From contig OX597836.1 of assembly GCA_951406725.2 (NCBI GenBank), positions 15,004,001-15,068,000 of the forward strand: a stretch of DNA of 64,000 nt. Reading direction: 5' to 3'. This DNA comes from Octopus vulgaris (taxonomy: Eukaryota). Within the stretch, counting starts at the first letter, position 1, and every line of letters starts with the position of its first letter. The notes beneath the pieces were generated by a model. That model had not been told where the DNA came from. It did not search any database and was given only the letters and a program-made list of their open reading frames with translations. A program made the position numbers and the translations under genes. This document shows positions 1 through 64,000 of this stretch, piece after piece.

Positions 1-661
1 GTGTAGTTCTCAAGTTTTTGGAAAAATTTCAAAAACTGCCAGTATGATAGTCATGTTAAGAGAAGATGTGGATTTCAGTCCCATGGGCAGCCTTTGACTT
101 CTTTTCCATCCAAAAGGGTTTTTAGCTCTATGATACAAACTTTCTAAAATGGTCTAATTCTTTAGCATTTAAACCAGCCATATCCAGCCAAAATATTATA
201 CCTATGTAATCTTCAAACTGGCTAGATTCAACCTCTCATACCTACCATACAATGTCATTCTAAAAATAACCAGTCATATCGTTAAAATCTCAAAGCTATG
301 AGATAATGCATGATTAATTCAAAACAATGTCAATAAATAAGAATTGTACTTGTCAAAGAAATCTGAATACTAATTGGCTAAATTAAAACTTCCCGTCATA
401 ATTTCATGTTAATTTATGTTCCAAACGCTAGCTTAATAACGACAAAGTTATTTTACTAAATTTTTCCTTATCATTAAAATTGTGACTAGCAAGACACGCC
501 TGATTAATTGGTGTGATATTCAGGCTGCATGCTGTCCCATATTAAAACCAACTCCAAACTGTGTATTTATAAACATTTATCTATACATCTGCATATCAGA
601 ACATTTACATAATTATGCAGAAGCTTGTATTTCAGTCTGGAGAATGGAGTTCATACATGCT

Positions 662-1069
662 TCTTTACTCTTTACTCTTTTACTCTTTTACTTGTTTCAG
701 TCATTTGACTGCGGCCATGCTGGAGCACCGCCTTTAATCGAGCAACTCGACCCCGGGACTAATTCTTTTGTAAGCCCAGTACTTATTCTATCGGTCTCTT
801 TTGCCGAACCGCTAAGTAACGGGGACATAAACAAACCAGCATCGGTTGTCAAGCAATACGAGGGGGCCAAACACACACATGCATAGATATGTATATACAT
901 ATATACAAGGGGCTTCTTTTCAGTTTCCGTCTACCAAATCCACTCACAAGGCTTTGGTCGGCCCGAGGCTATAGTAGAAGACACTTGCCCAAGGTGCCAC
1001 GCAGTGGGACTGAACCCGGAACCATGTGGTTGGTAAACAAGCTACTTACCACACAGCCACTCCTGCGCC
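662..1069 (-). mobile_element. tRNA-derived SINE family A, full length
   Basis: head GGCGCAGGAGTGGCTGTGTGG with B-box-like GGTTCAGTCCC, internal (TA)n, (AGTAAAAG)n tail; more than 15 copies or fragments in the window. Confidence 0.88.
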
Positions 1070-1734
1070 TCTTTCTCTCTTTTAAGAATGCTTGTTGTTC
1101 TTGTTCTTGTTCCAACCATAGCTGCATCTGCGTAGTTATTTGTGTTGTTGTTTACTTTGTAAAGCAGTAAGGGGAGACGGTTTTACTTGGATTGATGGGT
1201 CTTCTCAAGAACAGCATAATGCCAAATGGACTTGGTCATTGCCTCCGTGAGGCTCAACACTTGAAGAACGGCATAATGCCAAATGGTCTCGGTTGTTGCC
1301 TCAGTGAGGCCCAGCACTCGAAAAGTGCTTTTATGTGCCACAGGCACGGGTGCCATTTGTGTGATCCACATTTTTACCATATGATCCCCTAACAAAATCC
1401 GATAATAGGTATAGATGCAAATCTAATTACTTGTCCTAACTTGACAACAAGGTCGAGGTCAGCTCTGATTGGCTGTATGCAAATGAGTTCAATACTAGGG
1501 TCCGGAACTCTCGAAAAAAATTTTCGCGGCCAGGAGTAGAGAAGGTGTCATTGATGACAAAAGGATTCTGACAAACATAACTGATTAATCGACTGAACAA
1601 TTGATCAAAAATTCGATTCGTTGTTTAAATGGTTAACTAATTAATTAATGATAATAAAAGAAGTGAAATTGAAGCAGTGTATGTGTTTATTAATGCTATA
1701 ATGACCATCCTTATAAACAAAAAAAAATAATGGA

Positions 1735-2073
1735 AGACCCCCTTCGGTCATGACACAGACCATAGGATTGCACCTAGAAAGTTACCCTCCGAAGTACAAG
1801 TCCGGACAAGGTTGTTTATGGAAGGCCAGCAGTCGCCCATACATACCAGCCTCCCTTCTCCACACCACTGATGTTTTCCAAGGGAAAGGCAAAGGAGCCG
1901 ATACAGCTTGGCATCTGTGATGTCACAACTCATTTCTACAGCTGAGTTAACTGGAGCAACGTGAAATAAAGTGTCTTGCTCAAGAACATAACACGCAGCC
2001 CGGTCCGGGAATCGAACTCACAACCTCACGATCGTAAGCTCGACGCTCTAATCACTGAGCCATGCGCCTTCAC
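1735..2073 (-). mobile_element. tRNA-derived SINE with CORE-like middle region
   Basis: head GGCGCATGGCTCAGTG..GTTCGATTCC (A and B boxes) followed by TTCTTGAGCAAGACACTT; relatives at about 50396-50690 and 52878-53120. Confidence 0.8.
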
Positions 2074-2272
2074 AATAAAAATAATAGAAATTCAGTTAGC
2101 CCCTAGTTCGTCCACCCGGAATACAGAGTAAAAGTCGACTTTTTTCTCCTCACACCGTCTTTCATTCATTTATTGGCGGTATATTCAATGTTGTTATATA
2201 ATCAACCACTTGCACTTTTGTCTCACCTTATTTTTTAATAACGAAAACCTTCAGGACGTTTTTAATTCAATT

Positions 2273-2300
2273 ATGAAGAATATTTCGAAGATTCCGAAAA
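2273..2300 (+). CDS. MUTYH: Tentative MUTYH start exon (MKNISKIPK, phase 1)
   Basis: ATG at 2273, donor A|GTACGT at 2301; phase 1 matches the exon at 6260; non-repetitive context. No homology support. Confidence 0.4.
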
Positions 2301-2700
2301 GTACGTATCTATATCAGTGTCTTTTATGTATATATATATATATATATTTGCAAGCACACACATAAATATAGGTAGTTTGACAGATTTTAGCCTAACTATG
2401 CAAGTGTGTCCCCCACCGACTTTGTTTCTTTATAACTTTCTGAAAACTGGAAATTTTTTTAAGAAATTTTACAGAGATGCATTTTAGATGATGTAGATTA
2501 CGGTGATTTTGGGATTTGTTGCGAATAATTGTTTTAGGGTGTTGAAAGGATTAGTTTCCCTTTACATTTTGATCAGACCTGTACAATTATCCGTCCCTCC
2601 CACCTTTTTTTTTTTTTTATCACATTAAATTACGATGTAATCGCAATCTACACCATCTGAAACGTACTTGTTGACAGTTTCATTAGAATATAGGTTTATC

Positions 2701-3170
2701 GGTACTACTTAAGAAGAGTGGTCCCGGTGCGCGCACTCGCGCATCCGCGCTAGCGAGTCGTGACTAGCCGATCCTTACTTTTTATTTTTGTGTTTTATTT
2801 ACTTTGTTTAAAAAAATTATTTACTTCGTGTTTTTGTGTTTTATATATTTTGTTATAAAAAAAATTAGGCGATGCTTCGACATATGTACACACGTGACTT
2901 TATTTACATTTCTGAAGATAACAGAAACCCTTTTCTCCCACCCCTAACACAAACCCTAACCCTCCCCCATATATAAAAAAAAACACTTTTTTGAAATGTA
3001 TCCGGTACTTACACCGGTACATATACCGAAGGTTCGCCAAAAATTATTTATTTTGTGTTTTATTTACTTTCCTAGGTAGTCGTTGTAGGATCGTCTAGTC
3101 ACGACTAGCTAGCGCGGATGCGCAAAGTACACGAGTGCGCGCACCGGGACCACTCTTCTTAAGTAGTACC
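2701..3170. mobile_element. MITE with long TIRs and 8-bp TSD (Merlin-like)
   Basis: perfect 39-bp TIR GGTACTACTTAAGAAGAGTGGTCCCGGTGCGCGCACTCG, extending imperfectly to about 85 bp; TSD GGTTTATC at 2693-2700 and 3171-3178; GGNRM terminus. Confidence 0.88.
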
Positions 3171-3430
3171 GGTTTATCCATCTTTCAGAAAGTTATGAAG
3201 GGAAAAAAGCGGTGGGGTGTTGGGTACACACTTGTAGTTATACCCATATTTTAACGGAGTTTAGTTACTCAAACTGTTGCACTGCATGGAAAAAGAAAAG
3301 GGTACAAGAGAAGGGGGATAGATAAAAATGTAAAAGAAAAAAAAATTACAATTTTTGGAAAAGAAATTATTTTCAGAATTGTAATTTCCGCTATCTAAAA
3401 TAACAGGAATTTTAGGAAATGAAAAAAAAA

Positions 3431-3837
3431 GGCAATCTTTCGTCTCTAGTAGACCTTTCCGTCGATTTCCGTAAAAAAAATTTTTTCTTTTTCTTGCGGG
3501 AACTTTTGAAGTAATGAGAGCGAAAGACACTAAGAGAAAGCGATTGTATGACGAGGGAAGTTCTTTTGAAGTTACCGTGCATGGGAAGCATTGATGTATA
3601 TGTGTGTTTGATGGGGTGTGGGAGACAGGCAGTATGTTGTGTAAGTGAAGTGCTTCTGTTAGTGTGTGTGAAGAGACAGAGAGAGTAATGTGTGAAAGAA
3701 AGAGATAACTGAAATTTTTTACTCGGTGTATGTGTATATGTATGTATATTACTTCAAAAGTTCCCGCAAACCCATATGTAAAAAAAATTTTTTTTACGGA
3801 AATCGACGGAAAGGTCTACTAGAGACGAAAGATCGCC
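3431..3837. mobile_element. MITE with about 55-85-bp TIRs (GGCRATCTTTCGTCTCTAGTAG...), Merlin-like terminus
   Basis: inverted termini seen directly; flanked by a 66-bp direct repeat. Confidence 0.82.
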
Positions 3838-4657
3838 GAAATTATTTTCAGAATTGTAATTTCCGCTATCTAAAATAACAGGAATTTTAGGAAATGAAAA
3901 AAACAATATCTCCTTTCCCATGAGATGTGGGACTTTGAAGAACAGTTATCCTAAAACTCCACTTATTTTTTGTTGTAAGTTCTTAAGCCCCAGATACGTA
4001 GTCACAAATCTATTAAAAGTAGTCCAACTGGGGTCGTCCCATCTTTGTTTTAGTAACTAGGGCTATGTTATTATGCATGTCGTTCTTATTTAAAAACAAA
4101 GCAAAGCGGTAGTGCTTACACTAGGAGGAAGATTTGCCTGCTATTTCTCGCACGTTGAGTGATCAAGGTCCATACGACCCCTACTGGTCCATATAAGATT
4201 GAGTCCATATAAGGCAAGGCGGCGAGCTGGCAGACTCGTTAGCACGCCGGGCGAAATGCGTAGCCGTATTTCGTCTGCTGTTACGTTCTGAGTTCAAATT
4301 CCGCCGAGGTCGACTTTGCCTTTCATCCTTTCGGGGTCGATAAACTAAGTACCAGTTACGCCCTGGGGTCGATGTAATCGACATAATCCGTTTGTCCCCT
4401 CTGTGTTTAGCCCCTTGTGGGCAGTAGTGAAATACATAGTGAAATACATATAAGATTGAGTGGGGGACACGTTTGCAAAATAGTAAATTTGGGACACATA
4501 ATTGTATATTAAGGGTCGATGAATAAACTTTGCTTTAGATGTATTTTTGGCAAGAAACAGCATGATTTCTTTCTCTAATGTTTTACATTGTTCGGCCTAC
4601 ACAAAATAGGGAATTTTAAAAGAAATATCTATGAAACTAATTTTTAAACATCAAATA

Positions 4658-5059
4658 GGCGCAGGAGTGGCTGTGTGGTAAGTAGCTTGCTAACCAACCA
4701 CATGGTTCCGGGTTCAGTCCCACTGCATGGCATCTTGGGCAAGTGTCTTCTGCTATAGCCCCGGGCCGACCAATGCCTTGTGAGTGGATTTGGTAGACGG
4801 AAACTAAAAGAAGCCTGTCGTATATATGTATATATATATATATATGTGTTTGTGTGTCTGTGTTTGTCCCCCTAGCATTGCTTGACAACCGATGCTGGTG
4901 TGTTTATGTCCCCGTCACTTAGCGGTTCGGCAAAAGAGACCGATAGAATAAGTACTGGGCTTACAAAGAATAAGACCCGGGGTCGATTTGCTCGACTAAA
5001 GGCGGTGCTCCAGCATGGCTGCAGTCAAATGACTGAAACAAGTAAAAGAGTAAAAGAGT
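4658..5059 (+). mobile_element. SINE family A, full length, flanked by a 119-bp direct duplication
   Basis: family consensus; flanks 4539-4657 and 5060-5178 are identical. Confidence 0.9.
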
Positions 5060-5380
5060 ATGTATTTTTGGCAAGAAACAGCATGATTTCTTTCTCTAAT
5101 GTTTTACATTGTTCGGCCTACACAAAATAGGGAATTTTAAAAGAAATATCTATGAAACTAATTTTTAAACATCAAATAACAATGGGGGTTCACCAGAATG
5201 AAATAGTAATCAAAGGGATCTATTGGTAAAAAAAAATGGTTGTGAACCACTAACGTAGAGGCTCCTATGTTGGTACAAGTGTGATGATGGTGGTGTGGCT
5301 GGCCTCTCATTCCTACACTACAATGTCATTTTAAATATAAGCAATCACATCATCAAAATCTCAAAATTACAAAATAAATC

Positions 5381-5838
5381 ATTCGCCAGCCTCGTCTGGC
5401 ACCTGTGTTAGTGGCACATAAAAAACACCATCCGAGCGTGGCCGTCTGCCAGCCTCGTCTGGCACCTGTGTCGGTGGCACATAAAAAACACCATCCGAGC
5501 GTGGCCGTTCTCTAGCCTCGTCTGGCACCTGTGTCGGTGGCACATAAAAAACACCATCCGAGCGTGGCCGTTTGCCAGCCTCGTCTGGCAGCTGTGTCGG
5601 TGGCACATAAAAAACACCATCCGAGCGTGGCCGTTCGCCAGCCTCGTCTGGCACCTGTGTCGGTGGCACCTAAAATCACCCACTACACTCTCGGAGTGGT
5701 TGGCGTTAGGAAGGGCATCCAGCTGTAGAAACACTGCCAGATCTGACTGGCCTGGTGCAGCCTTCGGGCTCCCCAGACCCCAGTTGAACCGTCCAACCCA
5801 TGCTAGCATGGAAAGCGGACGTTAAACGATGATGATGA
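5381..5838 (+). mobile_element. Family-B retroposon: tandem ~63-bp monomers, conserved body and (GAT)n tail
   Basis: about 4.6 near-identical 63-bp units at 5381-5670; body GGTTGGCGTTAGGAAGGGCATCCAGCTGTAGAAAC; more than 12 copies in the window. Confidence 0.85.
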
Positions 5839-5987
5839 AAGCATGATTAATTCAAAACAATGTGAATATATAAGTTTTGCATTAGACAGAGAAGTCTGAA
5901 TGCGAAAGGGTAAAAATTTGAGAGACGGCACCAGAACAGGTTTTTTTATTGTAGAGGCCAATTCAGCCATTCGGGGAAGTAGTTTAA

Positions 5988-6207
5988 CCCTTTAGCATTT
6001 AAACTGGCCATATCCGGCCCAAATTTTCTACTTCTTTTATGTTCAAACCATCTAGATCTGGCCTCTCACTCATATCCTACAATGACATCCTCAAAATAAA
6101 CCATCTCATCATCAAATTCTCAGAACTACAAGATAATGCAGGATTAACTCAAAACAATGTGAATGAAAAAGCTTTATATTTGACAGAGTAACCTGAACGC
6201 TAAAGGG
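5988..6207. mobile_element. piggyBac-type MITE
   Basis: TTAA|CCCTTTAGCRTT...AACGCTAAAGGG|TTAA; decayed relatives at about 160-380, 32063-32285, 36500-36630, 38820-38915. Confidence 0.82.
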
Positions 6208-6259
6208 TTAAACTTTGCAACCACTTGGAATTACGATTTTGTTTTTTTGTCTCTTCCAG

Positions 6260-6387
6260 AAAATTCCATAAAGACAATTGCTCTCACGAAATATCATGAT
6301 TTCACCGAAGAAGAAGTTACCAGCGTACGACAACAGTTATTGCAGTGGTATGGCAGAAATAAACGAGATTTACCTTGGAGAAAACAG
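6260..6387 (+). CDS. MUTYH: MUTYH exon (NSIKTIALTKYHDFTEEEVTSVRQQLLQWYGRNKRDLPWRKQ)
   Basis: ttccAG acceptor, CAG|GTAGAG donor; MutY N-terminal LLxWY..KRDLPWR motif. Confidence 0.93.
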
Positions 6388-6420
6388 GTAGAGTTTTGAA
6401 AATAGTCTTCTGTAATGCAT

Positions 6421-6585
6421 AGGCGCAGGAGTGGCTGTGTGGTAAGTAGCTTGTTTACCAACCACATGGTTCCGGGTTCAGTCCCACTGCGTGGCACCTT
6501 GGGCAAGTGTCTTCTGCTATAGCCTCGGGCCGACCAAAGCCTTGTGAGTGGATTTGTAGATGGAAACTGAAAGAAGCCCGTCGTA

Positions 6586-6623
<38 letters not shown>

Positions 6624-6802
6624 TGTGTGTCTGTGTTTGTCCCTTAGCATTGCTTGACAACCGATGCTGGTGTGTTTATGTCCCCGTCACTTAGTGGTTC
6701 GGCAAAACAGACCAATAGAATAAGTACTGGGCTTATAAAGAATAAGTGCCGGGGTTGAGTTGCTCGATTAAAGGCAGTGCTCCAGCATGGCCGCAGTCAA
6801 AT
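6421..6802 (+). mobile_element. SINE family A
   Basis: family consensus, 33 bp downstream of a MUTYH donor site. Confidence 0.85.
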
Positions 6803-6936
6803 GCTGGTGGCACGTAAGAAGCACCAACCAATCGTGGTCGTTGCCAGCCTCCTCTGGCCCCTGTGCCAGTGGTATGTAAAAAGCACCCACTACACTCACA
6901 GAGTGGTTGGTGTTAGGAAGGGCATCCAGCTGTAGT

Positions 6937-7955
6937 AACACTGCCAGATCAGATTGGAGCCTGGTGCAGCCTCATGGCTTCCCAGACCCCAGTTGAACCA
7001 TCCAACCCATGCTAGCATAGAAAACTGACATTAAACGATGATGATGATGATGTATATATATATAGGCACAGGCATGGCATTATGGTAAGAAGCTTGCTTC
7101 CCTTTGGGAGCACCTTTAGCCCGCACACAGGATCCCGAATGGCCTCTGCAGATAGCTGTGGAGGTCACAACATTGCCCATGAATAGGCTGAAGGGACTCA
7201 ATGAGGAATATTGCTTGTACCTGGGCGATGCCGACACGGTACCCACTTTGATCTTGAATGAGGCATGGGTGATGGTGGAGTATGCGGACACAAGCGGTGT
7301 TGAGGAGGATTAGTGATAAGAGGTTGAAAAGCCTCGGTGTTATTGGAAGTTCCGAGTGTGGAAAGAAAGGTAAGAGGCTTAGCACCTCATTTTGTTATCA
7401 AATATTGGGAACAGTGTAGAGGTTTTCCCGAGAACATTGATCTCTATATTGTTCATGAGGTAACAAACCTCTACACTGTTCACAATATTCGATAACAAAA
7501 GGAGGTGCTAAGCCTCTTACCTTTCCTTCCAAACTCGGAACTTCCAATAACACTGAGGCTTTTCAGCCTCTTATCACTAATCCTCCTCAACACCGCTTGT
7601 GTCCGCATACTCCACCATCACCCATGCCTCATTCAAGATCAAAGTGGGTACCGTGTCGGCATCACCCAGGTACAAGCAATATTCCTCATTGAGTCCCTTC
7701 AGCCTATTCACGGGCAACGTTGTGACCTCCACAGCTATCTGCAGAGGCCATTCAGGATCCTGTGTGCGGGCTAAAGGTGCTCCCAAAGGGAAGCAAGCTT
7801 CTTACCATACTGCCACGCCTGTGCCTATAGATATACATTATCATCATCATCATCGTTTAACGTCCGTTTTCCATGCTAGCATGGGTTGGACGGTTTGACT
7901 GGGGTCTGGGAAGCCATGAGGCTGCTCCAGGCTCCAGTCTGATCTGGCAGTGTTT
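6937..7955. repeat. About 1-kb palindrome (arms about 6937-7425 and 7465-7955; 39-bp spacer)
   Basis: arms are reverse complements; mirrored ORFs 7104..7313(+) and 7577..7786(-). Confidence 0.93.
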
Positions 7956-8045
7956 CATCATTTTCATTTCATATAACATTATGTCTACATTCAGCCTGCT
8001 GCTTCCTTTCTGTGTGTAAGGCCTTATGGCCAATATAATGAAATA
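7103..8045 (+). mobile_element. Truncated retroelement inserted in a SINE-A head with a 16-bp TSD, later disrupted by an inverted duplication
   Basis: AAGAAGCTTGCTTCCC at 7087-7102 and 8046-8061; the SINE resumes after 8061; ORF end followed by TAG TGA TAA. Confidence 0.7.
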
Positions 8046-8139
8046 AAGAAGCTTGCTTCCCAACTACATGGTTCTGGGTTCAGTACCACCATGATTTTAT
8101 TGACCAGGCCAATCCTGTATGTAGATAACTTCAAAACAA

Positions 8140-8410
8140 TATAGCATTCAGGACCCACATTTTACTACCATGTAGCACAGTTGTTTGTACACAAAAATCT
8201 TACAATCTGAACTTTCTCCATCTTGTTCTTATCCTAGCAACTATACTGCGAGAATATTCTCCTCCATCTCTAATTAGATCATCTAAGGAACAGAAACTAT
8301 TTACTACCTCTGGGAAACCTCCTGTGCATTTGAGAAAATCTATTTCCTGTGTGCTCTTGGTGCATATTGCTCCTGTGCATCTTCCACATACAGCCTTCCT
8401 CAGTGGCACT
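8140..8410 (-). mobile_element. RTE-like LINE ORF fragment
   Basis: VCGRC...EVVNSFCSLDD...SIVARIRTRWRKFR resembles the RTE RT thumb region. Confidence 0.6.
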
Positions 8411-8782
8411 TCCATGCCTCTTTCTCTTCAGAATCATTAAATCCAAGTCTGTCCTCATCCATCTGCACATCCTCATCACTTACAACATTTGGAGCAGTCT
8501 GGTATGCTTCTGGCTTCTGACCCTCACACCATAGAATAGTCACAAAACATCTTTCTTTCTGTTTCTCCCTTCGCTGTGCACACCTGTTACTTAGCTTCTC
8601 ATCAAATTTCCTAATATAATTCTTCACTGCTTCCATTTCTCTGTGTGTGTGTGTTTATGCATACACATGCATGCACATCTTAACCACCTGGTCACAGACT
8701 GCCCAACACTGACCTATGCTTGACTGTTAAGTTAAAAGTACAAGTGGCAACAACTTGTAGATATATGTATGTACTAATAACC

Positions 8783-8783
8783 A

Positions 8784-8857
<74 letters not shown>

Positions 8858-8872
8858 CATACATATATATAT

Positions 8873-8929
<57 letters not shown>

Positions 8930-8934
8930 TATAC

Positions 8935-8967
<33 letters not shown>

Positions 8968-9024
8968 CATACATATATATATATACACACACACACACAT
9001 AGATACATACATATACATACATAC

Positions 9025-9055
<31 letters not shown>

Positions 9056-9056
9056 T

Positions 9057-9089
<33 letters not shown>

Positions 9090-9102
9090 CACACACACAT
9101 AG

Positions 9103-9133
<31 letters not shown>

Positions 9134-9136
9134 TAT
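8783..9136. repeat. Compound (TA)n/(CA)n microsatellite
   Basis: seen directly. Confidence 0.95.
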
Positions 9137-9622
9137 AAATAGCCCAGTTAGTCACAGACTGTTTCACATTGATAAAGCCTGATTACTAACAATTTATTAA
9201 AAGTACAAATCACACAATCAAGAAAGCTCAGCAACTTTTTGGTGATTCATCTTTTAATCCAAACAACCTGACACCTGTTCATCATATTAATATCAGATCC
9301 ACTGCAGCGTTTCACTAAAGATATTCATATTTTCCAGACATAAATAAAGTGGAGTTGAAGCAATAAGAATGGAAAAGGCCTTGATCAAAACTAGGTCGTT
9401 TTTACAGGCCATTTACACCTGTGTCTTTTGCTGTTTTCTCCTCACCTTTTAAAAATTGAATATTAATCATTGGTCAGCAAGGTGGCCTGTACCTTAGCAA
9501 TTCTTAACCTGGTGGAGCGGGGAGAGAATTTAAGGGTTCTAAAGAGGAAATTATTTTTGTTGGGGTTTAAAGAAATTTGTTACTGTAATCTTCATATTTT
9601 TTGCTAAATTCATTATAGTAAC

Positions 9623-9664
<42 letters not shown>

Positions 9665-10995
9665 TCCTTTCTACTATAGGCAGGTGAAATACTTAGCAGT
9701 ATTTCATCTGTCTGCATGCTCTGAGTTTACATGTTGCTGACAGGTAATGTCATCCTTTCGGGGTTAAGATGAGATAAGTATCAGTTGAGTACTGGGGTCA
9801 ATGTGATTGACCATCCCCTTCCTCCAAATTTCAGGCCTTGTGTTTATAGATGAAAAGATTATTATTCTTCTTCTTCTTCTTCTTCTTCTTATTATTATTA
9901 TTGAATGAGAGAGCAGGGCATGCCATCAAAGGAAAATACACGAAGCCCACTGGGTAAAATACACGAAGCCCAGTATACCCATCATGACTACCCGCCTGAT
10001 AAGGGTTCACCAGGTACATGCATCACAACCATATGTGCACAACATGGTGATCTCATATCAAGATAAACAGCACATGACCTTGCAGATGGGGCCCAGTTAG
10101 AATTTTCTTCTGGTCGAGTAACCCATCCCACTCAAACGGTCCCTGAATAAGGGTTGTTTAAGGATGTTGAACAAAACACCCATGTTTGCAGAGGTGAATT
10201 ATTCAAACCCCCAAAGAATCCCTCTCAACACATGGCTATGATGCTCCCCCACTACTTCTGCTCGTGATCAGAAATGCACATATCGTCAGCCACTAAGGGA
10301 CATACTCAACTGGTTAAGGTCAAACAACTGACAAGCAAATCTGTGGTATTGAGCAGAATATTTGCTGTAGCCCATCTTTTATACCAAGACAAAGCAATGT
10401 ACATGATAACACTTCCAATCAGTTAAGATCAGAAGCCACGAGAGCCACTGCCTGGTACTACATCAGGGCATATTGTTGTTGTTGTCGTCGTTGTTGTTCA
10501 GCAGTCCCATTTCATCCTTTCAGAGTTGATAAAATAAGTACCAATCAAGTCCTGAGGTCGATGTAATCAACTTCCCTACTCTTCAAAATTGTTGGCCTTG
10601 TACCAAAATAAGATAAGATTATTAGATGCTGGGGTAAAGTGTAGATGATGAGCTGATAAAGAGAAGGGGAAAAAAGTATTGATCATGGCTCTATATATTC
10701 TCTTGACTGGCTAGAAATAACAGCCAAATTTCACTGAAATCACACTCTTACAAACTTAAAAGAACACTTTTGTGGGGGTATGTAAAACCTGGTATGCAGA
10801 TAGATGGAATGGTCATGGCTGAAACACTTTGATCATTGGTCTACTTTATCCGGACTAACCTGGGATTAAATAACATCAACAATAATAAGAGGGGAGTGTC
10901 ATGTTATTTATGTGTACCCAACACTTTCCAGGGTACCTTGTTTAATGAAGATAACCATTCAGTTTTTGGGTTCTAGAATTCTTTTGTTCTTGCAG

Positions 10996-11032
10996 GATTC
11001 AACTGAAGATGCCAACAAAAGAGCTTATTCCG
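10996..11032 (+). CDS. MUTYH: MUTYH exon (DSTEDANKRAYS)
   Basis: ttgcAG / GTGAGT; phase 0 to 1 links the flanking exons; RAY motif. Confidence 0.9.
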
Positions 11033-11453
11033 GTGAGTACCATTTCCCTCTCTTCTTCTGTCTTTAAGTTTGTGTATTCTTATATGCTTACTCATAAACA
11101 TACACACACATAGTGAAAGAAAATTCATGTTTATGTATACCCTGGTCTTAGAATAAAAACATAATAGTATTCTTATTTTTTTATTGCCCACAAAGGTCTA
11201 AACATAGAGGGGTAAACAAGGACAGACAAAGGGATTAAGTCGATTACATCAACCCCAGTGCGTATCTGGTACTTAATTTATCGATTCTGAAAGGATGAAA
11301 GGCAAAGTCGACCTCAGCGGAATTTGAACTCAGAACATAACGGCAGATGAAATACCACTAAGCATTTCATTCAGCATGCTAACAATTCTCATTTCTTTAT
11401 TGCCTTTTGTTTTTCTCCCCTCTAATTCTCTGAGTCTAAGTAATCTAAGAATA

Positions 11454-11975
11454 AGTATTTCATCTGCCGTTACCTTCTGAGTTCAAACTCCATCGAGGTC
11501 GACTCTGCCCTTCACGGTTGATTAAATAAGTACCAGTTACGCACGGGGGCCAATGAAATCGACTTTAACCTTTTGTCTGTCCTTGTTTGTCCCCTCTATG
11601 TTTAACCCCTTGTGGGCAATAAAGAAATAAGTATTTCATCTGCCGTTACCTTCTGAGTTCAAATTCCTTCGAGGTCGTCTTTGCCTTTCATCCGTTTGGG
11701 GTCGATTAAATAAGTACCAGTTATGCACTGGGTTCGATGAAATTGATTTAAACATTTTGTCTGTCCTTGATTGTCCCCTCTATGTTTAGCCCTTTGTGGG
11801 CAATAAAGAAATAAGTATTTCTTCTGCCGTTACCTTCTGAGTTCAAACTCCATCGAGGTCGACTCTGCCCTTCAGGGTCAATTAAATAAGTACCAGTTAT
11901 GCACTGGGGTCGATGAAATCGACTTAAACCTTTTGTCTGTCCTTGATTGTTCCCTCTATATTTAGCCCTCTAAAG
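11454..11975 (+). mobile_element. Three tandem ~180-bp units of the family-C SINE body, next to an inverted copy at 11175-11390
   Basis: units restart at GTATTTC near 11455, 11631 and 11815. Confidence 0.85.
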
Positions 11976-12093
11976 AAAGAAATATTAAATAAAAAGAAAT
12001 AAAGAAATAAATATTAAATTTAAAATTTATATCTTTTTTTGTTTTGTTTGTTTTTTTCCTGTCTATACACGTGTGTGTGTGTGTATTTTGTAG

Positions 12094-12167
12094 TGTGGGT
12101 CTCTGAGATAATGTTGCAACAGACACAGGTGGTTACTGTCATTGATTATTACAACAGATGGATGAAG
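12094..12167 (+). CDS. MUTYH: MUTYH exon (VWVSEIMLQQTQVVTVIDYYNRWMK), catalytic Glu
   Basis: tgtAG / GTAAGA; canonical WVSEIMLQQT motif. Confidence 0.97.
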
Positions 12168-12599
12168 GTAAGATGTTTTAGCACTTGCTTTTGGTTCTTG
12201 GGGGTGGAGACGTTGGGGCTGGGGTGCTGAATGCATGTTTTTTTTTGTTTGTTTTTGATGTTTTCTTCTTCATGGTTGCTTTTTCTCTTCTTTTCCTTTT
12301 TTTTTTTGTCTGCCATGGAGGGTGTCTTTAAATGTCAATTCACCTGTATGTCAACAACCAATTTATCATTTTTTTTTTTCACCTGTGACACGCATTTGTT
12401 TGTTCTTGTTGTTTTATTGTGTATTTAGTTATTGTTTTTATGAGATCTATAACTGAACAGGCTTTTAGAAGTTTTAAGAGCTGGGAATAATGGATCTTCC
12501 CACAAGATGACAGAAAATACGAGAACGAATTGATAATTATTTCATTGATTGAATAAATCTTTTTGTGTTTAGAACTTGTGTCTTATTTTCACTTGCAAA

Positions 12600-13820
12600 A
12601 AAACAAAAAAATAACAGAACTGAACGAACAGTTCCAATGCGTGTTCACCACACCTTTGGGACACAGGCAAATGAACAAACCGGTAGAATTCTTTGCCACT
12701 TTACCTGTAACCAAAGATGTGAAAATTGAGTACATCAACATTGAAGAAGATGTAATAATGGCCATAGATGAGGTTGACACAAAATCAACTGCTGGCCCTG
12801 ATGGATTTCCAGCAGTCTTTCTCAAATCATGCAAATGAGCCCTTGCAAAACCACTGCAGCTTCTTTTTCAGTGCTTTGTTGCAAGTGGTAAGCTCCCAGA
12901 CAAACTGAAGAAAAGCTTAATATACCCTATCCATAAGGGAGGAAGCAGAGCAGATGATAAAAATCATAGGCCTATCTCTCTGACCTCACACATCAGCAAA
13001 GTCATAAAATGTACAGTCCACAAAAAATTTATCGCATTCCTTCAAGAAAATTACTTGCTGACTAACAACCAGCATAGATTTCGACCAGGTAGAAGCTGTC
13101 TAACACAGCTCTTACAATACTACGACTGGGTGTTAAAACAGCTGCTAAATGACTCAAGTGTGGATGTGATATATCTCAACTTTGCAAAGGCCTATGATAA
13201 AGTGAACCATGGTATGATATGTCTCAAACTGCATGATCTCAGCAGAAGCAAAAAACTTAGAGAGTGGCTGCATGACTTTCTAAGAGATAGACATCACCAG
13301 TGGTGGCCATTGGAGCCACCTCCAAGGAAAAAAAAAAATAGTGATGTTCCATTGGGCACTGTGTTAGGGCTACTGCTATTCATAGTACTTACTTGTACTT
13401 GTGACAACATTCACCCTGGGCAGGTTGAGTCGGCTTCTTCTACCACCCTTGAGGCATCTCGAACCATGGCAGCCCACGCACGACAGTCCTGCGCCAGTTC
13501 ACTGGGGATAGCGAGCCAGTCACGGTTCCATTGGCGCAGGCCGACCACCTGTGGTCCCGTGAGCACGGAGAGGTCCTCCTTGATCATTGTAACCCAGGTC
13601 TTCAGCTGCCCGCCCGTGCGTTTCCGCCAGTTGGGAAGTGGAGTTGGGAGCAGGACATCACGGCTCAGTTCAAAGGGCTATTCATAGTGGCCCTTTCAGA
13701 CTTGTCCCCAGCTGCTCAGATAGCCACCCTTGCTAGCTATGCAGATGACACAAAAGTCTCTCAGACAATACAAAATCCTGGAAATATTGCACATCTTCAA
13801 TGAGAGTTGGACACAATATA
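12600..13820 (+). mobile_element. Decayed non-LTR (CR1/Jockey-group) reverse transcriptase fragment
   Basis: GPDG, RPISLTS, QHRFRPGRSC, NFAKAYDKV, VPLGTVLG and YADD motifs, with stops and frameshifts. Confidence 0.9.
13387..13676 (-). mobile_element. 5'-truncated RTE-clade LINE 3' end nested in the RT fragment
   Basis: 12-bp TSD GCTATTCATAGT (13375-13386 and 13677-13688); minus frame PNWRKRTGGQLKTW...LAQDCRAW; (CAAGTA)n tail. Confidence 0.82.
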
Positions 13821-14120
13821 CCCTCTGTTATTACCTCCGGCTTATACTTTTTGCAATTTTCTCATTTTATCATATAATTCGCCCAACACATAGATTTTTG
13901 TAGGGCACATAGATTTTTATCTAAATCCAATTTGCCTTTTATTGAACTGGATGTTAGTATCACACGTAAACAAAGTTTCGTGAATTTTGGTTCAGTGGTT
14001 TAGGCGCTAAGTTTGTAACAGACAGACAGAAATTGCCATTTGTATGTATGGATGTTATGTGCAGTAAAGATGATGAAAGAAAACAACAAAATAATCAACT
14101 TTTATATTTTTAATTTTTAG

Positions 14121-14162
14121 AAATGGCCAACTGTTCAAGACCTGGCAAGAGCGGACATTGAG
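14121..14162 (+). CDS. MUTYH: MUTYH exon (KWPTVQDLARADIE)
   Basis: tttAG / GTAAGT; WPTxxDLA motif. Confidence 0.95.
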
Positions 14163-14305
14163 GTAAGTCTAGAAATGACCAGTTTCTTATGGATACTTCA
14201 TCCTTTTGTTACCATATTTCTGTTGAAATATGTTGCCCTTGTTTCATTAGATTTTAAAAGTAATGGAAAATTTGAGATGGTGTTTGGAAAAAAAATTAAC
14301 ACCTA

Positions 14306-14810
14306 GGAGTGGCTGTGTGGTAAGTAGCTTACTTACCAACCACATGGTTCCGGGTTCAGTCATACTGCGTGGCACCTTGGGCAAGTGTCTTCTGCTATAG
14401 CCTTGGGCAGACCAAAGCCCTGTGAGTGGATTTGGAAGATAGAAACTGAAAGAAGCCCGTCGTATATATATATATGTATGTGTGTGTTTGTCCTCCCAAC
14501 ATCGCTTGACAACCGATGCTGGTGTGTTTATGTCCCCGTAACTTAGCAGTTCAGCAAAAGAGACCGATAGAATAAGTAATAGGCTTACAAAGAGTAAGTC
14601 CTAGAGTTGACTTGCTCGTAAACACACCAGCATCGGTTGTCAATCGATGGTGAGGGGACAAACACAGACACACTAACATAAACACACATACATATATACG
14701 ACGGGCTTCTTTCAGTTTCCATCTACCAAATCCATTCACAAGGCTTTGGTCGACCCAAGGCTATAGTAGAAGACACTTGCCCAAGATGCCACACAGCCAC
14801 TCCTGCACCT
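14306..14810. mobile_element. Two family-A SINEs joined in opposite orientation
   Basis: + copy 14306-14618 then - copy 14618-14810. Confidence 0.75.
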
Positions 14811-15282
14811 ATAAGATGTTAACAACATCTTAATAGTTTACTATGTATGTGATAGCCTGTTTTTAAATTCTGCCAAGATGTTTTTCTTAAAATGGGGACA
14901 TAAAGAAAACATCTCATTCCAAGAATTTATGTAGTCATTGGAGGCTCTTAAGTTCTTTAAGTGACATAACTTTTCAGGAGAACATACTTTTTTTTTTCTT
15001 TTGATCCTTTAACATAGGGTTCTGATTTTGGAGAAGATTTTCTATTTGATGTCAAAATTGATCCCTTCATTTTTAAGTTTCCAGACTTAAGCCTAAAGGA
15101 TCATTGAATGTCTCTTACCACAGTACCTTAAATTCAAAGGATGGTTGTTATATCTCTACTTCAAACCTACCTTCCATAGCTATGGTTTTTCCAAATTTTC
15201 CTTCCACAGCATGAATATAACATTTAATTTTAGTACAATCATTGTCATAGTTCGCTTGAACCCTATACTAATGGGTCCAAAA

Positions 15283-15702
15283 GGCGGCGAGCTGGCAGAC
15301 ACGTTAGCATGCCAGGCGAAATGCTTAGCGGTATTTTGTCTGTCGTTACGTTCTGAGTTCAAATTCCGCCGAGGTCGACTTTGCCTTTCATCCTTTCGTG
15401 GTCGATAAATTAAGTACCAGTGACGCACTGGGGTCGATGTAATCGATTTAATACCTATGTCTGTCCTTGTTTGTCCCCTCTGTGTTTAGCCCCTTGTGGA
15501 TAATAAAGAAATAGGTATTTCGTCTGTCGTTACGTTCTGAGTTCAAATTCCACTGAGGTCGATTTTGCCTTTCATCCTTTCCGGGTCAGTAAATAAAGTA
15601 CCAATTTCGCACTGGGGTCGATGTAATTGACTTAATTCCTTTGTCTGTCCTTGTTTGTCCCCTCTATGTTTAGCCCCTTTTGGGCAATAAAGAAATATAT
15701 AT
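15283..15702 (+). mobile_element. SINE family C (GGCGGCGAGCTGGCAG head), partial dimer with 14-bp TSD
   Basis: B-box-like GAGTTCAAATTCC; core TTTGCCTTTCATCCTTTCGGGGTCGATAAA; TSD TAATGGGTCCAAAA. Other copies near 4217, 16849, 24957, 33410, 43270, 49254, 56203. Confidence 0.88.
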
Positions 15703-15751
15703 TAATGGGTCCAAAAATAATGTTCACATTTTTTTCTTCTTTTCCTTGCAG

Positions 15752-15823
15752 GAAGTCAACCAAGTGTGGTCAGGTCTGGGATATTATTCCCGAGCTCGTC
15801 GACTCCATGAGGCAGCTAATAAG
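15752..15823 (+). CDS. MUTYH: MUTYH exon ([24 protein letters not shown])
   Basis: ttgcAG / GTACAC; W.GLGYY.R motif. Confidence 0.97.
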
Positions 15824-16194
15824 GTACACCCAGAATTACTTCAGAATTTTTTTTTTTTTTCTTAAAATCTAATGGGGTTGGGTTGATCCTGTGGGTATAT
15901 TGCCTATCATTGACCAGATTTTTTTTGGTTTCACTGGTTGCCTCATTAAGGTTACAAGCTCAATGCCCCACCATGGGGGACTGAGCTTGTCACCTCACTG
16001 AGGAAGCCAATAAGATAATCAACTCTCATTCATAACTACTTTCTCTTTGTTTTGTCTTCTGTTTCTTGTTTTACTTGTTTCAATCATTGGACTGCGGCCA
16101 TACTGGGGCACTACCTTGAAAGCTTTAGTTGAACAAGTTGACCCTAAGGCTCATTTTTTTAAAACTATGGGGGTTCACCAGAATAAAATAATAG

Positions 16195-16690
16195 TAGCTG
16201 TGATACCAGTGCCGATGGCACATAAGAGAATCATCCGAACGTGGCTGTTGCCAGCGCCACCCCGACTGGCCTCCATGCCGGTGGCACGTAAAATGCTCCA
16301 TCCGATTGTGGCCGTTGCCAGCCTCGTCTGGCCCCGTGCCAGTGATACATAAAAAGCACCATTCGAGCGTGATCGTTACCTGCGTCGCCTTACTGACACG
16401 TGAAAAAACATTCGAGCAAGGTCATTGTCAGTGCCGCTGGACAGGCTCCTGTGCAGGTGGCATGTAAAAAACACCATTTGAGTGTTGCCGTTGCCAGTAC
16501 CGCCTGACTGGCCCTCATTCTGGTGGCACGTAAAAGCACCCACTACATTCTCGGAGTGGTTGGCATTAGGAAGGGCATCCAGCTGTAGAAACACTGCCTG
16601 ATCAGATTGGAGAATGGTGCAGCCATCCGGTTCACCAGTCCTCAATCAAATCGTCCAACCCATGCTAGCATGGAAAGCAGACGTTAAACT
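16195..16690 (+). mobile_element. Family-B retroposon with about 5 diverged monomers
   Basis: repeated GTGGCAYRTAAAAAGCACCAT motif, then body and tail; similar at 39927-40222, 46230-46600, 53445-53870 (-), 47072-47365 (-). Confidence 0.8.
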
Positions 16691-17581
16691 GTGTCTATAA
16701 ACACAGGGTATGGCTGTGTGGTAAGAAGCTTGTTTCCTAACCGCATGGTTCAGGGTTCAGTCCCACTGCACCTTGGGTAATTCTCTTCTACTATGGACTC
16801 TAGCCACCTGAAGCCTTGTCTGTGGCATTGGTAGACAGAAACTGAAAGAGGTGGCGAGCTGGAAGAAACGTTAGCACGCGGGGCGAAATGCTTAGCGGTA
16901 TTTCGTCTGTCTTTACGTTCTGAGTTCAAATTCCGCCAAAGTTGATTTTGCCGTTTCATCCTTTCGGGGTCGATTAAATAAGTACCAGTTACACACTGGG
17001 GTCGATGTAATCGACTTAATCCCTTTGTCTGTCCTTGTTTGTCCCACTCTATGTTTAGCCCCTTGTGGGCAATAAAGAAATAAGAAACTGAAAGAAGCCT
17101 ATCTGTGTGTGTGTGTGTGTGTTTGTCCTCCACTACCACTTAACTGGTGTTGGTGTGTTTATGTCCCCATTTACTTAACAGTTCAGTAAAAAGGACCAAT
17201 AGAATAAGTACAAGCTTAAAACAAAATAATAAGCGATGAGATCAATTTATTCCACTAAAGATTCCTCAAGGCGGTGCCCCAGCATGGCCACAGCCTAATG
17301 ACTGAAACAAGTAAAAAGATAAAAGATATATAATTATTTCCTCTTCCTTAATTCATTATTTCATGTTTTTTAATTAAAATTATTTCCTACTTCATAATTG
17401 ATATCTTTATCATACTTCAAAATTCTTTGTCATAACTTACAAATAAAATGTTTCATGCTATCTGTGCGTATAATTACAAATTTATTAATTACCAAGATTT
17501 CCAGCATAAATTAATAATTAGCAGATGCAATAATCACTAATTCAAACTGGTTCAGTGACTTCTTTGTTTTTTCTCTTTTAT

Positions 17582-17631
<50 letters not shown>

Positions 17632-17734
17632 TTACTCATCACATTTACATAAATCCATACTAATAAACACTCACATCACACACATATACCTACATCTACA
17701 CTCACACACTTATACATACATATACACACACACG

Positions 17735-17767
<33 letters not shown>

Positions 17768-18097
17768 GCAATGACATTGGTACATATATACAATCTCATA
17801 TATATAATGTATAAAATATATATTTATAAACTATATTTATATATATATATACACACGCACATGACATTGGTTCATATATACAATCCCTTATATATAATGT
17901 ATAAAATATATATTTATACACTATATATTATAAACTCTATATATTATAAACTCTATATATATACACTGCACGTATATATACTATAATATATATATATTAT
18001 ATACTTTATTTATATGTGTGTTGTGCATGTTCTCATCCAATGCACACACAAACATCTATACACCAACCTAACACACACACACACACACACACACTAG

Positions 18098-18211
18098 GTG
18101 ATGCATAAACTGAAGGGTCAGATACCAAGGTCAGCCACAGACTTGCACCAACATTTGCCTGGTGTTGGAAGGTACACTGCCTCAGCTGTTGCTTCTATTT
18201 CATTCAAGGAG
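18098..18211 (+). CDS. MUTYH: MUTYH exon ([38 protein letters not shown]), helix-hairpin-helix
   Basis: ctAG / GTAAGT; LPGVGRYTA motif. Confidence 0.96.
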
Positions 18212-19113
18212 GTAAGTCTAGGAACAGCTAGCGCTTCAGTTTGTTGGAGCTGTTACTCGACAGAGCCATGCTGGAGCACTGCATTGTGATTGAATTTTTT
18301 AAAAAATTGTTTTATTTTATTCTTCATTTTTGTATCTTTTTTTTAAAATTTCTTTTCCCTTCTAGGCACAAGGCCCAAAATTTGGTGGGGTGGGGGTGGT
18401 CGATTAGATAAACCCCAGTATGCAACTGGTACTTAATTTATCGACCACAAATGGATGAAAGGCAAAGTCATCCTTAGCGGAATTGGATAACCGATGGTCA
18501 GTTTGAACATAAAACAGGTAGAATAATTGGGTTGGATATGGCTGGTTCAAATACTACAGGATAAATACATGGAATGTTCCTTTCTGAATTTGGAAAACAC
18601 TGGTTGCATGGAGAGGGGAGGCTGGTGTGCATGGGCGACTACTGGTCTTCCATAAACAACCTTGGCTGGACTTGTGCCTGGGAGGGTAACTTTCTAGGTT
18701 CAATCCCATGGTCTGTGTCGTGACCGAAGGGGGTCTCAGATGTGCCACCAGCACAGGTGCCTTTTACATGACACTGGCAAGGGCCATGACTATTGATTTG
18801 TCTTCTCAAGCACCACATGTCACCAAAGGTCTCAGCCACTTGTCATCACGACATGAGGCCCTTTTGAATTAATCACACTTCATTTTTGTAGCTTCAAGAT
18901 TTTAATGGTGTTTTTGTATATCTTTATAATGGCATTGTAGGATAGGTGTGAGGGGTTGGCTCTGGTCAGTTTTAAAATCAAATTGGTAGAACATTTGGGC
19001 CAGATTAAATACTAATGGATTAAAACAAGAAGGTTGTATTACAGAACCAGAACCAATCTAAGGCTGGTTGGTATCAAGAGGGTTAAAGCAATGTGTCTTT
19101 ACGGTATGCCTAT

Positions 19114-19536
19114 ACTCTTTACTCTCTTTTACTCTTTTACTTGTTTCAGTCATTTGACTGTGGCCATGCTGGAGCACCACCTTTAGTCGAGCAAATCGAC
19201 CCCAGGACTTATTCTTTGTAAGCCTAGTAGTTATTCTATCGGTCTCTTTTGCCGAACCGCTAAGTGACGGGGACGTAAACACACCAGCATCGGTTGTCAA
19301 GCGATGTTGGAGGGACAAACACAGACACACAAACTCACACACACACACACACATATATATATATACATATATATGACAGGCTTCTTTCAGTTTCCGTCTA
19401 CCAAATCCACTCACAAGGCTTTGGTCGGCCCGAGGCTATAGTAGAAGACACTTGCCCAAGGTGCCACGCAGTGGGACTGAACCCGGAACCAGGGGGTTGG
19501 TAAGCAAGCTACTTACCACACAGCCACTCCTGCACC
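19114..19536 (-). mobile_element. SINE family A, full length
   Basis: family consensus. Confidence 0.88.
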
Positions 19537-19621
19537 CATGTGTGTTTTATTAAACTTTTTTATGTTTCGTTTTTATTTCAATTTATTTATGCGTTTGTTT
19601 TTCTTTTTTCTCTATTGTCAG

Positions 19622-19719
19622 CCTGTCGGGGTTGTTGATGGCAATGTGGTGAGGGTACTAAGTCGGTTACGTGCAATTGGAGCTAACAGTGATGACCCTC
19701 AGGTGGTTGACGCATTCTG
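19622..19719 (+). CDS. MUTYH: MUTYH exon (PVGVVDGNVVRVLSRLRAIGANSDDPQVVDAFW), catalytic Asp
   Basis: gtcAG / GTACGT; VDGNVxRV motif. Confidence 0.97.
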
Positions 19720-19766
19720 GTACGTGGCATTATTATGTTCACTCTCTCTCACTCCATATATACATT

Positions 19767-19801
<35 letters not shown>

Positions 19802-20026
19802 GTATAGAAATACAAACTGGGACAAGAATGCAAAACATTTAGGAGACGATGCAAAAATCACGGACGGGACATTCGAAGCCTTCAATCTTCAGTCAAGAGC
19901 CGGATCATCCTCGCAATTTCAGCTGATTATATATATAATTAAATAATAAGAGTAGAAATTGATATTAATCAATTAAAAACAGTGGCTTAGCATATTTAAA
20001 AATCCGAAGATTAAAAACTGTGTTAC

Positions 20027-20253
20027 ATATAAAATTAAGAATAATGACCACTAAAGTGGACACCTAATATGCTAAACATAGACGTCTAATTGCCATTACC
20101 ACGAAGAGTGTGTTCTCAAGAAAAATCTCAGCAAAATGCCAAAATGTAAAAATGATATTTTTCTTGAAAACACACTCTCCATGGTAATGGTGATTTGATA
20201 TCTATGTTTAGCATATTAGGTGTCCACTTTAGTGGTCATTCCTCTTAATTTTG

Positions 20254-20258
<5 letters not shown>
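20027..20258. repeat. Imperfect palindrome with ~105-bp arms
   Basis: AATGACCACTAAAGTGGACACCTAATATGCTAAACATAGA mirrored at about 20201-20240. Confidence 0.85.
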
Positions 20259-20290
<32 letters not shown>

Positions 20291-20291
<1 letters not shown>

Positions 20292-20810
20292 AGGGTTGGC
20301 TGAAGAGTTCATAGACTGGCCAAGATACTCTCATGGAATGTAACTAAATGAGGTTTATTTTTCAACGGGGTCTCTCTTGCAGTCCATAAACATTTTACAT
20401 TGATGTTGTAAAGGGCTTGAATCCCATTATTGTTGGTCAAAAAAGTCATCAACAGCAGATATGACATCCTCATCACTGCAATACTGGTTCCCAGCAAAGT
20501 GTTTTTTTCATGTTGGGGGAACAGATGATAGTCAGATGGGGCCAAATCAGGAGAACAGAGAGGGTGATCAACCAGTCCAAAGCCACAGTCACATACAACC
20601 ACAATTGAAACAAGGCCTTGTGTGCTGAAGCAGTGTTCTAATGAAACAAGACCTCTTTCATTAGTTTTCCTGGACGTTTGGCCTTGATAACCTTTTGTAA
20701 CTGTCTCGGCAAGATGGCATAATATTCTCCATTGATGGTATGGCCCTTTTGACAATAGTCAACAAACCATGTAGTTGTGAGTTGGACTTCTTAACCACCC
20801 AGACATGCCT
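20291..20810 (-). mobile_element. mariner transposase remnant
   Basis: minus-strand translation HPLCSPDLAPSDYHLFP (mariner YSPDLAP motif); frameshifted. Confidence 0.8.
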
Positions 20811-20861
20811 GCTTGTGAAGTTTCTTTTCATTTTTTTCTATATATTTTTTCTTAATTTTAG

Positions 20862-21006
20862 GCAATTATCTGATAAACTTGTATCTCCTGATCAACCTGG
20901 TGACTTTAACCAAGGCATCATGGAGCTAGGGGCCACAGTGTGCACCCCAAAATCTCCATCTTGCTCCTCCTGTCCACTCCAGAATATCTGTCATGCATAC
21001 AAAATG
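20862..21006 (+). CDS. MUTYH: MUTYH exon (QLSDKLVSPDQPGDFNQGIMELGATVCTPKSPSCSSCPLQNICHAYKM), [4Fe-4S] motif
   Basis: tttAG / GTAAAC; PGDFNQ..MELGA and C-X6-C-X2-C-X5-C. Confidence 0.97.
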
Positions 21007-21520
21007 GTAAACAGCTTGCTTTTTTTTACAACTTTATTATTATTATCATTATTATTATTATGATGATGATGATGATAGTGTTGGTGTTGGTGATGGTGAT
21101 GATGGTTATGATGATGATGAATAGAAGAAGAAGGAGGAAGAGGAGGCAGTGAGTTGGCAGAATTGTTAGCATGCTTAGCGGTATTTCATCTGTCTTTACG
21201 TTTTGAGTTCAAATTCCACTGGGGTCGGTAAATTAAGTACCAGTGAAACACTGGGATTGATCCATCAATTGTAAATAATGTAAATAATCTACTGGGGTTG
21301 ATGTAATCGACTAGTACCGCCCCCCCAAAAAAAATTTTAGGCCTTGTGCCTATAGTAGATATGATTATTATCATTGTTATTATTATCGAAATATTGTATG
21401 AGGGGGTACGGAAAAGTTCCTGGCTTTAAGAGTATCACAAAATGCCTGGTTGGGTGGGTGGAGGTGCTACCCTTCCAAGTTCTTTTACAGGATGAAGGAC
21501 TGCTGCAATAAGTGCAATAA

Positions 21521-21870
21521 GGGTAGGAAATCAGGTGTAGTGATGGTGAATCTCAGAAAGCATGGAAGTTTTGAAGGATGCAGTGCTCCGACAACTAACA
21601 ACTGATGCCAGCAGTTTGTTCCATGCTTCAGCAACTCTCAGCGTGAAAAAATGTTTCCTAAAGTCATGGGAGCTGTGCTGTTTTCTGGCTTTGTAAATAT
21701 GTCCATGGGTGTTAGACGGGTGGAGTTTGAAAAGGTGCAAGCATGTATCTGACTCATACACTCTTCACTTTCCAGACATTTGTACATTACTGCATATGCT
21801 TTATACGCACTTTTGACAAGTTGTGGTGCACCTGAGTACTGTATACAATAATTTCATTATTATTATTATT
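21521..21870. mobile_element. Same CR1/L2-type 3' end with its 5' part inverted
   Basis: 21521-21737 is the reverse complement of the ORF end; 21739-21870 is the sense 3' UTR. Confidence 0.8.
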
Positions 21871-22188
21871 ACTACTACTACTACCCCATACAGTCATCTA
21901 ACTACCATACCAGAAGCAGACAAGATAATGATAATCTATATGGTGCTCTCATACAGTAGTAGTAGTCATACATCTAACTGTACACACTCACACAGAGCCA
22001 CACAATGCTCTTCTTTCGTTTCCCATCTACGAAATCCACTTGAGGCTTTGTCCAGTCCAACATGCCATGCAGTGGGACTGAACCCAAAACTATGTGGTTG
22101 GAAAGCAAACATCTTACCACAGAGCCACACCTGCACCTCACTGCTTTTCATATTTTTCATATTTTTTATTTTATTTGGTTGTTTTCAG

Positions 22189-22267
22189 AAGATGAAAAAT
22201 GAGCAATTAGCTGGCAATGCTCTGCTTCAACGAACCAAGAAAGGCGATGTTGTGGACATTGAATGTG
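22189..22267 (+). CDS. MUTYH: MUTYH exon (KMKNEQLAGNALLQRTKKGDVVDIEC), interdomain connector
   Basis: ttcAG / GTATGT; phases consistent; DIEC resembles the connector D(V/I)EEC. Confidence 0.88.
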
Positions 22268-23151
22268 GTATGTGGCCCTTTACTAATAACTAAAGTGTTG
22301 GGGTTGTTGTTGGGTGGTTCATGTTCAGATGTTTTGGGTGGGCGCGTATTCAGCACACAATTGTACATCATCCATCATCATCGTCATCGTTTAACGTCCG
22401 TTTTCCATGCTAGCATGGGTTGGACGGTTCAACTGGGGTCTGGGAAGCCAGGGGGCTGCTCCAGGCTCCAGTCTGATCTGGTAGAGTTTCTACAGCTGGA
22501 TGCCCTTCCTAATGCCAACCACTCCGTGAGTGTAGTGGGTGCTTTTTACATGCCACCTGCACAGGTGCCAGACGAGGCTGGCAAATGGCCACGATCGGAT
22601 GGTACTTTTTACGTGCCACCGGTACGGAGGCCAGTCGGGGCGACGCTGGCAACGGTCAATTTCAGATGGTTCTCTTACATGCCACCGGCACTGGAATTTA
22701 ATTCCTGGTGAGACGTTGTGTCCTTAAGCAAGACACTTTATTTCACATTGCTCCAGTCCACTCAGCTGGCAAAGTTCAGTTGTACCTGTAATTCAAAGAG
22801 CCAGCCATGTCATGCTGTGTCTCCTGGAGAACTATGCTGAGGGTTACGCGTATCTCTGGAGTCTCAACCACACGCATGTTAATTTCATAGGAGTGGCTGT
22901 GTGGTAAGTAGCTTGCTTACCAACCACATGGTTCCAGTTTCAGTCCCACTGCATGGCACCTTGGACAAGTGTCTTCTACTATAGCCTTGCGCCGACCAAA
23001 GCCTTGTGAGTGGATTTGGTAGACAGAAACTGAAAAAAACCTGTCGTATATATGTATAGTTAAAGTTAATCCAAACAAGAAAGCACAAAAAAACACAACA
23101 CTAGGACATGGAACAAATATAGTATTATTGGACGCTCAGGAAAGAAGGAGG

Positions 23152-23186
23152 GTTTAACGTTTCGAGCGGAGCTCTTTGTCGGAAAC
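23152..23186 (-). ncRNA. Degenerate hammerhead motif copy (core CCGACAA)
   Basis: same element as the copies above, with two core substitutions. Confidence 0.45.
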
Positions 23187-23527
23187 ATAGGAGAAGGGAA
23201 GACAAAGGAAAAAAAATCGCCAACAGTACACACGCGGTCACATTTTGAATGTATATATGTATATATATATTTGTGTATGTGTGTGTTAATTTTTGTTGTA
23301 TATCTAGAATCGCTTTATCTATTGTGACCATTTTTTTTTAAGACAGTCAGCTGTGATTTGAAGAAATTTAGCTGCTATTTCTAGTAGGCTGATTAACCAC
23401 AAAGTGGCCATCATTATTATAATTATTATTCTTGTTTATTTTCTGTTGTTTTTTTTTACCCCTCATTTTGTTTTTCTCCCACAATTTAATAAGATATTTC
23501 TCTCCCTCTCTCTCTCTCCTCCCACAG

Positions 23528-23579
23528 TTGCCCAAGACTGCCACCTTTGTCTTCCTTCCTCACAACCTTGGGAGAGCAG
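23528..23579 (+). CDS. MUTYH: MUTYH exon (VAQDCHLCLPSSQPWES), zinc-linchpin CHLC
   Basis: cacAG / GTTTGT; CxLCLP...PW motif. Confidence 0.9.
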
Positions 23580-23799
23580 GTTTGTTAGGGTTTTTTTTTA
23601 ACCATTTCTCCAACTCCATTAACATCATCTTTTAATTATTATTAATGTCAAATAGGGCGGCAAGGTGGCTGAAACGTTAGCACACCAGACAAAATGCTTA
23701 GCGGTCTTCACTTTCTGAGTTCAAATTCTGCCATGGTCAACTTTGCCTCTCCTCCTTTTGGGGTTAATGTAATCTTAACTCCTCCCCCAAACTTACTGA

Positions 23800-24135
23800 T
23801 CCATCTCTATCTGTTCTAATCCATCTTTGCCTGTCTAATCCATCTCTGCCTGTCCTAATCTATCTCTGCATGTCTTAATCCATCTGCCTGTCCTAATTCA
23901 TCTATTTGTTTCAATAATCCTTTGTCTTTAATCCATCTGCCTGTCCTAATCCATCTACATATCTTTATCCATTTATTTGTCTCAATACATCTGCCTGCCC
24001 TAATTCATCTACCTGTCTTAATCCATCTGCCTATCCTAATCCATCTGTATGTCCTAATCCATTTGTCTGCCTGTCCTAATCCACCTGCTTGTCTTAATAA
24101 ATATATCTACTGATCCTAGTCTGTCTGCCTATCTC
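23800..24135 (+). repeat. 18-bp minisatellite (CCTAATCCATCTGCCTGT)n
   Basis: about 16 diverged units. Confidence 0.9.
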
Positions 24136-24163
24136 ACCCATTATTTTATTTCCTTTAACTTAG

Positions 24164-24294
24164 CCTTGGTGTGACCAATTTCCCTCGGAAATCAAAGAAA
24201 AAGCCCCCAAGGGAGCAGACATCTGCTGTATTTATCATCCGCCGGAATAGTGCTGAAGGACCCGAGTTTCTGATGAATCAGCGTCCAAAAACTG
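24164..24294 (+). CDS. MUTYH: MUTYH exon (SLGVTNFPRKSKKKPPREQTSAVFIIRRNSAEGPEFLMNQRPKT)
   Basis: cttAG / GTGACT; LGVxNFPRK and QRP motifs. Confidence 0.94.
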
Positions 24295-25227
24295 GTGACT
24301 ATCACATTCATATTATTATCATTATTGTTGTTGTTGTTGTTAAGGCAGCAAGCTGGCAGAATTGTTAGCTCACTGGACAAAATGCTTAGCGGTATTTCAC
24401 CTGTCACTGTGTTCTGAGTTCAAATTCCGCCAAGGTCAACTTTGCCATTTGTCCTTCCAAGATTGATAAATTAAGTACCAGTAAAACACTAGGGTTGATG
24501 TAATCCACTAGTTCTCTCCCACAACATTTCAGGCTTTCTGCCTTTAGTAGAAAGGATTATTATTATTATTATTATTTTTGTTGTTGTTTGTGGTGGTGGG
24601 GAGCTGGCAGAATCCCCCTTCAAACTCCCTGAAAAGCAACTTCCAAAACTGCTGGAAGATAGAGGGAGAACAGTGCTGGAACATGTACATACCCTTGTTT
24701 AACACCATTTGTTACCACAAACTCACTTTAGGTATTGCTACCTTATATTACAAAAGCCTTCATTCCTTCATACACGGACATGGCCAAGTTGATGAACCTT
24801 CAAAGACATCCACGTTTCTTAAAAGCCACATAAAGTCCATCACAGGATACTGTGTCAAAAGCTTTTGTGAAGTCTATGAACACTACATACATAGGTATAT
24901 TCTGCTCAATGCATTAGATATATATCAGTGTACGTAAGCATATATGTATGTATATAAGGCGGCGAGCTGGCAGAAACGTTAGCACACCGGGCGAAATGCT
25001 TTGTGGTATTTCGTCTGCCGTTACGTTCTGAGTTCAAATTCAGGTCAACTTTGCCTTTCATCCTTTCGGTGTCGATAAATAAAGTACCAGTTTTGCACTG
25101 GGGTCGATGCAATCAGCTTAATCCCTTGGTCTGTCCTTGTTTGTCCCCTCTACGTTTAGCCCCTTGTGGGCAGTAAAGAAATATATATATGTGTGTATAT
25201 CTTATTGTTGTATATGTGTACTTGCAG

Positions 25228-25361
25228 GTCTGTTAGCAGGTCTTTGGGAGTTTCCGACATTTGATGTTAGTGATATTGAAAATAACAAGAGTCTGTTTTC
25301 TAAATTAGAGGACTTTGGACTCCAAGCTTCGTTACTCGGCAAAAGATTGAAGATTGGAGAT
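25228..25361 (+). CDS. MUTYH: MUTYH exon (GLLAGLWEFPTFDVSDIENNKSLFSKLEDFGLQASLLGKRLKIGD), NUDIX-like domain
   Basis: tgcAG / GTGAGT; GLLAGLWEFP motif. Confidence 0.96.
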
Positions 25362-25392
25362 GTGAGTCTTCCAGATTTTAAACATTTATTCA

Positions 25393-25422
25393 TGCGTGTG
25401 TGTGTGTGTGTGTGTGTGTGCG

Positions 25423-25454
<32 letters not shown>

Positions 25455-25566
25455 CATGTGTATGTGTGTGTGCGTGTGTGTGTATGTGTGTGTGTGTGCG
25501 TGTGTATGTGTGTGTGCGTGTGTGTGTGCGTGTGTGTATGTGTGCGTGTGTGTATGTGTGCGTGCG

Positions 25567-25610
<44 letters not shown>

Positions 25611-25621
25611 TGTGCGTGTGT

Positions 25622-25674
<53 letters not shown>

Positions 25675-25775
25675 TGTGTGTGTGTGTATGTGTGCGTGTG
25701 TGTATGTGTGCGTGCGTGTGTGTGTGGGTGGGTGTGTGTGTATGTGTGTGTGTGTGTGTATGTATGTGTGTGTGC
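25393..25775. repeat. (TG)n microsatellite, about 380 bp, about 30 bp downstream of a MUTYH donor
   Basis: seen directly. Confidence 0.95.
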
Positions 25776-27136
25776 ATGTCTCTTTGTGTTGTTTTCATAC
25801 ATCAATGTTTCTTTGTGTGAAGAACCTCGGGTAGCAGACTTATTCGGTCAGCAAGTTTAAATCCTACCATGACCTTTTAGTGGAGTTCTTTACATTGCAA
25901 TGATTCAAACCAGGTACGTGGTTAAGAAGCTTGCTTCCCAACCACATGATTCCAGGTTCGGTCCCACTGCATGGTACCTTGGGCAATTGTCTTCTACTAT
26001 AGCCCCAAGCCAACCAAAATCTTGCGAGGGATTTAGTAAAGGGAAAATGAAAAGAAGCCTGTCGTGTATCTGTGTAATAGTTTCATTCAGGTATTAACCC
26101 TGGGGCTTACCCCATTAAACTCCTCCATGGCACAGGTTATCAGATAAGACAATAATCTGAAGATGATTTGTTTTATCAAATACGTCTCAGAACCCACAAA
26201 TGTCTATGAAGTTTTTTGACAATTACTAATAAGGAAACTGGAGTGTGCAAGTTGTTTTTATTGTGTGTGTGTGTGGCGCATCATCATCATCATGCAAGCA
26301 GAGTCTTTCATTTCCAGTCTTCCTTGGAAACGTATCTACTCATGGGGAAATATTATTTTACTTGGAAGCAGGTGACAGGAATTGCATCTGGCCATAGAAA
26401 ATCAGCCTCAGTAAATTTCGTCTGACTCATGCCAGCATGGGAAATTGGACGTTAAAACGATGAAGATCATGAGTGTGTGTGTGTATGAAAGTATGGAAAA
26501 GTGGACATACAAGTGATGTGTGTGTATGTAATTTACTACACTGTAGAAAATGCATCTAGTTTGAAATGTTCACAGTTATGGATCAGTGAATCATGTGACT
26601 GTTTGCTCGATGTCATCTTAATAGCTTTCAAGTTTCTTATTTTCTAGACTCAGTGAGTTATTCAATATGACTTTGCCCTTTACGCTTACAAGCAAGAGAA
26701 CACTAAATCGAAATGTGTGTGTGTGTGTACGTACACATACGCACACTTCACTTATCTCCCTTTACGCACACTTTTTTTCTCGCTTACCTCCCTTCTCCCA
26801 GTCATTTCTTGTGAATGTATTCAAAGACGATTTTCTTTTCCATCATGTATATACATTATCAACGTCGCTTTTCGCATTCATATGAATGCTAATCGCGGGT
26901 TTGTTGTATTTCTAATAAAGCTGCATTTCATGCTTATTGACCTCTTTTCATCTTTTCTACTTCTGACATGTTTTTGCTCCTAAGATCTATTTCGCCTGCT
27001 CATTCTTCGCTAGTTTTGTCCAGTTTTTATTCAGTTTTACTAAATTACTCTGTCCAAGATGGTTTCCTTAATATGAAATATCTCACTCTTTTTCTAATTT
27101 CAAATGTTGCATATATCGCGTGTGTATGTGTATATT

Positions 27137-27168
<32 letters not shown>

Positions 27169-27194
27169 TGTATGTATGTATGTATGTATGTATG

Positions 27195-27234
<40 letters not shown>

Positions 27235-27442
27235 AGAAGGTTTGGAGATGATATACAGGTATTATATATTAGAAGAAATGAAGTACTCAGAAATCTGGAT
27301 GGTTTTATATTTACAGATACTTATTTGTATGTTACATGTTTTTATAAATCATATATGCTTATTACTGCCTAAATTAATTATTATTTATAAATATATAAAC
27401 TCCATGAAAAAGAAAATTTTCTTCTCCTTTGCATCATTCAAG

Positions 27443-27604
27443 GTGATCCACATCTTCTCTCACATCCATCAAACCTATTGTGTTGAAGTCATTGACTACA
27501 CCAGTAAATCTACATCTGACCACTGTCCAGTAGGCACAGCCGTTGTCCGGTGGATGACCGCAAAAGAGCTGCAGACATCAGCCACATCGACTGCCATGAA
27601 AAAG
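27443..27604 (+). CDS. MUTYH: MUTYH exon (VIHIFSHIHQTY...VRWMTAKELQTSATSTAMKK), FSH 8-oxoG recognition loop
   Basis: tcaAG / GTGAGC; HxFSH and STAMKK motifs. Confidence 0.96.
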
Positions 27605-27871
27605 GTGAGCTGTGAAAAGAATCTTGGTTTTGTTTTTGCTTTTTATTTAACAGGCCCTCACTCATTCCTCCCTCCCGACTCTGACTCTGTTTCTCTTGGG
27701 TTTCATGTGATAGTAATAAATGAACGACACCGTCATTCAAGCAATGGCCTTTGTCTCCAGCTTTCTTTGGAAACATCTCCGATTATGGAGATCCATTATC
27801 TTGTTGTCAAATGCTGTGTGGGACAACGCAGACATAAAGAAACTCACACACACACACACACATATATTTAT

Positions 27872-28070
27872 AATGTGACCGTGTGTGTACCGTTGGCAAT
27901 TTTTTTTCCTCTGTTTTCCCTTCTCTGGATCTTTCCTTCTCCTATGTTTCCGACGAAGAGCTCCGCTCGAAACGTTAAACCCTCCTTCTTTCCTGAGCGT
28001 CCAATAATACTATATTTGTCCCACGTCCTCGCGTTGTTGTGTTTTTTTGTGCTTTCTTGTTTGGATTAAC
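27872..28070 (+). mobile_element. About 200-bp hammerhead-bearing non-coding element (Penelope pseudo-LTR-like) in a (TA)n tract; other copies at 23059-23265 (-) and 40461-40665 (-)
   Basis: three alignable copies, each within the microsatellite of a family-A SINE. Confidence 0.7.
27946..27980 (+). ncRNA. Hammerhead motif copy with U4C core variant
   Basis: GTTTCCGACGAAGAGCTCCGCTCGAAACGTTAAAC; identical to 40559-40593 except one base. Confidence 0.55.
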
Positions 28071-28072
28071 TT

Positions 28073-28103
<31 letters not shown>

Positions 28104-28308
28104 GATACAGCACGGAGTTTTGTCAATGAACAGGTCACAGTCTCAAAGCGGCGAAAATATTTCGACAAATTAAATTTAAATGTTGAAGTGAATCTAACGG
28201 TTTTTGTGTGTTTCTTAAATGGCTTATAAACACCTACCACGCTGCAATTGTTTTCGTTCCAGCACACGATCTCAGATCAGGTCAATTGCTATGCAAGTAC
28301 ATCTCCAT

Positions 28309-28342
<34 letters not shown>

Positions 28343-28582
28343 CAGGTTTCTTTCAGTTTCCGTCTACCAAATCCACTCATAAGGCTTTGGTTGGTCCAGG
28401 ACTACAGTAGAAGACACTTGCCTAAGGTGCCATACTGTAGGACTGAACCTGGAACCATGTGGTTGGGAAGCAAACTTCATACCACGCATCTAATCTTCTC
28501 CATATATTGGCACTGGGGTTTTGTTTAATATATTTCTTTCTTTACTATTTTTCTTAATTATATTTTTGTTTTTTTTTTTAAG

Positions 28583-28624
28583 GTTTTCAAAAGATTTGAA
28601 GATTCTCAAAAGAAAACATCATCC
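28583..28624 (+). CDS. MUTYH: MUTYH exon (VFKRFEDSQKKTSS)
   Basis: poly-T tract then taAG / GTGAGT; completes the conserved AMKK-VF. Confidence 0.85.
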
Positions 28625-28649
28625 GTGAGTACTATTTCAAAAGTTTATA

Positions 28650-28868
28650 TGATGGGGTGCTGTAAAGTTTCTGGCTTTAAGGGTATCACGAAAGGCCAGG
28701 CTGGAAACCCGACCTTTCGAGTTCTTTTACAGGGCTTAGAAAAACTGAGGGACCGCTACAATAAGTGTGTGAATCTGAGATGGGGATGTGTTGAATTAAA
28801 TCATAATTAACTGATCCTCCTCTATTTTCTTTTACCCAAAGCCAGGGACTTTTCAGCAAGCTTTCTAT
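28650..28868. mobile_element. mariner-like MITE (partial relative at about 21400-21515)
   Basis: imperfect TIRs (GCTGTAAAGTTTCTGGCTTT / AAAGCCAGGGACTTTTCAGC) with TA flanks. Confidence 0.55.
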
Positions 28869-28904
28869 ACACAAGGGAGGGATGAATGTGTGGATGTATG
28901 TATA

Positions 28905-29255
28905 TTACTCTTTTACTTGTTTCAGTCATTTGACTGCGGCAATGCTGGAGCACCGCCTTTAATCGAGTAACTCGACCCCGGGACTTATTCTTTTGTAAGC
29001 CCAGTACTTATTCTATCGGTCTCTTTTGCCGAACCGCTAAGTGACGGGGACGTACACACACGCATATATATATATATATATATACATATATACAACGGGC
29101 TTCTTTCAGTTTCCGTCTACCAGATCCACTCACAAGGCTTTGGTTGGCTCGAGGCTATAGTAGAAGACACTTACCCAAGGTGCCACGCAGTGGAACTGAA
29201 CCCGGAACCATGTGGTTGGTACACAAGCTACTTACCACACAGCCACTCCTGCGCC
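28905..29255 (-). mobile_element. SINE family A
   Basis: family consensus with an internal deletion. Confidence 0.85.
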
Positions 29256-30001
29256 TTCAATCATTTAACTGAGGCCATGCTGGAGTACCGCCTTTAGTCG
29301 ATCAAGTTGGTGCCAGGACTTATTCTTTGTAAGTCTAGTACTTATTATGTTGGTCTCTTTTTTCCAAACCGCTAAGTTACAGGGAACAAACAAGATGAGG
29401 ACAAATATCCGTCAAATGTAAATAATGTAAAATAATTGTTGTTATTTAGCTGGTGTTTGGAACAAAAATTAACATGAAATTTTGCTGGAAGGTTCTAATT
29501 TAAATCACTTACCTTTTAGTATCATATTTCTGTTGAAATACTACATTTCATCATCATCATCATCGTTTAACGTCCGCTTTCCATGCTAGCATGGGTTGGA
29601 CGGTTCAACTGCGGTATGGGACGCCCAAAGGCTGCACCAGGCCAGTCAGATCTGGCAGTGTTTCTACAGCTGGATGCCCTTCCTAACGCCTACCACTCCT
29701 TGAGTGTAGTGGGTGCTTTTTATGTGCCACCGACATTTCCTTTATTTCAATTAATTTTGAAAATAATGTGGAACTTTGATCATAAATTTTGAACTTAAAT
29801 TAACATGAAATTTAGATGAGTTTAAAACAAGAAATTTGTAACACAGAACCATGTGTCAGTCTTAGGTGAGTCACAAAATGCAGACTCATAGAGTCATACA
29901 ATATTTAACCCTTTTTTTACCATATTTCTATAGAAATACACTGCATTTGTTTCACTTAATTTGAAAAATAATGAAAAAATTTTTTAAATACCTTTATCAC
30001 T

Positions 30002-30289
30002 AGCTCACTAATCATCATCATCATCGTTTAACGTCCGCTTTCCATGCTAGCATGGGTTGGACGGTTCAACTGGGGTCTGGGAAGCCAGAAGGCTGCACCA
30101 GGCCCAGTCAGATCTGGCAGTGTTTCTACAGCTGGCGTTAGGAAGGGCATCCAGCTGTAGAAACACTGCCAGATCTGACTGGCCTGGTGCAGCCTTCGGG
30201 CTTCCTAGACCCCAGTTGAACCGTCCAACCCATGCTAGCATGGAAAGCGGACGTTAAACGATGATGATGATGATGATGATTAGTGAGCT
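30002..30289. repeat. Palindrome with ~135-bp arms and a 15-bp spacer
   Basis: 30002-30135 is the reverse complement of 30151-30289. Confidence 0.92.
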
Positions 30290-30484
30290 GGCATTTGGGA
30301 CATAAACTACCATTTCGATCCCTTTAAAACAGGAAGTTTGTATCATAGAACCAGGGGGTCGGTCTCAGGCCGGTTGGTGTTAGCAAAAGAAGTTAATTAT
30401 CAGCAGACATCTGGTTGACATCCCTTTTTCTCCTCTCTTTCTCTTTCTCTCTCTTTATTTCTTTTTATTTCTTCTTCATTGCAG

Positions 30485-30601
30485 CCCCACAAGAAACCAT
30501 CAACAAAACACAAAATTGCTGAAGATGAAAGACAAACGAAACGACAAAGGTCTCTAATGGATTCCTTCTTCAAATCTTCTTCGACCCCTACCACTAAATA
30601 A
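30485..30601 (+). CDS. MUTYH: MUTYH last coding exon (PHKKPSTKHKIAEDERQTKRQRSLMDSFFKSSSTPTTK*)
   Basis: long pyrimidine tract plus gcAG; PIP-box-like LMDSFF; TAA at 30599-30601. Confidence 0.85.
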   Translation, partial: PHKKPSTKHKIAEDERQTKRQRSLMDSFFKSSSTPTTK

Positions 30602-30602
30602 A
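30597..30602 (+). promoter_or_regulatory. AATAAA overlapping the MUTYH stop codon (alternative AATAAA at 31145-31150)
   Basis: actaAATAAAaatt seen directly; actual use unverified. Confidence 0.3.
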
Positions 30603-31209
30603 AATTAACCCCTACACACAAACAGACATACGCACATATCTTGTATCTTTTATTCTTTTACTTGTTTCAGTCATTAGACTGCAGCCATGCTGGAGCACCA
30701 CCTTGAAGGATTTTAGTCAAACGAATTGACTCCAGTACTTATTTTTTTAAAGCTTATGCTATCAGTTCTTTTGCTGAACTGCTAAGTTACAGGAACATAA
30801 ACACACCAACACTGGTTGTCAAGCAGTGATGGCAGACAAACACAGACACAAAGACACACACCCAGATATATGTATGTGCCAGGCTTCTCACAGTTTCCAG
30901 CTACCAAATCCATTCACAAGCTTTGGTCAGCCTGAGGCTATAGTAGAAGACACTTGCCCAAGGTGCCACGCAGTGGGACTGAACCCGGAACTGTGTGGTT
31001 CATAAGCAAGCTACTTACCACACAGCCACTCCTTCCAACCGAGACATTACAACTGTATCTGATTCTTATGGGCATCACCTGACAGCTCCGTGTTAGTGGC
31101 ATCCCAGATGAGGCACAGATAAGCAACATTAAGAGAAAGACAGCAATAAATGAAACTTTAAAATTTGTCAATTTGTGAAAAAAATGTACCAAGACAAAAG
31201 AAAAAAAGT

Positions 31210-31624
31210 CTCTTTTACTCTTTTACTTGTTTCAGTCATTTGACTGCGGCCATGCTGGAGCACCGCCTTTAGTCGATCAAATCGACCCCGGGACTTATTC
31301 TTTGTAAGCCCAGTACTTATTCTATCGGTCTCTTTTGCCGAACCGCTAAGTGACGGGGACGTAAACACACCAGCATCAGTTGTCAAGCAATGCTAGGGGG
31401 ACAAACACAGACACACAAACACACACATACATATATACATATATATATATACATATATACGACAGGCTTCTTTCAGTTTCCATCTACCAAATCCACTCAC
31501 AAGGCATTGGTCGGCCCGGGGCTATAGTAGAAGACACTTGCCCAAGATGCCACGCAGTGGGACTGAACCCGGAACCATGTGGTTGGTTAGCAAGCTACTT
31601 ACCACACAGCCACTCCTGCACCTG
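31210..31624 (-). mobile_element. SINE family A, full length (older copy at about 30645-31033)
   Basis: family consensus. Confidence 0.88.
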
Positions 31625-33674
31625 TTTAAACATATCAATTTTATTTCAAAATTAAATACTATCTTATATTTTGGAAAAAGAATTAGAACTGAAAATAAAA
31701 CAATCGTTTGTATTTTTAAAATCGTTTTCTGAAACAAAGTAGAAAGTGTTGTATATTTGTTGTTGTTTTTTACTTCGTTTTTTTCCCCTACCCCTTCTAG
31801 TGACTTGATCAACAAAACATTTAATCATGTGCTGGGTGTGGTAGTGGTAGTGGTGGTGGTTTCCATCAGTTTTGAAAGCAGGCAAAGTGATAAGAGAAAC
31901 AATTAGATTTTGGGGAACAGCTGCAGCTCCTCTTGACAAAGGATCGTAATCTTTCAAAAGACGCCACGAGATGTGTTGGTTCATTGGCCATCCATTTCTA
32001 TCTCAATGGACAGAATCGTCTTGCCAGAATTTATTTTTCCATTGGTGAAAACAAATTTGAATTTAACCCATTAGTATTCAAACCAGCTGTATCTGGCCCA
32101 AATATTCAACCTGTTTCATGTTCAAACTGACCAGATCCAGCCTCTCACACCTATCCTACAATGCCATTCTAAAAGTAAAACAATTACAATCGAAATCTTG
32201 AAGCTACAAGATAATACAAGAATTCAAAACATTGTGAATAAATAGGTTCCACAATTGAAAAAGTAATTTGAATGTTAAAGAGTCAATGAAATGAAGTATG
32301 TCATATAATCTTTATGCATTTTTATTCAAATCAATTTTAGTTTCTATTTCACATTCAGCTACAAAGTCCTTAACATTTTCGTACACAGCTACTGTTTCGA
32401 TTTGCTTGAATTTCATCAGTGCAAAGCAACTAAGGATTTATTAATTATATTATGTTATTTTATTGTGGGAAGAAAAAGAAAGGAGAAAATATTTTGATGA
32501 AGTAAAAACTATACATGAAGGCATTTCACTAGGGATGTGTTTGTTTTTGTCACAGTTGTGTGTGTGGAGAGAAAGAGAGAGAGTAATGGACTAGATGGAA
32601 ATTGTAAACTTATCTAGTAGGTATGGCTGTGTGGTTAAGATTGCTTTGCAGCCGCTTGATTTTGGGTTCAGTCTCACTATGGGGCACCTTGATTAATTAA
32701 ATGCCTTCTATAATAGTCCTAGGCTTCAAAGCTATGAGAATGGATTTTATAGACAGAAACTGAAAGAAGCCCATTATGTGTGTGTGTATATATATATATA
32801 TGTATGTGTGTATGTTTATATATATGTGGTCGATGCCAGTTCCATCTGACTGGCTCCTGTGCAGGTGGCATGTAAAAAGCACCATTTGAGCGTGGTCGAT
32901 GCCAGTGCTGCCTGGTTGACCCTTGTGCCAGTGGCACATAAAAAGCATCCACTTTACTCTTGGAGTGGTTGGCATTAAGAAAGGAATCCAGCTGTAGAAA
33001 CCTTGCCAGATCAGATTGGAGCCTGGTGCAGCCTCTTGGCTTGGCAGTCCTCAGTCAAACCGTCCAACCCATGCCAGCATGGAAAGTGGACGTTAAACGA
33101 TGATGTGTGTGTTTATATATCTTTGTCTTGAAATTATATGGTAGTGGTAAGTGAATCTCATGTTATAGAAACTGTCATTTGTTTCCAATATTCTGTGAAA
33201 AATATTGTTCTGGCCAAGGGGAAATGTTACCTTGCTTGGAATCAGTTGAGTGTTGGAGACGGGAAGAGTATCCAGCAGTAGAAAATCTGCCTCATTATAC
33301 TCTATGGAAAAGTGAATTTTAAAGATGAGGATTTTCTTATGCAAACATGACTACTCTGCATTTCCTTGTCTTTCTTTTATTTTGCATACTAAGATATTTG
33401 CCAATATTTCTCATTTCTTTATTGCCCACAAGGGGTTAAACATAGAGGGGACAAACAAGGACAAAGGGATTAAGTCAATTACATCGACCCCAGTGCATAA
33501 CTGGTACTTAATTTATCGACCCCGAAAGGATGAAAGGCAAAGTCGACCTCAGCGGAATTTGAACTCAGAACATAACGGCAGACGAAATACCGCTAAGCAT
33601 TTCGCCTGGCGTGCTAACGTTTTTGCCAGCTCACCGCCTTAAAATTTGCCAATATTTCTGTTAATAAGTTAAAC

Positions 33675-33921
33675 CAGTGGTTCTCAAACATTTTCAAGCT
33701 GCCGTGCCCTTGACGCCTGGGACACATTCCTAGTGCCCCCCAAAAAAACACAAATGTAGATCACTTACTGCAGCAAATTCAAAACTGTATTTCTCAAATA
33801 AAACTTAACGTAATAAACTTATTTTTTTTTATTTTACATCTATTACCTGCTTGCCCCCACTTTTCTTCAATAACCCCCCACCCCCCAAAGGGGGCAGTAC
33901 CACCAATTTTAGGAACCACTG
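33675..33921. mobile_element. hAT-type MITE
   Basis: CAGTGGTTC...GAACCACTG termini; 8-bp TSD AGTTAAAC on both sides. Confidence 0.85.
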
Positions 33922-34419
33922 AGTTAAACCGTATAGCAGAAACGTTAGCATGCTGGGCGAAATGCTTATCGGTATTTCGTCTGCCGTTATGTTCTGAGAT
34001 CGACTTTGCCTTTCATCCTTTCGGGGTCGATAAATTAAGTACCAGTTACGCACTGGGGTCGATGTAATTGACTTAATCCCTTTGTTTATCCCCTCTATGT
34101 TTAGCCCTTTGTGGGCAATAAAGAAATAAGAAAAGATGGCTTGGTTCACAGTTCTAAAAATTTTTTTAAAAGGCCAACAATAATAATCTTTCTGCTAAAG
34201 GCACAAGGCCTGAAATTTGAGGGGAGGGGACTTGTCGATTACATTTACCCTAGTGTTTCACTGGTACTTTATTTATCAATTCTGAAAGGCAAAGTTGACC
34301 TCAGCGGAATTTGAACTCAGAACATGCAGACAGGCAAAATGCCACTAAGCATTTTTCCCAGCATGCTAACAATTCTGCCAGCTTGCCACTTAATAATAAT
34401 AATAATAATAATAGTAACA

Positions 34420-34805
34420 ATAAGAAAATGGAGAATATAGACTACTAAAAAACGAAAATGCAAGAGTGTGAGCAATGAAGAGAATAGCTGTTATCCTTGT
34501 AGTTGTAGCACTTGTATCCTTGGAGCACTAACAACCAGGTTCGAGGAATATGTTGGAGAAATTGGAATTGACATGAGGGCAGAGCAGGCCCTCTCAAAAA
34601 ACTGCTCTATTGGGGACAACTAGGATTTTAAGATTGGTGCTTGGATGATGAGTGTCTTCTACAATAAGTTAACATCCAAATACCAAAGCTTATAATTTGT
34701 GGAAAGAGACCCCCCGTGAGATCTCTGACGACAGGTTGCTGTCTACTCTCACAGGATCAACCAACACAGGTAAGTAAGACAGAGAGCACTGAGAAGTAAA
34801 ATAAT
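34420..34805 (+). mobile_element. R4/Dong-like LINE C-terminus in a (TAA)n tract
   Basis: KTALLGTTRILRLVL terminal motif; (TAA)n flanks. Confidence 0.65.
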
Positions 34806-35678
34806 AATTTCAAATTTTGGTAAAAGGCCAACAATTTCAGGGGAGAGGACTAGTTGATTACATCACACCCCAGTACATGACAGATATTTTATCAAAGCTA
34901 AAAGGAAGAAAAACAAAGTTAACCTTGGCAGAATTTGAGCTCAGAATGTAAAGACAGATGAAATGCCACTAAGCATTTGGTCCAGCACTCTAACGATTCT
35001 GCCAACTTGGGCCCCTTAATAATCATTTCTACTATAGAGACAAGGCCTGAAATTTTGGGAGAGTGGGGTAAGTCGATTACATCAACCCCAGTGTTTCACT
35101 GGTACTTAATTTATCAACCTTGAAAGGATGACAGGCAAAGTTGATCTTGGCAGAATTTGAACTCAGAACCTAAAGATCTGGACGAAAAGTCACTAAGCAT
35201 TTTATCCAACAGGCTAACAATTCTGCTAGCACCTTAATAGTAATAATAATAATGATGATTTCAAATTTTGGCACAAGGCCAGCAATTTGGGGGGCCAGGA
35301 TGAGTCAATTACATTGGTCCCAGTGCTTAACTGGTATTTATTTTATCGACCCCGAAAGGATGAAAAGCAAAGTCAACCTTACTTTCTTAATTTTGGCACT
35401 ATGGCCATAAAGTCAACCTTGGCAGAATTTGAGCTCAGAATGTTAAGATGGACGAAATACCTATTTCATTATTGCCCACAAGGGGCTAAATACAGAGGGG
35501 ACAAACGGATTAAGTCAATTATATCAACCCCAGTGCATAACTGGTACTTCTTTAATCGACCCCGAAAGGATGAAAAGCAAAGTTGACCTTGGTGGAATTT
35601 GAACTCAGAACGTAGCGGCAGACAAAATACCACTAAGCATTTTGCCTGACAGGCTAATGATTCTACCAGCTCAGCACC

Positions 35679-35713
<35 letters not shown>

Positions 35714-36343
35714 TAATAATAATACCTGGTCTAGGAATTGAAACCACAATCTCACCATCATGAGTGAAACAACCTAGCTACTAGACCATACATCCCATAA
35801 TAGCAATAATCCTTTCTATTTGAGGCATAAGGCCTGAAATTTTGGGAAAGGGTGGAGGGGCAAGTTGATTACATTGACCCCAGTGCTTGACTGGTACTTG
35901 TTTAATTGGCCCCGAAAGGATAAAAGGCAAAGTCAATCTTGGCAGAATTTGAACTCAGAACATAAGGATTGGTGAAATGTTACTAAGCATTTTGCCCAGC
36001 ATACTAATGATTCAGGCAGCTCGGCACCTTAATAATAATAACAATGATAATGATGATAATAATAATAATAATAATAATGATAACAATGATAATAATAATA
36101 ATTTTAATAAAACAATCAAACTTGTGCTTTTTTTTTCTGAGATTTCCTGTCAACTTAAATTCAAAAGTGCTGTTTTCTTTTTTTCTCTTTTTTTTTATAT
36201 TTAAATAAAGAATTAGTGCTTTTAAAAAAAAAATTTTTTTTTTCTTTAATTTTTATTTTGTGTCAGTAAATGTGTATTTCTGAGGATTTCTTCACATACT
36301 GGAAAGTGTCTCTTGATTTTTTTTTTTAATGGTGCTTTAATTA

Positions 36344-36425
36344 TCATCGCTGATCGATCTTGAAGTCGTTAAGGAGAGCAACAAGGTTTGAATTTCCACC
36401 AAATGATTCAATTTCTTTGAAAATT
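36344..36425 (-). CDS. GGPS1: GGPS1 last coding exon (IFKEIESFGGNSNLVALLNDFKIDQR*)
   Basis: tccAG acceptor; GGNxxLVAL motif; tandem TGA TAA stops; AATAAA on minus strand at about 36252-36257. Confidence 0.92.
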
Positions 36426-36648
36426 CTGGAAAATAGAGAAAATGGTGAAACCATACATTGTAGCGATTCCATTCTGCAGATTTTTAAAATCTGGATATGG
36501 CATTCAAACTGGCCATATCCCGCCAAAATATTCTACCCATTTAATCTTCAAACTGGCCAGATCTGGCCTCTGTCATCTACCCTATAATTTCTTTCTAAAA
36601 ATAAACAATCACATCATCAAAATCTCAAAGCTATCAGTTGAGGGATTA

Positions 36649-37147
36649 CCATAAATCCTCGAATATAGTCCACATTTTTTTCCTAAAATTTACAGGTCAA
36701 AATGCCCAGTGCGTACTATATACAAGGTTAAAAATGAAAATTATTTTCTAAGCACGGTCCGAGTCTCTCTTTGCTGTCCGGCAATGTTTATTCAGACGCA
36801 TTTTGTGATGTCGGGTGCAAAAATACTTTAAGCAATGAAGTTATAAAAGAATCATCCATAACTTGCAGTAAGCAACATTTATTAAACGTTATTACTGTTA
36901 TTTCTTTATTTTCTGCAAACAAAATGCACAAAAAAGCTACACATTTGCATTGTGTTATATATACAATAATAATAAAGGACGTTACCGTATACAGTTTTAC
37001 AAACCAAGGACGTTATATAGAGCTCCTTGACTCAAGTTAGAGAAGGGGTGCGTATTATACACAAGGTTTAGGTTTTTCAGAGATACAGCCCCCTAAAAAT
37101 TCCCTGCATATTATACTCAAGGGCGGACTATATTCAAGGATTTACGG
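36649..37147. mobile_element. pogo/Tigger-type non-autonomous DNA transposon
   Basis: TA|CCRTAAATCCTYGAATATAGTCC TIRs with TA TSD. Confidence 0.8.
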
Positions 37148-37326
37148 TACTTCATTTATCTAAGGTCTGGAACATAAATTAACACATTTCGTGGGAAGAT
37201 CTTGATTTAGATTAGTTTAAAACAGAAAGGGGGAGTCTCAGACAAGTTGGTATCAAAAGAGTTACACATAGGTCAGCTAACCCATGGCTAAACAACAACA
37301 CCAAAAACAATAAAAGTATCACTTAC

Positions 37327-37441
37327 TTCTCTTCATAGTCAACTAAAACAGTCTTGACATAATCAAAGGTGCCACGCTGTTCAAGTAGGTCGACACAGTA
37401 TTTCTTGAGATCCAAGTCATCCGTTCTCTGTCGGATGATGT
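37327..37441 (-). CDS. GGPS1: GGPS1 exon (NIIRQRTDDLDLKKYCVDLLEQRGTFDYVKTVLVDYEE)
   Basis: cacAG / GTAAGT; RQRT...KKYCV motif. Confidence 0.95.
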
Positions 37442-37519
37442 CTGTGAGGGGGGCGGGAGTTAAGATCAATGACAGCAGTGAGTGGAAGAGAAAGAAAAAT
37501 AAAAACTATAACAACAACA

Positions 37520-37865
37520 GACTCCACCCGTCTAACACCCGTGGACATATTTACAAAGTCAGAAAACAGCACAGCTCCCATGACTTCAGGAAACATTTTT
37601 TCACGCTGAGAGTTGCTGAAGCATGGAACAGACTGCCGGCATCAGTTGTTAGTTGTCGGAGCACTGCATCCTTCAAAACTTCCATGCTTCCTGAGATTCG
37701 CCAACACTACACCTGATTTCCTCCCCTCCATACACACTCAAGCATGTATCTGACTCATACATTGTTCGCTTTCCAGACATTTGTACATTACTGCATATAC
37801 TTTATAAGCACTTTCTGACAAGTTGTGGTGCACCTGAGCACTGTATACAATAATTTCATTATTAT
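37520..37865 (+). mobile_element. CR1/L2-type LINE 3' end
   Basis: TRGH...RKHFFTLRVAEAWNRLP C-terminus, 3' UTR and (ATT)n tail. Confidence 0.85.
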
Positions 37866-38597
37866 AACAGCAGCTACAACTTTGTATTTCACCCTGAATC
37901 ACCAAGAGACGTTAACAATATTGATTTGGGTGTGAAAGAAAGAGAGTGAGACTGAATGTATACACATACACACATATAGTTCAAATTTACAGAAAGCAAA
38001 AGACAAAGGTGAGGGAACAACAAGCAGATGTATTAGTTTGACACTCAGGCAGAATGGAAAAGTCATTGATGTTTCGAGCCCATGCTCTTCAACAGAAAGG
38101 ATTGAGAGGGAACAGAAAAAAATATAGAATCGAAAAAAATGGAGGGAGAAAAAAATATGTAGGGATTAACAGTATATGTATACACACACTGAAACGCATA
38201 TTTCTTCACACACACACACACATATTGGTTTCAAATATATATGGAGGGGAGAAGTCAATTATATCACTTGACTGAAATACTGTTGTGCATTTTCTCTGGT
38301 GTGCTAACAAGCTTGCTGCCTTAATAAAAACAATAATAATCATTTCTACTATAAGCACAAGGTCTGAAATTTGAGGGGAGGGGACTAGTTAATTGCATCG
38401 ACCCCAGTGTTTCACTGGTACTTAATTTATCAACCCTGAAAGAATGAAAGGCAAAGTCGACCTCGGTAGAATTTGACAGACGAAATGCCGCTAAGCATTT
38501 TTCCTGGTGAGCAAACAATTCTGCCAACTCGCCATCTTTATAAGAATAAAAATGATAATAATAATAATAATAATAAAACATGTGAATAGAAGGATAC

Positions 38598-38700
38598 TTA
38601 AAACTTGATTGTCATCAGGATTGGTTTGTATGGCATGGATGAGAGGGAAAGAGAATTTGCCTTCACTTAAATCTTCACAATAAGTTTTACTTTTTTCATA
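38598..38700 (-). CDS. GGPS1: GGPS1 exon ([34 protein letters not shown])
   Basis: ttcAG / GTATCC; CEDLxEGKFSFP motif. Confidence 0.96.
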
Positions 38701-39625
38701 CTGAAATAAAAAGAGAGAGAGAGAAAACCATTACTGATATCTCCTAGTTAGGTCTGTGGTGGTGGTGAAGGAAATAATGAAGGCACTGTAAGAGAAGAAG
38801 AAAGTTAAGGTACCAGGTGTAGGGTATGTGTGAGAGGCTGGATTGGGCCAGTTTGAACATAAAACCGGCAGGCTATTTTAGCTGGATATTGCTGGTTTAG
38901 ATGCTAAAGGGTTAAATTTTTCAACATTTTCTACATTTAGAGAATAAATCTTTAAATGAAACAAAACACATATATAATATTAAATAAAATATATAACATG
39001 TATTTTATATATATATTTTTTATTTATGCACCCTTTTCAAGCCTAGCCAAGCTCATGGGCCCAGTTTCCCGGTTTAGGTGCCACATGTGTTCTCCCCAGC
39101 TGGACGGGAAGCCAGTCCATCGCAGCATTACTCAAGAAAGAGTGAGAGGAAGTCATGGCGAAAGAGTACAACAGGGGTCACTATGCACCCCCTGCCAGAG
39201 CCTCGTGGAGCTTTAAGGTGTTTTCGCTCAATAAACACACAACGCCCGGTCTAGGAATCGAAACCACGATCCTCCGACCACGAGTCCGCTGCCCTAACCA
39301 CTGGGCCATTGTGCCTTCACATTTATATATTATATATGATATATACTCTTTACCCTTTTACTTGTTTCAGTCATTTGACTGCGGTCATGCTGGAGCACTG
39401 CCTTTAGTCGAGCAAATTGACCCCAGGACTTATTCTTTGTAAGCTTTTTGTAAGCGACTTATTCTATCGGTCGCTTTTTGCCAAAAATAAAATACAGCAG
39501 AAGAAATTAAATTTTAAGAAATAACATAAACGAGCCAGTAAACTAATGAACAGGTTAATATATCAGCATTTTTTTTTGGAGGGGGGGTTAAGAATCTGGT
39601 GAATTCCAAAGACATGGCTACTTAC

Positions 39626-39704
39626 AGACTTATCTTTCATATTGCAGTAATCATCTCTGATCTGGAAATATAAGCCCAATAATTCTAGCAAATTCTTGAA
39701 ATCA
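39626..39704 (-). CDS. GGPS1: GGPS1 exon (DFKNLLELLGLYFQIRDDYCNMKDKS), second aspartate-rich motif
   Basis: ttcAG / GTAAGT; GLxFQIRDDY motif. Confidence 0.97.
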
Positions 39705-40423
39705 CTGAAAGGAAAATAAATAAAAAAAACATATTTAGAAGCTTTTATAGGAACAGGTGTAGTTGTGAGGTTTAAGAATCTTGCATCCCAATCACGTGGT
39801 TTTGGATCCAGTCCCACTGCATGGTACCTTGGACAAGTGTCTTTTATTATAACCCCAGGCCAACCAAAGCCTAGGGAGTGGATTTGGTAGAGGAAAACAG
39901 AGAGAAGTCCATTGTATGTATATATGTGATCGTTACCATCGTTGCCAGTGCCGCTGGATTGGCTCCTGTGCAGGTGGCACGTAAAAAACACCATTTGAGC
40001 ATGGCCGTTGCCAGTACCGCCTGATTGGCCCTCATGCCGGTGGCATGTAAAAGCACCTGCTACACTCTCGGAGTGGTTGGCATTAGGAAGGGCATCCAGC
40101 TGTAGAAACTCTGCCAGATCAAGATTGGAGCCTGGTGCTGCCATCTGGTTCGCCAGTCCTCAGTCAAATCTCCCAACCCATGCCAGCATGGAAAGCAGAC
40201 GTTAAACGATGATGATGATGATTTACTTGTCCCAGTCATTTGACTGTGGCCATGCTGGAGTACTGTCTTGAAGGGTTTTAGTCAAACAAATCAAATCAAA
40301 CCCAGGACTTATTTTTTAAAGCCTAGTACTTATTCTATCAGTCTCTTTTGCTGAACTTCTAAGTTACGGGGATGTAAACACACCAACACTGGTTGTTAAG
40401 CAGCAATGGGGACAAACACACAG

Positions 40424-40456
<33 letters not shown>

Positions 40457-40558
40457 CATAGTTAATCCAAACAAGAAAACACAAAATAGCACAACAACGT
40501 GAGGACGTGGAACAAATATAGTATTATTGGACACTCGGGAAAGAAGGGAAGAAGGAGG

Positions 40559-40593
40559 GTTTAACGTTTCGAGCGGAGCTCTTCGTCAGAAAC
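40559..40593 (-). ncRNA. Minimal type-I hammerhead ribozyme motif with intact core
   Basis: Minus strand reads GUUU-CUGACGA-A-GAGC-UCC-GCUC-GAAA-CG-UU-AAAC: CUGANGA and GAAA cores, stem I GUUU/AAAC, stem II GAGC/GCUC, palindromic loop-less stem III, GUU cleavage triplet. Confidence 0.7.
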
Positions 40594-41589
40594 ATAGGAG
40601 AAGGAAAGATCCAGAGAAGGGAAGACAGAGGAAAAAAAATCACCAATGGTACACACAAGGTCACATGACAGGCTTCTTTCAGTTTCTGTCTATCAAATCC
40701 ACTCACAGGTCTTTGTTTGGCCTTGCTGTGAAAACTGTGACAGCTGTGATTTATATTTTTGCAATCCTAAATTTGTGAGCTCATGGATGCTTGTGTCACA
40801 TTGTGCCACTTGTGCTGGTGCTCCTTAAAAGCACCCAGTACTCTCTGTAAAGGGTTTGGTGTTAGAAAGGGCATCCAGCCATAGAAACCATGCCAAAACA
40901 GACATGAGGACCAGGCAGCTCTTCAGTTTGTCAGCTATTGACAAAACTGTCCAACTCATGCCAGGATGGAAAATGGACATTAAATGATGACAATGATGAT
41001 GAAGTGGAGGCACATGGCCTAGTGGTTAGAGCAGCGGACTCGTGGTCGAGGGATCGCAGGTTCGAATCTCAGACCGGGCGATGTGTGTGTTTATGAGCGA
41101 AACACCTAAGCTCCACGTGGCTCCGGCAGAAGGTAATGGTGAACCTCTGCTGACTCTTTCGCCACAACTTTCTCTCACTCTTTCCTCCTGCATCTTACAG
41201 CTTACTTGCAATGGACCGGTGTCCCATCCAGGTGGGGAACCTATACGCCAAGGAAACCGGTAAACTGGCCCTTATGGGCCAGGCATGGCTCAAGAAGGAA
41301 CAAACATACAATGATGATGAATAATGATGGTGGTGGTGGTGGTAATGATGAAATTTTTTTAGTTTCTTTTTTTAAATTTTAGATCCACAGCAAAAAAAAA
41401 ACATTCAAAAAAGAAATCACTGTTGTCGCAGTTTTCACAGCTGCTTTTCCATGCTGGTGTGGGTTAGACAAAGACTGTTGAGAGGATTCCAACCAACATC
41501 AAACAATCTATGTACCAGAGGTCAGCTGATTGACCCTAGACTAATAACTCCACAATAACAACAAAACGCAACAGGATCCTACTTGCAAT

Positions 41590-42200
41590 TCTACCACCAC
41601 CGGCGCAGCTACTATCCCATATTACCTGCATACCACCACCACTACCACCACCAACACCGCTACCACCACCACCACCACCACTACCACCACCATCACCAAC
41701 AATAACACCACTACTACCACTACCACCAACAACAACATCACCACCTCCAACAACACCACTACTACCACTACCACCACCATTACCACCACCAACAATATCA
41801 CCACCACCACCACCCACCATCACCACCACCACTACCACCACCACCACCACCACCATTACCACCACCAACAACATCACCACCACCAACACCACCCACCACC
41901 ACCATTACCACCACCAACAACAACATCACCAGCACCACCCACCACCACCACTACCACCACCAACAACATCACCAGCACCAACACCACCCACCACCACCAC
42001 TACCACCACCACCACCACCATTACCACCACCAACAACAACATCACCACCACCAACACCACCCACCACCACCACTATCATCACCACCACCACCACCACCCA
42101 CCATCACTACCACCACTATTATCACCTCAAGCTGCTATCACCACTGCTACTCCAAGCTGCTACCACTACTCCAAGCCACCACCACCACCACCATCACCAC
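41590..42200. repeat. (ACC/ACT)n trinucleotide tract
   Basis: seen directly. Confidence 0.95.
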
Positions 42201-42366
42201 TGTAGAGTAGACTTCAAAACAAAATCGATAAAAATCAATCATGTTTTAAGGTGTATCATTCCAGCTTAAATGTCAAGATGACAACAGTGAGATTTGAACA
42301 CACAGACACAAGGGAAACCAATGACATTCCAGCATCTGTGTCAGAGATAAAAAGAGACTGACTCAC

Positions 42367-42427
42367 CTTTGGTTGGAACTGAAGAGCTGCATTAGGCGGA
42401 TCGCCATGCCAAACAAACCTCCAGTCT
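42367..42427 (-). CDS. GGPS1: GGPS1 exon (KTGGLFGMAIRLMQLFSSNQS)
   Basis: tgcAG / GTGAGT; KTGGLF motif. Confidence 0.96.
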
Positions 42428-42489
42428 CTGCAGAAATAAAACACAATAAGTATGAAAGGAATTGGTGTTGAACAGTTGTGGTGGTGAGG

Positions 42490-42960
42490 ATAATGAATGA
42501 TGAGTGGGGAAGGTGAGTGATGAGTGGGGAAGGTGAGTGATGAGTGGAGAAGATGAGTGATGGGTGGGGAAGGTGAGTGTTTGAGTGAGAAATGTGAGTG
42601 ATGAGTGGGTAAGATGAGTGACGAGTGGGGAAGCTGAGAGATGAGTGATAAGTGGGGAAGGTGAGTGTTGAGTGAGGAAGGGAGGTGCTGAGTGAGTTGT
42701 GTGTAAAGATGAGTGATGAATGAGGAAGGCGAGTGATAAGTGGAGAAGGTGAGCAATGAGTGAAGATGGTGAGTGGTAAGAGAAAATGATGAGTTATTAT
42801 GACTGAGGAAGATGAATGAATGATGAATGGGGAAAGTGAGTGTTGAGTGAGGAAGATGAGTGTCAAGTGAGGAGGATGAATGATGAGTGAAGAAGACAAG
42901 AGATGAGTAAAGAAGCTGGTTAGTGAGTGAGGAAAGTGAGTTATGAGTAGTGAAAATAAA
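42490..42960. repeat. About 20-bp minisatellite (GAGTGATGAGTGGGGAAGGT)n
   Basis: seen directly; about 20 diverged units. Confidence 0.9.
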
Positions 42961-43728
42961 TGAATAAGGAAGGTTGGCAGTGACAATGATGAGAAAAAGT
43001 AAGGATAATATAGTATACGAATATGTGTGTGTGATATCACACAATGGTTGTAAACATTGCTGCCACGTAAAAGGTGACATTTGTTTGCAATTTGCTGTGA
43101 AAGTAAGAGTTCAGCTTTGGTGCTGTTTTGTGTACAAAGGACTTGGGGGAAAAATATTACGTTGCTTGGAAACAAATAAGGGATGGTGACAGGAAGAGGA
43201 TCCTGCCGTAGAAAATCTGCCTCAACAAATTTTGCCGAATTTATACAAGCATGGAAGAATGGCCGACCATTAAGCAATAATAATAATGATTTATTTCTTT
43301 ATTGCCCACAGGGATCTAAACATAGAGGGGACAAACAAAGACAGACAAAGGGTTTCAGTCGATTACATCAGCCCCAGTGCATAACTGGTACTTATTTAAT
43401 CGACCCCGAAAGGATGAAAGGCAAAGGTCGACTTCAGCGGAATTTGAACTCAGAACATAGCAGCAGACAAAATACCGCTAAGCATTTCGCCCAGCATGTT
43501 AATGATTCTGCCAGCTCGCCACCCTTATAATAATATTTTTTTCTTTTTTACTTGTTTCAGTCATTGAACTGCTGCCATGCTGGAGCACCACCTTAAACAG
43601 TTAAGTCAAACAAATCAATCTCAGTATTTGCTATCCATTTTTTTTTCAAGCCTGTGACTTGTAATCGGTCTCCTTTTGCAAACAGGGACATAAATAAACA
43701 AACACTGGCTGTCAAATGGTGGGGATAA

Positions 43729-43760
<32 letters not shown>

Positions 43761-43895
43761 ATATGATGGGCTTCTTTCAGTTTCCATTTACCAAATCCAC
43801 TCACAGAGCTTTGGCTGGCCTGAGACTGTGGTAAACAACACTTGTCCAAAATGCCACGCAGCAGTATTGAACCCAGAACTACATGGTTAGAAACC

Positions 43896-44021
43896 TGCTG
43901 CTGCTGCTACTACTACTACTCCTACAATTACTACTTCTACTACTACCACTACCACTACTTCTACTACTACTACCACCACCAGCACTACTACTACTACTAC
44001 TACTAGGACCACCACCACCAT

Positions 44022-44066
<45 letters not shown>

Positions 44067-44141
44067 CACCACTACCACTACTACTGCTGCCGCTGCTGCT
44101 GCTGCTGCTACTACTACTACTACTACTACTACTCCTACAAT

Positions 44142-44187
<46 letters not shown>
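43896..44187. repeat. (CTA/CCA/CTG)n tract
   Basis: seen directly. Confidence 0.95.
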
Positions 44188-44188
<1 letters not shown>

Positions 44189-44328
44189 TCCTTCTTCTTC
44201 TCCTCCTCCAACCACTTCTCCATGTTTGAAAAGGTCAGACAAAAACTGTTGAGGCAGATTTTCTGGTTTTCTGAAAAGTAAATAAGAAAAAGCGCAACAA
44301 GAAAAAAAAACAAGAAAATGTCTCTTAC

Positions 44329-44430
44329 TGCGAATGACCATAGCTTTGTATTCTTCCTCGGTTGGACAGTGGACAGCATCACGCCAATAAATATCCATTC
44401 CCTGGCCACGATGTAACTCCAGCATTTGTT
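44329..44430 (-). CDS. GGPS1: GGPS1 exon ([34 protein letters not shown])
   Basis: ctcAG / GTAAGA; LHxGQGxDIYWRD motif. Confidence 0.97.
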
Positions 44431-44677
44431 CTGAGAAACGGAATAAAATCTATACTTGAATATTTCTTTCACATGTGTGCATTGTGTATGTGTGTACTTG
44501 TAAGCATGTGTGTATATCTGTGTGTGTGTGTGTGTGTGTGTGTATGTATGCGTCTGTGCTTGGTACATATTTCATATAAGTGTTTGTGCACATATATGTG
44601 TAATATATATCTTTAACAAATATATAGCTCCAATTTTCAATAGTATTTATTTCAGTAATGTTTGCTGTTGAAATATG

Positions 44678-44711
<34 letters not shown>

Positions 44712-44819
44712 ATCACGTGACCGACCAGACCATCAGATGTTGTTACACATCACTGGTCACAATGCATTCGCATTGTTTTAGCCTTCGAATGACGCCACCC
44801 TGCTGGCTAAGCGAGCAGG

Positions 44820-44854
<35 letters not shown>

Positions 44855-46539
44855 GGCCGACCAATGCCTCGTGAGTGGATTTGGTAGACGGAAACTGAAA
44901 GAAACCCGTCGTATATATGTATGTATATATATGTGTGTGTGTATGTTTGTGTGTCTGTGTTTGTCCCCCTAGCATTGCTTGACAACCGATGCTGGTGTGT
45001 TTACGTCCCCGTCACTTAGCGGTTCGGCAAAAGAGACCGATAGAATAAGTACTGGACTTACAAAGAATAAGTCCTGGGGTCGATTTGCTCGACTAAAGGC
45101 GGTGCATTAGCATGGCCGCAGTCAAATGACTGAAACAAGTAAAAGAGTAAAGAGTAAGAGTATATATATATGTATATAACATACGTACATACATACATAA
45201 AGACAGACAGCTGCATAGATAGATACACATACATATCACTGCATAGTGCACACATATTTTTTTACACGTTTCAGTCAGTTGACTGTGGCCATGCTGGAGC
45301 ACTGCCTTAAAGGGTTTAAGATGAAGAAATCGAACACAGGACTTATTCTTTGTAAGCCTAGTACTTATTCTATCAGTCGCTTTTGCCAAACTGGTAAGTT
45401 ACAGGGACATAAGCACACCAGCATCGGTTGTCAAGTGATGGTGGGGGGACAAACAGATGCAAAAACATAAAAAGCACCAACTGATCGTGGCCGTTGCCAG
45501 CCTCCTCTGGCCCCTGTACCGGTGGCACGTAAAAAGCACCTACTACACTCACAGAGTAGTTGGCATTAGGAAGGGCATCCAGCCGTAGAAACACTGCCAG
45601 ATCAGACTGGAACCTGGTGCAGCCTCCTGGCTTCCCAGATCCCGGTCGAACCATCCAACCCATGCTAGTATGGAAAATGGACATTAAACGATGATGATGA
45701 TGTATATATATATATATATATATGACAGGCTTCTTTCAGTTTCTGTCTATCAAATCCACTCACATGGCTTTGGTTGGCCTGAGGCTATGCCATGCAGTGG
45801 AACTGAACCTGGAACCATGTGGCTGGGAAGCAACCTTCTTAACACACACACACAAACACACATCCCACACACACACATAATGTTATAATAAAAACTACCC
45901 AATTCTTGTTAAATACAGCTACCTAGGGTTTCCTGGTCAAAATAAAAATTCACTTCACCATTTATCAGGCAGAGAACAAGACTGTCTCTCAACTGTCTTT
46001 TGAGCAGGTAACAATTAAACAACAGATGCTGGTAAAGAAGAAAACAAGAAAAACTCAAGGGAGATAACCAACGTTACAATAATTCAATCTTAAGCAAACA
46101 TGAACAAGATGCTAATGGTGTTTAAGAGTCCAGAGGCCTACTTTTAAATTCCAACAAGATGTATTTCTTCAAATGCAAATATACTGACATTCATCGAAAG
46201 TTGTCAAGCTTTTTAAGAGATATAGTTTTTCATCCGATCGTGGCCATTGCCAGCCTCACCCACCATCCCATCATAGCCGTTGCCAGCCACGCCTGGCCTC
46301 TGTGCCGGTGGCACGTAAAAATCACCATCTGATCGTGGCCGTTTGCCAGCCTCATCTGGCACCTGTGCCAGTGGCACGTAAAAAGCACCCACTACACTCA
46401 TTGAGTGGTTGGCGTCAGGAAGGGCATCCAGCCGTAGAAACACTGCCAGATCAGACTGGAGCCTGGTGCAGCCTTCTGGCTTTCCAGACCCCAGTTGAAC
46501 CGTCCAACCCATGCCAGCATGGAAAGTGGACGCTAAACG

Positions 46540-46590
<51 letters not shown>

Positions 46591-47004
46591 TTGATGATGA
46601 TGAAAATATACGGAACATTTTTTGGGCCTGTTAATATAGGATCTGGTTTTGAAGAGGATTTTTCCATTTGATACCGAAACTGGTCTAATCATCTTTAAGT
46701 TTGTAAATTAATGCTGAAAGTGTCATGGAACATCTCTTATCACAGCACCAAACATTCAAAAGATGGTTGTTTAAATGTGATCTGCTCAAGAGACAACAGA
46801 TAAACAACTTTGGTGAAATAAATTTTTATTTCAACCAGGAAACCCTGAGTAGTTGCATTTAACAAGATTTGTGTGTGTGAGTGTTTTTTTCAAGACATAA
46901 GCCACGTCTTTCTATTTGAACATTTTGAAAATCAGTGTAAACTGTGAAACCAATTAAAGCTTCAAATATTTTAATAAAAAATATTTTAACTATTCTCAAT
47001 GCAT

Positions 47005-47072
<68 letters not shown>

Positions 47073-47435
47073 CATCGTTTAACGTCCGCCTCCCATGCTA
47101 GCATGGGTTGGACGATTTGACTGAGGTCTGGCGAACCAGATGGCTGTACCAGGCTCCAATCTGATCTAGCAAAGTTTCTACAGCTGGATGCCCTTCCTAA
47201 CGCCAACCATTCCGAGAGTGTAGTGGGTGCCTTTACGTGCCACCGGCACGAGTGCCAGTCAGGCAGTAACGGCTACGCTCAAATGGTGTTTTTTACGTGC
47301 CACCTGCACAGGAGCCAGTCCAGTGGCACTGGCAATGACCTTGCTCGAATGCTTTTTTCACATGCCTGGCATGTGGAAAATGTACTCTTTTATTTGTTTC
47401 AGTCATTGACTGTGGCCATGCTGGAGCACTGCCTT

Positions 47436-47529
<94 letters not shown>

Positions 47530-47904
47530 AAAAAGGGTGGAATATAATTAATTTAATAAAATTAACAAATTTCACCTAGTAGATTTATCGGTATGGAAAA
47601 GACCATATTTGGTAAGGATTATAATAATTATAATAAAGGATTATAATAATTATAATAATTTACTAGGTGAAATTTTTTATCAAATATAACCCTTTATATA
47701 TATATATATATATAAACACACATACACACACACTCACACACATACACACACATATGACAGACTAGGAGACAGACAGACAGATAGATAGATGGATGGATGG
47801 ACATATTCTAAAATGAAGAATAGGATTTATGGTATTACACAAACAGGCACATAACACAAACATGTTACACAAACAGAGATGCTGGTATAATCTAACACAC
47901 TTAC

Positions 47905-48021
47905 CTGTGAAAACTGTTATTGCATCAGGATGTCCGAGATCTAAAACTTTCTTCAGTCCCAAGAAATATACATAATTCGCCGAATTGAGTGTGATTGGAA
48001 CACCAAACATACTGTGAGCGA
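47905..48021 (-). CDS. GGPS1: GGPS1 exon (VAHSMFGVPITLNSANYVYFLGLKKVLDLGHPDAITVFT)
   Basis: tacAG / GTAAGT; NSANYVYFLGL motif. Confidence 0.96.
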
Positions 48022-48293
48022 CTGTAAGGAAGACAGAGAATGAGTGAGAGAGAGATGAGTGCAGAATGTGAATGAGGGAAGAGTATAAGATGTGAATGAG
48101 GGAACAGGAGAGTGTGAGTGAGGGATACTAATGTGGAGTGTGAGTAAGAAAATAAAGTAGAGTGTGGGTGAAAAGAAGAGTATAAAGTGTGAGTGGCTTG
48201 TGTGCACAGAATGGATAGAGTGTGAGGTGACAGAATATTAGAGAAATAGAATTTCAATTCATGAAAAGAAAATCGGACATTATTAAACAATGA

Positions 48294-48644
48294 TTATTAC
48301 CTCTGCCTTAGCAAAGGTGGAGGTATTGTTTTCAGTCATGTTTGTCTGAGATATCTCAAGAACCACAGGATGGATTTGGATGAAACTTTCAGGGATGATT
48401 GGCCTTGTAACTGGCAAGAACTGATTAGATTTTGGGATCAATCCGGTACCGGACAAGGATTCTTGATTATTTTTCCAGTTTTTTTTACTTAATTTTTGAG
48501 AGTGGTTGGGTTCATTTTTAGTATTCCCGTTTGTGAGAGCAGTCGAGTTTATTTCAGATATTCTCATTTTAAAAATCATCTCCGGCTAATCGTTGAGAGG
48601 ACGTTGGTGTTGCTTTGGCAGAGGTTTGTGCTCTCTGAGTTCTC

Positions 48645-48648
<4 letters not shown>
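48294..48648. mobile_element. Possible Helentron-associated (HINE-like) non-autonomous element
   Basis: subterminal inverted motifs ACCTCTGCC / GGCAGAGGT, 5' hairpin, T-rich ends; class inferred from architecture only. Confidence 0.45.
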
Positions 48649-48678
<30 letters not shown>

Positions 48679-49744
48679 AGTGGCGAACTGGTAGACTTGT
48701 AAGTACTCCAGGCAAATGCTTAGCAGTACTTCATTCATCTTAACATTCTGAGTTCAAATGTTGTTTGGGTCACTTTGCCTTTCATCTTTTTGGGGGTTGA
48801 TAAAATAATTACCAGTTGAGCACTGGGGTTGATGTAATTGACTTCCATCCCCTCCCACCAACAATTGCTAGCGTTGTGCCAAAATTTCAAACCCTTATTA
48901 TTTATTAAGGCGTTGAGCAAGCAGAACCATTAGCATGCCAGACAAAATGCTGAGCAGCATTTCATCCAAGTTAAAACACATATCAGTTGAGCCCAAGGCT
49001 CAATGTAATTGACTCTCCCTCTTGTAAATTTCAGGTCTTCTTCCTATAGTATAAAGGATTATTCATCTTCATCATCATCGTCCATCTTCCATGCTGGCAT
49101 GGGTGGGACAGTACCACAAGAGCCAGCTGGGCCAAAGCCTGCACCAGACTTCTGTGATTGTTTCGGCAAGGTTTTTACAGCTGGATGTCCTCCCGAACAT
49201 CAACCACTCAGCAGAGTGGATTTAATGCATTTTACATGGCACAAGCACAGGGGAGGCGGTGAGCTATCAAAAACGTTAGCACACCAGGCGAAATGCTTAG
49301 TGATATTTCGACTGCCGTTACGTTCTGAGTTCAAATTCCGCCGAGGTCAACTTTGCCTTTCATCCTTTCGAGGTCGATAAATTAAGTACCAGTTACGCAC
49401 TGGGGTCAATGTAGTTGACTTAATCCCTTTGTCTGTCCTTGTTTGTCCCCTCTATGTTTAGCCCCTAGTGGGTAGTAAAGAAATAACAAGCACAGGGGAG
49501 GTGAGTAGTGCTTTTGCATGGCACAAGCACAGGCGAGGTTAGCTTTGGCAAGGTTTTTACAGCTGGATGCCCTTCTGAACAACAACCACTTTATAGTGTG
49601 ACCTGGGTGCTTTTAAGTGGCACCTGCACTGACAGGGTCACCAAGTACTTTTAAGACATAAAAATAAAAACTTTTGAAAGGGGAGAAGGCATTGGAGGAG
49701 GTGATGATGAAAAGGTTATAGTGTTATTATTATTATTGGTTTAC

Positions 49745-49791
49745 CTGGAATACCTCTTCTTAATTTAGAATTATCTTCTATATCATCAATT
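49745..49791 (-). CDS. GGPS1: GGPS1 exon (IDDIEDNSKLRRGIP), first aspartate-rich motif
   Basis: tccAG / GTAAAC; DDxxD...RRG. Confidence 0.96.
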
Positions 49792-50996
49792 CTGGAAAAT
49801 AGAGGGAAAAAAACAGGTGTTTCATTAAAAGATTATTAATTAGCTGATAAGATATTAATATGATAAATGATGTTAGACATTTTGAATATCAGTTCCAGGC
49901 AGAAAATAGAAACAGGATCATACATATCAGATTTGGCAGGTTACCAAAGTCATGATTAGTCAACACAACAACTGCTGTCCAAATTGCTATCAAATTAGGT
50001 ACTATGTAAATATGTGTGAACAGAGGATCTTTTCTGTTTGGCTCACACTTTTTGAAATTTTAAAATTAAGCGAAAATTTTCAAATTTGGTATATTGATGT
50101 AATTTTCCATGCCGGATCTGATGTTGCTTTCTGCTTATTCAAGAAAAATTTTAGAAAAATGTTACAGAAAAATGTTATAGGCGGAGGAGTGGCTATTTTG
50201 TTTTTCACAACATTAACTTGTGTAGGTTGAACTATGGAAAAAAAACCTGGCTGTTTCTTGCAATACAGACCAATACATACATCTAAAGCAAAATCCTTTC
50301 AGGGACTCTTAAAATACTGTAGTGGATCCCCAATTCACTATTTTGTTACATGGACCCACAAAAGTCTTGTATGAACCCTGGTTGAGAACCACTGGTGGAG
50401 GTGCATGGCTTAGTGGTTAGGGTGTTGGACTCACGATTGTAAGATTGAGATTTCAATTCCTGGACCAGGCAATGTGTTGAGTTCTTGAGCAAAACACTTC
50501 ATTTCATGTTGCTCCAGTCCACTCAGCTGTAGAAATGAGTACCACTAGTGGAGGCACATAGCTTAGTGGTTAGAGTGTTGGATTCACAACCGTAAGATTG
50601 TGGTTTCAATCCATACACCTGGCATCCCACTGTGTTCTTGAACAAAACACTTCATTTCATGTTCTTCCAGTCCACTCAGCTGTAGAAATGAGCTTGGTCA
50701 GGAGAGGGATGGGCTCCCCCAGGCTTTCTTGGCCTGGATACGCTGCATGGCTGCAATGCCACAACAACCCCCAAGGGGTTATAAGAGACTTGTCATTGTC
50801 ACTGAGATCCACTGATCTAAACCCTTCAAGGTGCCTACCACCACCACCACCACCACCACCACCACCAGCATGACCACAATCCAGTGACTGAAACAAGTTA
50901 AAGATAATAAAAATACAAATGAAAGCTGATTAATCAACACAAGTGACATGGTCATGACACCGACAAATGTTAAAAGTAGATAAATTAGTTACTCAC

Positions 50997-51082
50997 AACA
51001 AACTTGCATTGTGTAACATCTGTGTAATCTCTGAAATGTTGTGTAATAAAGTGTCAGGAATGTTGAGCCAGTGATTGAAAGC
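50997..51082 (-). CDS. GGPS1: GGPS1 exon (AFNHWLNIPDTLLHNISEITQMLHNASLL)
   Basis: tgcAG / GTGAGT; AFNHWL and MLHNASLL motifs. Confidence 0.96.
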
Positions 51083-51990
51083 CTGCAATGAGAAAAGGAA
51101 ATGGTCAGTCTCGAAAACATAATGGTCAGTCTCATAATGGTCAGTCTTATAATGGTCAGTCTCAAAACATAATGATCAATGAAGGCTGATAGCAATTAGT
51201 TCCATAATTACAGAGGATGGCAAGGTGGCAAGCTAGAAGAATCGTTAGCATGCTGAGCTTAGATGCTTAGTGGCATTTTGTCTGTCTGTAGGTTCTGAGT
51301 TCAAATTCCACTGAGGTCCACTTTGCCTATCATCCTTCTGGGGTTGACTAAATAAGTACCAGTTGTGTATTGGGGGTCGAGTACCAATTGTGTATTGACT
51401 AACCCCCACCCCCCTCTCCTGAATTTGCTGGCCTTGTCCCAAAATTTGAAATCATTATTATGTAAGATGGTAGTGACCCTTTCTACAATAGGCACAAAGC
51501 CTGAAATTTTAAGGTGATGGGGGCTAATCAATTACATTAACCCCCACCCCCACCAAAGTGTTCAACTGGTACTTATTGAACCTAAGAGGAGGAATGGTTT
51601 AAATCAAACTTGGCAGATTTGAGCCCAGAACATAAACAGATGGAAGAAATTCCATTAAGCGCTTTGTCTAATACATTGACAGTTTATAAAGATTTCAAAT
51701 TTTGGCACAAGGCCGGCAATTTTCGAAGAAGAGGTAAGTCGATCACATCAAATCCAGTGTTGTCATTGCCAGTACCGCCTGACTAGCCCCCCCCCCCGTG
51801 CCAGTGGCACATAAAAAGCACCCGCTACACTCTCCGAGTGGTTGGCATTAGGAAGGGCATCCAGCTGTAGAAACTCTGTCAGATCACATTGGAGCCTGGT
51901 GCAGCCATCTGGTTCGCCAGCCCTCAGTCAAAATCGTCCAACCCATGCTAGCATGGAAAGCAGACGTTAAACGATGATGATGGTGATGAT

Positions 51991-52236
51991 GACCCAAGCA
52001 CCTAGTATAATAGGAATTGTTTCTGTTTTTAGGCCCCACATTCGAGTTACCTCTATTTCCAGGTCTTTGTATTTTGAAAGTTTTTCCGTTTCCTTTATAG
52101 AAACATTGTCCTCTGTTGGTATTGTCACATTGATTAGAAAGCATTTCTTTTCTTGGTGATCTCTGATAACTATATCTGGCCTATTGGCCTTAATTTCTCT
52201 ATGTGTATTGGCATATCCCAGAGTATGGTTGCTTTC
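51991..52236 (-). mobile_element. R4/Dong-like LINE, restriction-like endonuclease domain fragment
   Basis: ILWD...ANRPDIV...INVTIP...KETEKLSKYKDL...IPIILGA, one frameshift; embedded in ATT/ATC repeats. Confidence 0.8.
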
Positions 52237-55226
52237 TTTTATTATTGTTGTTGCTGTTATTATTTATTGTAAGGTGAGGAGTGGCAGAACCAGTGGAGTA
52301 TGGGACTAAATGCCAGATGGTCTTTTGTTCTAGCTCTTTACATTCAGTATTTAAAATGCACTGAAATCAACTTCACTATTATCAATCCCGCCATGATTGA
52401 TCAAATGAAGTATTAGTTAAGTAGCAGGTCTGATTTAATCTACTAACACTCCTTTTTTCCTCTCTTCAAAAAATTGCTGTTGCTGTGTCAGAATTAGAAG
52501 CAATCATCATCGCCGCCGCCGCCACCACCACCACCACCACCACCACCACCACCACCATCCACCATCACAATCATCATCATCATCATTATTATTATTATTA
52601 TTATTAAAGCAGTGACCTAGCAAAATTTCAAGTGTCAGACTAAATCCTCTAAAACTGCTAACCTTGTTCCAAACTTTGAAACCATTATTACAGGGGATGG
52701 ATGGTCTGAATTGGTGATTCTCAACCATTTTTTGCCTATGGACCCTTTCATTCCTCTTTCAATCAGAGGAAAGGGAGCCTCATAGCTGTTCATAGTCTAA
52801 AAACACCCTATTATATTTTTATGATTAAATTTATCAGGAATTCTATTAAAAAAAGGTTTAAGTATTTTGTGTATTGGAGGGACGTGGCTTAGTGGTTAGG
52901 GTGTCAGCATCATGATCGTAAGATTGTGGTTTCAATTCCTGGACCGGGTGACGCATTGTGTTCTTGAGCAAAACACTTCATTTCACGTTGCTCCAGTCCA
53001 CTCAGCTGGCAAAAATGAGTAAAGCTGTGATGGACTGGCGTCCCGTCCAGCTGGGGAACACATAAGCCATTGAAACCGGGAAACCGAGCCCATGAACCTG
53101 GCTAGGCTTTAAAAGGGTGCATTTATTTATTTATTATTTTATGTATTGTTGAAATATGACATGTTTATTGCTTGTAAATTTTAATAACAAAATCTTATAT
53201 GAAACCTGCTTGAAAACCACTGCTCTAAATATTTAATGGTATTTGTTCCGGCACTTTATGTGCTGAGCTCAACTTCTGACTTGCTAGAAATTCTGCTAAC
53301 TCATCAGCAGAGAAAACAACACACACACACACACACACACACTTTTCTATATTAATCATACACAGTGTGACAGAATAAGATGAGCTCAACATTTAATTGG
53401 TTAGCAAACAGAATGTGCAAAATAAAAACATTACATACTATACAATCATCATCATCATCATCATCGTTTAACGTCTGCTTTCCATGCTAGCATGGGTTGG
53501 ATGATTTGACTGAGATCTGGCAAACCAGATGGTTGCACCAGACTCCAATCTAATCTGGCAGAGTTTCTACAGCTGGATGCCCTTCCTAACGCCAACCAAT
53601 CTGAGAGTGTAGTGGGTGCTTTTACGTGCCACCAGCATGAGGGCCAGTCAGGCAGTACTGGCAACGGCCACGCTCAAATGGTGTTTTTTTTACATGCCAC
53701 CTGCACAGGAGCCTGTCCAGCAGCACTGGCAACGACCTCGCTCGAATGGTTTTTCACATGCCACCAGCACAAGTGCCAGTAGAGCGACACTGGTAACGAT
53801 CACATTCGAATGGTGCTTTTTACGTGCCACCAGCACGGAAGCCAGTTAGCTGCTCTGGCAACGATCACGCAAACATGTGTGTGTAGAATTGGTAGTCTGT
53901 AGTTAGGGTGATCTACTGTTACTTTAATACTCTGGTGGATGGAGTTAGCTATTTGCAATAATTACATAAATATACTTGAGATGCATTTATGTGTGTATGT
54001 GTATACACACATGAAAAAAATTAACACTAATAAAACAGAAAATATATATAATTGTAACAGTAATGAGTGGAGTGCCTTATTCAAGGTGTTAGTGTTTCGT
54101 TGAAAGCCTTTTGTGCAAAGGGTGAAATAGAAAAAAGCCCCACCCACTTTTATAAGCTTAACCTTTTCTGGTATTTCAATGAAATATCTCATAGGAAGAG
54201 TTGGCCTAGTTTTTCTATTCACTGAAATTTTGCTAAATTAGGTTGGCTGGTTCAATACGATTGCTCGACATGCTAAAAATTACCAACCAAATCTTACTTA
54301 AATCACGCTATACCGCCATCATATAAAAAGAATATGTCAGAGACTTGGTGTAGGAGCGGCTACATTGTAACCCGAAACCATATTGTCCCAACAAATATGG
54401 TTTCGGATTCAGTCTCACTGCAAGGAACCCTGGACAAGTGGTTTCTGCTTTAATCTCAGACTGGCCAAAGCTTTGCTGATTTAGAAGACAGAGACTGAAA
54501 GAAGCTTTTGTATGTGTGCGTGTATGCGAGAAAGCAAGAGGGAGCACGTGTGCACACATGCACACACTCACACACACACATACATACACACACACATATA
54601 TACTCACACACATATACACATCTTCAAGTGTTTTGCTTCATATCACTTGACCTAAAATACAATCTGTATCAACTCAAAATTACTCTCATTTGCATATCAA
54701 CATTTTCTTTTCTACTTTTATGTTCAAGCGCATGCGCACGCACGCACACATATATATACGGACGATACATATGTGTATATGTATATACATATATAAGTGG
54801 AAAAGAAACACAAATGGGTTAAGTTTCACTACAACTGTTTCAGACACGATTCTTATTGATGAATAATTCAGTTACATCACGTAAAAAAAAAATGTTTACT
54901 TCTGGTGAATCAAAAATTTTAAGTTTGGTTCAGAGTAAAAAATACCAAGATGTAGAATGTGTACTGACTCTCTCATTTCGGCATCAAAGAAGTGAGTGAA
55001 TATATACCGAAAGTTTATCCAGATTTCATATGCCTATGGGGCCATAAAACAATCAACAGACAAATCCACGTTAAATTGTTTCTTTAAATAAAGGCACAGG
55101 ATTGCCTGTGTGGTAAGAAGCTTGCTTCCAACCACATGGTTCCAGGTTCAGTCCCACTACATGGCACCTTGGGCAAGTGTCTTCTACAATGGCTTTGGTA
55201 GACGGAAACTGAAAGCCCATTGTGTA

Positions 55227-55282
<56 letters not shown>

Positions 55283-57067
55283 TTCATGAAAAAACAAAAT
55301 GATGAAGAAGGTGGTGTATAAAACAAACAGATGTATTAGTATAACAAGGGACAACAAAAATCTTCCAGATAGATGATACAAAAATAACAAGGACGGGTCA
55401 TTTGAAGTTTTCTATCCTCAGTCAAGAACCAGATCATCCTCGCAATTTCGGCTGATTAATATATATATACATATATATGTATGTATGTATTTGTGTGTCT
55501 GTGTTTGTACTCCTACCATTGCTTGACAACCGATATTATAACCAGATCAATGAACCAACTGAGTAAACCTATCAGTAATGTACCTATAATGACTACAGGA
55601 AACAACTGTAAGCCAAATTTACTTTAATAAAGGAAAAATATGTAATTATCATTATTTATACCTTGTCTTATGTGTGTGTGTGTAAACACACACACTATAT
55701 CTTCCCACCACCAACTGACAACTGGTGTGTTTACTTCCCTGTAACTTAGTAGTTCAGCAAAAGAGATCAAGAGAATAAGTACCAGGCTTAAAACAAAAAG
55801 TACTGGGGTCGATTCATTTGGCTAAAAATTCTTCAAGGTGATGCCCCAGCATGGCCAACACCTTTGAGAAAACAGCTTTGGAGCAAATCATTGGCAGCAC
55901 TCAAATGTCACATTTGAAGAGACTTTCTGTCAACCAGCGTTAACAGGCAAAGAAGTGCAAAGCGAAAGAGAGAAGCAGCTGCAAATATACCACCTGCACT
56001 GACCTGTAAACTTCTTGCTTGCAACATCTGCAGGTTTCTTTGCAAATCATTGGCAGCACTCAAATATCACATTTGACAGAAGCATTTTGACTGACAAAGG
56101 AAGTATAGGTTGTTGGAGCCTTGTGCGTCAAAACTGACGGGAGACTCCATCACATACACATATATAAATATGTATATCTATATACATATTATATACATAC
56201 AAGGCGGCGAGCTGGCAGAACCGTTAGCACGCCGGGTGAAATGCGTAGCCATATTTCGTCTGTCGTTACGTTCTGAGTTCAAATTCTGCTGAGGTCGACT
56301 TTGCCTTTCATCCTTTCGGGGTCGATAAATTAAGTACCAGTTACGCACTGGGGTCGATGTAATCAACTTAATTCGTTTGTCTGTCCTTGTTTGTCCCTTC
56401 TATGTTTAGCCCCTTGTGGGTAATAAAGAAACATATATAAATATGTATGTTGATAAATGTACATATGGTTATATATGTGCATCCCAACCACCTCAATACC
56501 TTGGCTAATTATTCATTAATAACAGCAGTCTAAATTAGTAAATATTTAAGTTATCTACTGCTGAAAACAGAAGAAAGCAAGATACACCACTTTTGATAAC
56601 AAGTGAAAGTATTTATCCAATACCATGTGAAATTTCTGGCAGATGGCAACGTTAGAATCTCCCATCCTTCAACACTTACCCACACACATACACACCTACA
56701 CTCAAACAATGCAATAACAGGCGTTGCCTCTGCTTAAAGGGTATTGGATGAAGGGAGAGTTGATTTGGGAATCATTAGGATTATTTCTAATGAGTGGCAT
56801 AGGCATAGCAGATGATCAATGTAACATGTGGGTGGAGAGAAAAATGTTAATGGATGAAGAATGGCTAACAAGTAAAATGGGTCTGGGTGGTGAGAAAAAA
56901 ATTGGTGCCAAGGAACAGCTGTAATGAGAGAGATAATGGGGGTGGGGTGAGGAATGGTATGAAGAGATTGGGCAAAGTGGCCATTTTTGCATATACAAAT
57001 ATTTATATATATATATATCCTTAAATCCTTAAAAATGTTTTAGCCTGAAGGCTAATATATATATATA

Positions 57068-57433
57068 TTACTCTTTTACTTGTTTCAGTCATTTGACTGA
57101 GGCCATGCTGGAGCACCGCCTTTAGTCGAGCAAGTCGACCTTAGGACTTATTCTTTGGAAGCCCAGTACTTATTCTATCAGTCTCTTTTGCCAAACCGCT
57201 AAGTTACAGGGACGTAAACACACCAGCATCGGTTGTCAAGCGATGTTGGGAAACACACACACACACACATATATACGACGGGCTTCTTTCAGTTTCCATC
57301 TACCAAATCCACTCACAAGGCTTTGGTTGGCCCGAGGCTATAGAAGAAGACACTTACCCAAGGTGCCACGCAGTGGGATTGAACCCAGAACCATGTGGTT
57401 GGTAAGCAAGCTACTTACCACACAGCCACTCCT
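57068..57433 (-). mobile_element. SINE family A
   Basis: family consensus. Confidence 0.85.
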
Positions 57434-57744
57434 GTTTATGTATGTGTGTATATTATAAGAAGCACATAAAAAGCCTTGTGGAATTCAGCTTATTCAAGGT
57501 TTCCTGACCAAAATAGTGAATATATTTCACTACTTTTCAGGCTGGTAATGTCAACAAGATGGTTTAGCAACTGTGTCTGATGCAATCAAGGTTTGAATGA
57601 GTAGGCGTAGTTTGAAAGGCAGATAGTTACCATGGGAAGAAAATGAACTGCATAGCAAATATAGGCAGCCTTTTTACAAATGGCAAAAATTTCATAACTT
57701 GCGGTATAGAGGGGGGAGGGGTTGATGAGGGTCTTAAGACTTAC

Positions 57745-57813
57745 TTGCGTGAGTCGTGTACGGAACTGCTTCCCAGGAATCTGAGAAATGTAATTGTAGG
57801 GTTCCAGTAAAAT
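57745..57813 (-). CDS. GGPS1: GGPS1 exon (ILLEPYNYISQIPGKQFRTRLTQ)
   Basis: ttcAG / GTAAGT on minus strand; ILLEPY...PGK motif. Confidence 0.94.
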
Positions 57814-57881
57814 CTGAAATTAAAGAAACGGTTTATTTCATTTAAGTTAAATTTTTTTCAATCAAAACAATAACTGAATAA

Positions 57882-57921
<40 letters not shown>

Positions 57922-58473
57922 GTAATCATTAATTTTTTTAACATCCACTTTTTCCATGCTGGCATGGATCAGAAGGAAACTGTTGAAGTAGATCTTCTAC
58001 AGCCAGATGCCCTTCCTGCCACCAACTCTTGTTTCTAAGCAAAGAAATATTTCTCCATGGCCAAACATGATTTTTTAATGAACACTGGAAACAAACAATT
58101 CTACTGGTACAATGGTGATGCTTGTTTACAACCATCACACAATGTCAAGACAAAGGGCACATACATACACTACTACTACAACTACTACTATTACTACTAC
58201 TAATACTATTGCTGTTGTTGCTGTTGTTGTTGTTGTTAAGCAACAAGAAGGGTAAGAGTGATTAGGTGATGGTCTAGGGCTTAGGGGCGGGAGACCCCAG
58301 ACCTTGGATAAAAAAAAAACTTTGGTCGTCTTGTTGTAGTCGAGGGCTCTTTGTTGACGCCCGACACCACTGGGAGGTGGCCCTCGAAATCGCTGGAAAT
58401 GGAGATCTCCAGGTCCCAAATTCTTGGACGGCTGCTGTTGCTGCTGCTACTACTACTGCTACTGCTGCTGCTG

Positions 58474-58516
<43 letters not shown>

Positions 58517-59046
58517 GACCAGGTTCCAACCCAGGCTGCAGCAACCAAGTTCACAGGCTACACCCCTCGGTCCATCATTACTGCCTCAAGGTCCTGAATA
58601 CATTCCAGACCAGTGTCTGCAACCAAGTTATTGAAGAGAATGTGACAGCATTTTCCTCTTTTTACATCACCATGAAGTGGGTTCCACAAGACTAATTTGG
58701 ATGCTTCCAGTCCAGGGTGGCACATGCAGTGACCAGAGAATCACACCCATCTCTGCCTGATTTTCTTGCTAACTTTCAGCAGGTTTCCATAAAGGCATTT
58801 GAACTCAGAATACAGAGATAAAAGTTTTTAATCCATTGTTCTGTTCTTTCTGTCACGCTGCTATTTTTATCAAAGACCATAACACCAACAATAATAATAA
58901 TAATAATAATAATAATGAGCAAAGACACATTAACACAAAATAGCAAACGAGGCAGAATTTTTTTATTAGAAATGTTTTCATAGTTTTTCAGAATCATGGA
59001 CTGACCCTCGTGAAACAAAACATGCTTGAAAATAATGGTGGGGTTA

Positions 59047-59495
59047 TACTACTACTACTACTACTACTACTACTATTACTATAACTTTTGCTGCTGCAGC
59101 TGCTACTACTACTACTACTACTACTACTATAACTTTTGCTGCTGCAGCTACTACTACTACTACTATTACTACTACTACTATAACTTTTGCTGCTGCAGCT
59201 GCTACTGCTACTACTACTACTACTACTATAACTTTTGCTGCTGCAGCTGCTACTGCTACTACTACTACTACTACTACTACTATAACTTTTGCTGCTGCAG
59301 CTACTACTACTACTACTACTACTACTACTGATGCTGCTGCTGCTATTACTACAACTACCACTACTTTTGTTGCTGCTGCTACAGCTGTTGCTACTACTAC
59401 TATGACCACTACTACTATTACTACTACTACTACTTTTGTTGTTGCTACTACTACCAATATCACCACCACCACCACCACCACCACCACCACCACTA
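59047..59495. repeat. Higher-order repeat [(CTA)n TAACTTTTGCTGCTGCAG] x5 plus trinucleotide tracts
   Basis: seen directly. Confidence 0.93.
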
Positions 59496-60038
59496 CATAT
59501 ATTCCCAAGCCACAACGGGTTGGCCAAACACAAAAGCTAATAAAAAAAAAAAAACATGTTTTTCCTTTCTCTCATTCTTTTCAATTAGGACCTTTCTGTA
59601 TGCAATGTTATTCAACAGCAACAACAACAACAATAATTACCAGCAGCAGCTTAATACTACATAATTAACAACTAGGCCAAGGACAATTAGTATTTCAGAA
59701 GCTAATTCTAATTCTACTAACAGACAAGCTACAGATGTTTTGTATGTCTATCACTATTTTGTTGTTGCCATTGTCTTTGAGTAAGCCCTGTCACATCCAA
59801 GGAGTTAAGGTAACCAATAGAATGATTAATCAGATCTTGTAAGGTGGACATGACATTTTTCAGTATCTTGTGTGACCATGGATACTGCGTATAAACAGAT
59901 ACATCTACAATGTCCCCCAACACTATTACAACACCATCTCTCCAACTCAGTCCTGACATATCTACAGCACCATCCTAATAACACTATCTCTTTCAATCCA
60001 AACACATTTACAACACCCCACAACACAACTACAATACC

Positions 60039-60453
60039 TATTTCTTTATTACCCACAAGGGGCTAAACACAGAGAGGACAAACAAGGACAGACAAATGGA
60101 TTAAGTCGATTACATCGACCCCAGTGCGTAACTGGTACTTATTTAATCGACCCCGAAAGGATGAAAGGCAAAGTCGACCTCGGCGGAATTTGAACTCAGA
60201 ACGTAACGGCAGACGAAATACTTATTTCTTTACTACCCACAAGGGGCTAAACACAGAGAGGACAAACAAGGACAGACAAATGGATTAAGTCGACTTCATC
60301 GACCCCAGTGCGTAACTGGTACTTAATTTATCGACCCCGAAAGGATGAAAGGCAAAGTCGACCTCGGCGGAATTTGAACTCAGAACATAGCGGCAGATGA
60401 TATACTGCTAAGCATTTCGTCCAGCATGCTAACGTTTCTGCCAGCTCGCCGCC
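60039..60453 (-). mobile_element. SINE family C partial dimer with a 47-bp flanking duplication
   Basis: family consensus; flanks 59992-60038 and 60454-60500. Confidence 0.85.
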
Positions 60454-60990
60454 TTCAATCCAAACACATCTACAACACCCCACAACACAACTACAATGCC
60501 ATCCTAACAACACTATCTCTCCAACTCTATCCAGAAACATCCACAACATATCACAATGCTATAACAACACTATTTCTCTGTCACACGTAGCTGATATATT
60601 TGATATTAACTGATATCCTTGATATTAGCTGATATCTTCGACATCAGCTAATATGACTGATATCAAAGATATCAATCACGTTAGTCACAGCCATTAACCA
60701 CAAACACCTCTCTGCAGTCCTGCTCTTTGTGGTTTGAGTTCAGATTCTGCCGAGGTGAACTTTCTCTTTCGTCATACCTCCCTAACTCACCCACTCACAC
60801 TTGGCACCTCTGCCCCACTCCAAGACGGGTCGGGTAGGTTACCGATGCTTGTCGCAGACCCACTTAGTCAGGAAAACAGACCTACTGTGAAAGCATCCAA
60901 CAAACCTATTAATTCAAAAAATAAGATAAGTAACAATAGGAAATTAGAGTCTAAGACCAGTAAGATTTATAGTTTATATAATAATTGTGT

Positions 60991-61293
60991 GGAGGCGCAA
61001 TGGCCCAGTGGTTAGGGCACTGAACTCGCGGTCGTAGGATCGCGGTTTCGATTCCCAGGCTGGGCGTTGTGAGTGTTTATTGAACGAAAACAACTAAAAA
61101 GCTCCACGAGGCTCCGGCAGGGGGTGGTGATCCCTGCTGTACTCTTTCACCACTTTCCCACTCTTTCTTCTGTTGGCCTGCTCGCTTAGCCAGCGGGGTG
61201 GCGTCATTCGAAGGCTAAAACAATGCAAACGCATTGTGACCAGCGATATGTAACAACATCTGATGGTCTGGTCGGTCACGTGATCACGTGATA
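60991..61293 (+). mobile_element. tRNA-derived SINE (relatives at 41007-41305 + and 39030-39320 -; tail fragment at 44705-44822)
   Basis: TGGCCCAGTGG A box, GTTTCGATTCC B box; tail CACGTGATCACGTG. Confidence 0.8.
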
Positions 61294-61399
61294 ATAATTG
61301 TAGTAAAACGATTGAGTGGACTATTCCATCCTCTAATGGTAAGATAAATACCAATAGTGAGTTTAGAAAGCAGAAGAAGAGTAGATAGATTCCACCCTC

Positions 61400-61670
61400 A
61401 TATACATAAGAGGCCCTGAAATAGCAATATAGTCTGGTATAATGTTCCCTTCAACTGAGCTATATCCACCAGTATATATAAGAAATTTATGGCAATTTTA
61501 GATAAAAGCTTCCCTGAATCCCATAGGTATAATAGAATATTTTCCTGTAAAACAAATCAGAATTTCATATTCTACCCTCCCGAATATAGGTACCATCATA
61601 GCCAGGTTTAATAGAAAGAATATAAAATTAGTAAGAGGAATTAGTAATAATAATATTAGTATTGTCAATA
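61400..61670 (+). mobile_element. Penelope-like element remnant (RT to GIY-YIG linker)
   Basis: IVWYNVPFN...KKFMAILDKSFPESHRYNRIF...IRISYSTLPNIGTII, with a stop and a frameshift. Confidence 0.72.
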
Positions 61671-62329
61671 CTGGTTTAACCCTTTAGTTACTGTATTTAT
61701 TTTGAGATGCTCTGTGTTTCTTTCAATTACTTTAAATATTACAAAGAATTTAGTAAAATAACTTAGTTATCATTCAGTTGGTGTTAGGAACATAAATTTT
61801 CTGATTATTTTTGTATAAATTCTTATTATTTTGTTTTCTTATTTTGGTATGCTTACCTTATTAACCTCTTATCCTTTATAAATTGTTATTTTATAGAAAC
61901 CGCCAAATAATTAATTAATTAAATAAAGAAGAGGTTCTACATAATAGTAATCTTCCTTTTAATGTTTATAATTGATACATACACACCTTTTAGCTATTTT
62001 GGTTATATCATTTTCTTGAATTTTAAAAAATTTTATTTCATTTTTATACAACAATAATATCGCTTAAAAACGTTCACCCATTGAGCCCCTAATATTTTTT
62101 TCTGTATCTCATTATAGTATCTTAAGTTTCATAGTGTCTTGCCCCTTTAACTGGTAATTAACATCATGAATTAATGTCGATCCTTACCCTACCTCTTTTT
62201 TTTATAGACAGTTATTTATATCTAATTGACTCTTTCTAAAGCTTTTTTTTTTTCTCTTGTGGGTAAAGGAATACCTATGACAATATTTATGACTAATAGC
62301 TAGTCATGAGCAGACAACTCCCTTTTGCT

Positions 62330-62740
62330 CTTTATTCTAAATATACAGTCTTCTAGTCTCAGATTTTAGTAGATGATAAAGAGATAAATAAATTGGAAAT
62401 GAATTACATACAACCCTATGACCCCACTATGCTCCATGCTATTCTAAGAAATTGTAGTCTGTTTTTCTTAGCCATTCTTGCAACAATAGTGACAACATGA
62501 ATTTATACATCTTCCTCTGTTGAAATATTTAAGAAAAATTATATTAATGTAGCCTACCTGTTGAAGTTCCACATATTTTTTTGTGCAGCTGAAGATAGCA
62601 CTGTATTCAAATTGATGTAATGATTGCATTGTTCAATGAAATGGAGCCACTTAAAATGGTCATACTGCATTACTACTTGATATCCTGTTGCTTATTTTGA
62701 TTTTATTCACCTTACTTCAAGCTGTGCAGATAATACCGGA
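62330..62740 (-). mobile_element. Probable decayed Penelope-like GIY-YIG region
   Basis: fragmentary resemblance (KIK.RISS, LNNA) across frameshifts. Confidence 0.4.
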
Positions 62741-62794
62741 CTGACTTGGTGCTTCAATTTAAGTACCTAATTCAACTGAATCTTAATTACTTCT

Positions 62795-62828
<34 letters not shown>

Positions 62829-63333
62829 TATATATATATACACACACACATACATACATATATGTACACACATACACGCATTTGTATGTGTATGCATGCT
62901 TTCTTATTGTGTAAATCTGTCACCAATATTCATTGGTAAAATAATGTAGCCATTGGAAAGAAAACCAATAATAAACCAAAGCATTCAGACAAAATGTACC
63001 TTGTGGTGTTTATTCTGCCCATGTTGCACAGACATCCCCTTTCCACACTTGCCATTGAAAATGTAGTGAACCAGTGATTGGTGTGTTACAAACCTGGAAC
63101 CAACAATTCTATTGTTCACAAAATATAAATAAAACAGAAATAAAAATAAATAAATCTATTATAATAAACGTCAAATTCTGTCTGTCCGTCCATCAGGGAC
63201 CCCTAAATCTCAGTCTACATTTGCTGAAAATAAAGAAACAAAAACAAAAAGAAAAAACACCCCTTGCCCAGTAAATTATAAAATACAAATCTGTGTTCAC
63301 TGTCAGATTATTAGGAAGAAAAAAAAACAAAAC

Positions 63334-63496
63334 AGGCACAGGAGTGGCTGTGTGGTAAGTAGCTTGTCAACCAACCACATGGTTCCGGGTTCAGTCCCAC
63401 TGCGTGGCACCTTGGGCAAGTGTCTTCTACTATAGCCTCGGGCCGACCAAAGCCTTGTGAGTGGATTTGGTAGACGGAAACTGAAAGAAGCTCGTC

Positions 63497-63531
<35 letters not shown>

Positions 63532-63750
63532 TGTGTTTGTGTGTCTGTGTTTGTCCCCCTAGCATTGCTTGACAACCGATGCTGGTGTGTTTATGTCCCC
63601 GTTACTTAGCGGTTCGGCAAAAGAGACCGATAGAATAAGTACTGGGCTTACAAAAGAATAAGTCCCGGGGTCGAGTTGCTCGATTAAAGGCGGTGCTCCA
63701 GCATGGTCGCAGTCAAATGACTGAAACAAGTAAAAGAGTAAAAAGAGTAA
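63334..63750 (+). mobile_element. SINE family A, full length
   Basis: family consensus. Confidence 0.88.
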
Positions 63751-64000
63751 AATAAGAACTAAAATTAAACAAAATAAAGCTGAAATTAAGCATTTAGAGA
63801 TAATGATGTGGTAAAATGATAAGGAGAGATGGTTTCATGTGCTTCGTTCGATCCATTTTCTCTTAGTCATCCCTTCGTATAAACTCTACAGATACTTTGG
63901 TATTTGAGAAGTATATCCAGTGACAGGAATATTCCCACTGTATGATGACATTTGATGGCCAATAACTGTGGAGAAGCTTTGCATAGCATACTACAAGGCT

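What the first reader, a model, noticed from the sequence alone, without database searches (positions are those of the whole stretch)
23800..24135. Recurrent pattern: unrelated minisatellites made of branch-point-like plus pyrimidine units abut acceptors in both genes
Seen: (CCTAATCCATCTGCCTGT)n ends about 30 nt before the MUTYH exon at 24164. (ACTCATCACTCACCTTCCCC)n in sense (42490-42960) precedes the GGPS1 exon at 42427. A CTCAT/CTCAC-rich tract (48030-48240) runs into the GGPS1 exon at 48021. A CTGAC repeat precedes the exon at 51082. All four are oriented so the transcript reads yUnAy plus pyrimidines, and the first two unit consensuses contain no AG. Inference: a lineage-specific intron architecture in which 3' splice signals are expanded into arrays (long AG-exclusion zones or splicing-factor landing arrays), possibly helping define short exons among repeat-filled introns. 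This would be a candidate undescribed system if general.
Basis: partly seen in the sequence, partly recalled or inferred. Interest (0 to 1): 0.7.

Follow-up and report, generated by a model that had tools for sequence, protein, structure and literature searches.

The report
Guanine-poor repeats before octopus splice acceptors
In two octopus housekeeping genes, long repeats almost free of guanine sit just before several exons; they are likely locally born repeats that splicing tolerates there, not a new splicing device, though a skew of repeat types between the two intron ends deserves a genome-wide test.

Summary
The window holds octopus MUTYH (+) and GGPS1 (-); I mapped 25 introns. Three arrays are real, sense-oriented, G-poor and rich in yUnAy. 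The fourth (CTGAC) has an AG in every unit. Repeats do cluster at acceptors (12 of 79 within 100 nt, 3.7 expected), but the window was picked post hoc.

The proposed design fails its tests:
- At unit level, yUnAy content and lack of AG are what composition predicts.
- Branch-point positions are not specially conserved.
- A TAG lies between the MUTYH array and its acceptor; the largest GGPS1 array holds four CAGs.
- All four acceptors have an ordinary branch-point candidate; the exons are not short.

The two arrays tested persist in related organisms, change length, and are not a dispersed family. Best reading (0.6): slippage-born repeats filtered by splicing-coupled selection against G.

The lead worth following is polarity: repeats are G-rich after donors (7 of 7 intron ends) and C-rich before acceptors (7 of 8), the reverse of zebrafish, with no pairing across introns. 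No genome was held, so generality is untested. The scan noted related splice-site repeats on other DNA (octopus, sea urchin).

The parts
23791..24130 (+). 18-nt minisatellite, about 19 units, in the 584-nt MUTYH intron 11 (M11, 23580-24163); built from ATCC/ATCT/GTCT-type tetramers; one CTAAT-like motif per unit
   Evidence: present with length changes in organisms B, C and D
24117..24119 (+). TAG between the array and the true acceptor, 44 nt upstream; its use would shift the frame; the only AG in about 440 nt
   Evidence: no differing letter listed here in X2, X7, X8 (3 rows not shown)
24133..24163 (+). ordinary 3' splice site of M11: CTCAC branch-point candidate (A at -28, predicted), T-rich tract, TAG
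24164..24294 (+). MUTYH coding exon 12 (131 nt)
42494..42960 (-). 20-nt minisatellite, about 22-23 units, CACT/CATC vocabulary, 2% G in sense, in GGPS1 intron G6 (44328-42428); holds 4 CAGs at 206, 260, 375 and 488 nt upstream of the exon
   Evidence: spanned by one contig of organism D, covered in pieces in organism B
42367..42427 (-). GGPS1 coding exon (61 nt); its acceptor and donor are used in RNA-type contig X14
48030..48240 (-). loose CTCAY/CACT-rich pyrimidine tract running into the acceptor of GGPS1 intron G4; AGs at 106 and 175 nt upstream
47905..48021 (-). GGPS1 coding exon (117 nt)
51092..51164 (-). 4 copies of a 15-nt unit; the last holds the likely branch point (CTGAC, A at -23); every unit carries an AG
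50997..51082 (-). GGPS1 coding exon (86 nt)
43907..44187 (-). (AGT)n G-rich repeat 142 nt after the donor of the same intron G6; an example of the donor-side polarity
41632..42116 (-). (GTG)n repeat after the donor of GGPS1 intron G7; donor-side polarity and control for G-poor strands
25396..25774 (+). (GT)n repeat 35 nt after the donor of MUTYH intron 13; donor-side polarity

Best explanation
These are tandem repeats next to four acceptors of octopus MUTYH and GGPS1, which likely arose in place by slippage and likely persist because a G-poor, pyrimidine-rich repeat does no harm in front of an acceptor while a G/AG-rich one would. Shown: the arrays, their orientation, their presence with length changes in related organisms, and the lack of a dispersed family. 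Inferred steps: (1) a short stretch of the pyrimidine-rich intron end, or a tetranucleotide microsatellite there, is duplicated; in the CTGAC case the branch-point region itself was copied four times; (2) slippage or unequal exchange expands and partly homogenises it; (3) selection removes expansions that put G-rich or AG-bearing units on the sense strand near the acceptor, so survivors read C/T/A-rich; (4) because yUnAy is short and degenerate, a C/T/A-rich unit often contains it, and the array multiplies the match; (5) splicing is predicted to use the ordinary branch point 20-35 nt from the AG, with the arrays as tolerated passengers.
For: Unit-level shuffles: yUnAy p=0.50, 0.13, 0.40, 0.26; AG p=0.67-1.0. 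Other long repeats in the window are just as G- and AG-poor on their C-rich strand (ACC 2 AG in 485 nt, CTA 2 in 281, AC 0 in 379). The depletion before acceptors concerns G in general (AG 0.74, GG 0.72, GT 0.71, GC 0.75). With the four flagged introns left out, AG is still lower near acceptors (45.5 against 57.3 per kb, p=0.03) but yUnAy is not enriched (p=0.30). Among units, the branch A is kept at 0.94 against 0.89 for another A (M11), and at 0.91 and 0.87 against 0.95 and 0.91 (G6); both C>G changes in G6 create an AG. Between organisms, G6 changes remove a motif in 6 of 28 cases (7.1 expected). Organism D differs at 27 listed sites in the 467-nt array and at none in the 61-nt exon. All four acceptors have a yUnAy at -16 to -35. 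Only 1-2 contigs per place lie on the M11 array, against thousands on the neighbouring dispersed repeat; 7 and 3 records lie on the G6 stretch. Purifying selection against AG together with selection for pyrimidines is the published explanation for the tract in Drosophila (PMC10946897, abstract).
Against: A filter explains orientation better than it explains clustering: 6 of 18 long non-SINE repeats end within 100 nt of an acceptor, which needs a higher birth or retention rate there. The G-poor zones reach 200-540 nt, far beyond the 20-40 nt where an AG does harm. CTRAY in the M11 and G2 units is borderline (p=0.10 and 0.085). In M11, 0 of 19 changes between organisms remove a motif (1.5 expected; not significant), and in G6, 6 changes create one (1.9 expected; direction unknown). 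The non-repetitive G3 intron end is also motif-rich (15 yUnAy against 8.2 in shuffles, p=0.004, uncorrected). The three G-poor arrays have far more yUnAy (5.8-10.1 per 100 nt) than the simple repeats (0-0.3). The arrays are retained in 2-3 other organisms.
Confidence: 0.6

Rival explanations
1. Functional landing or accessibility arrays. The repeats would be kept because they bind SF1/U2AF-, PTB-, Nova- or hnRNP L-type proteins (binding motifs recalled, not tested), or keep the 3' splice site single-stranded in repeat-filled introns, while G-rich repeats act after donors.
For: Positional excess. Polarity of 7 of 7 intron ends after donors and 7 of 8 before acceptors (pooled Fisher p=0.0014; GGPS1 alone 0.018). 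The three array-bearing intron ends are predicted nearly unfolded (-0.009 to -0.016 kcal/nt against a median of -0.213). The G6 unit has 4 YCAY (unit shuffle p=0.03). Retention in related organisms.
Against: No motif-specific conservation. The acceptors are no weaker and the exons no shorter than others. 21 of 25 introns lack such arrays. Low folding energy follows from G-poverty. The polarity test was devised after seeing the data; it weakens to 11 of 19, p=0.10, once repeats are masked, and is not significant in MUTYH alone (p=0.14). Orthologous acceptors in an unnamed distant animal have no array (L002, L003, L005).
Confidence: 0.15
2. Chance in a repeat-saturated genome, amplified by picking one striking window out of hundreds; position and orientation would vanish genome-wide.
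For: 79 repeats in 52.7 kb of intron. The scan has notes on 423 windows of this genome, so p=3e-4 becomes about 0.15 and 9e-5 about 0.04 after a simple correction. 3 of the 12 acceptor-proximal repeats are plain T-rich tracts, one is a 184-nt tandem and two belong to one intron. Mid-intron repeats are C-rich on the genomic + strand in both genes, a regional confound. A C/T-rich ATCC/ATCT/GTCT run lies in sense just after a donor (47755-47802).
Against: In GGPS1 the acceptor-side repeats (3 of 3 C-rich in sense) run against that gene's mid-intron trend, and in MUTYH the donor-side repeats (2 of 2 G-rich) run against its trend. G and AG depletion persists without the flagged introns.
Confidence: 0.17
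3. Classical distant branch points: the lariat would form inside or at the 5' end of the array and the spliceosome would scan to the first AG.
For: AG-exclusion zones of 100 nt or more at 4 of 25 acceptors (M6 540, G6 204, M14 110, G4 104), against 838 of 67,334 human introns (PMC1431707, passages). Many yUnAy candidates lie within them.
Against: In M11, scanning from the array would meet the out-of-frame TAG at -44. In G6, branch points more than about 220 nt upstream would meet a CAG with an 80% pyrimidine lead-in. In G2 every unit has an AG. Conventional candidates exist at all four. PMC1431707 itself notes long zones that appear unrelated to splicing when a good candidate sits in the usual place.
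Confidence: 0.06

Closest known systems
AG-exclusion-zone / distant-branch-point exons (Gooding et al. 2006, PMC1431707; 12 passages read)
   Same: Long AG-poor, pyrimidine-rich stretches upstream of the acceptor.
   Different: Here the zones are tandem repeats, AGs interrupt them (M11 at -44; four CAGs in G6), and ordinary branch-point candidates exist near each acceptor.
Splicing-coupled selection on the polypyrimidine tract (PMC10946897, abstract; PMC3245539, parts 1-2 of 3)
   Same: Strand asymmetry from selection against spurious splice signals; G and AG are depleted near the acceptors here too.
   Different: Described at the level of motifs, strongest in short introns; here it would act on whole repeat arrays of 200-540 nt in introns of 0.6-2.3 kb.
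(AC)m-(GT)n bridging introns of fish and lamprey (Lin et al. 2016, PMC4691745; parts 1 and 3 of 7 read)
   Same: Lineage-specific polarity of simple repeats at the two intron ends.
   Different: Fish have AC after the donor and GT before the acceptor, paired across the intron. Here the polarity is reversed, and native end pairs are no more stable than swapped ones (p=0.19). The word search found no invertebrate, mollusc or lancelet in that paper.
'Mirage' minisatellites of amphioxus (PMC3087553, passages read)
   Same: Local, length-unstable tandem duplication at an intron end that does not seem to disturb splicing; the 15-nt CTGAC repeat is closest.
   Different: Mirages span the exon-intron boundary and copy the AG or GT with exon sequence; these arrays are wholly intronic.
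Human splicing-associated tandem repeats (PMC10078293, listing and 9 passages)
   Same: Intronic repeats near splice sites, some changing branch-site distance.
   Different: Defined by association of repeat length with splicing level; no such data exist here.

Membership tests
Distant-branch-point / AGEZ exon | No AG between the proposed distant branch point and the acceptor (zone of 100 nt or more) | tested here: not met
   M11 42 nt and G2 25 nt fail; G6 204 nt and G4 104 nt pass the length but cover only part of the array
Distant-branch-point / AGEZ exon | No good branch-point candidate in the conventional position | tested here: not met
   yUnAy at -16 to -35 in all four
Distant-branch-point / AGEZ exon | Lariat mapped to a distant adenosine | not testable with these tools
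   Only assembled contigs were listed for RNA; no raw RNA reads
Distant-branch-point / AGEZ exon | Tendency to alternative splicing | tested here: inconclusive
   One RNA-type contig includes the 61-nt exon; contigs drop rare forms
(AC)m-(GT)n bridging intron | AC repeat near the donor and GT repeat near the acceptor | tested here: not met
   Polarity is reversed
(AC)m-(GT)n bridging intron | Native intron ends pair more stably than swapped ends | tested here: not met
   24 introns, permutation p=0.19; G4 ranks 16 of 24 and G6 6 of 24; M11 left out as too short
(AC)m-(GT)n bridging intron | U2AF2 independence | not testable with these tools
   Needs depletion experiments
Mirage minisatellite | Unit spans the exon-intron boundary | tested here: not met
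   All four repeats end 9-65 nt upstream of the exon
Mirage minisatellite | Local origin and length instability | tested here: met
   For M11 and G6: indels and copy shifts in organisms B, C, D; few other contigs match.
Splicing-associated tandem repeat | Repeat length correlates with splicing level among individuals | not testable with these tools
   No matched DNA and RNA runs

The most novel reading that the evidence does not exclude
Octopus introns have a genome-wide repeat polarity, G-rich repeats after donors and long G-free C/A/U arrays before acceptors, that works as a lineage-specific exon-marking code: unstructured, motif-dense leaders that recruit SF1/U2AF/YCAY- or CA-binding proteins in repeat-filled introns, and can stand in for the pyrimidine tract, as at the CTAAC-(AC)12-TAG acceptor of MUTYH exon 7. 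It would be the mirror image of the fish AC/GT introns and would work without base pairing.
Probability: 0.13. Interest if true: 0.72.

Novelty: new variant of a known kind. Interest (0 to 1): 0.3.

Why it matters
On the best reading it matters modestly: it shows splicing-coupled selection sorting whole repeat arrays by strand, and warns that branch-point-like arrays arise readily from composition alone. If the polarity proved genome-wide and functional, it would be an invertebrate counterpart to the fish repeat-defined introns, with opposite orientation, and would bear on how animals with repeat-filled introns find their exons. The genome-wide test is cheap with public octopus assemblies.

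Tried and rejected
Genome-wide test: not possible, no genome is held.

Dinucleotide shuffles of whole arrays gave p of 0.002-0.03 for yUnAy in M11, G6 and G4 (0.71 in G2). I rejected them as pseudo-replication because units are copies, and used unit shuffles instead.

Intron bridging: not supported. Compensation for weak acceptors or short exons: not supported. Dispersed satellite family: not supported at 80-82% likeness, by blastn within the window or by the scan's sequence look-up.

Runs: no RNA holder was listed on record. RNA-type run X13 did not cover the MUTYH exons and DNA run X22 laid 0 reads; neither is a test.

Metagenome scan with GGPS1: 6 loci from 150 candidate stretches; 4 were examined, 3 come from one distant animal with shared intron positions, and none is a cephalopod as far as I could tell.

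Literature: ten searches listed no paper on branch-point-like minisatellites or repeat polarity in cephalopod introns. I saw only listings for most hits, and the library lacks most subscription papers. The O. vulgaris genome preprint (10.1101/2023.05.16.540928, word search) has no occurrence of 'intron', 'simple repeat' or 'satellite'; its supplements are closed. I opened no supplements; those of PMC4691745 may list further species.

Full report
Locus. Exon peptides from the window match Octopus vulgaris and O. sinensis adenine DNA glycosylase (MUTYH) and geranylgeranyl pyrophosphate synthase (GGPS1) at 100% and Argonauta hians at 77-92%. I built a 16-exon MUTYH model on + (2273-30601; no internal stop; 474 of 484 residues identical to P0002) and an 11-exon partial GGPS1 model on - (63093-36344; 317 of 317 identical to P0004 from residue 19). 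This gives 25 introns, 52,669 nt in all, named M1-M15 and G1-G10. No whole genome is held, so all statistics rest on these 25 introns.

The observation. M11 carries an 18-nt array (23791-24130), G6 a 20-nt array (42494-42960), G4 a loose CTCAY tract (48030-48240) and G2 four copies of a 15-nt unit (51092-51164). In the last 300 nt, M11, G4 and G6 have 17, 20 and 26 yUnAy matches in sense (antisense 1, 2, 0), 1, 5 and 2 AG, and 69-75% pyrimidine. G2 is ordinary (9 matches, 18 AG, 52%). In a scan of 3,844 intron windows on both strands, the top yUnAy peaks are G6, G6, G4 and G3, all in sense and near acceptors. The yUnAy (YTNAY) consensus is from PMC10638238 (part 1 of 4 read).

Position and strand. 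12 of 79 merged TRF repeats end within 100 nt of an acceptor (3.7 expected, p=3e-4), against 4 of 79 within 100 nt of a donor; for minisatellites of period 10-30 with 3 or more copies it is 5 of 11 (p=9e-5). The 12 include three plain T-rich tracts, one 184-nt tandem and two from M6. AG-free runs measured from -45 reach 150 nt or more at 3 of 25 acceptors (M6 497, M11 399, G6 161; background 1.0%, p=0.002). The window was chosen by a reader among 423 noted windows of this genome, so these p-values are inflated: about 0.15 and 0.04 after multiplying by 423.

Motif content. Whole-array shuffles make yUnAy look significant, but units are copies of each other. Shuffling the unit gives p=0.50 (M11), 0.13 (G6), 0.40 (G4) and 0.26 (G2); the stricter CTRAY gives 0.10 and 0.085 for M11 and G2. 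Lack of AG follows from lack of G: G6 and G4 have 4 and 2 AG against 2.4 and 1.5 expected from base counts, and only M11 is below expectation (1 against 6.3), because its G sits in TG. Other long repeats are as AG-poor on their C-rich strand. Before acceptors, GG, GT and GC are as depleted as AG. Without the four flagged introns, yUnAy is not enriched (12 of 21, p=0.30) while AG stays lower (p=0.03). One non-repetitive intron end, G3, is motif-rich (15 against 8.2, p=0.004 uncorrected).

Conservation. Among units, T and A are kept and C and G decay, regardless of whether they belong to the branch motif. Contigs of organisms B, C and D carry the M11 array with copy shifts and indels. Organisms B and D carry the G6 array; one 959-nt contig of D spans exon and array with 29 other letters and 48 gap letters, 27 listed changes in the array and none in the exon. 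Changes between organisms remove a motif in 6 of 28 cases in G6 (7.1 expected) and 0 of 19 in M11 (1.5 expected); 6 create one in G6 (1.9 expected, direction unknown); none creates an AG (0.7 and 0.3 expected), so that test has no power. These counts use only the rows shown; 3 and 1 rows were hidden. Few other contigs match either array, so they are not a dispersed family. G4 and G6 share a CACT/CTCA vocabulary (cosine 0.77), and M11 shares one with an ATCC/ATCT/GTCT microsatellite elsewhere in the window (0.71). This points to growth from tetranucleotide microsatellites (inference). In an unnamed distant animal, the orthologous G2 and G6 acceptors have no array.

Splicing logic. All four acceptors have a conventional branch-point candidate, ordinary pyrimidine tracts (0.75-0.85, median of others 0.80) and exons of ordinary length. 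Scanning from a branch point in the M11 array would meet a TAG at -44 that shifts the frame. The G6 array contains four CAGs, two with 80% pyrimidine lead-ins, so it adds decoy acceptors instead of excluding them. Every G2 unit has an AG. Scanning to the first AG is the rule for distant branch points in PMC1431707 (passages). The one RNA-type contig covering a flagged exon (X14) uses the true G6 acceptor and joins both neighbouring exons (loose ends matched by eye). Contigs cannot show rare forms.

A wider pattern. Among G/C-containing simple and minisatellite repeats, 9 of 9 within 300 nt after donors are G-rich in sense, 8 of 10 within 300 nt before acceptors are C-rich (1 G-rich, 1 neutral), and mid-intron ones split 11 to 12. 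With one vote per intron end this is 7 of 7 and 7 of 8 (Fisher p=0.0014; GGPS1 0.018, MUTYH 0.14). C-G skew rises from the first to the last 270 nt in 20 of 25 introns (p=0.001), and in 11 of 19 with repeats masked (p=0.10). Caveats: the test is post hoc, 184-, 153-, 132- and 63-nt tandems of dispersed elements and repeats with fewer than 8 G+C were dropped, and mid-intron repeats are C-rich on the genomic + strand in both genes. The orientation is the reverse of the fish (AC)m-(GT)n introns (PMC4691745, parts 1 and 3 of 7), and native intron ends pair no better than swapped ones (p=0.19, 24 introns). The array-bearing ends are predicted almost unfolded, which follows from G-poverty but could be useful.

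Mechanism and verdict. Most likely (0.6) the arrays are locally born repeats that survive a splicing-coupled filter against G and AG on the sense strand, with the real branch point close to the AG. Rivals are chance (0.17), a functional landing or accessibility role (0.15) and distant branch points (0.06). The finding resembles AGEZ exons, fish repeat-defined introns and amphioxus mirages but fails a defining test for each, so I file it under none. Ten literature searches listed no report of this in cephalopods. Earlier notes of this scan describe boundary-spanning repeats elsewhere in this genome and an AG-free zone with a TGACC minisatellite in a sea urchin; I used them as leads only. Novelty: new variant of a known kind. 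Interest 0.3; novel case probability 0.13, interest 0.72.

Noticed in passing
window 17555-18097 (+), MUTYH intron 6: 540-nt AG-free zone; the acceptor is CTAAC-(AC)12-TAG with no T in the 20 nt before the TAG. The in-frame 114-nt exon behind it is missing from the O. vulgaris protein record P0001 but present in O. sinensis P0002 (annotation gap or skipping; not resolved).
   Followed up: partly
window 28583-28624 (+), MUTYH exon 15: In-frame 42-nt exon with an AAG acceptor and a 110-nt AG-free zone; also missing from P0001. Intron M13 also ends in AAG.
   Followed up: no
window 38597-37442 (-), GGPS1 intron G9: Donor GTATCCTT, a CTTAAC 19 nt from the end and a weak T-tract: looks like a minor (U12-type) GT-AG intron (consensus recalled, not tested).
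   Followed up: partly
window introns M9, M13, G1, G3, G5, G6, G7 (donor side) and M6, M7, M11, M15, G4, G5, G6 (acceptor side): Repeat polarity: G-rich after donors, C-rich before acceptors; G5 has TG repeats near the donor and CA repeats near the acceptor, the reverse of zebrafish.
   Followed up: yes
window 49792-50080 (-), GGPS1 intron G3: Non-repetitive intron end with 15 yUnAy and 6 CTRAY in 250 nt, above dinucleotide shuffles (p=0.004 uncorrected).
   Followed up: partly
window 11450-11968, 15330-15697, 60033-60406 and 23640-23790: Head-to-tail 184-nt copies of a very abundant dispersed element; thousands of contigs lie on its fragment in intron M11. In intron M3 the two intron ends pair strongly (-204 kcal/mol), possibly inverted copies.
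   Followed up: no
whole window: Mid-intron repeats are C-rich on the genomic + strand in both convergent genes (7 of 7 in MUTYH; 12 of 17 G-rich in GGPS1 sense), suggesting a regional strand bias.
   Followed up: partly
window 63000-63093 (-): An exon that matches only GGPS1 isoform P0004; the first exon(s) of both isoforms were not found in the window.
   Followed up: no

What the first reader, a model, noticed from the sequence alone, without database searches (positions are those of the whole stretch)
40461..40665. Hammerhead-ribozyme-bearing mini-element that sits in the (TA)n tract of SINEs; core-intact copy is sense in a GGPS1 intron
Seen: a ~200-bp non-coding element occurs three times (23059-23265 -, 27872-28070 +, 40461-40665 -), each time inside the central (TA)n/(CA)n tract of a family-A SINE. 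It carries GUUU-CUGACGA-A-GAGC(UCC)GCUC-GAAA-CG-UU-AAAC. Established: this matches a type-I hammerhead (CUGANGA and GAAA cores, NUH site). A tiny palindromic stem III is typical of minimal hammerheads in Penelope-like element pseudo-LTRs, which are thought to cleave as dimers, and an extra A after A9 is known in some natural hammerheads. Inference: a non-autonomous, microsatellite-targeting, ribozyme-carrying retroelement using SINEs as landing pads, mobilised by Penelope-like elements (remnants at 61.4-62.7 kb). The intact copy would be transcribed within GGPS1 pre-mRNA.
Basis: partly seen in the sequence, partly recalled or inferred. Interest (0 to 1): 0.82.

Follow-up and report, generated by a model that had tools for sequence, protein, structure and literature searches.

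The report
Penelope retroelement end with variant hammerhead
The 200-base element is the hammerhead-bearing end repeat of a Penelope-like jumping gene, present in thousands of lone copies beside TA repeats rather than specifically in SINEs; most copies carry a non-standard ribozyme core, and the "intact" copy in the GGPS1 intron likely got its standard letter by ordinary mutation and is probably inert.

Summary
The three copies, the hammerhead-shaped motif and the sense position in a GGPS1-like intron are real. The unit is the pseudo-LTR (pLTR) of a Penelope-like element with RT, CX2-5CxxC linker and GIY-YIG domains (Neptune type), which it flanks. The core 39-mer has 3,202 exact copies with CCGACGA (U4C) and 780 with canonical CUGACGA; 20 of 24 ORF-linked motifs have C4. 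The 40.5-kb copy has C4-lineage alleles and 6 of 12 CpGs decayed, so its U4 is probably deamination. Copies end in (TA)n (35 of 40) but are not SINE-enriched (6 of 69 versus 32 of 145 other TA tracts). Their 5' ends cluster at one boundary, not at the cleavage site. The remnant at 61.4-62.7 kb is not the parent. Minimal pLTR hammerheads and Neptune microsatellite bias are published, and the scan noted similar solo pLTRs in other genomes. The only new point is the dominant U4C core. Cleavage is untested.

The parts
40460..40666 (-). Solo pLTR (about 200 bp) of a Neptune-type Penelope-like element; C4-lineage alleles, 6 of 12 CpGs decayed
   Evidence: 90-93% identical to pLTRs flanking the RT/GIY-YIG ORF in L101 and L106; diagnostic columns
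40559..40593 (-). Minimal type I hammerhead motif: stem I 40593-40590 with 40562-40559, core CUGACGA 40589-40583 (U4 at 40588), extra A 40582, stem II 40581-40571, GAAA 40570-40567, palindromic ACGU, predicted cut between 40563 and 40562
   Evidence: sequence; architecture as in PMC4209133
40429..40459 (-). (TA)n(TG)n tract at the 3' end of the copy; central tract of the host SINE
40667..40722 (-). 3' remnant of the SINE-A head half, abutting the element's 5' end
   Evidence: 86% over 56 nt
40222..40428 (-). SINE-A tail half
   Evidence: 76% over 211 columns
27872..28072 (+). Second solo pLTR, majority C4 core (CCGACGA) at 27946-27980, followed by (TA)n; downstream of the apparent GGPS1 stop
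23063..23249 (-). Third solo pLTR, core C4 plus G8 changed to A (23186-23152), internal deletions; SINE-A head adjacent on one side only
39620..39703 (-). GGPS1-like coding exon downstream of the 40.5-kb copy (ends approximate)
   Evidence: PF00348 positions 171-194, E 2e-5
44330..44428 (-). GGPS1-like coding exon upstream of the 40.5-kb copy (ends approximate)
   Evidence: PF00348 positions 114-143, E 8e-4

Best explanation
The element is a lone copy of the hammerhead-bearing end repeat (pLTR) of a Penelope-like retrotransposon with RT and GIY-YIG domains, likely inserted at a (TA)n tract by that element's own enzyme from uncleaved RNA, and this intronic copy is probably inert. Shown: the same unit flanks ORF-bearing elements; solo copies end in (TA)n; most start at one boundary about 80-90 nt upstream of stem II; C4 is the majority core. 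Inferred mechanism: transcripts start at that boundary inside the pLTR. The endonuclease nicks (TA)n. Reverse transcription starts internally at the UAUAUA just past the pLTR, which could pair with the nicked target, and runs to the RNA's 5' end, giving a unit-length pLTR. Read-through transcripts give the rarer full elements. The ribozyme likely works only as a dimer or with protein help, and cleavage is not needed for insertion. After insertion the copies decay neutrally, and CpG deamination turns C4 into U4, as probably happened at 40588. SINE central tracts are hit only because they are TA tracts.
For: Parent: 11 of 30 loci of an N-terminal ORF query have the unit upstream on the same strand. 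Of the 9 fetched loci without an upstream copy, 8 have it downstream of the ORF, and 6 of 20 fetched regions have it at both ends of RT+EN. 10 of 11 upstream copies join the ORF side through the same junction. The ORF has YGRYIDD, CSRSRCNTC and GLIYCIKCNLC..YIGQT..HL..HF. 722 homologues at E <= 1e-20; the two scanned carry RVT_1 and GIY-YIG. Target: 35 of 40 core-selected copies end in TA repeats; SINE adjacency 6 of 69 versus 32 of 145 other TA tracts. Boundary: 26 of 40 start within -20..+5, 2 extend further, 12 are shorter. No excess of copies starting at the cut site: 27 places, against 53 at a non-cleavage TA site and 12 matches at a non-TA site. Core: 3,202 C4 versus 780 U4; 20 of 24 ORF-linked motifs C4, and in L106 and L120 the two pLTRs of one element differ C4/U4. 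The 40.5-kb copy has the C4-group allele at the four sharpest non-core diagnostic columns. CpG decay is equal inside (13 of 145) and outside (14 of 173) the hammerhead. Literature: monomers inactive, dimers weakly active (PMC4209133); internal RT initiation, protein-assisted cleavage, insertion unaffected by core mutants (PMC11167929); microsatellite bias in Neptune (PMC8557442).
Against: U4 copies (780) exceed the two CpG-decay controls (177 and 134), so a real U4 sub-lineage of roughly 600 copies exists, and the 40.5-kb copy shares some weaker columns with it. In that copy 5 of 7 CpGs outside the hammerhead but only 1 of 5 inside have decayed; this is post hoc and one copy, but it is what selection would look like. 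The transcription start and the priming step have no RNA evidence. In the anole element RT starts at a site not homologous to the cut DNA (PMC11167929), unlike the pairing I propose. Pfam hits on the parent's own frames are below gathering, and no tree was built to separate Neptune from Nematis. Solo copies might also serve as their own templates.
Confidence: 0.85

Rival explanations
1. The 200-nt unit is a self-standing non-autonomous element (SINE-like or retrozyme-like) that arose from the pLTR and is now transcribed from solo or tandem copies and copied in trans by the Penelope-like enzyme.
For: Fixed 5' boundary; large excess of the pLTR over the ORF-side flank in summed contig depth (not a copy number); retrozymes are reported as pLTR derivatives (10.64898/2026.07.22.740005, passages).
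Against: Only 4 of 69 copies have a same-strand neighbour within about 500 nt, and the neighbours seen in the flanks are separated by TA tracts. Units are not bounded by the cut site. The variants seen in solo copies also occur in ORF-linked pLTRs.
Confidence: 0.2
2. One reading: a mini-element that uses SINE (TA)n tracts as landing pads, with an intact, active ribozyme in the GGPS1 intron that cleaves the pre-mRNA.
For: The 40.5-kb copy is in a SINE tract, is sense to the gene and has a canonical core with its four other core CpGs intact.
Against: No SINE enrichment. U4 is likely CpG decay. No partner copy on the same strand inside the gene's coding span in this window. GUU site and 4-bp stems. 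The predicted hammerhead fold is about 3 kcal/mol above the monomer MFE and the active dimer about 17 above the MFE dimer (tertiary contacts are not modelled). Monomers are inactive in print (PMC4209133).
Confidence: 0.04
3. The motif in this family is a dead relic: U4C killed it early and it persists only by hitch-hiking in a young family.
For: No sign of cleaved templates; no stem covariation can be seen within the family, which is nearly invariant; U4C considerably lowers activity in vitro (PMC3088659, passage).
Against: The diverged relative L120 (73-76% identical) keeps the core and stems with a changed loop, and has C4 in one pLTR. A second, separate hammerhead cluster is also all C4 in the sample (11 of 11). 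The viroid U4C variant stays infectious (PMC3088659).
Confidence: 0.25

Closest known systems
Minimal hammerheads (min-HHR) in pLTRs of metazoan Penelope-like elements (Cervera and De la Pena 2014, PMC4209133)
   Same: Type I, no real stem III, palindromic 15.2-16.2, extra nucleotide between 9 and 10.1, G10.1-C11.1, short stem I; thousands of mostly single motifs per genome attributed to truncated elements.
   Different: The majority core here is CCGACGA (U4C); the core variant named in the parts I read is U3-A8. Their supplements were not seen.
Neptune-clade Penelope-like elements (as described in Craig et al. 2021, PMC8557442)
   Same: RT followed by CX2-5CxxC linker and C-terminal GIY-YIG with CCHH; pLTR partial tandems; microsatellite insertion bias.
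   Different: Long (CA-rich, 1-3 kb) 3' UTR here; no 30-40 bp tail seen on 72 solo copies; clade not confirmed by a tree.
Poseidon element of the green anole (Frangieh et al. 2024, PMC11167929)
   Same: pLTR hammerhead, AT-rich targets, copies made from uncleaved RNA with internal RT start.
   Different: There the hammerhead overlaps the ORF start and the RT start is not homologous to the target; here the 3' junction is a TA run shared by element and target.
Non-LTR retrozymes (10.64898/2026.07.22.740005)
   Same: Short non-coding hammerhead units related to pLTRs, with dispersed monomers.
   Different: Defined there by tandem units each with a complete hammerhead; here 65 of 69 sampled copies have no same-strand neighbour within about 500 nt.
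Natural U4C hammerhead variant of a viroid (Ambros and Flores 1998, seen only as cited in PMC3088659)
   Same: Same core change; said to lower activity in vitro but allow infectivity.
   Different: A rare viroid variant in a full-stem hammerhead; here it is the majority state of a minimal hammerhead in a high-copy animal retroelement.

Membership tests
Minimal type I hammerhead of Penelope-like elements | Core CUGANGA ... GAAA ... NUH | tested here: inconclusive
   Met in the 40.5-kb copy and 780 exact copies; not met (U4C) in 3,202 exact copies and 20 of 24 ORF-linked motifs
Minimal type I hammerhead of Penelope-like elements | Extra nucleotide between 9 and 10.1, G10.1-C11.1 pair, palindromic 15.2-16.2 | tested here: met
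   A, G-C and ACGU in the sequence; features listed in PMC4209133
Minimal type I hammerhead of Penelope-like elements | Stems I and II supported by covariation | tested here: inconclusive
   Nearly invariant within this family. Among 50 other motifs of the same shape in G000 (21 clusters), stem I bp 1-3 pair 0.59 versus 0.42 shuffled, and stem II bp 3 0.52 versus 0.31; slid controls 0.21-0.39
Minimal type I hammerhead of Penelope-like elements | Located in the pLTR of an RT/GIY-YIG element | tested here: met
Minimal type I hammerhead of Penelope-like elements | Site-specific self-cleavage (dimer or protein-assisted) | not testable with these tools
   No assay; no genomic excess of copies starting at the cut site
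Rfam hammerhead families | Match to an Rfam hammerhead model | tested here: not met
   No hammerhead among 54 hits at E <= 1
EN+ Penelope-like element, Neptune/Nematis type | Single ORF with RT then C-terminal GIY-YIG with CCHH | tested here: met
   Motifs in broken frames of L104-L112; intact homologues P0001 and P0008 hit RVT_1 and GIY-YIG
EN+ Penelope-like element, Neptune/Nematis type | CX2-5CxxC linker before the endonuclease | tested here: met
   CSRSRCNTC in 6 of 7 copies examined
EN+ Penelope-like element, Neptune/Nematis type | Direct pLTRs from partial tandem arrangement | tested here: met
   Both ends in 6 of 20 regions, at least one end in 19 of 20
Neptune clade specifically | RT phylogeny with named Neptune references | not tested
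   No named reference sequences were available from the calls
Non-LTR retrozyme | Tandem units with a hammerhead in each | tested here: not met
   4 of 69 with a same-strand neighbour within about 500 nt
Non-LTR retrozyme | Circular RNA monomers | not testable with these tools
   Only assembled contigs were available
SINE-targeting element | Enrichment in SINE central tracts over other TA tracts | tested here: not met
   6 of 69 versus 32 of 145, Fisher p 0.02 in the depleted direction; 6 of 70 versus 36 of 150 by other cut-offs

The most novel reading that the evidence does not exclude
Penelope-like lineages in this genome have fixed an attenuated U4C hammerhead at least twice, because RNA that is not cut is the better template. 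The C4 lineage out-amplified its U4 sister about 4 to 1 as unit-length pLTRs, made by priming on the element's own UAUAUA at a nicked (TA)n. Searches that demand CUGANGA would miss most such ribozymes, and the family is a natural test of whether these hammerheads help or hinder transposition.
Probability: 0.25. Interest if true: 0.5.

Novelty: new member of a known kind. Interest (0 to 1): 0.25.

Why it matters
The role of pLTR hammerheads is open: one paper suggests they may merely parasitise the elements (PMC8557442), another finds them dispensable for insertion in vitro (PMC11167929). A high-copy family with sister lineages that differ at one core base, and whose copies show no trace of cleaved templates, is a convenient natural comparison. 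The finding as given, an active ribozyme landing in SINEs and cutting GGPS1 pre-mRNA, is not supported. The locus itself is one of thousands of decaying copies.

Tried and rejected
Rfam scan: no hammerhead hit. PDB sequence search with the RT frame: nothing meaningful. SINE targeting: rejected; BLAST misses very decayed SINE halves, and the baseline tracts come from the same loci and the window. Simple CpG decay as the source of all U4 copies: rejected, since 780 far exceeds 134-177. Cleavage-site-defined 5' ends: rejected against a TA-microhomology control; duplicate listings were removed by hand (29 to 27 and 77 to 53). The 61.4-62.7 kb remnant as parent: no blastn or tblastn match to the parent, none from 120 homologues in that region, no Pfam hit on two frames; it is a different repeat, also seen in L033 and L181. 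PLE protein next to the other hammerhead families: no tblastn hit in 50 loci of 1-3 kb, so their link to Penelope-like elements is not shown. Whether C4 is favoured in those other families is unclear: 422 U, 88 C, 43 A/G with 17 control hits, which transition bias could explain. Sequencing runs: no RNA holder listed; contigs only, no ends called. Lunse et al. 2017 on PLE hammerhead variants is not held, so a prior report of U4C there cannot be excluded. The exon expected between the 44.4-kb and 39.7-kb exons was not located.

Full report
Observation. Three copies of a unit of about 200 bp lie at 40460-40666 (-), 27872-28072 (+) and 23063-23249 (-). Rfam finds no hammerhead in the window at E <= 1. 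The 40.5-kb copy is sense between two exons of a polyprenyl-synthetase gene (PF00348 positions 114-143 and 171-194). Calling it GGPS1 rests on recalled motifs. The other two copies lie beyond the apparent stop near 36.35 kb. The host genome G000 has 2.8 Gb in 227 contigs. Its SINEs look octopus-like to me from recall; no call establishes this.

SINE context. Only the 40.5-kb copy has both SINE halves around it. The 23-kb copy has the head only, and the 28-kb copy has the head about 275 bp away behind another unit. Of 40 copies chosen only by the 39-mer core, 35 are followed by TA repeats. Of 69 copies outside the window, 6 have a SINE-A inner end adjacent, against 32 of 145 other TA tracts in the same loci and the window (Fisher p 0.02, depleted direction). 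Other cut-offs give 6 of 70 and 36 of 150. The target is (TA)n, not the SINE.

The parent. The flank of one copy (L032) held a frame with motifs I recalled from Penelope-like N-termini. A search with it gave 30 loci, 11 of them with the unit upstream on the same strand. I fetched 20 of the 30: all 11 with an upstream copy and 9 without. Eight of those 9 have the unit downstream of the ORF; 19 of 20 have it at one end at least, and 6 have it at both ends of RT and endonuclease. Ten of the 11 upstream copies continue into the ORF side through the same TA-containing junction, so they belong to the element. The ORF copies are broken by frameshifts. They show YGRYIDD, a CSRSRCNTC linker in 6 of 7 copies examined, and a GIY-YIG with CCHH. 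Their own Pfam hits are below gathering. There are 722 longer homologues at E <= 1e-20, up to 58% identical, and the two I scanned carry RVT_1 and GIY-YIG. By the description in PMC8557442 (passages) this is the Neptune/Nematis layout; I built no tree. The window holds nothing of the parent except the three pLTRs. The remnant at 61.4-62.7 kb is another repeat family.

The core. Exact 39-mer counts in G000 are 3,202 for C4 and 780 for U4. Single CpG-decay controls give 177 and 134. So C4 is the majority, and a real U4 sub-lineage of roughly 600 copies exists, with linked alleles. Among 24 ORF-linked motifs (two spurious regex hits dropped), position 4 is C in 20, U in 3 and A in 1. In L106 and L120 the two pLTRs of one element differ at this base. 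In contigs of four public runs labelled as four organisms, T stands at this place in 22-29% of summed depth; this says nothing on expression. The 40.5-kb copy carries the C4-group allele at the four sharpest non-core diagnostic columns and has 6 of 12 CpGs decayed, the most among 43 copies aligned, although the 40 comparison copies were selected for an exact core 39-mer. Its U4 is thus most simply a deamination. Against this, 5 of 7 CpGs outside but only 1 of 5 inside the hammerhead have decayed in this copy. That is post hoc, and across 29 other copies decay is equal inside and outside (13 of 145, 14 of 173).

Is it a hammerhead? The layout matches the minimal hammerheads of PMC4209133 (parts 1 and 2 of 4 read; supplements not seen): extra base after A9, G10.1-C11.1, palindromic 15.2-16.2. 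Within the family the stems hardly vary. A degenerate pattern excluding this family found 510 motifs of the same shape against 6 controls. In 50 of them (30 C4 loci and 20 U4 loci that I picked from the first 100 listed), stem I base pairs 1-3 and stem II pair 3 pair more often than shuffled, also with one member per cluster (0.59 versus 0.42; 0.52 versus 0.31). Stem I pair 4 and stem II pair 4 do not. One cluster of 11 is all C4, though the sample was enriched for C4. ViennaRNA puts the hammerhead fold about 3 kcal/mol above the monomer MFE and the active dimer about 17 above the MFE dimer. U4C is a known natural viroid variant that lowers activity in vitro yet allows infection (PMC3088659, passages; the original was not read). 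Searches for 'U4C' with hammerhead terms and for CYGANGA/CCGANGA words found no report for Penelope-like elements; one virome paper uses CYGANGA as its descriptor (PMC13481778, passages). Lunse et al. 2017 was not available.

How copies arise. Of 40 core-selected copies, 26 start within -20..+5 of one boundary, 12 are shorter and 2 longer. None of 72 solo copies carries the ORF-side continuation, and 4 of 69 have a same-strand neighbour within about 500 nt. Copies that begin at the predicted cut site after a TA run number 27, against 53 at a non-cleavage TA site and 12 matches at a non-TA site, so cleavage products are not over-used as templates. This fits PMC11167929 (passages and the second part of the main text): internal RT initiation, AT-rich nicking, a protein-assisted hammerhead, and insertion unaffected by core mutants. 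PMC6765202 (passages) states that transcription starts in the upstream pLTR. I infer that the boundary is the transcription start, that RT starts at the UAUAUA after the pLTR on a nicked (TA)n, and that the product is a unit-length pLTR. These steps are untested, and the anole study found no homology between target and RT start.

Comparison and verdict. It works like, and by the tested features is, a solo pLTR with a minimal hammerhead motif of a Neptune-type Penelope-like element. Single motifs by the thousand and microsatellite bias are in print (PMC4209133, PMC8557442). It fails the tandem criterion for retrozymes (10.64898/2026.07.22.740005, first part and passages; supplements closed). 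An octopus repeat annotation lists recently active Penelope-like families and does not mention hammerheads (PMC13282606, passages); searches found no paper on this family. Earlier notes of this scan report similar solo pLTRs in other genomes (unchecked). What remains of interest is the dominant U4C core and the clean negative for cleaved templates. Interest 0.25; new member of a known kind.

Noticed in passing
window 28101-28310: A second unit of about 200 bp inserted between TA tracts right after the 28-kb copy. Copies at 88-92% identity occur in L027, L064, L166 and L189, three of them as inverted pairs, which recalls the end of another TA-targeting Penelope-like family; no hammerhead core is obvious.
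   Followed up: partly
G000, loci L121, L123, L124, L127, L128, L133, L134, L137, L141, L147, L148: A separate cluster of minimal hammerhead motifs whose 11 sampled members all have C4; a possible second fixation of U4C.
   Followed up: partly
L102:both pLTRs (G000:C1:91503000-91511000): Both pLTRs of one element share C3 changed to U with G8 unchanged, so an element with a broken C3-G8 pair was apparently still copied.
   Followed up: no
window 61300-62760: Decayed repeat ending in a TA tract, 74-79% identical to stretches of L033 and L181; faint Penelope-like protein traces by recall, no Pfam hit; not the parent family.
   Followed up: partly
L106:4500-7100 (oriented): The parent's 3' UTR is 1-3 kb, very rich in CA repeats, with an internal duplication of several hundred bases.
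   Followed up: no
window 7055-7835: Inverted repeat with 371-nt arms, 96% complementary, 39-nt spacer.
   Followed up: no
window 20028-20255: Long hairpin-like stretch that scores 73 bits against a plant miRNA model (far below gathering); probably a MITE-like inverted repeat.
   Followed up: no
L063:1262-2880: A different Penelope-like RT frame abuts a solo pLTR copy, suggesting that several TA-targeting families pile into the same tracts.
   Followed up: no
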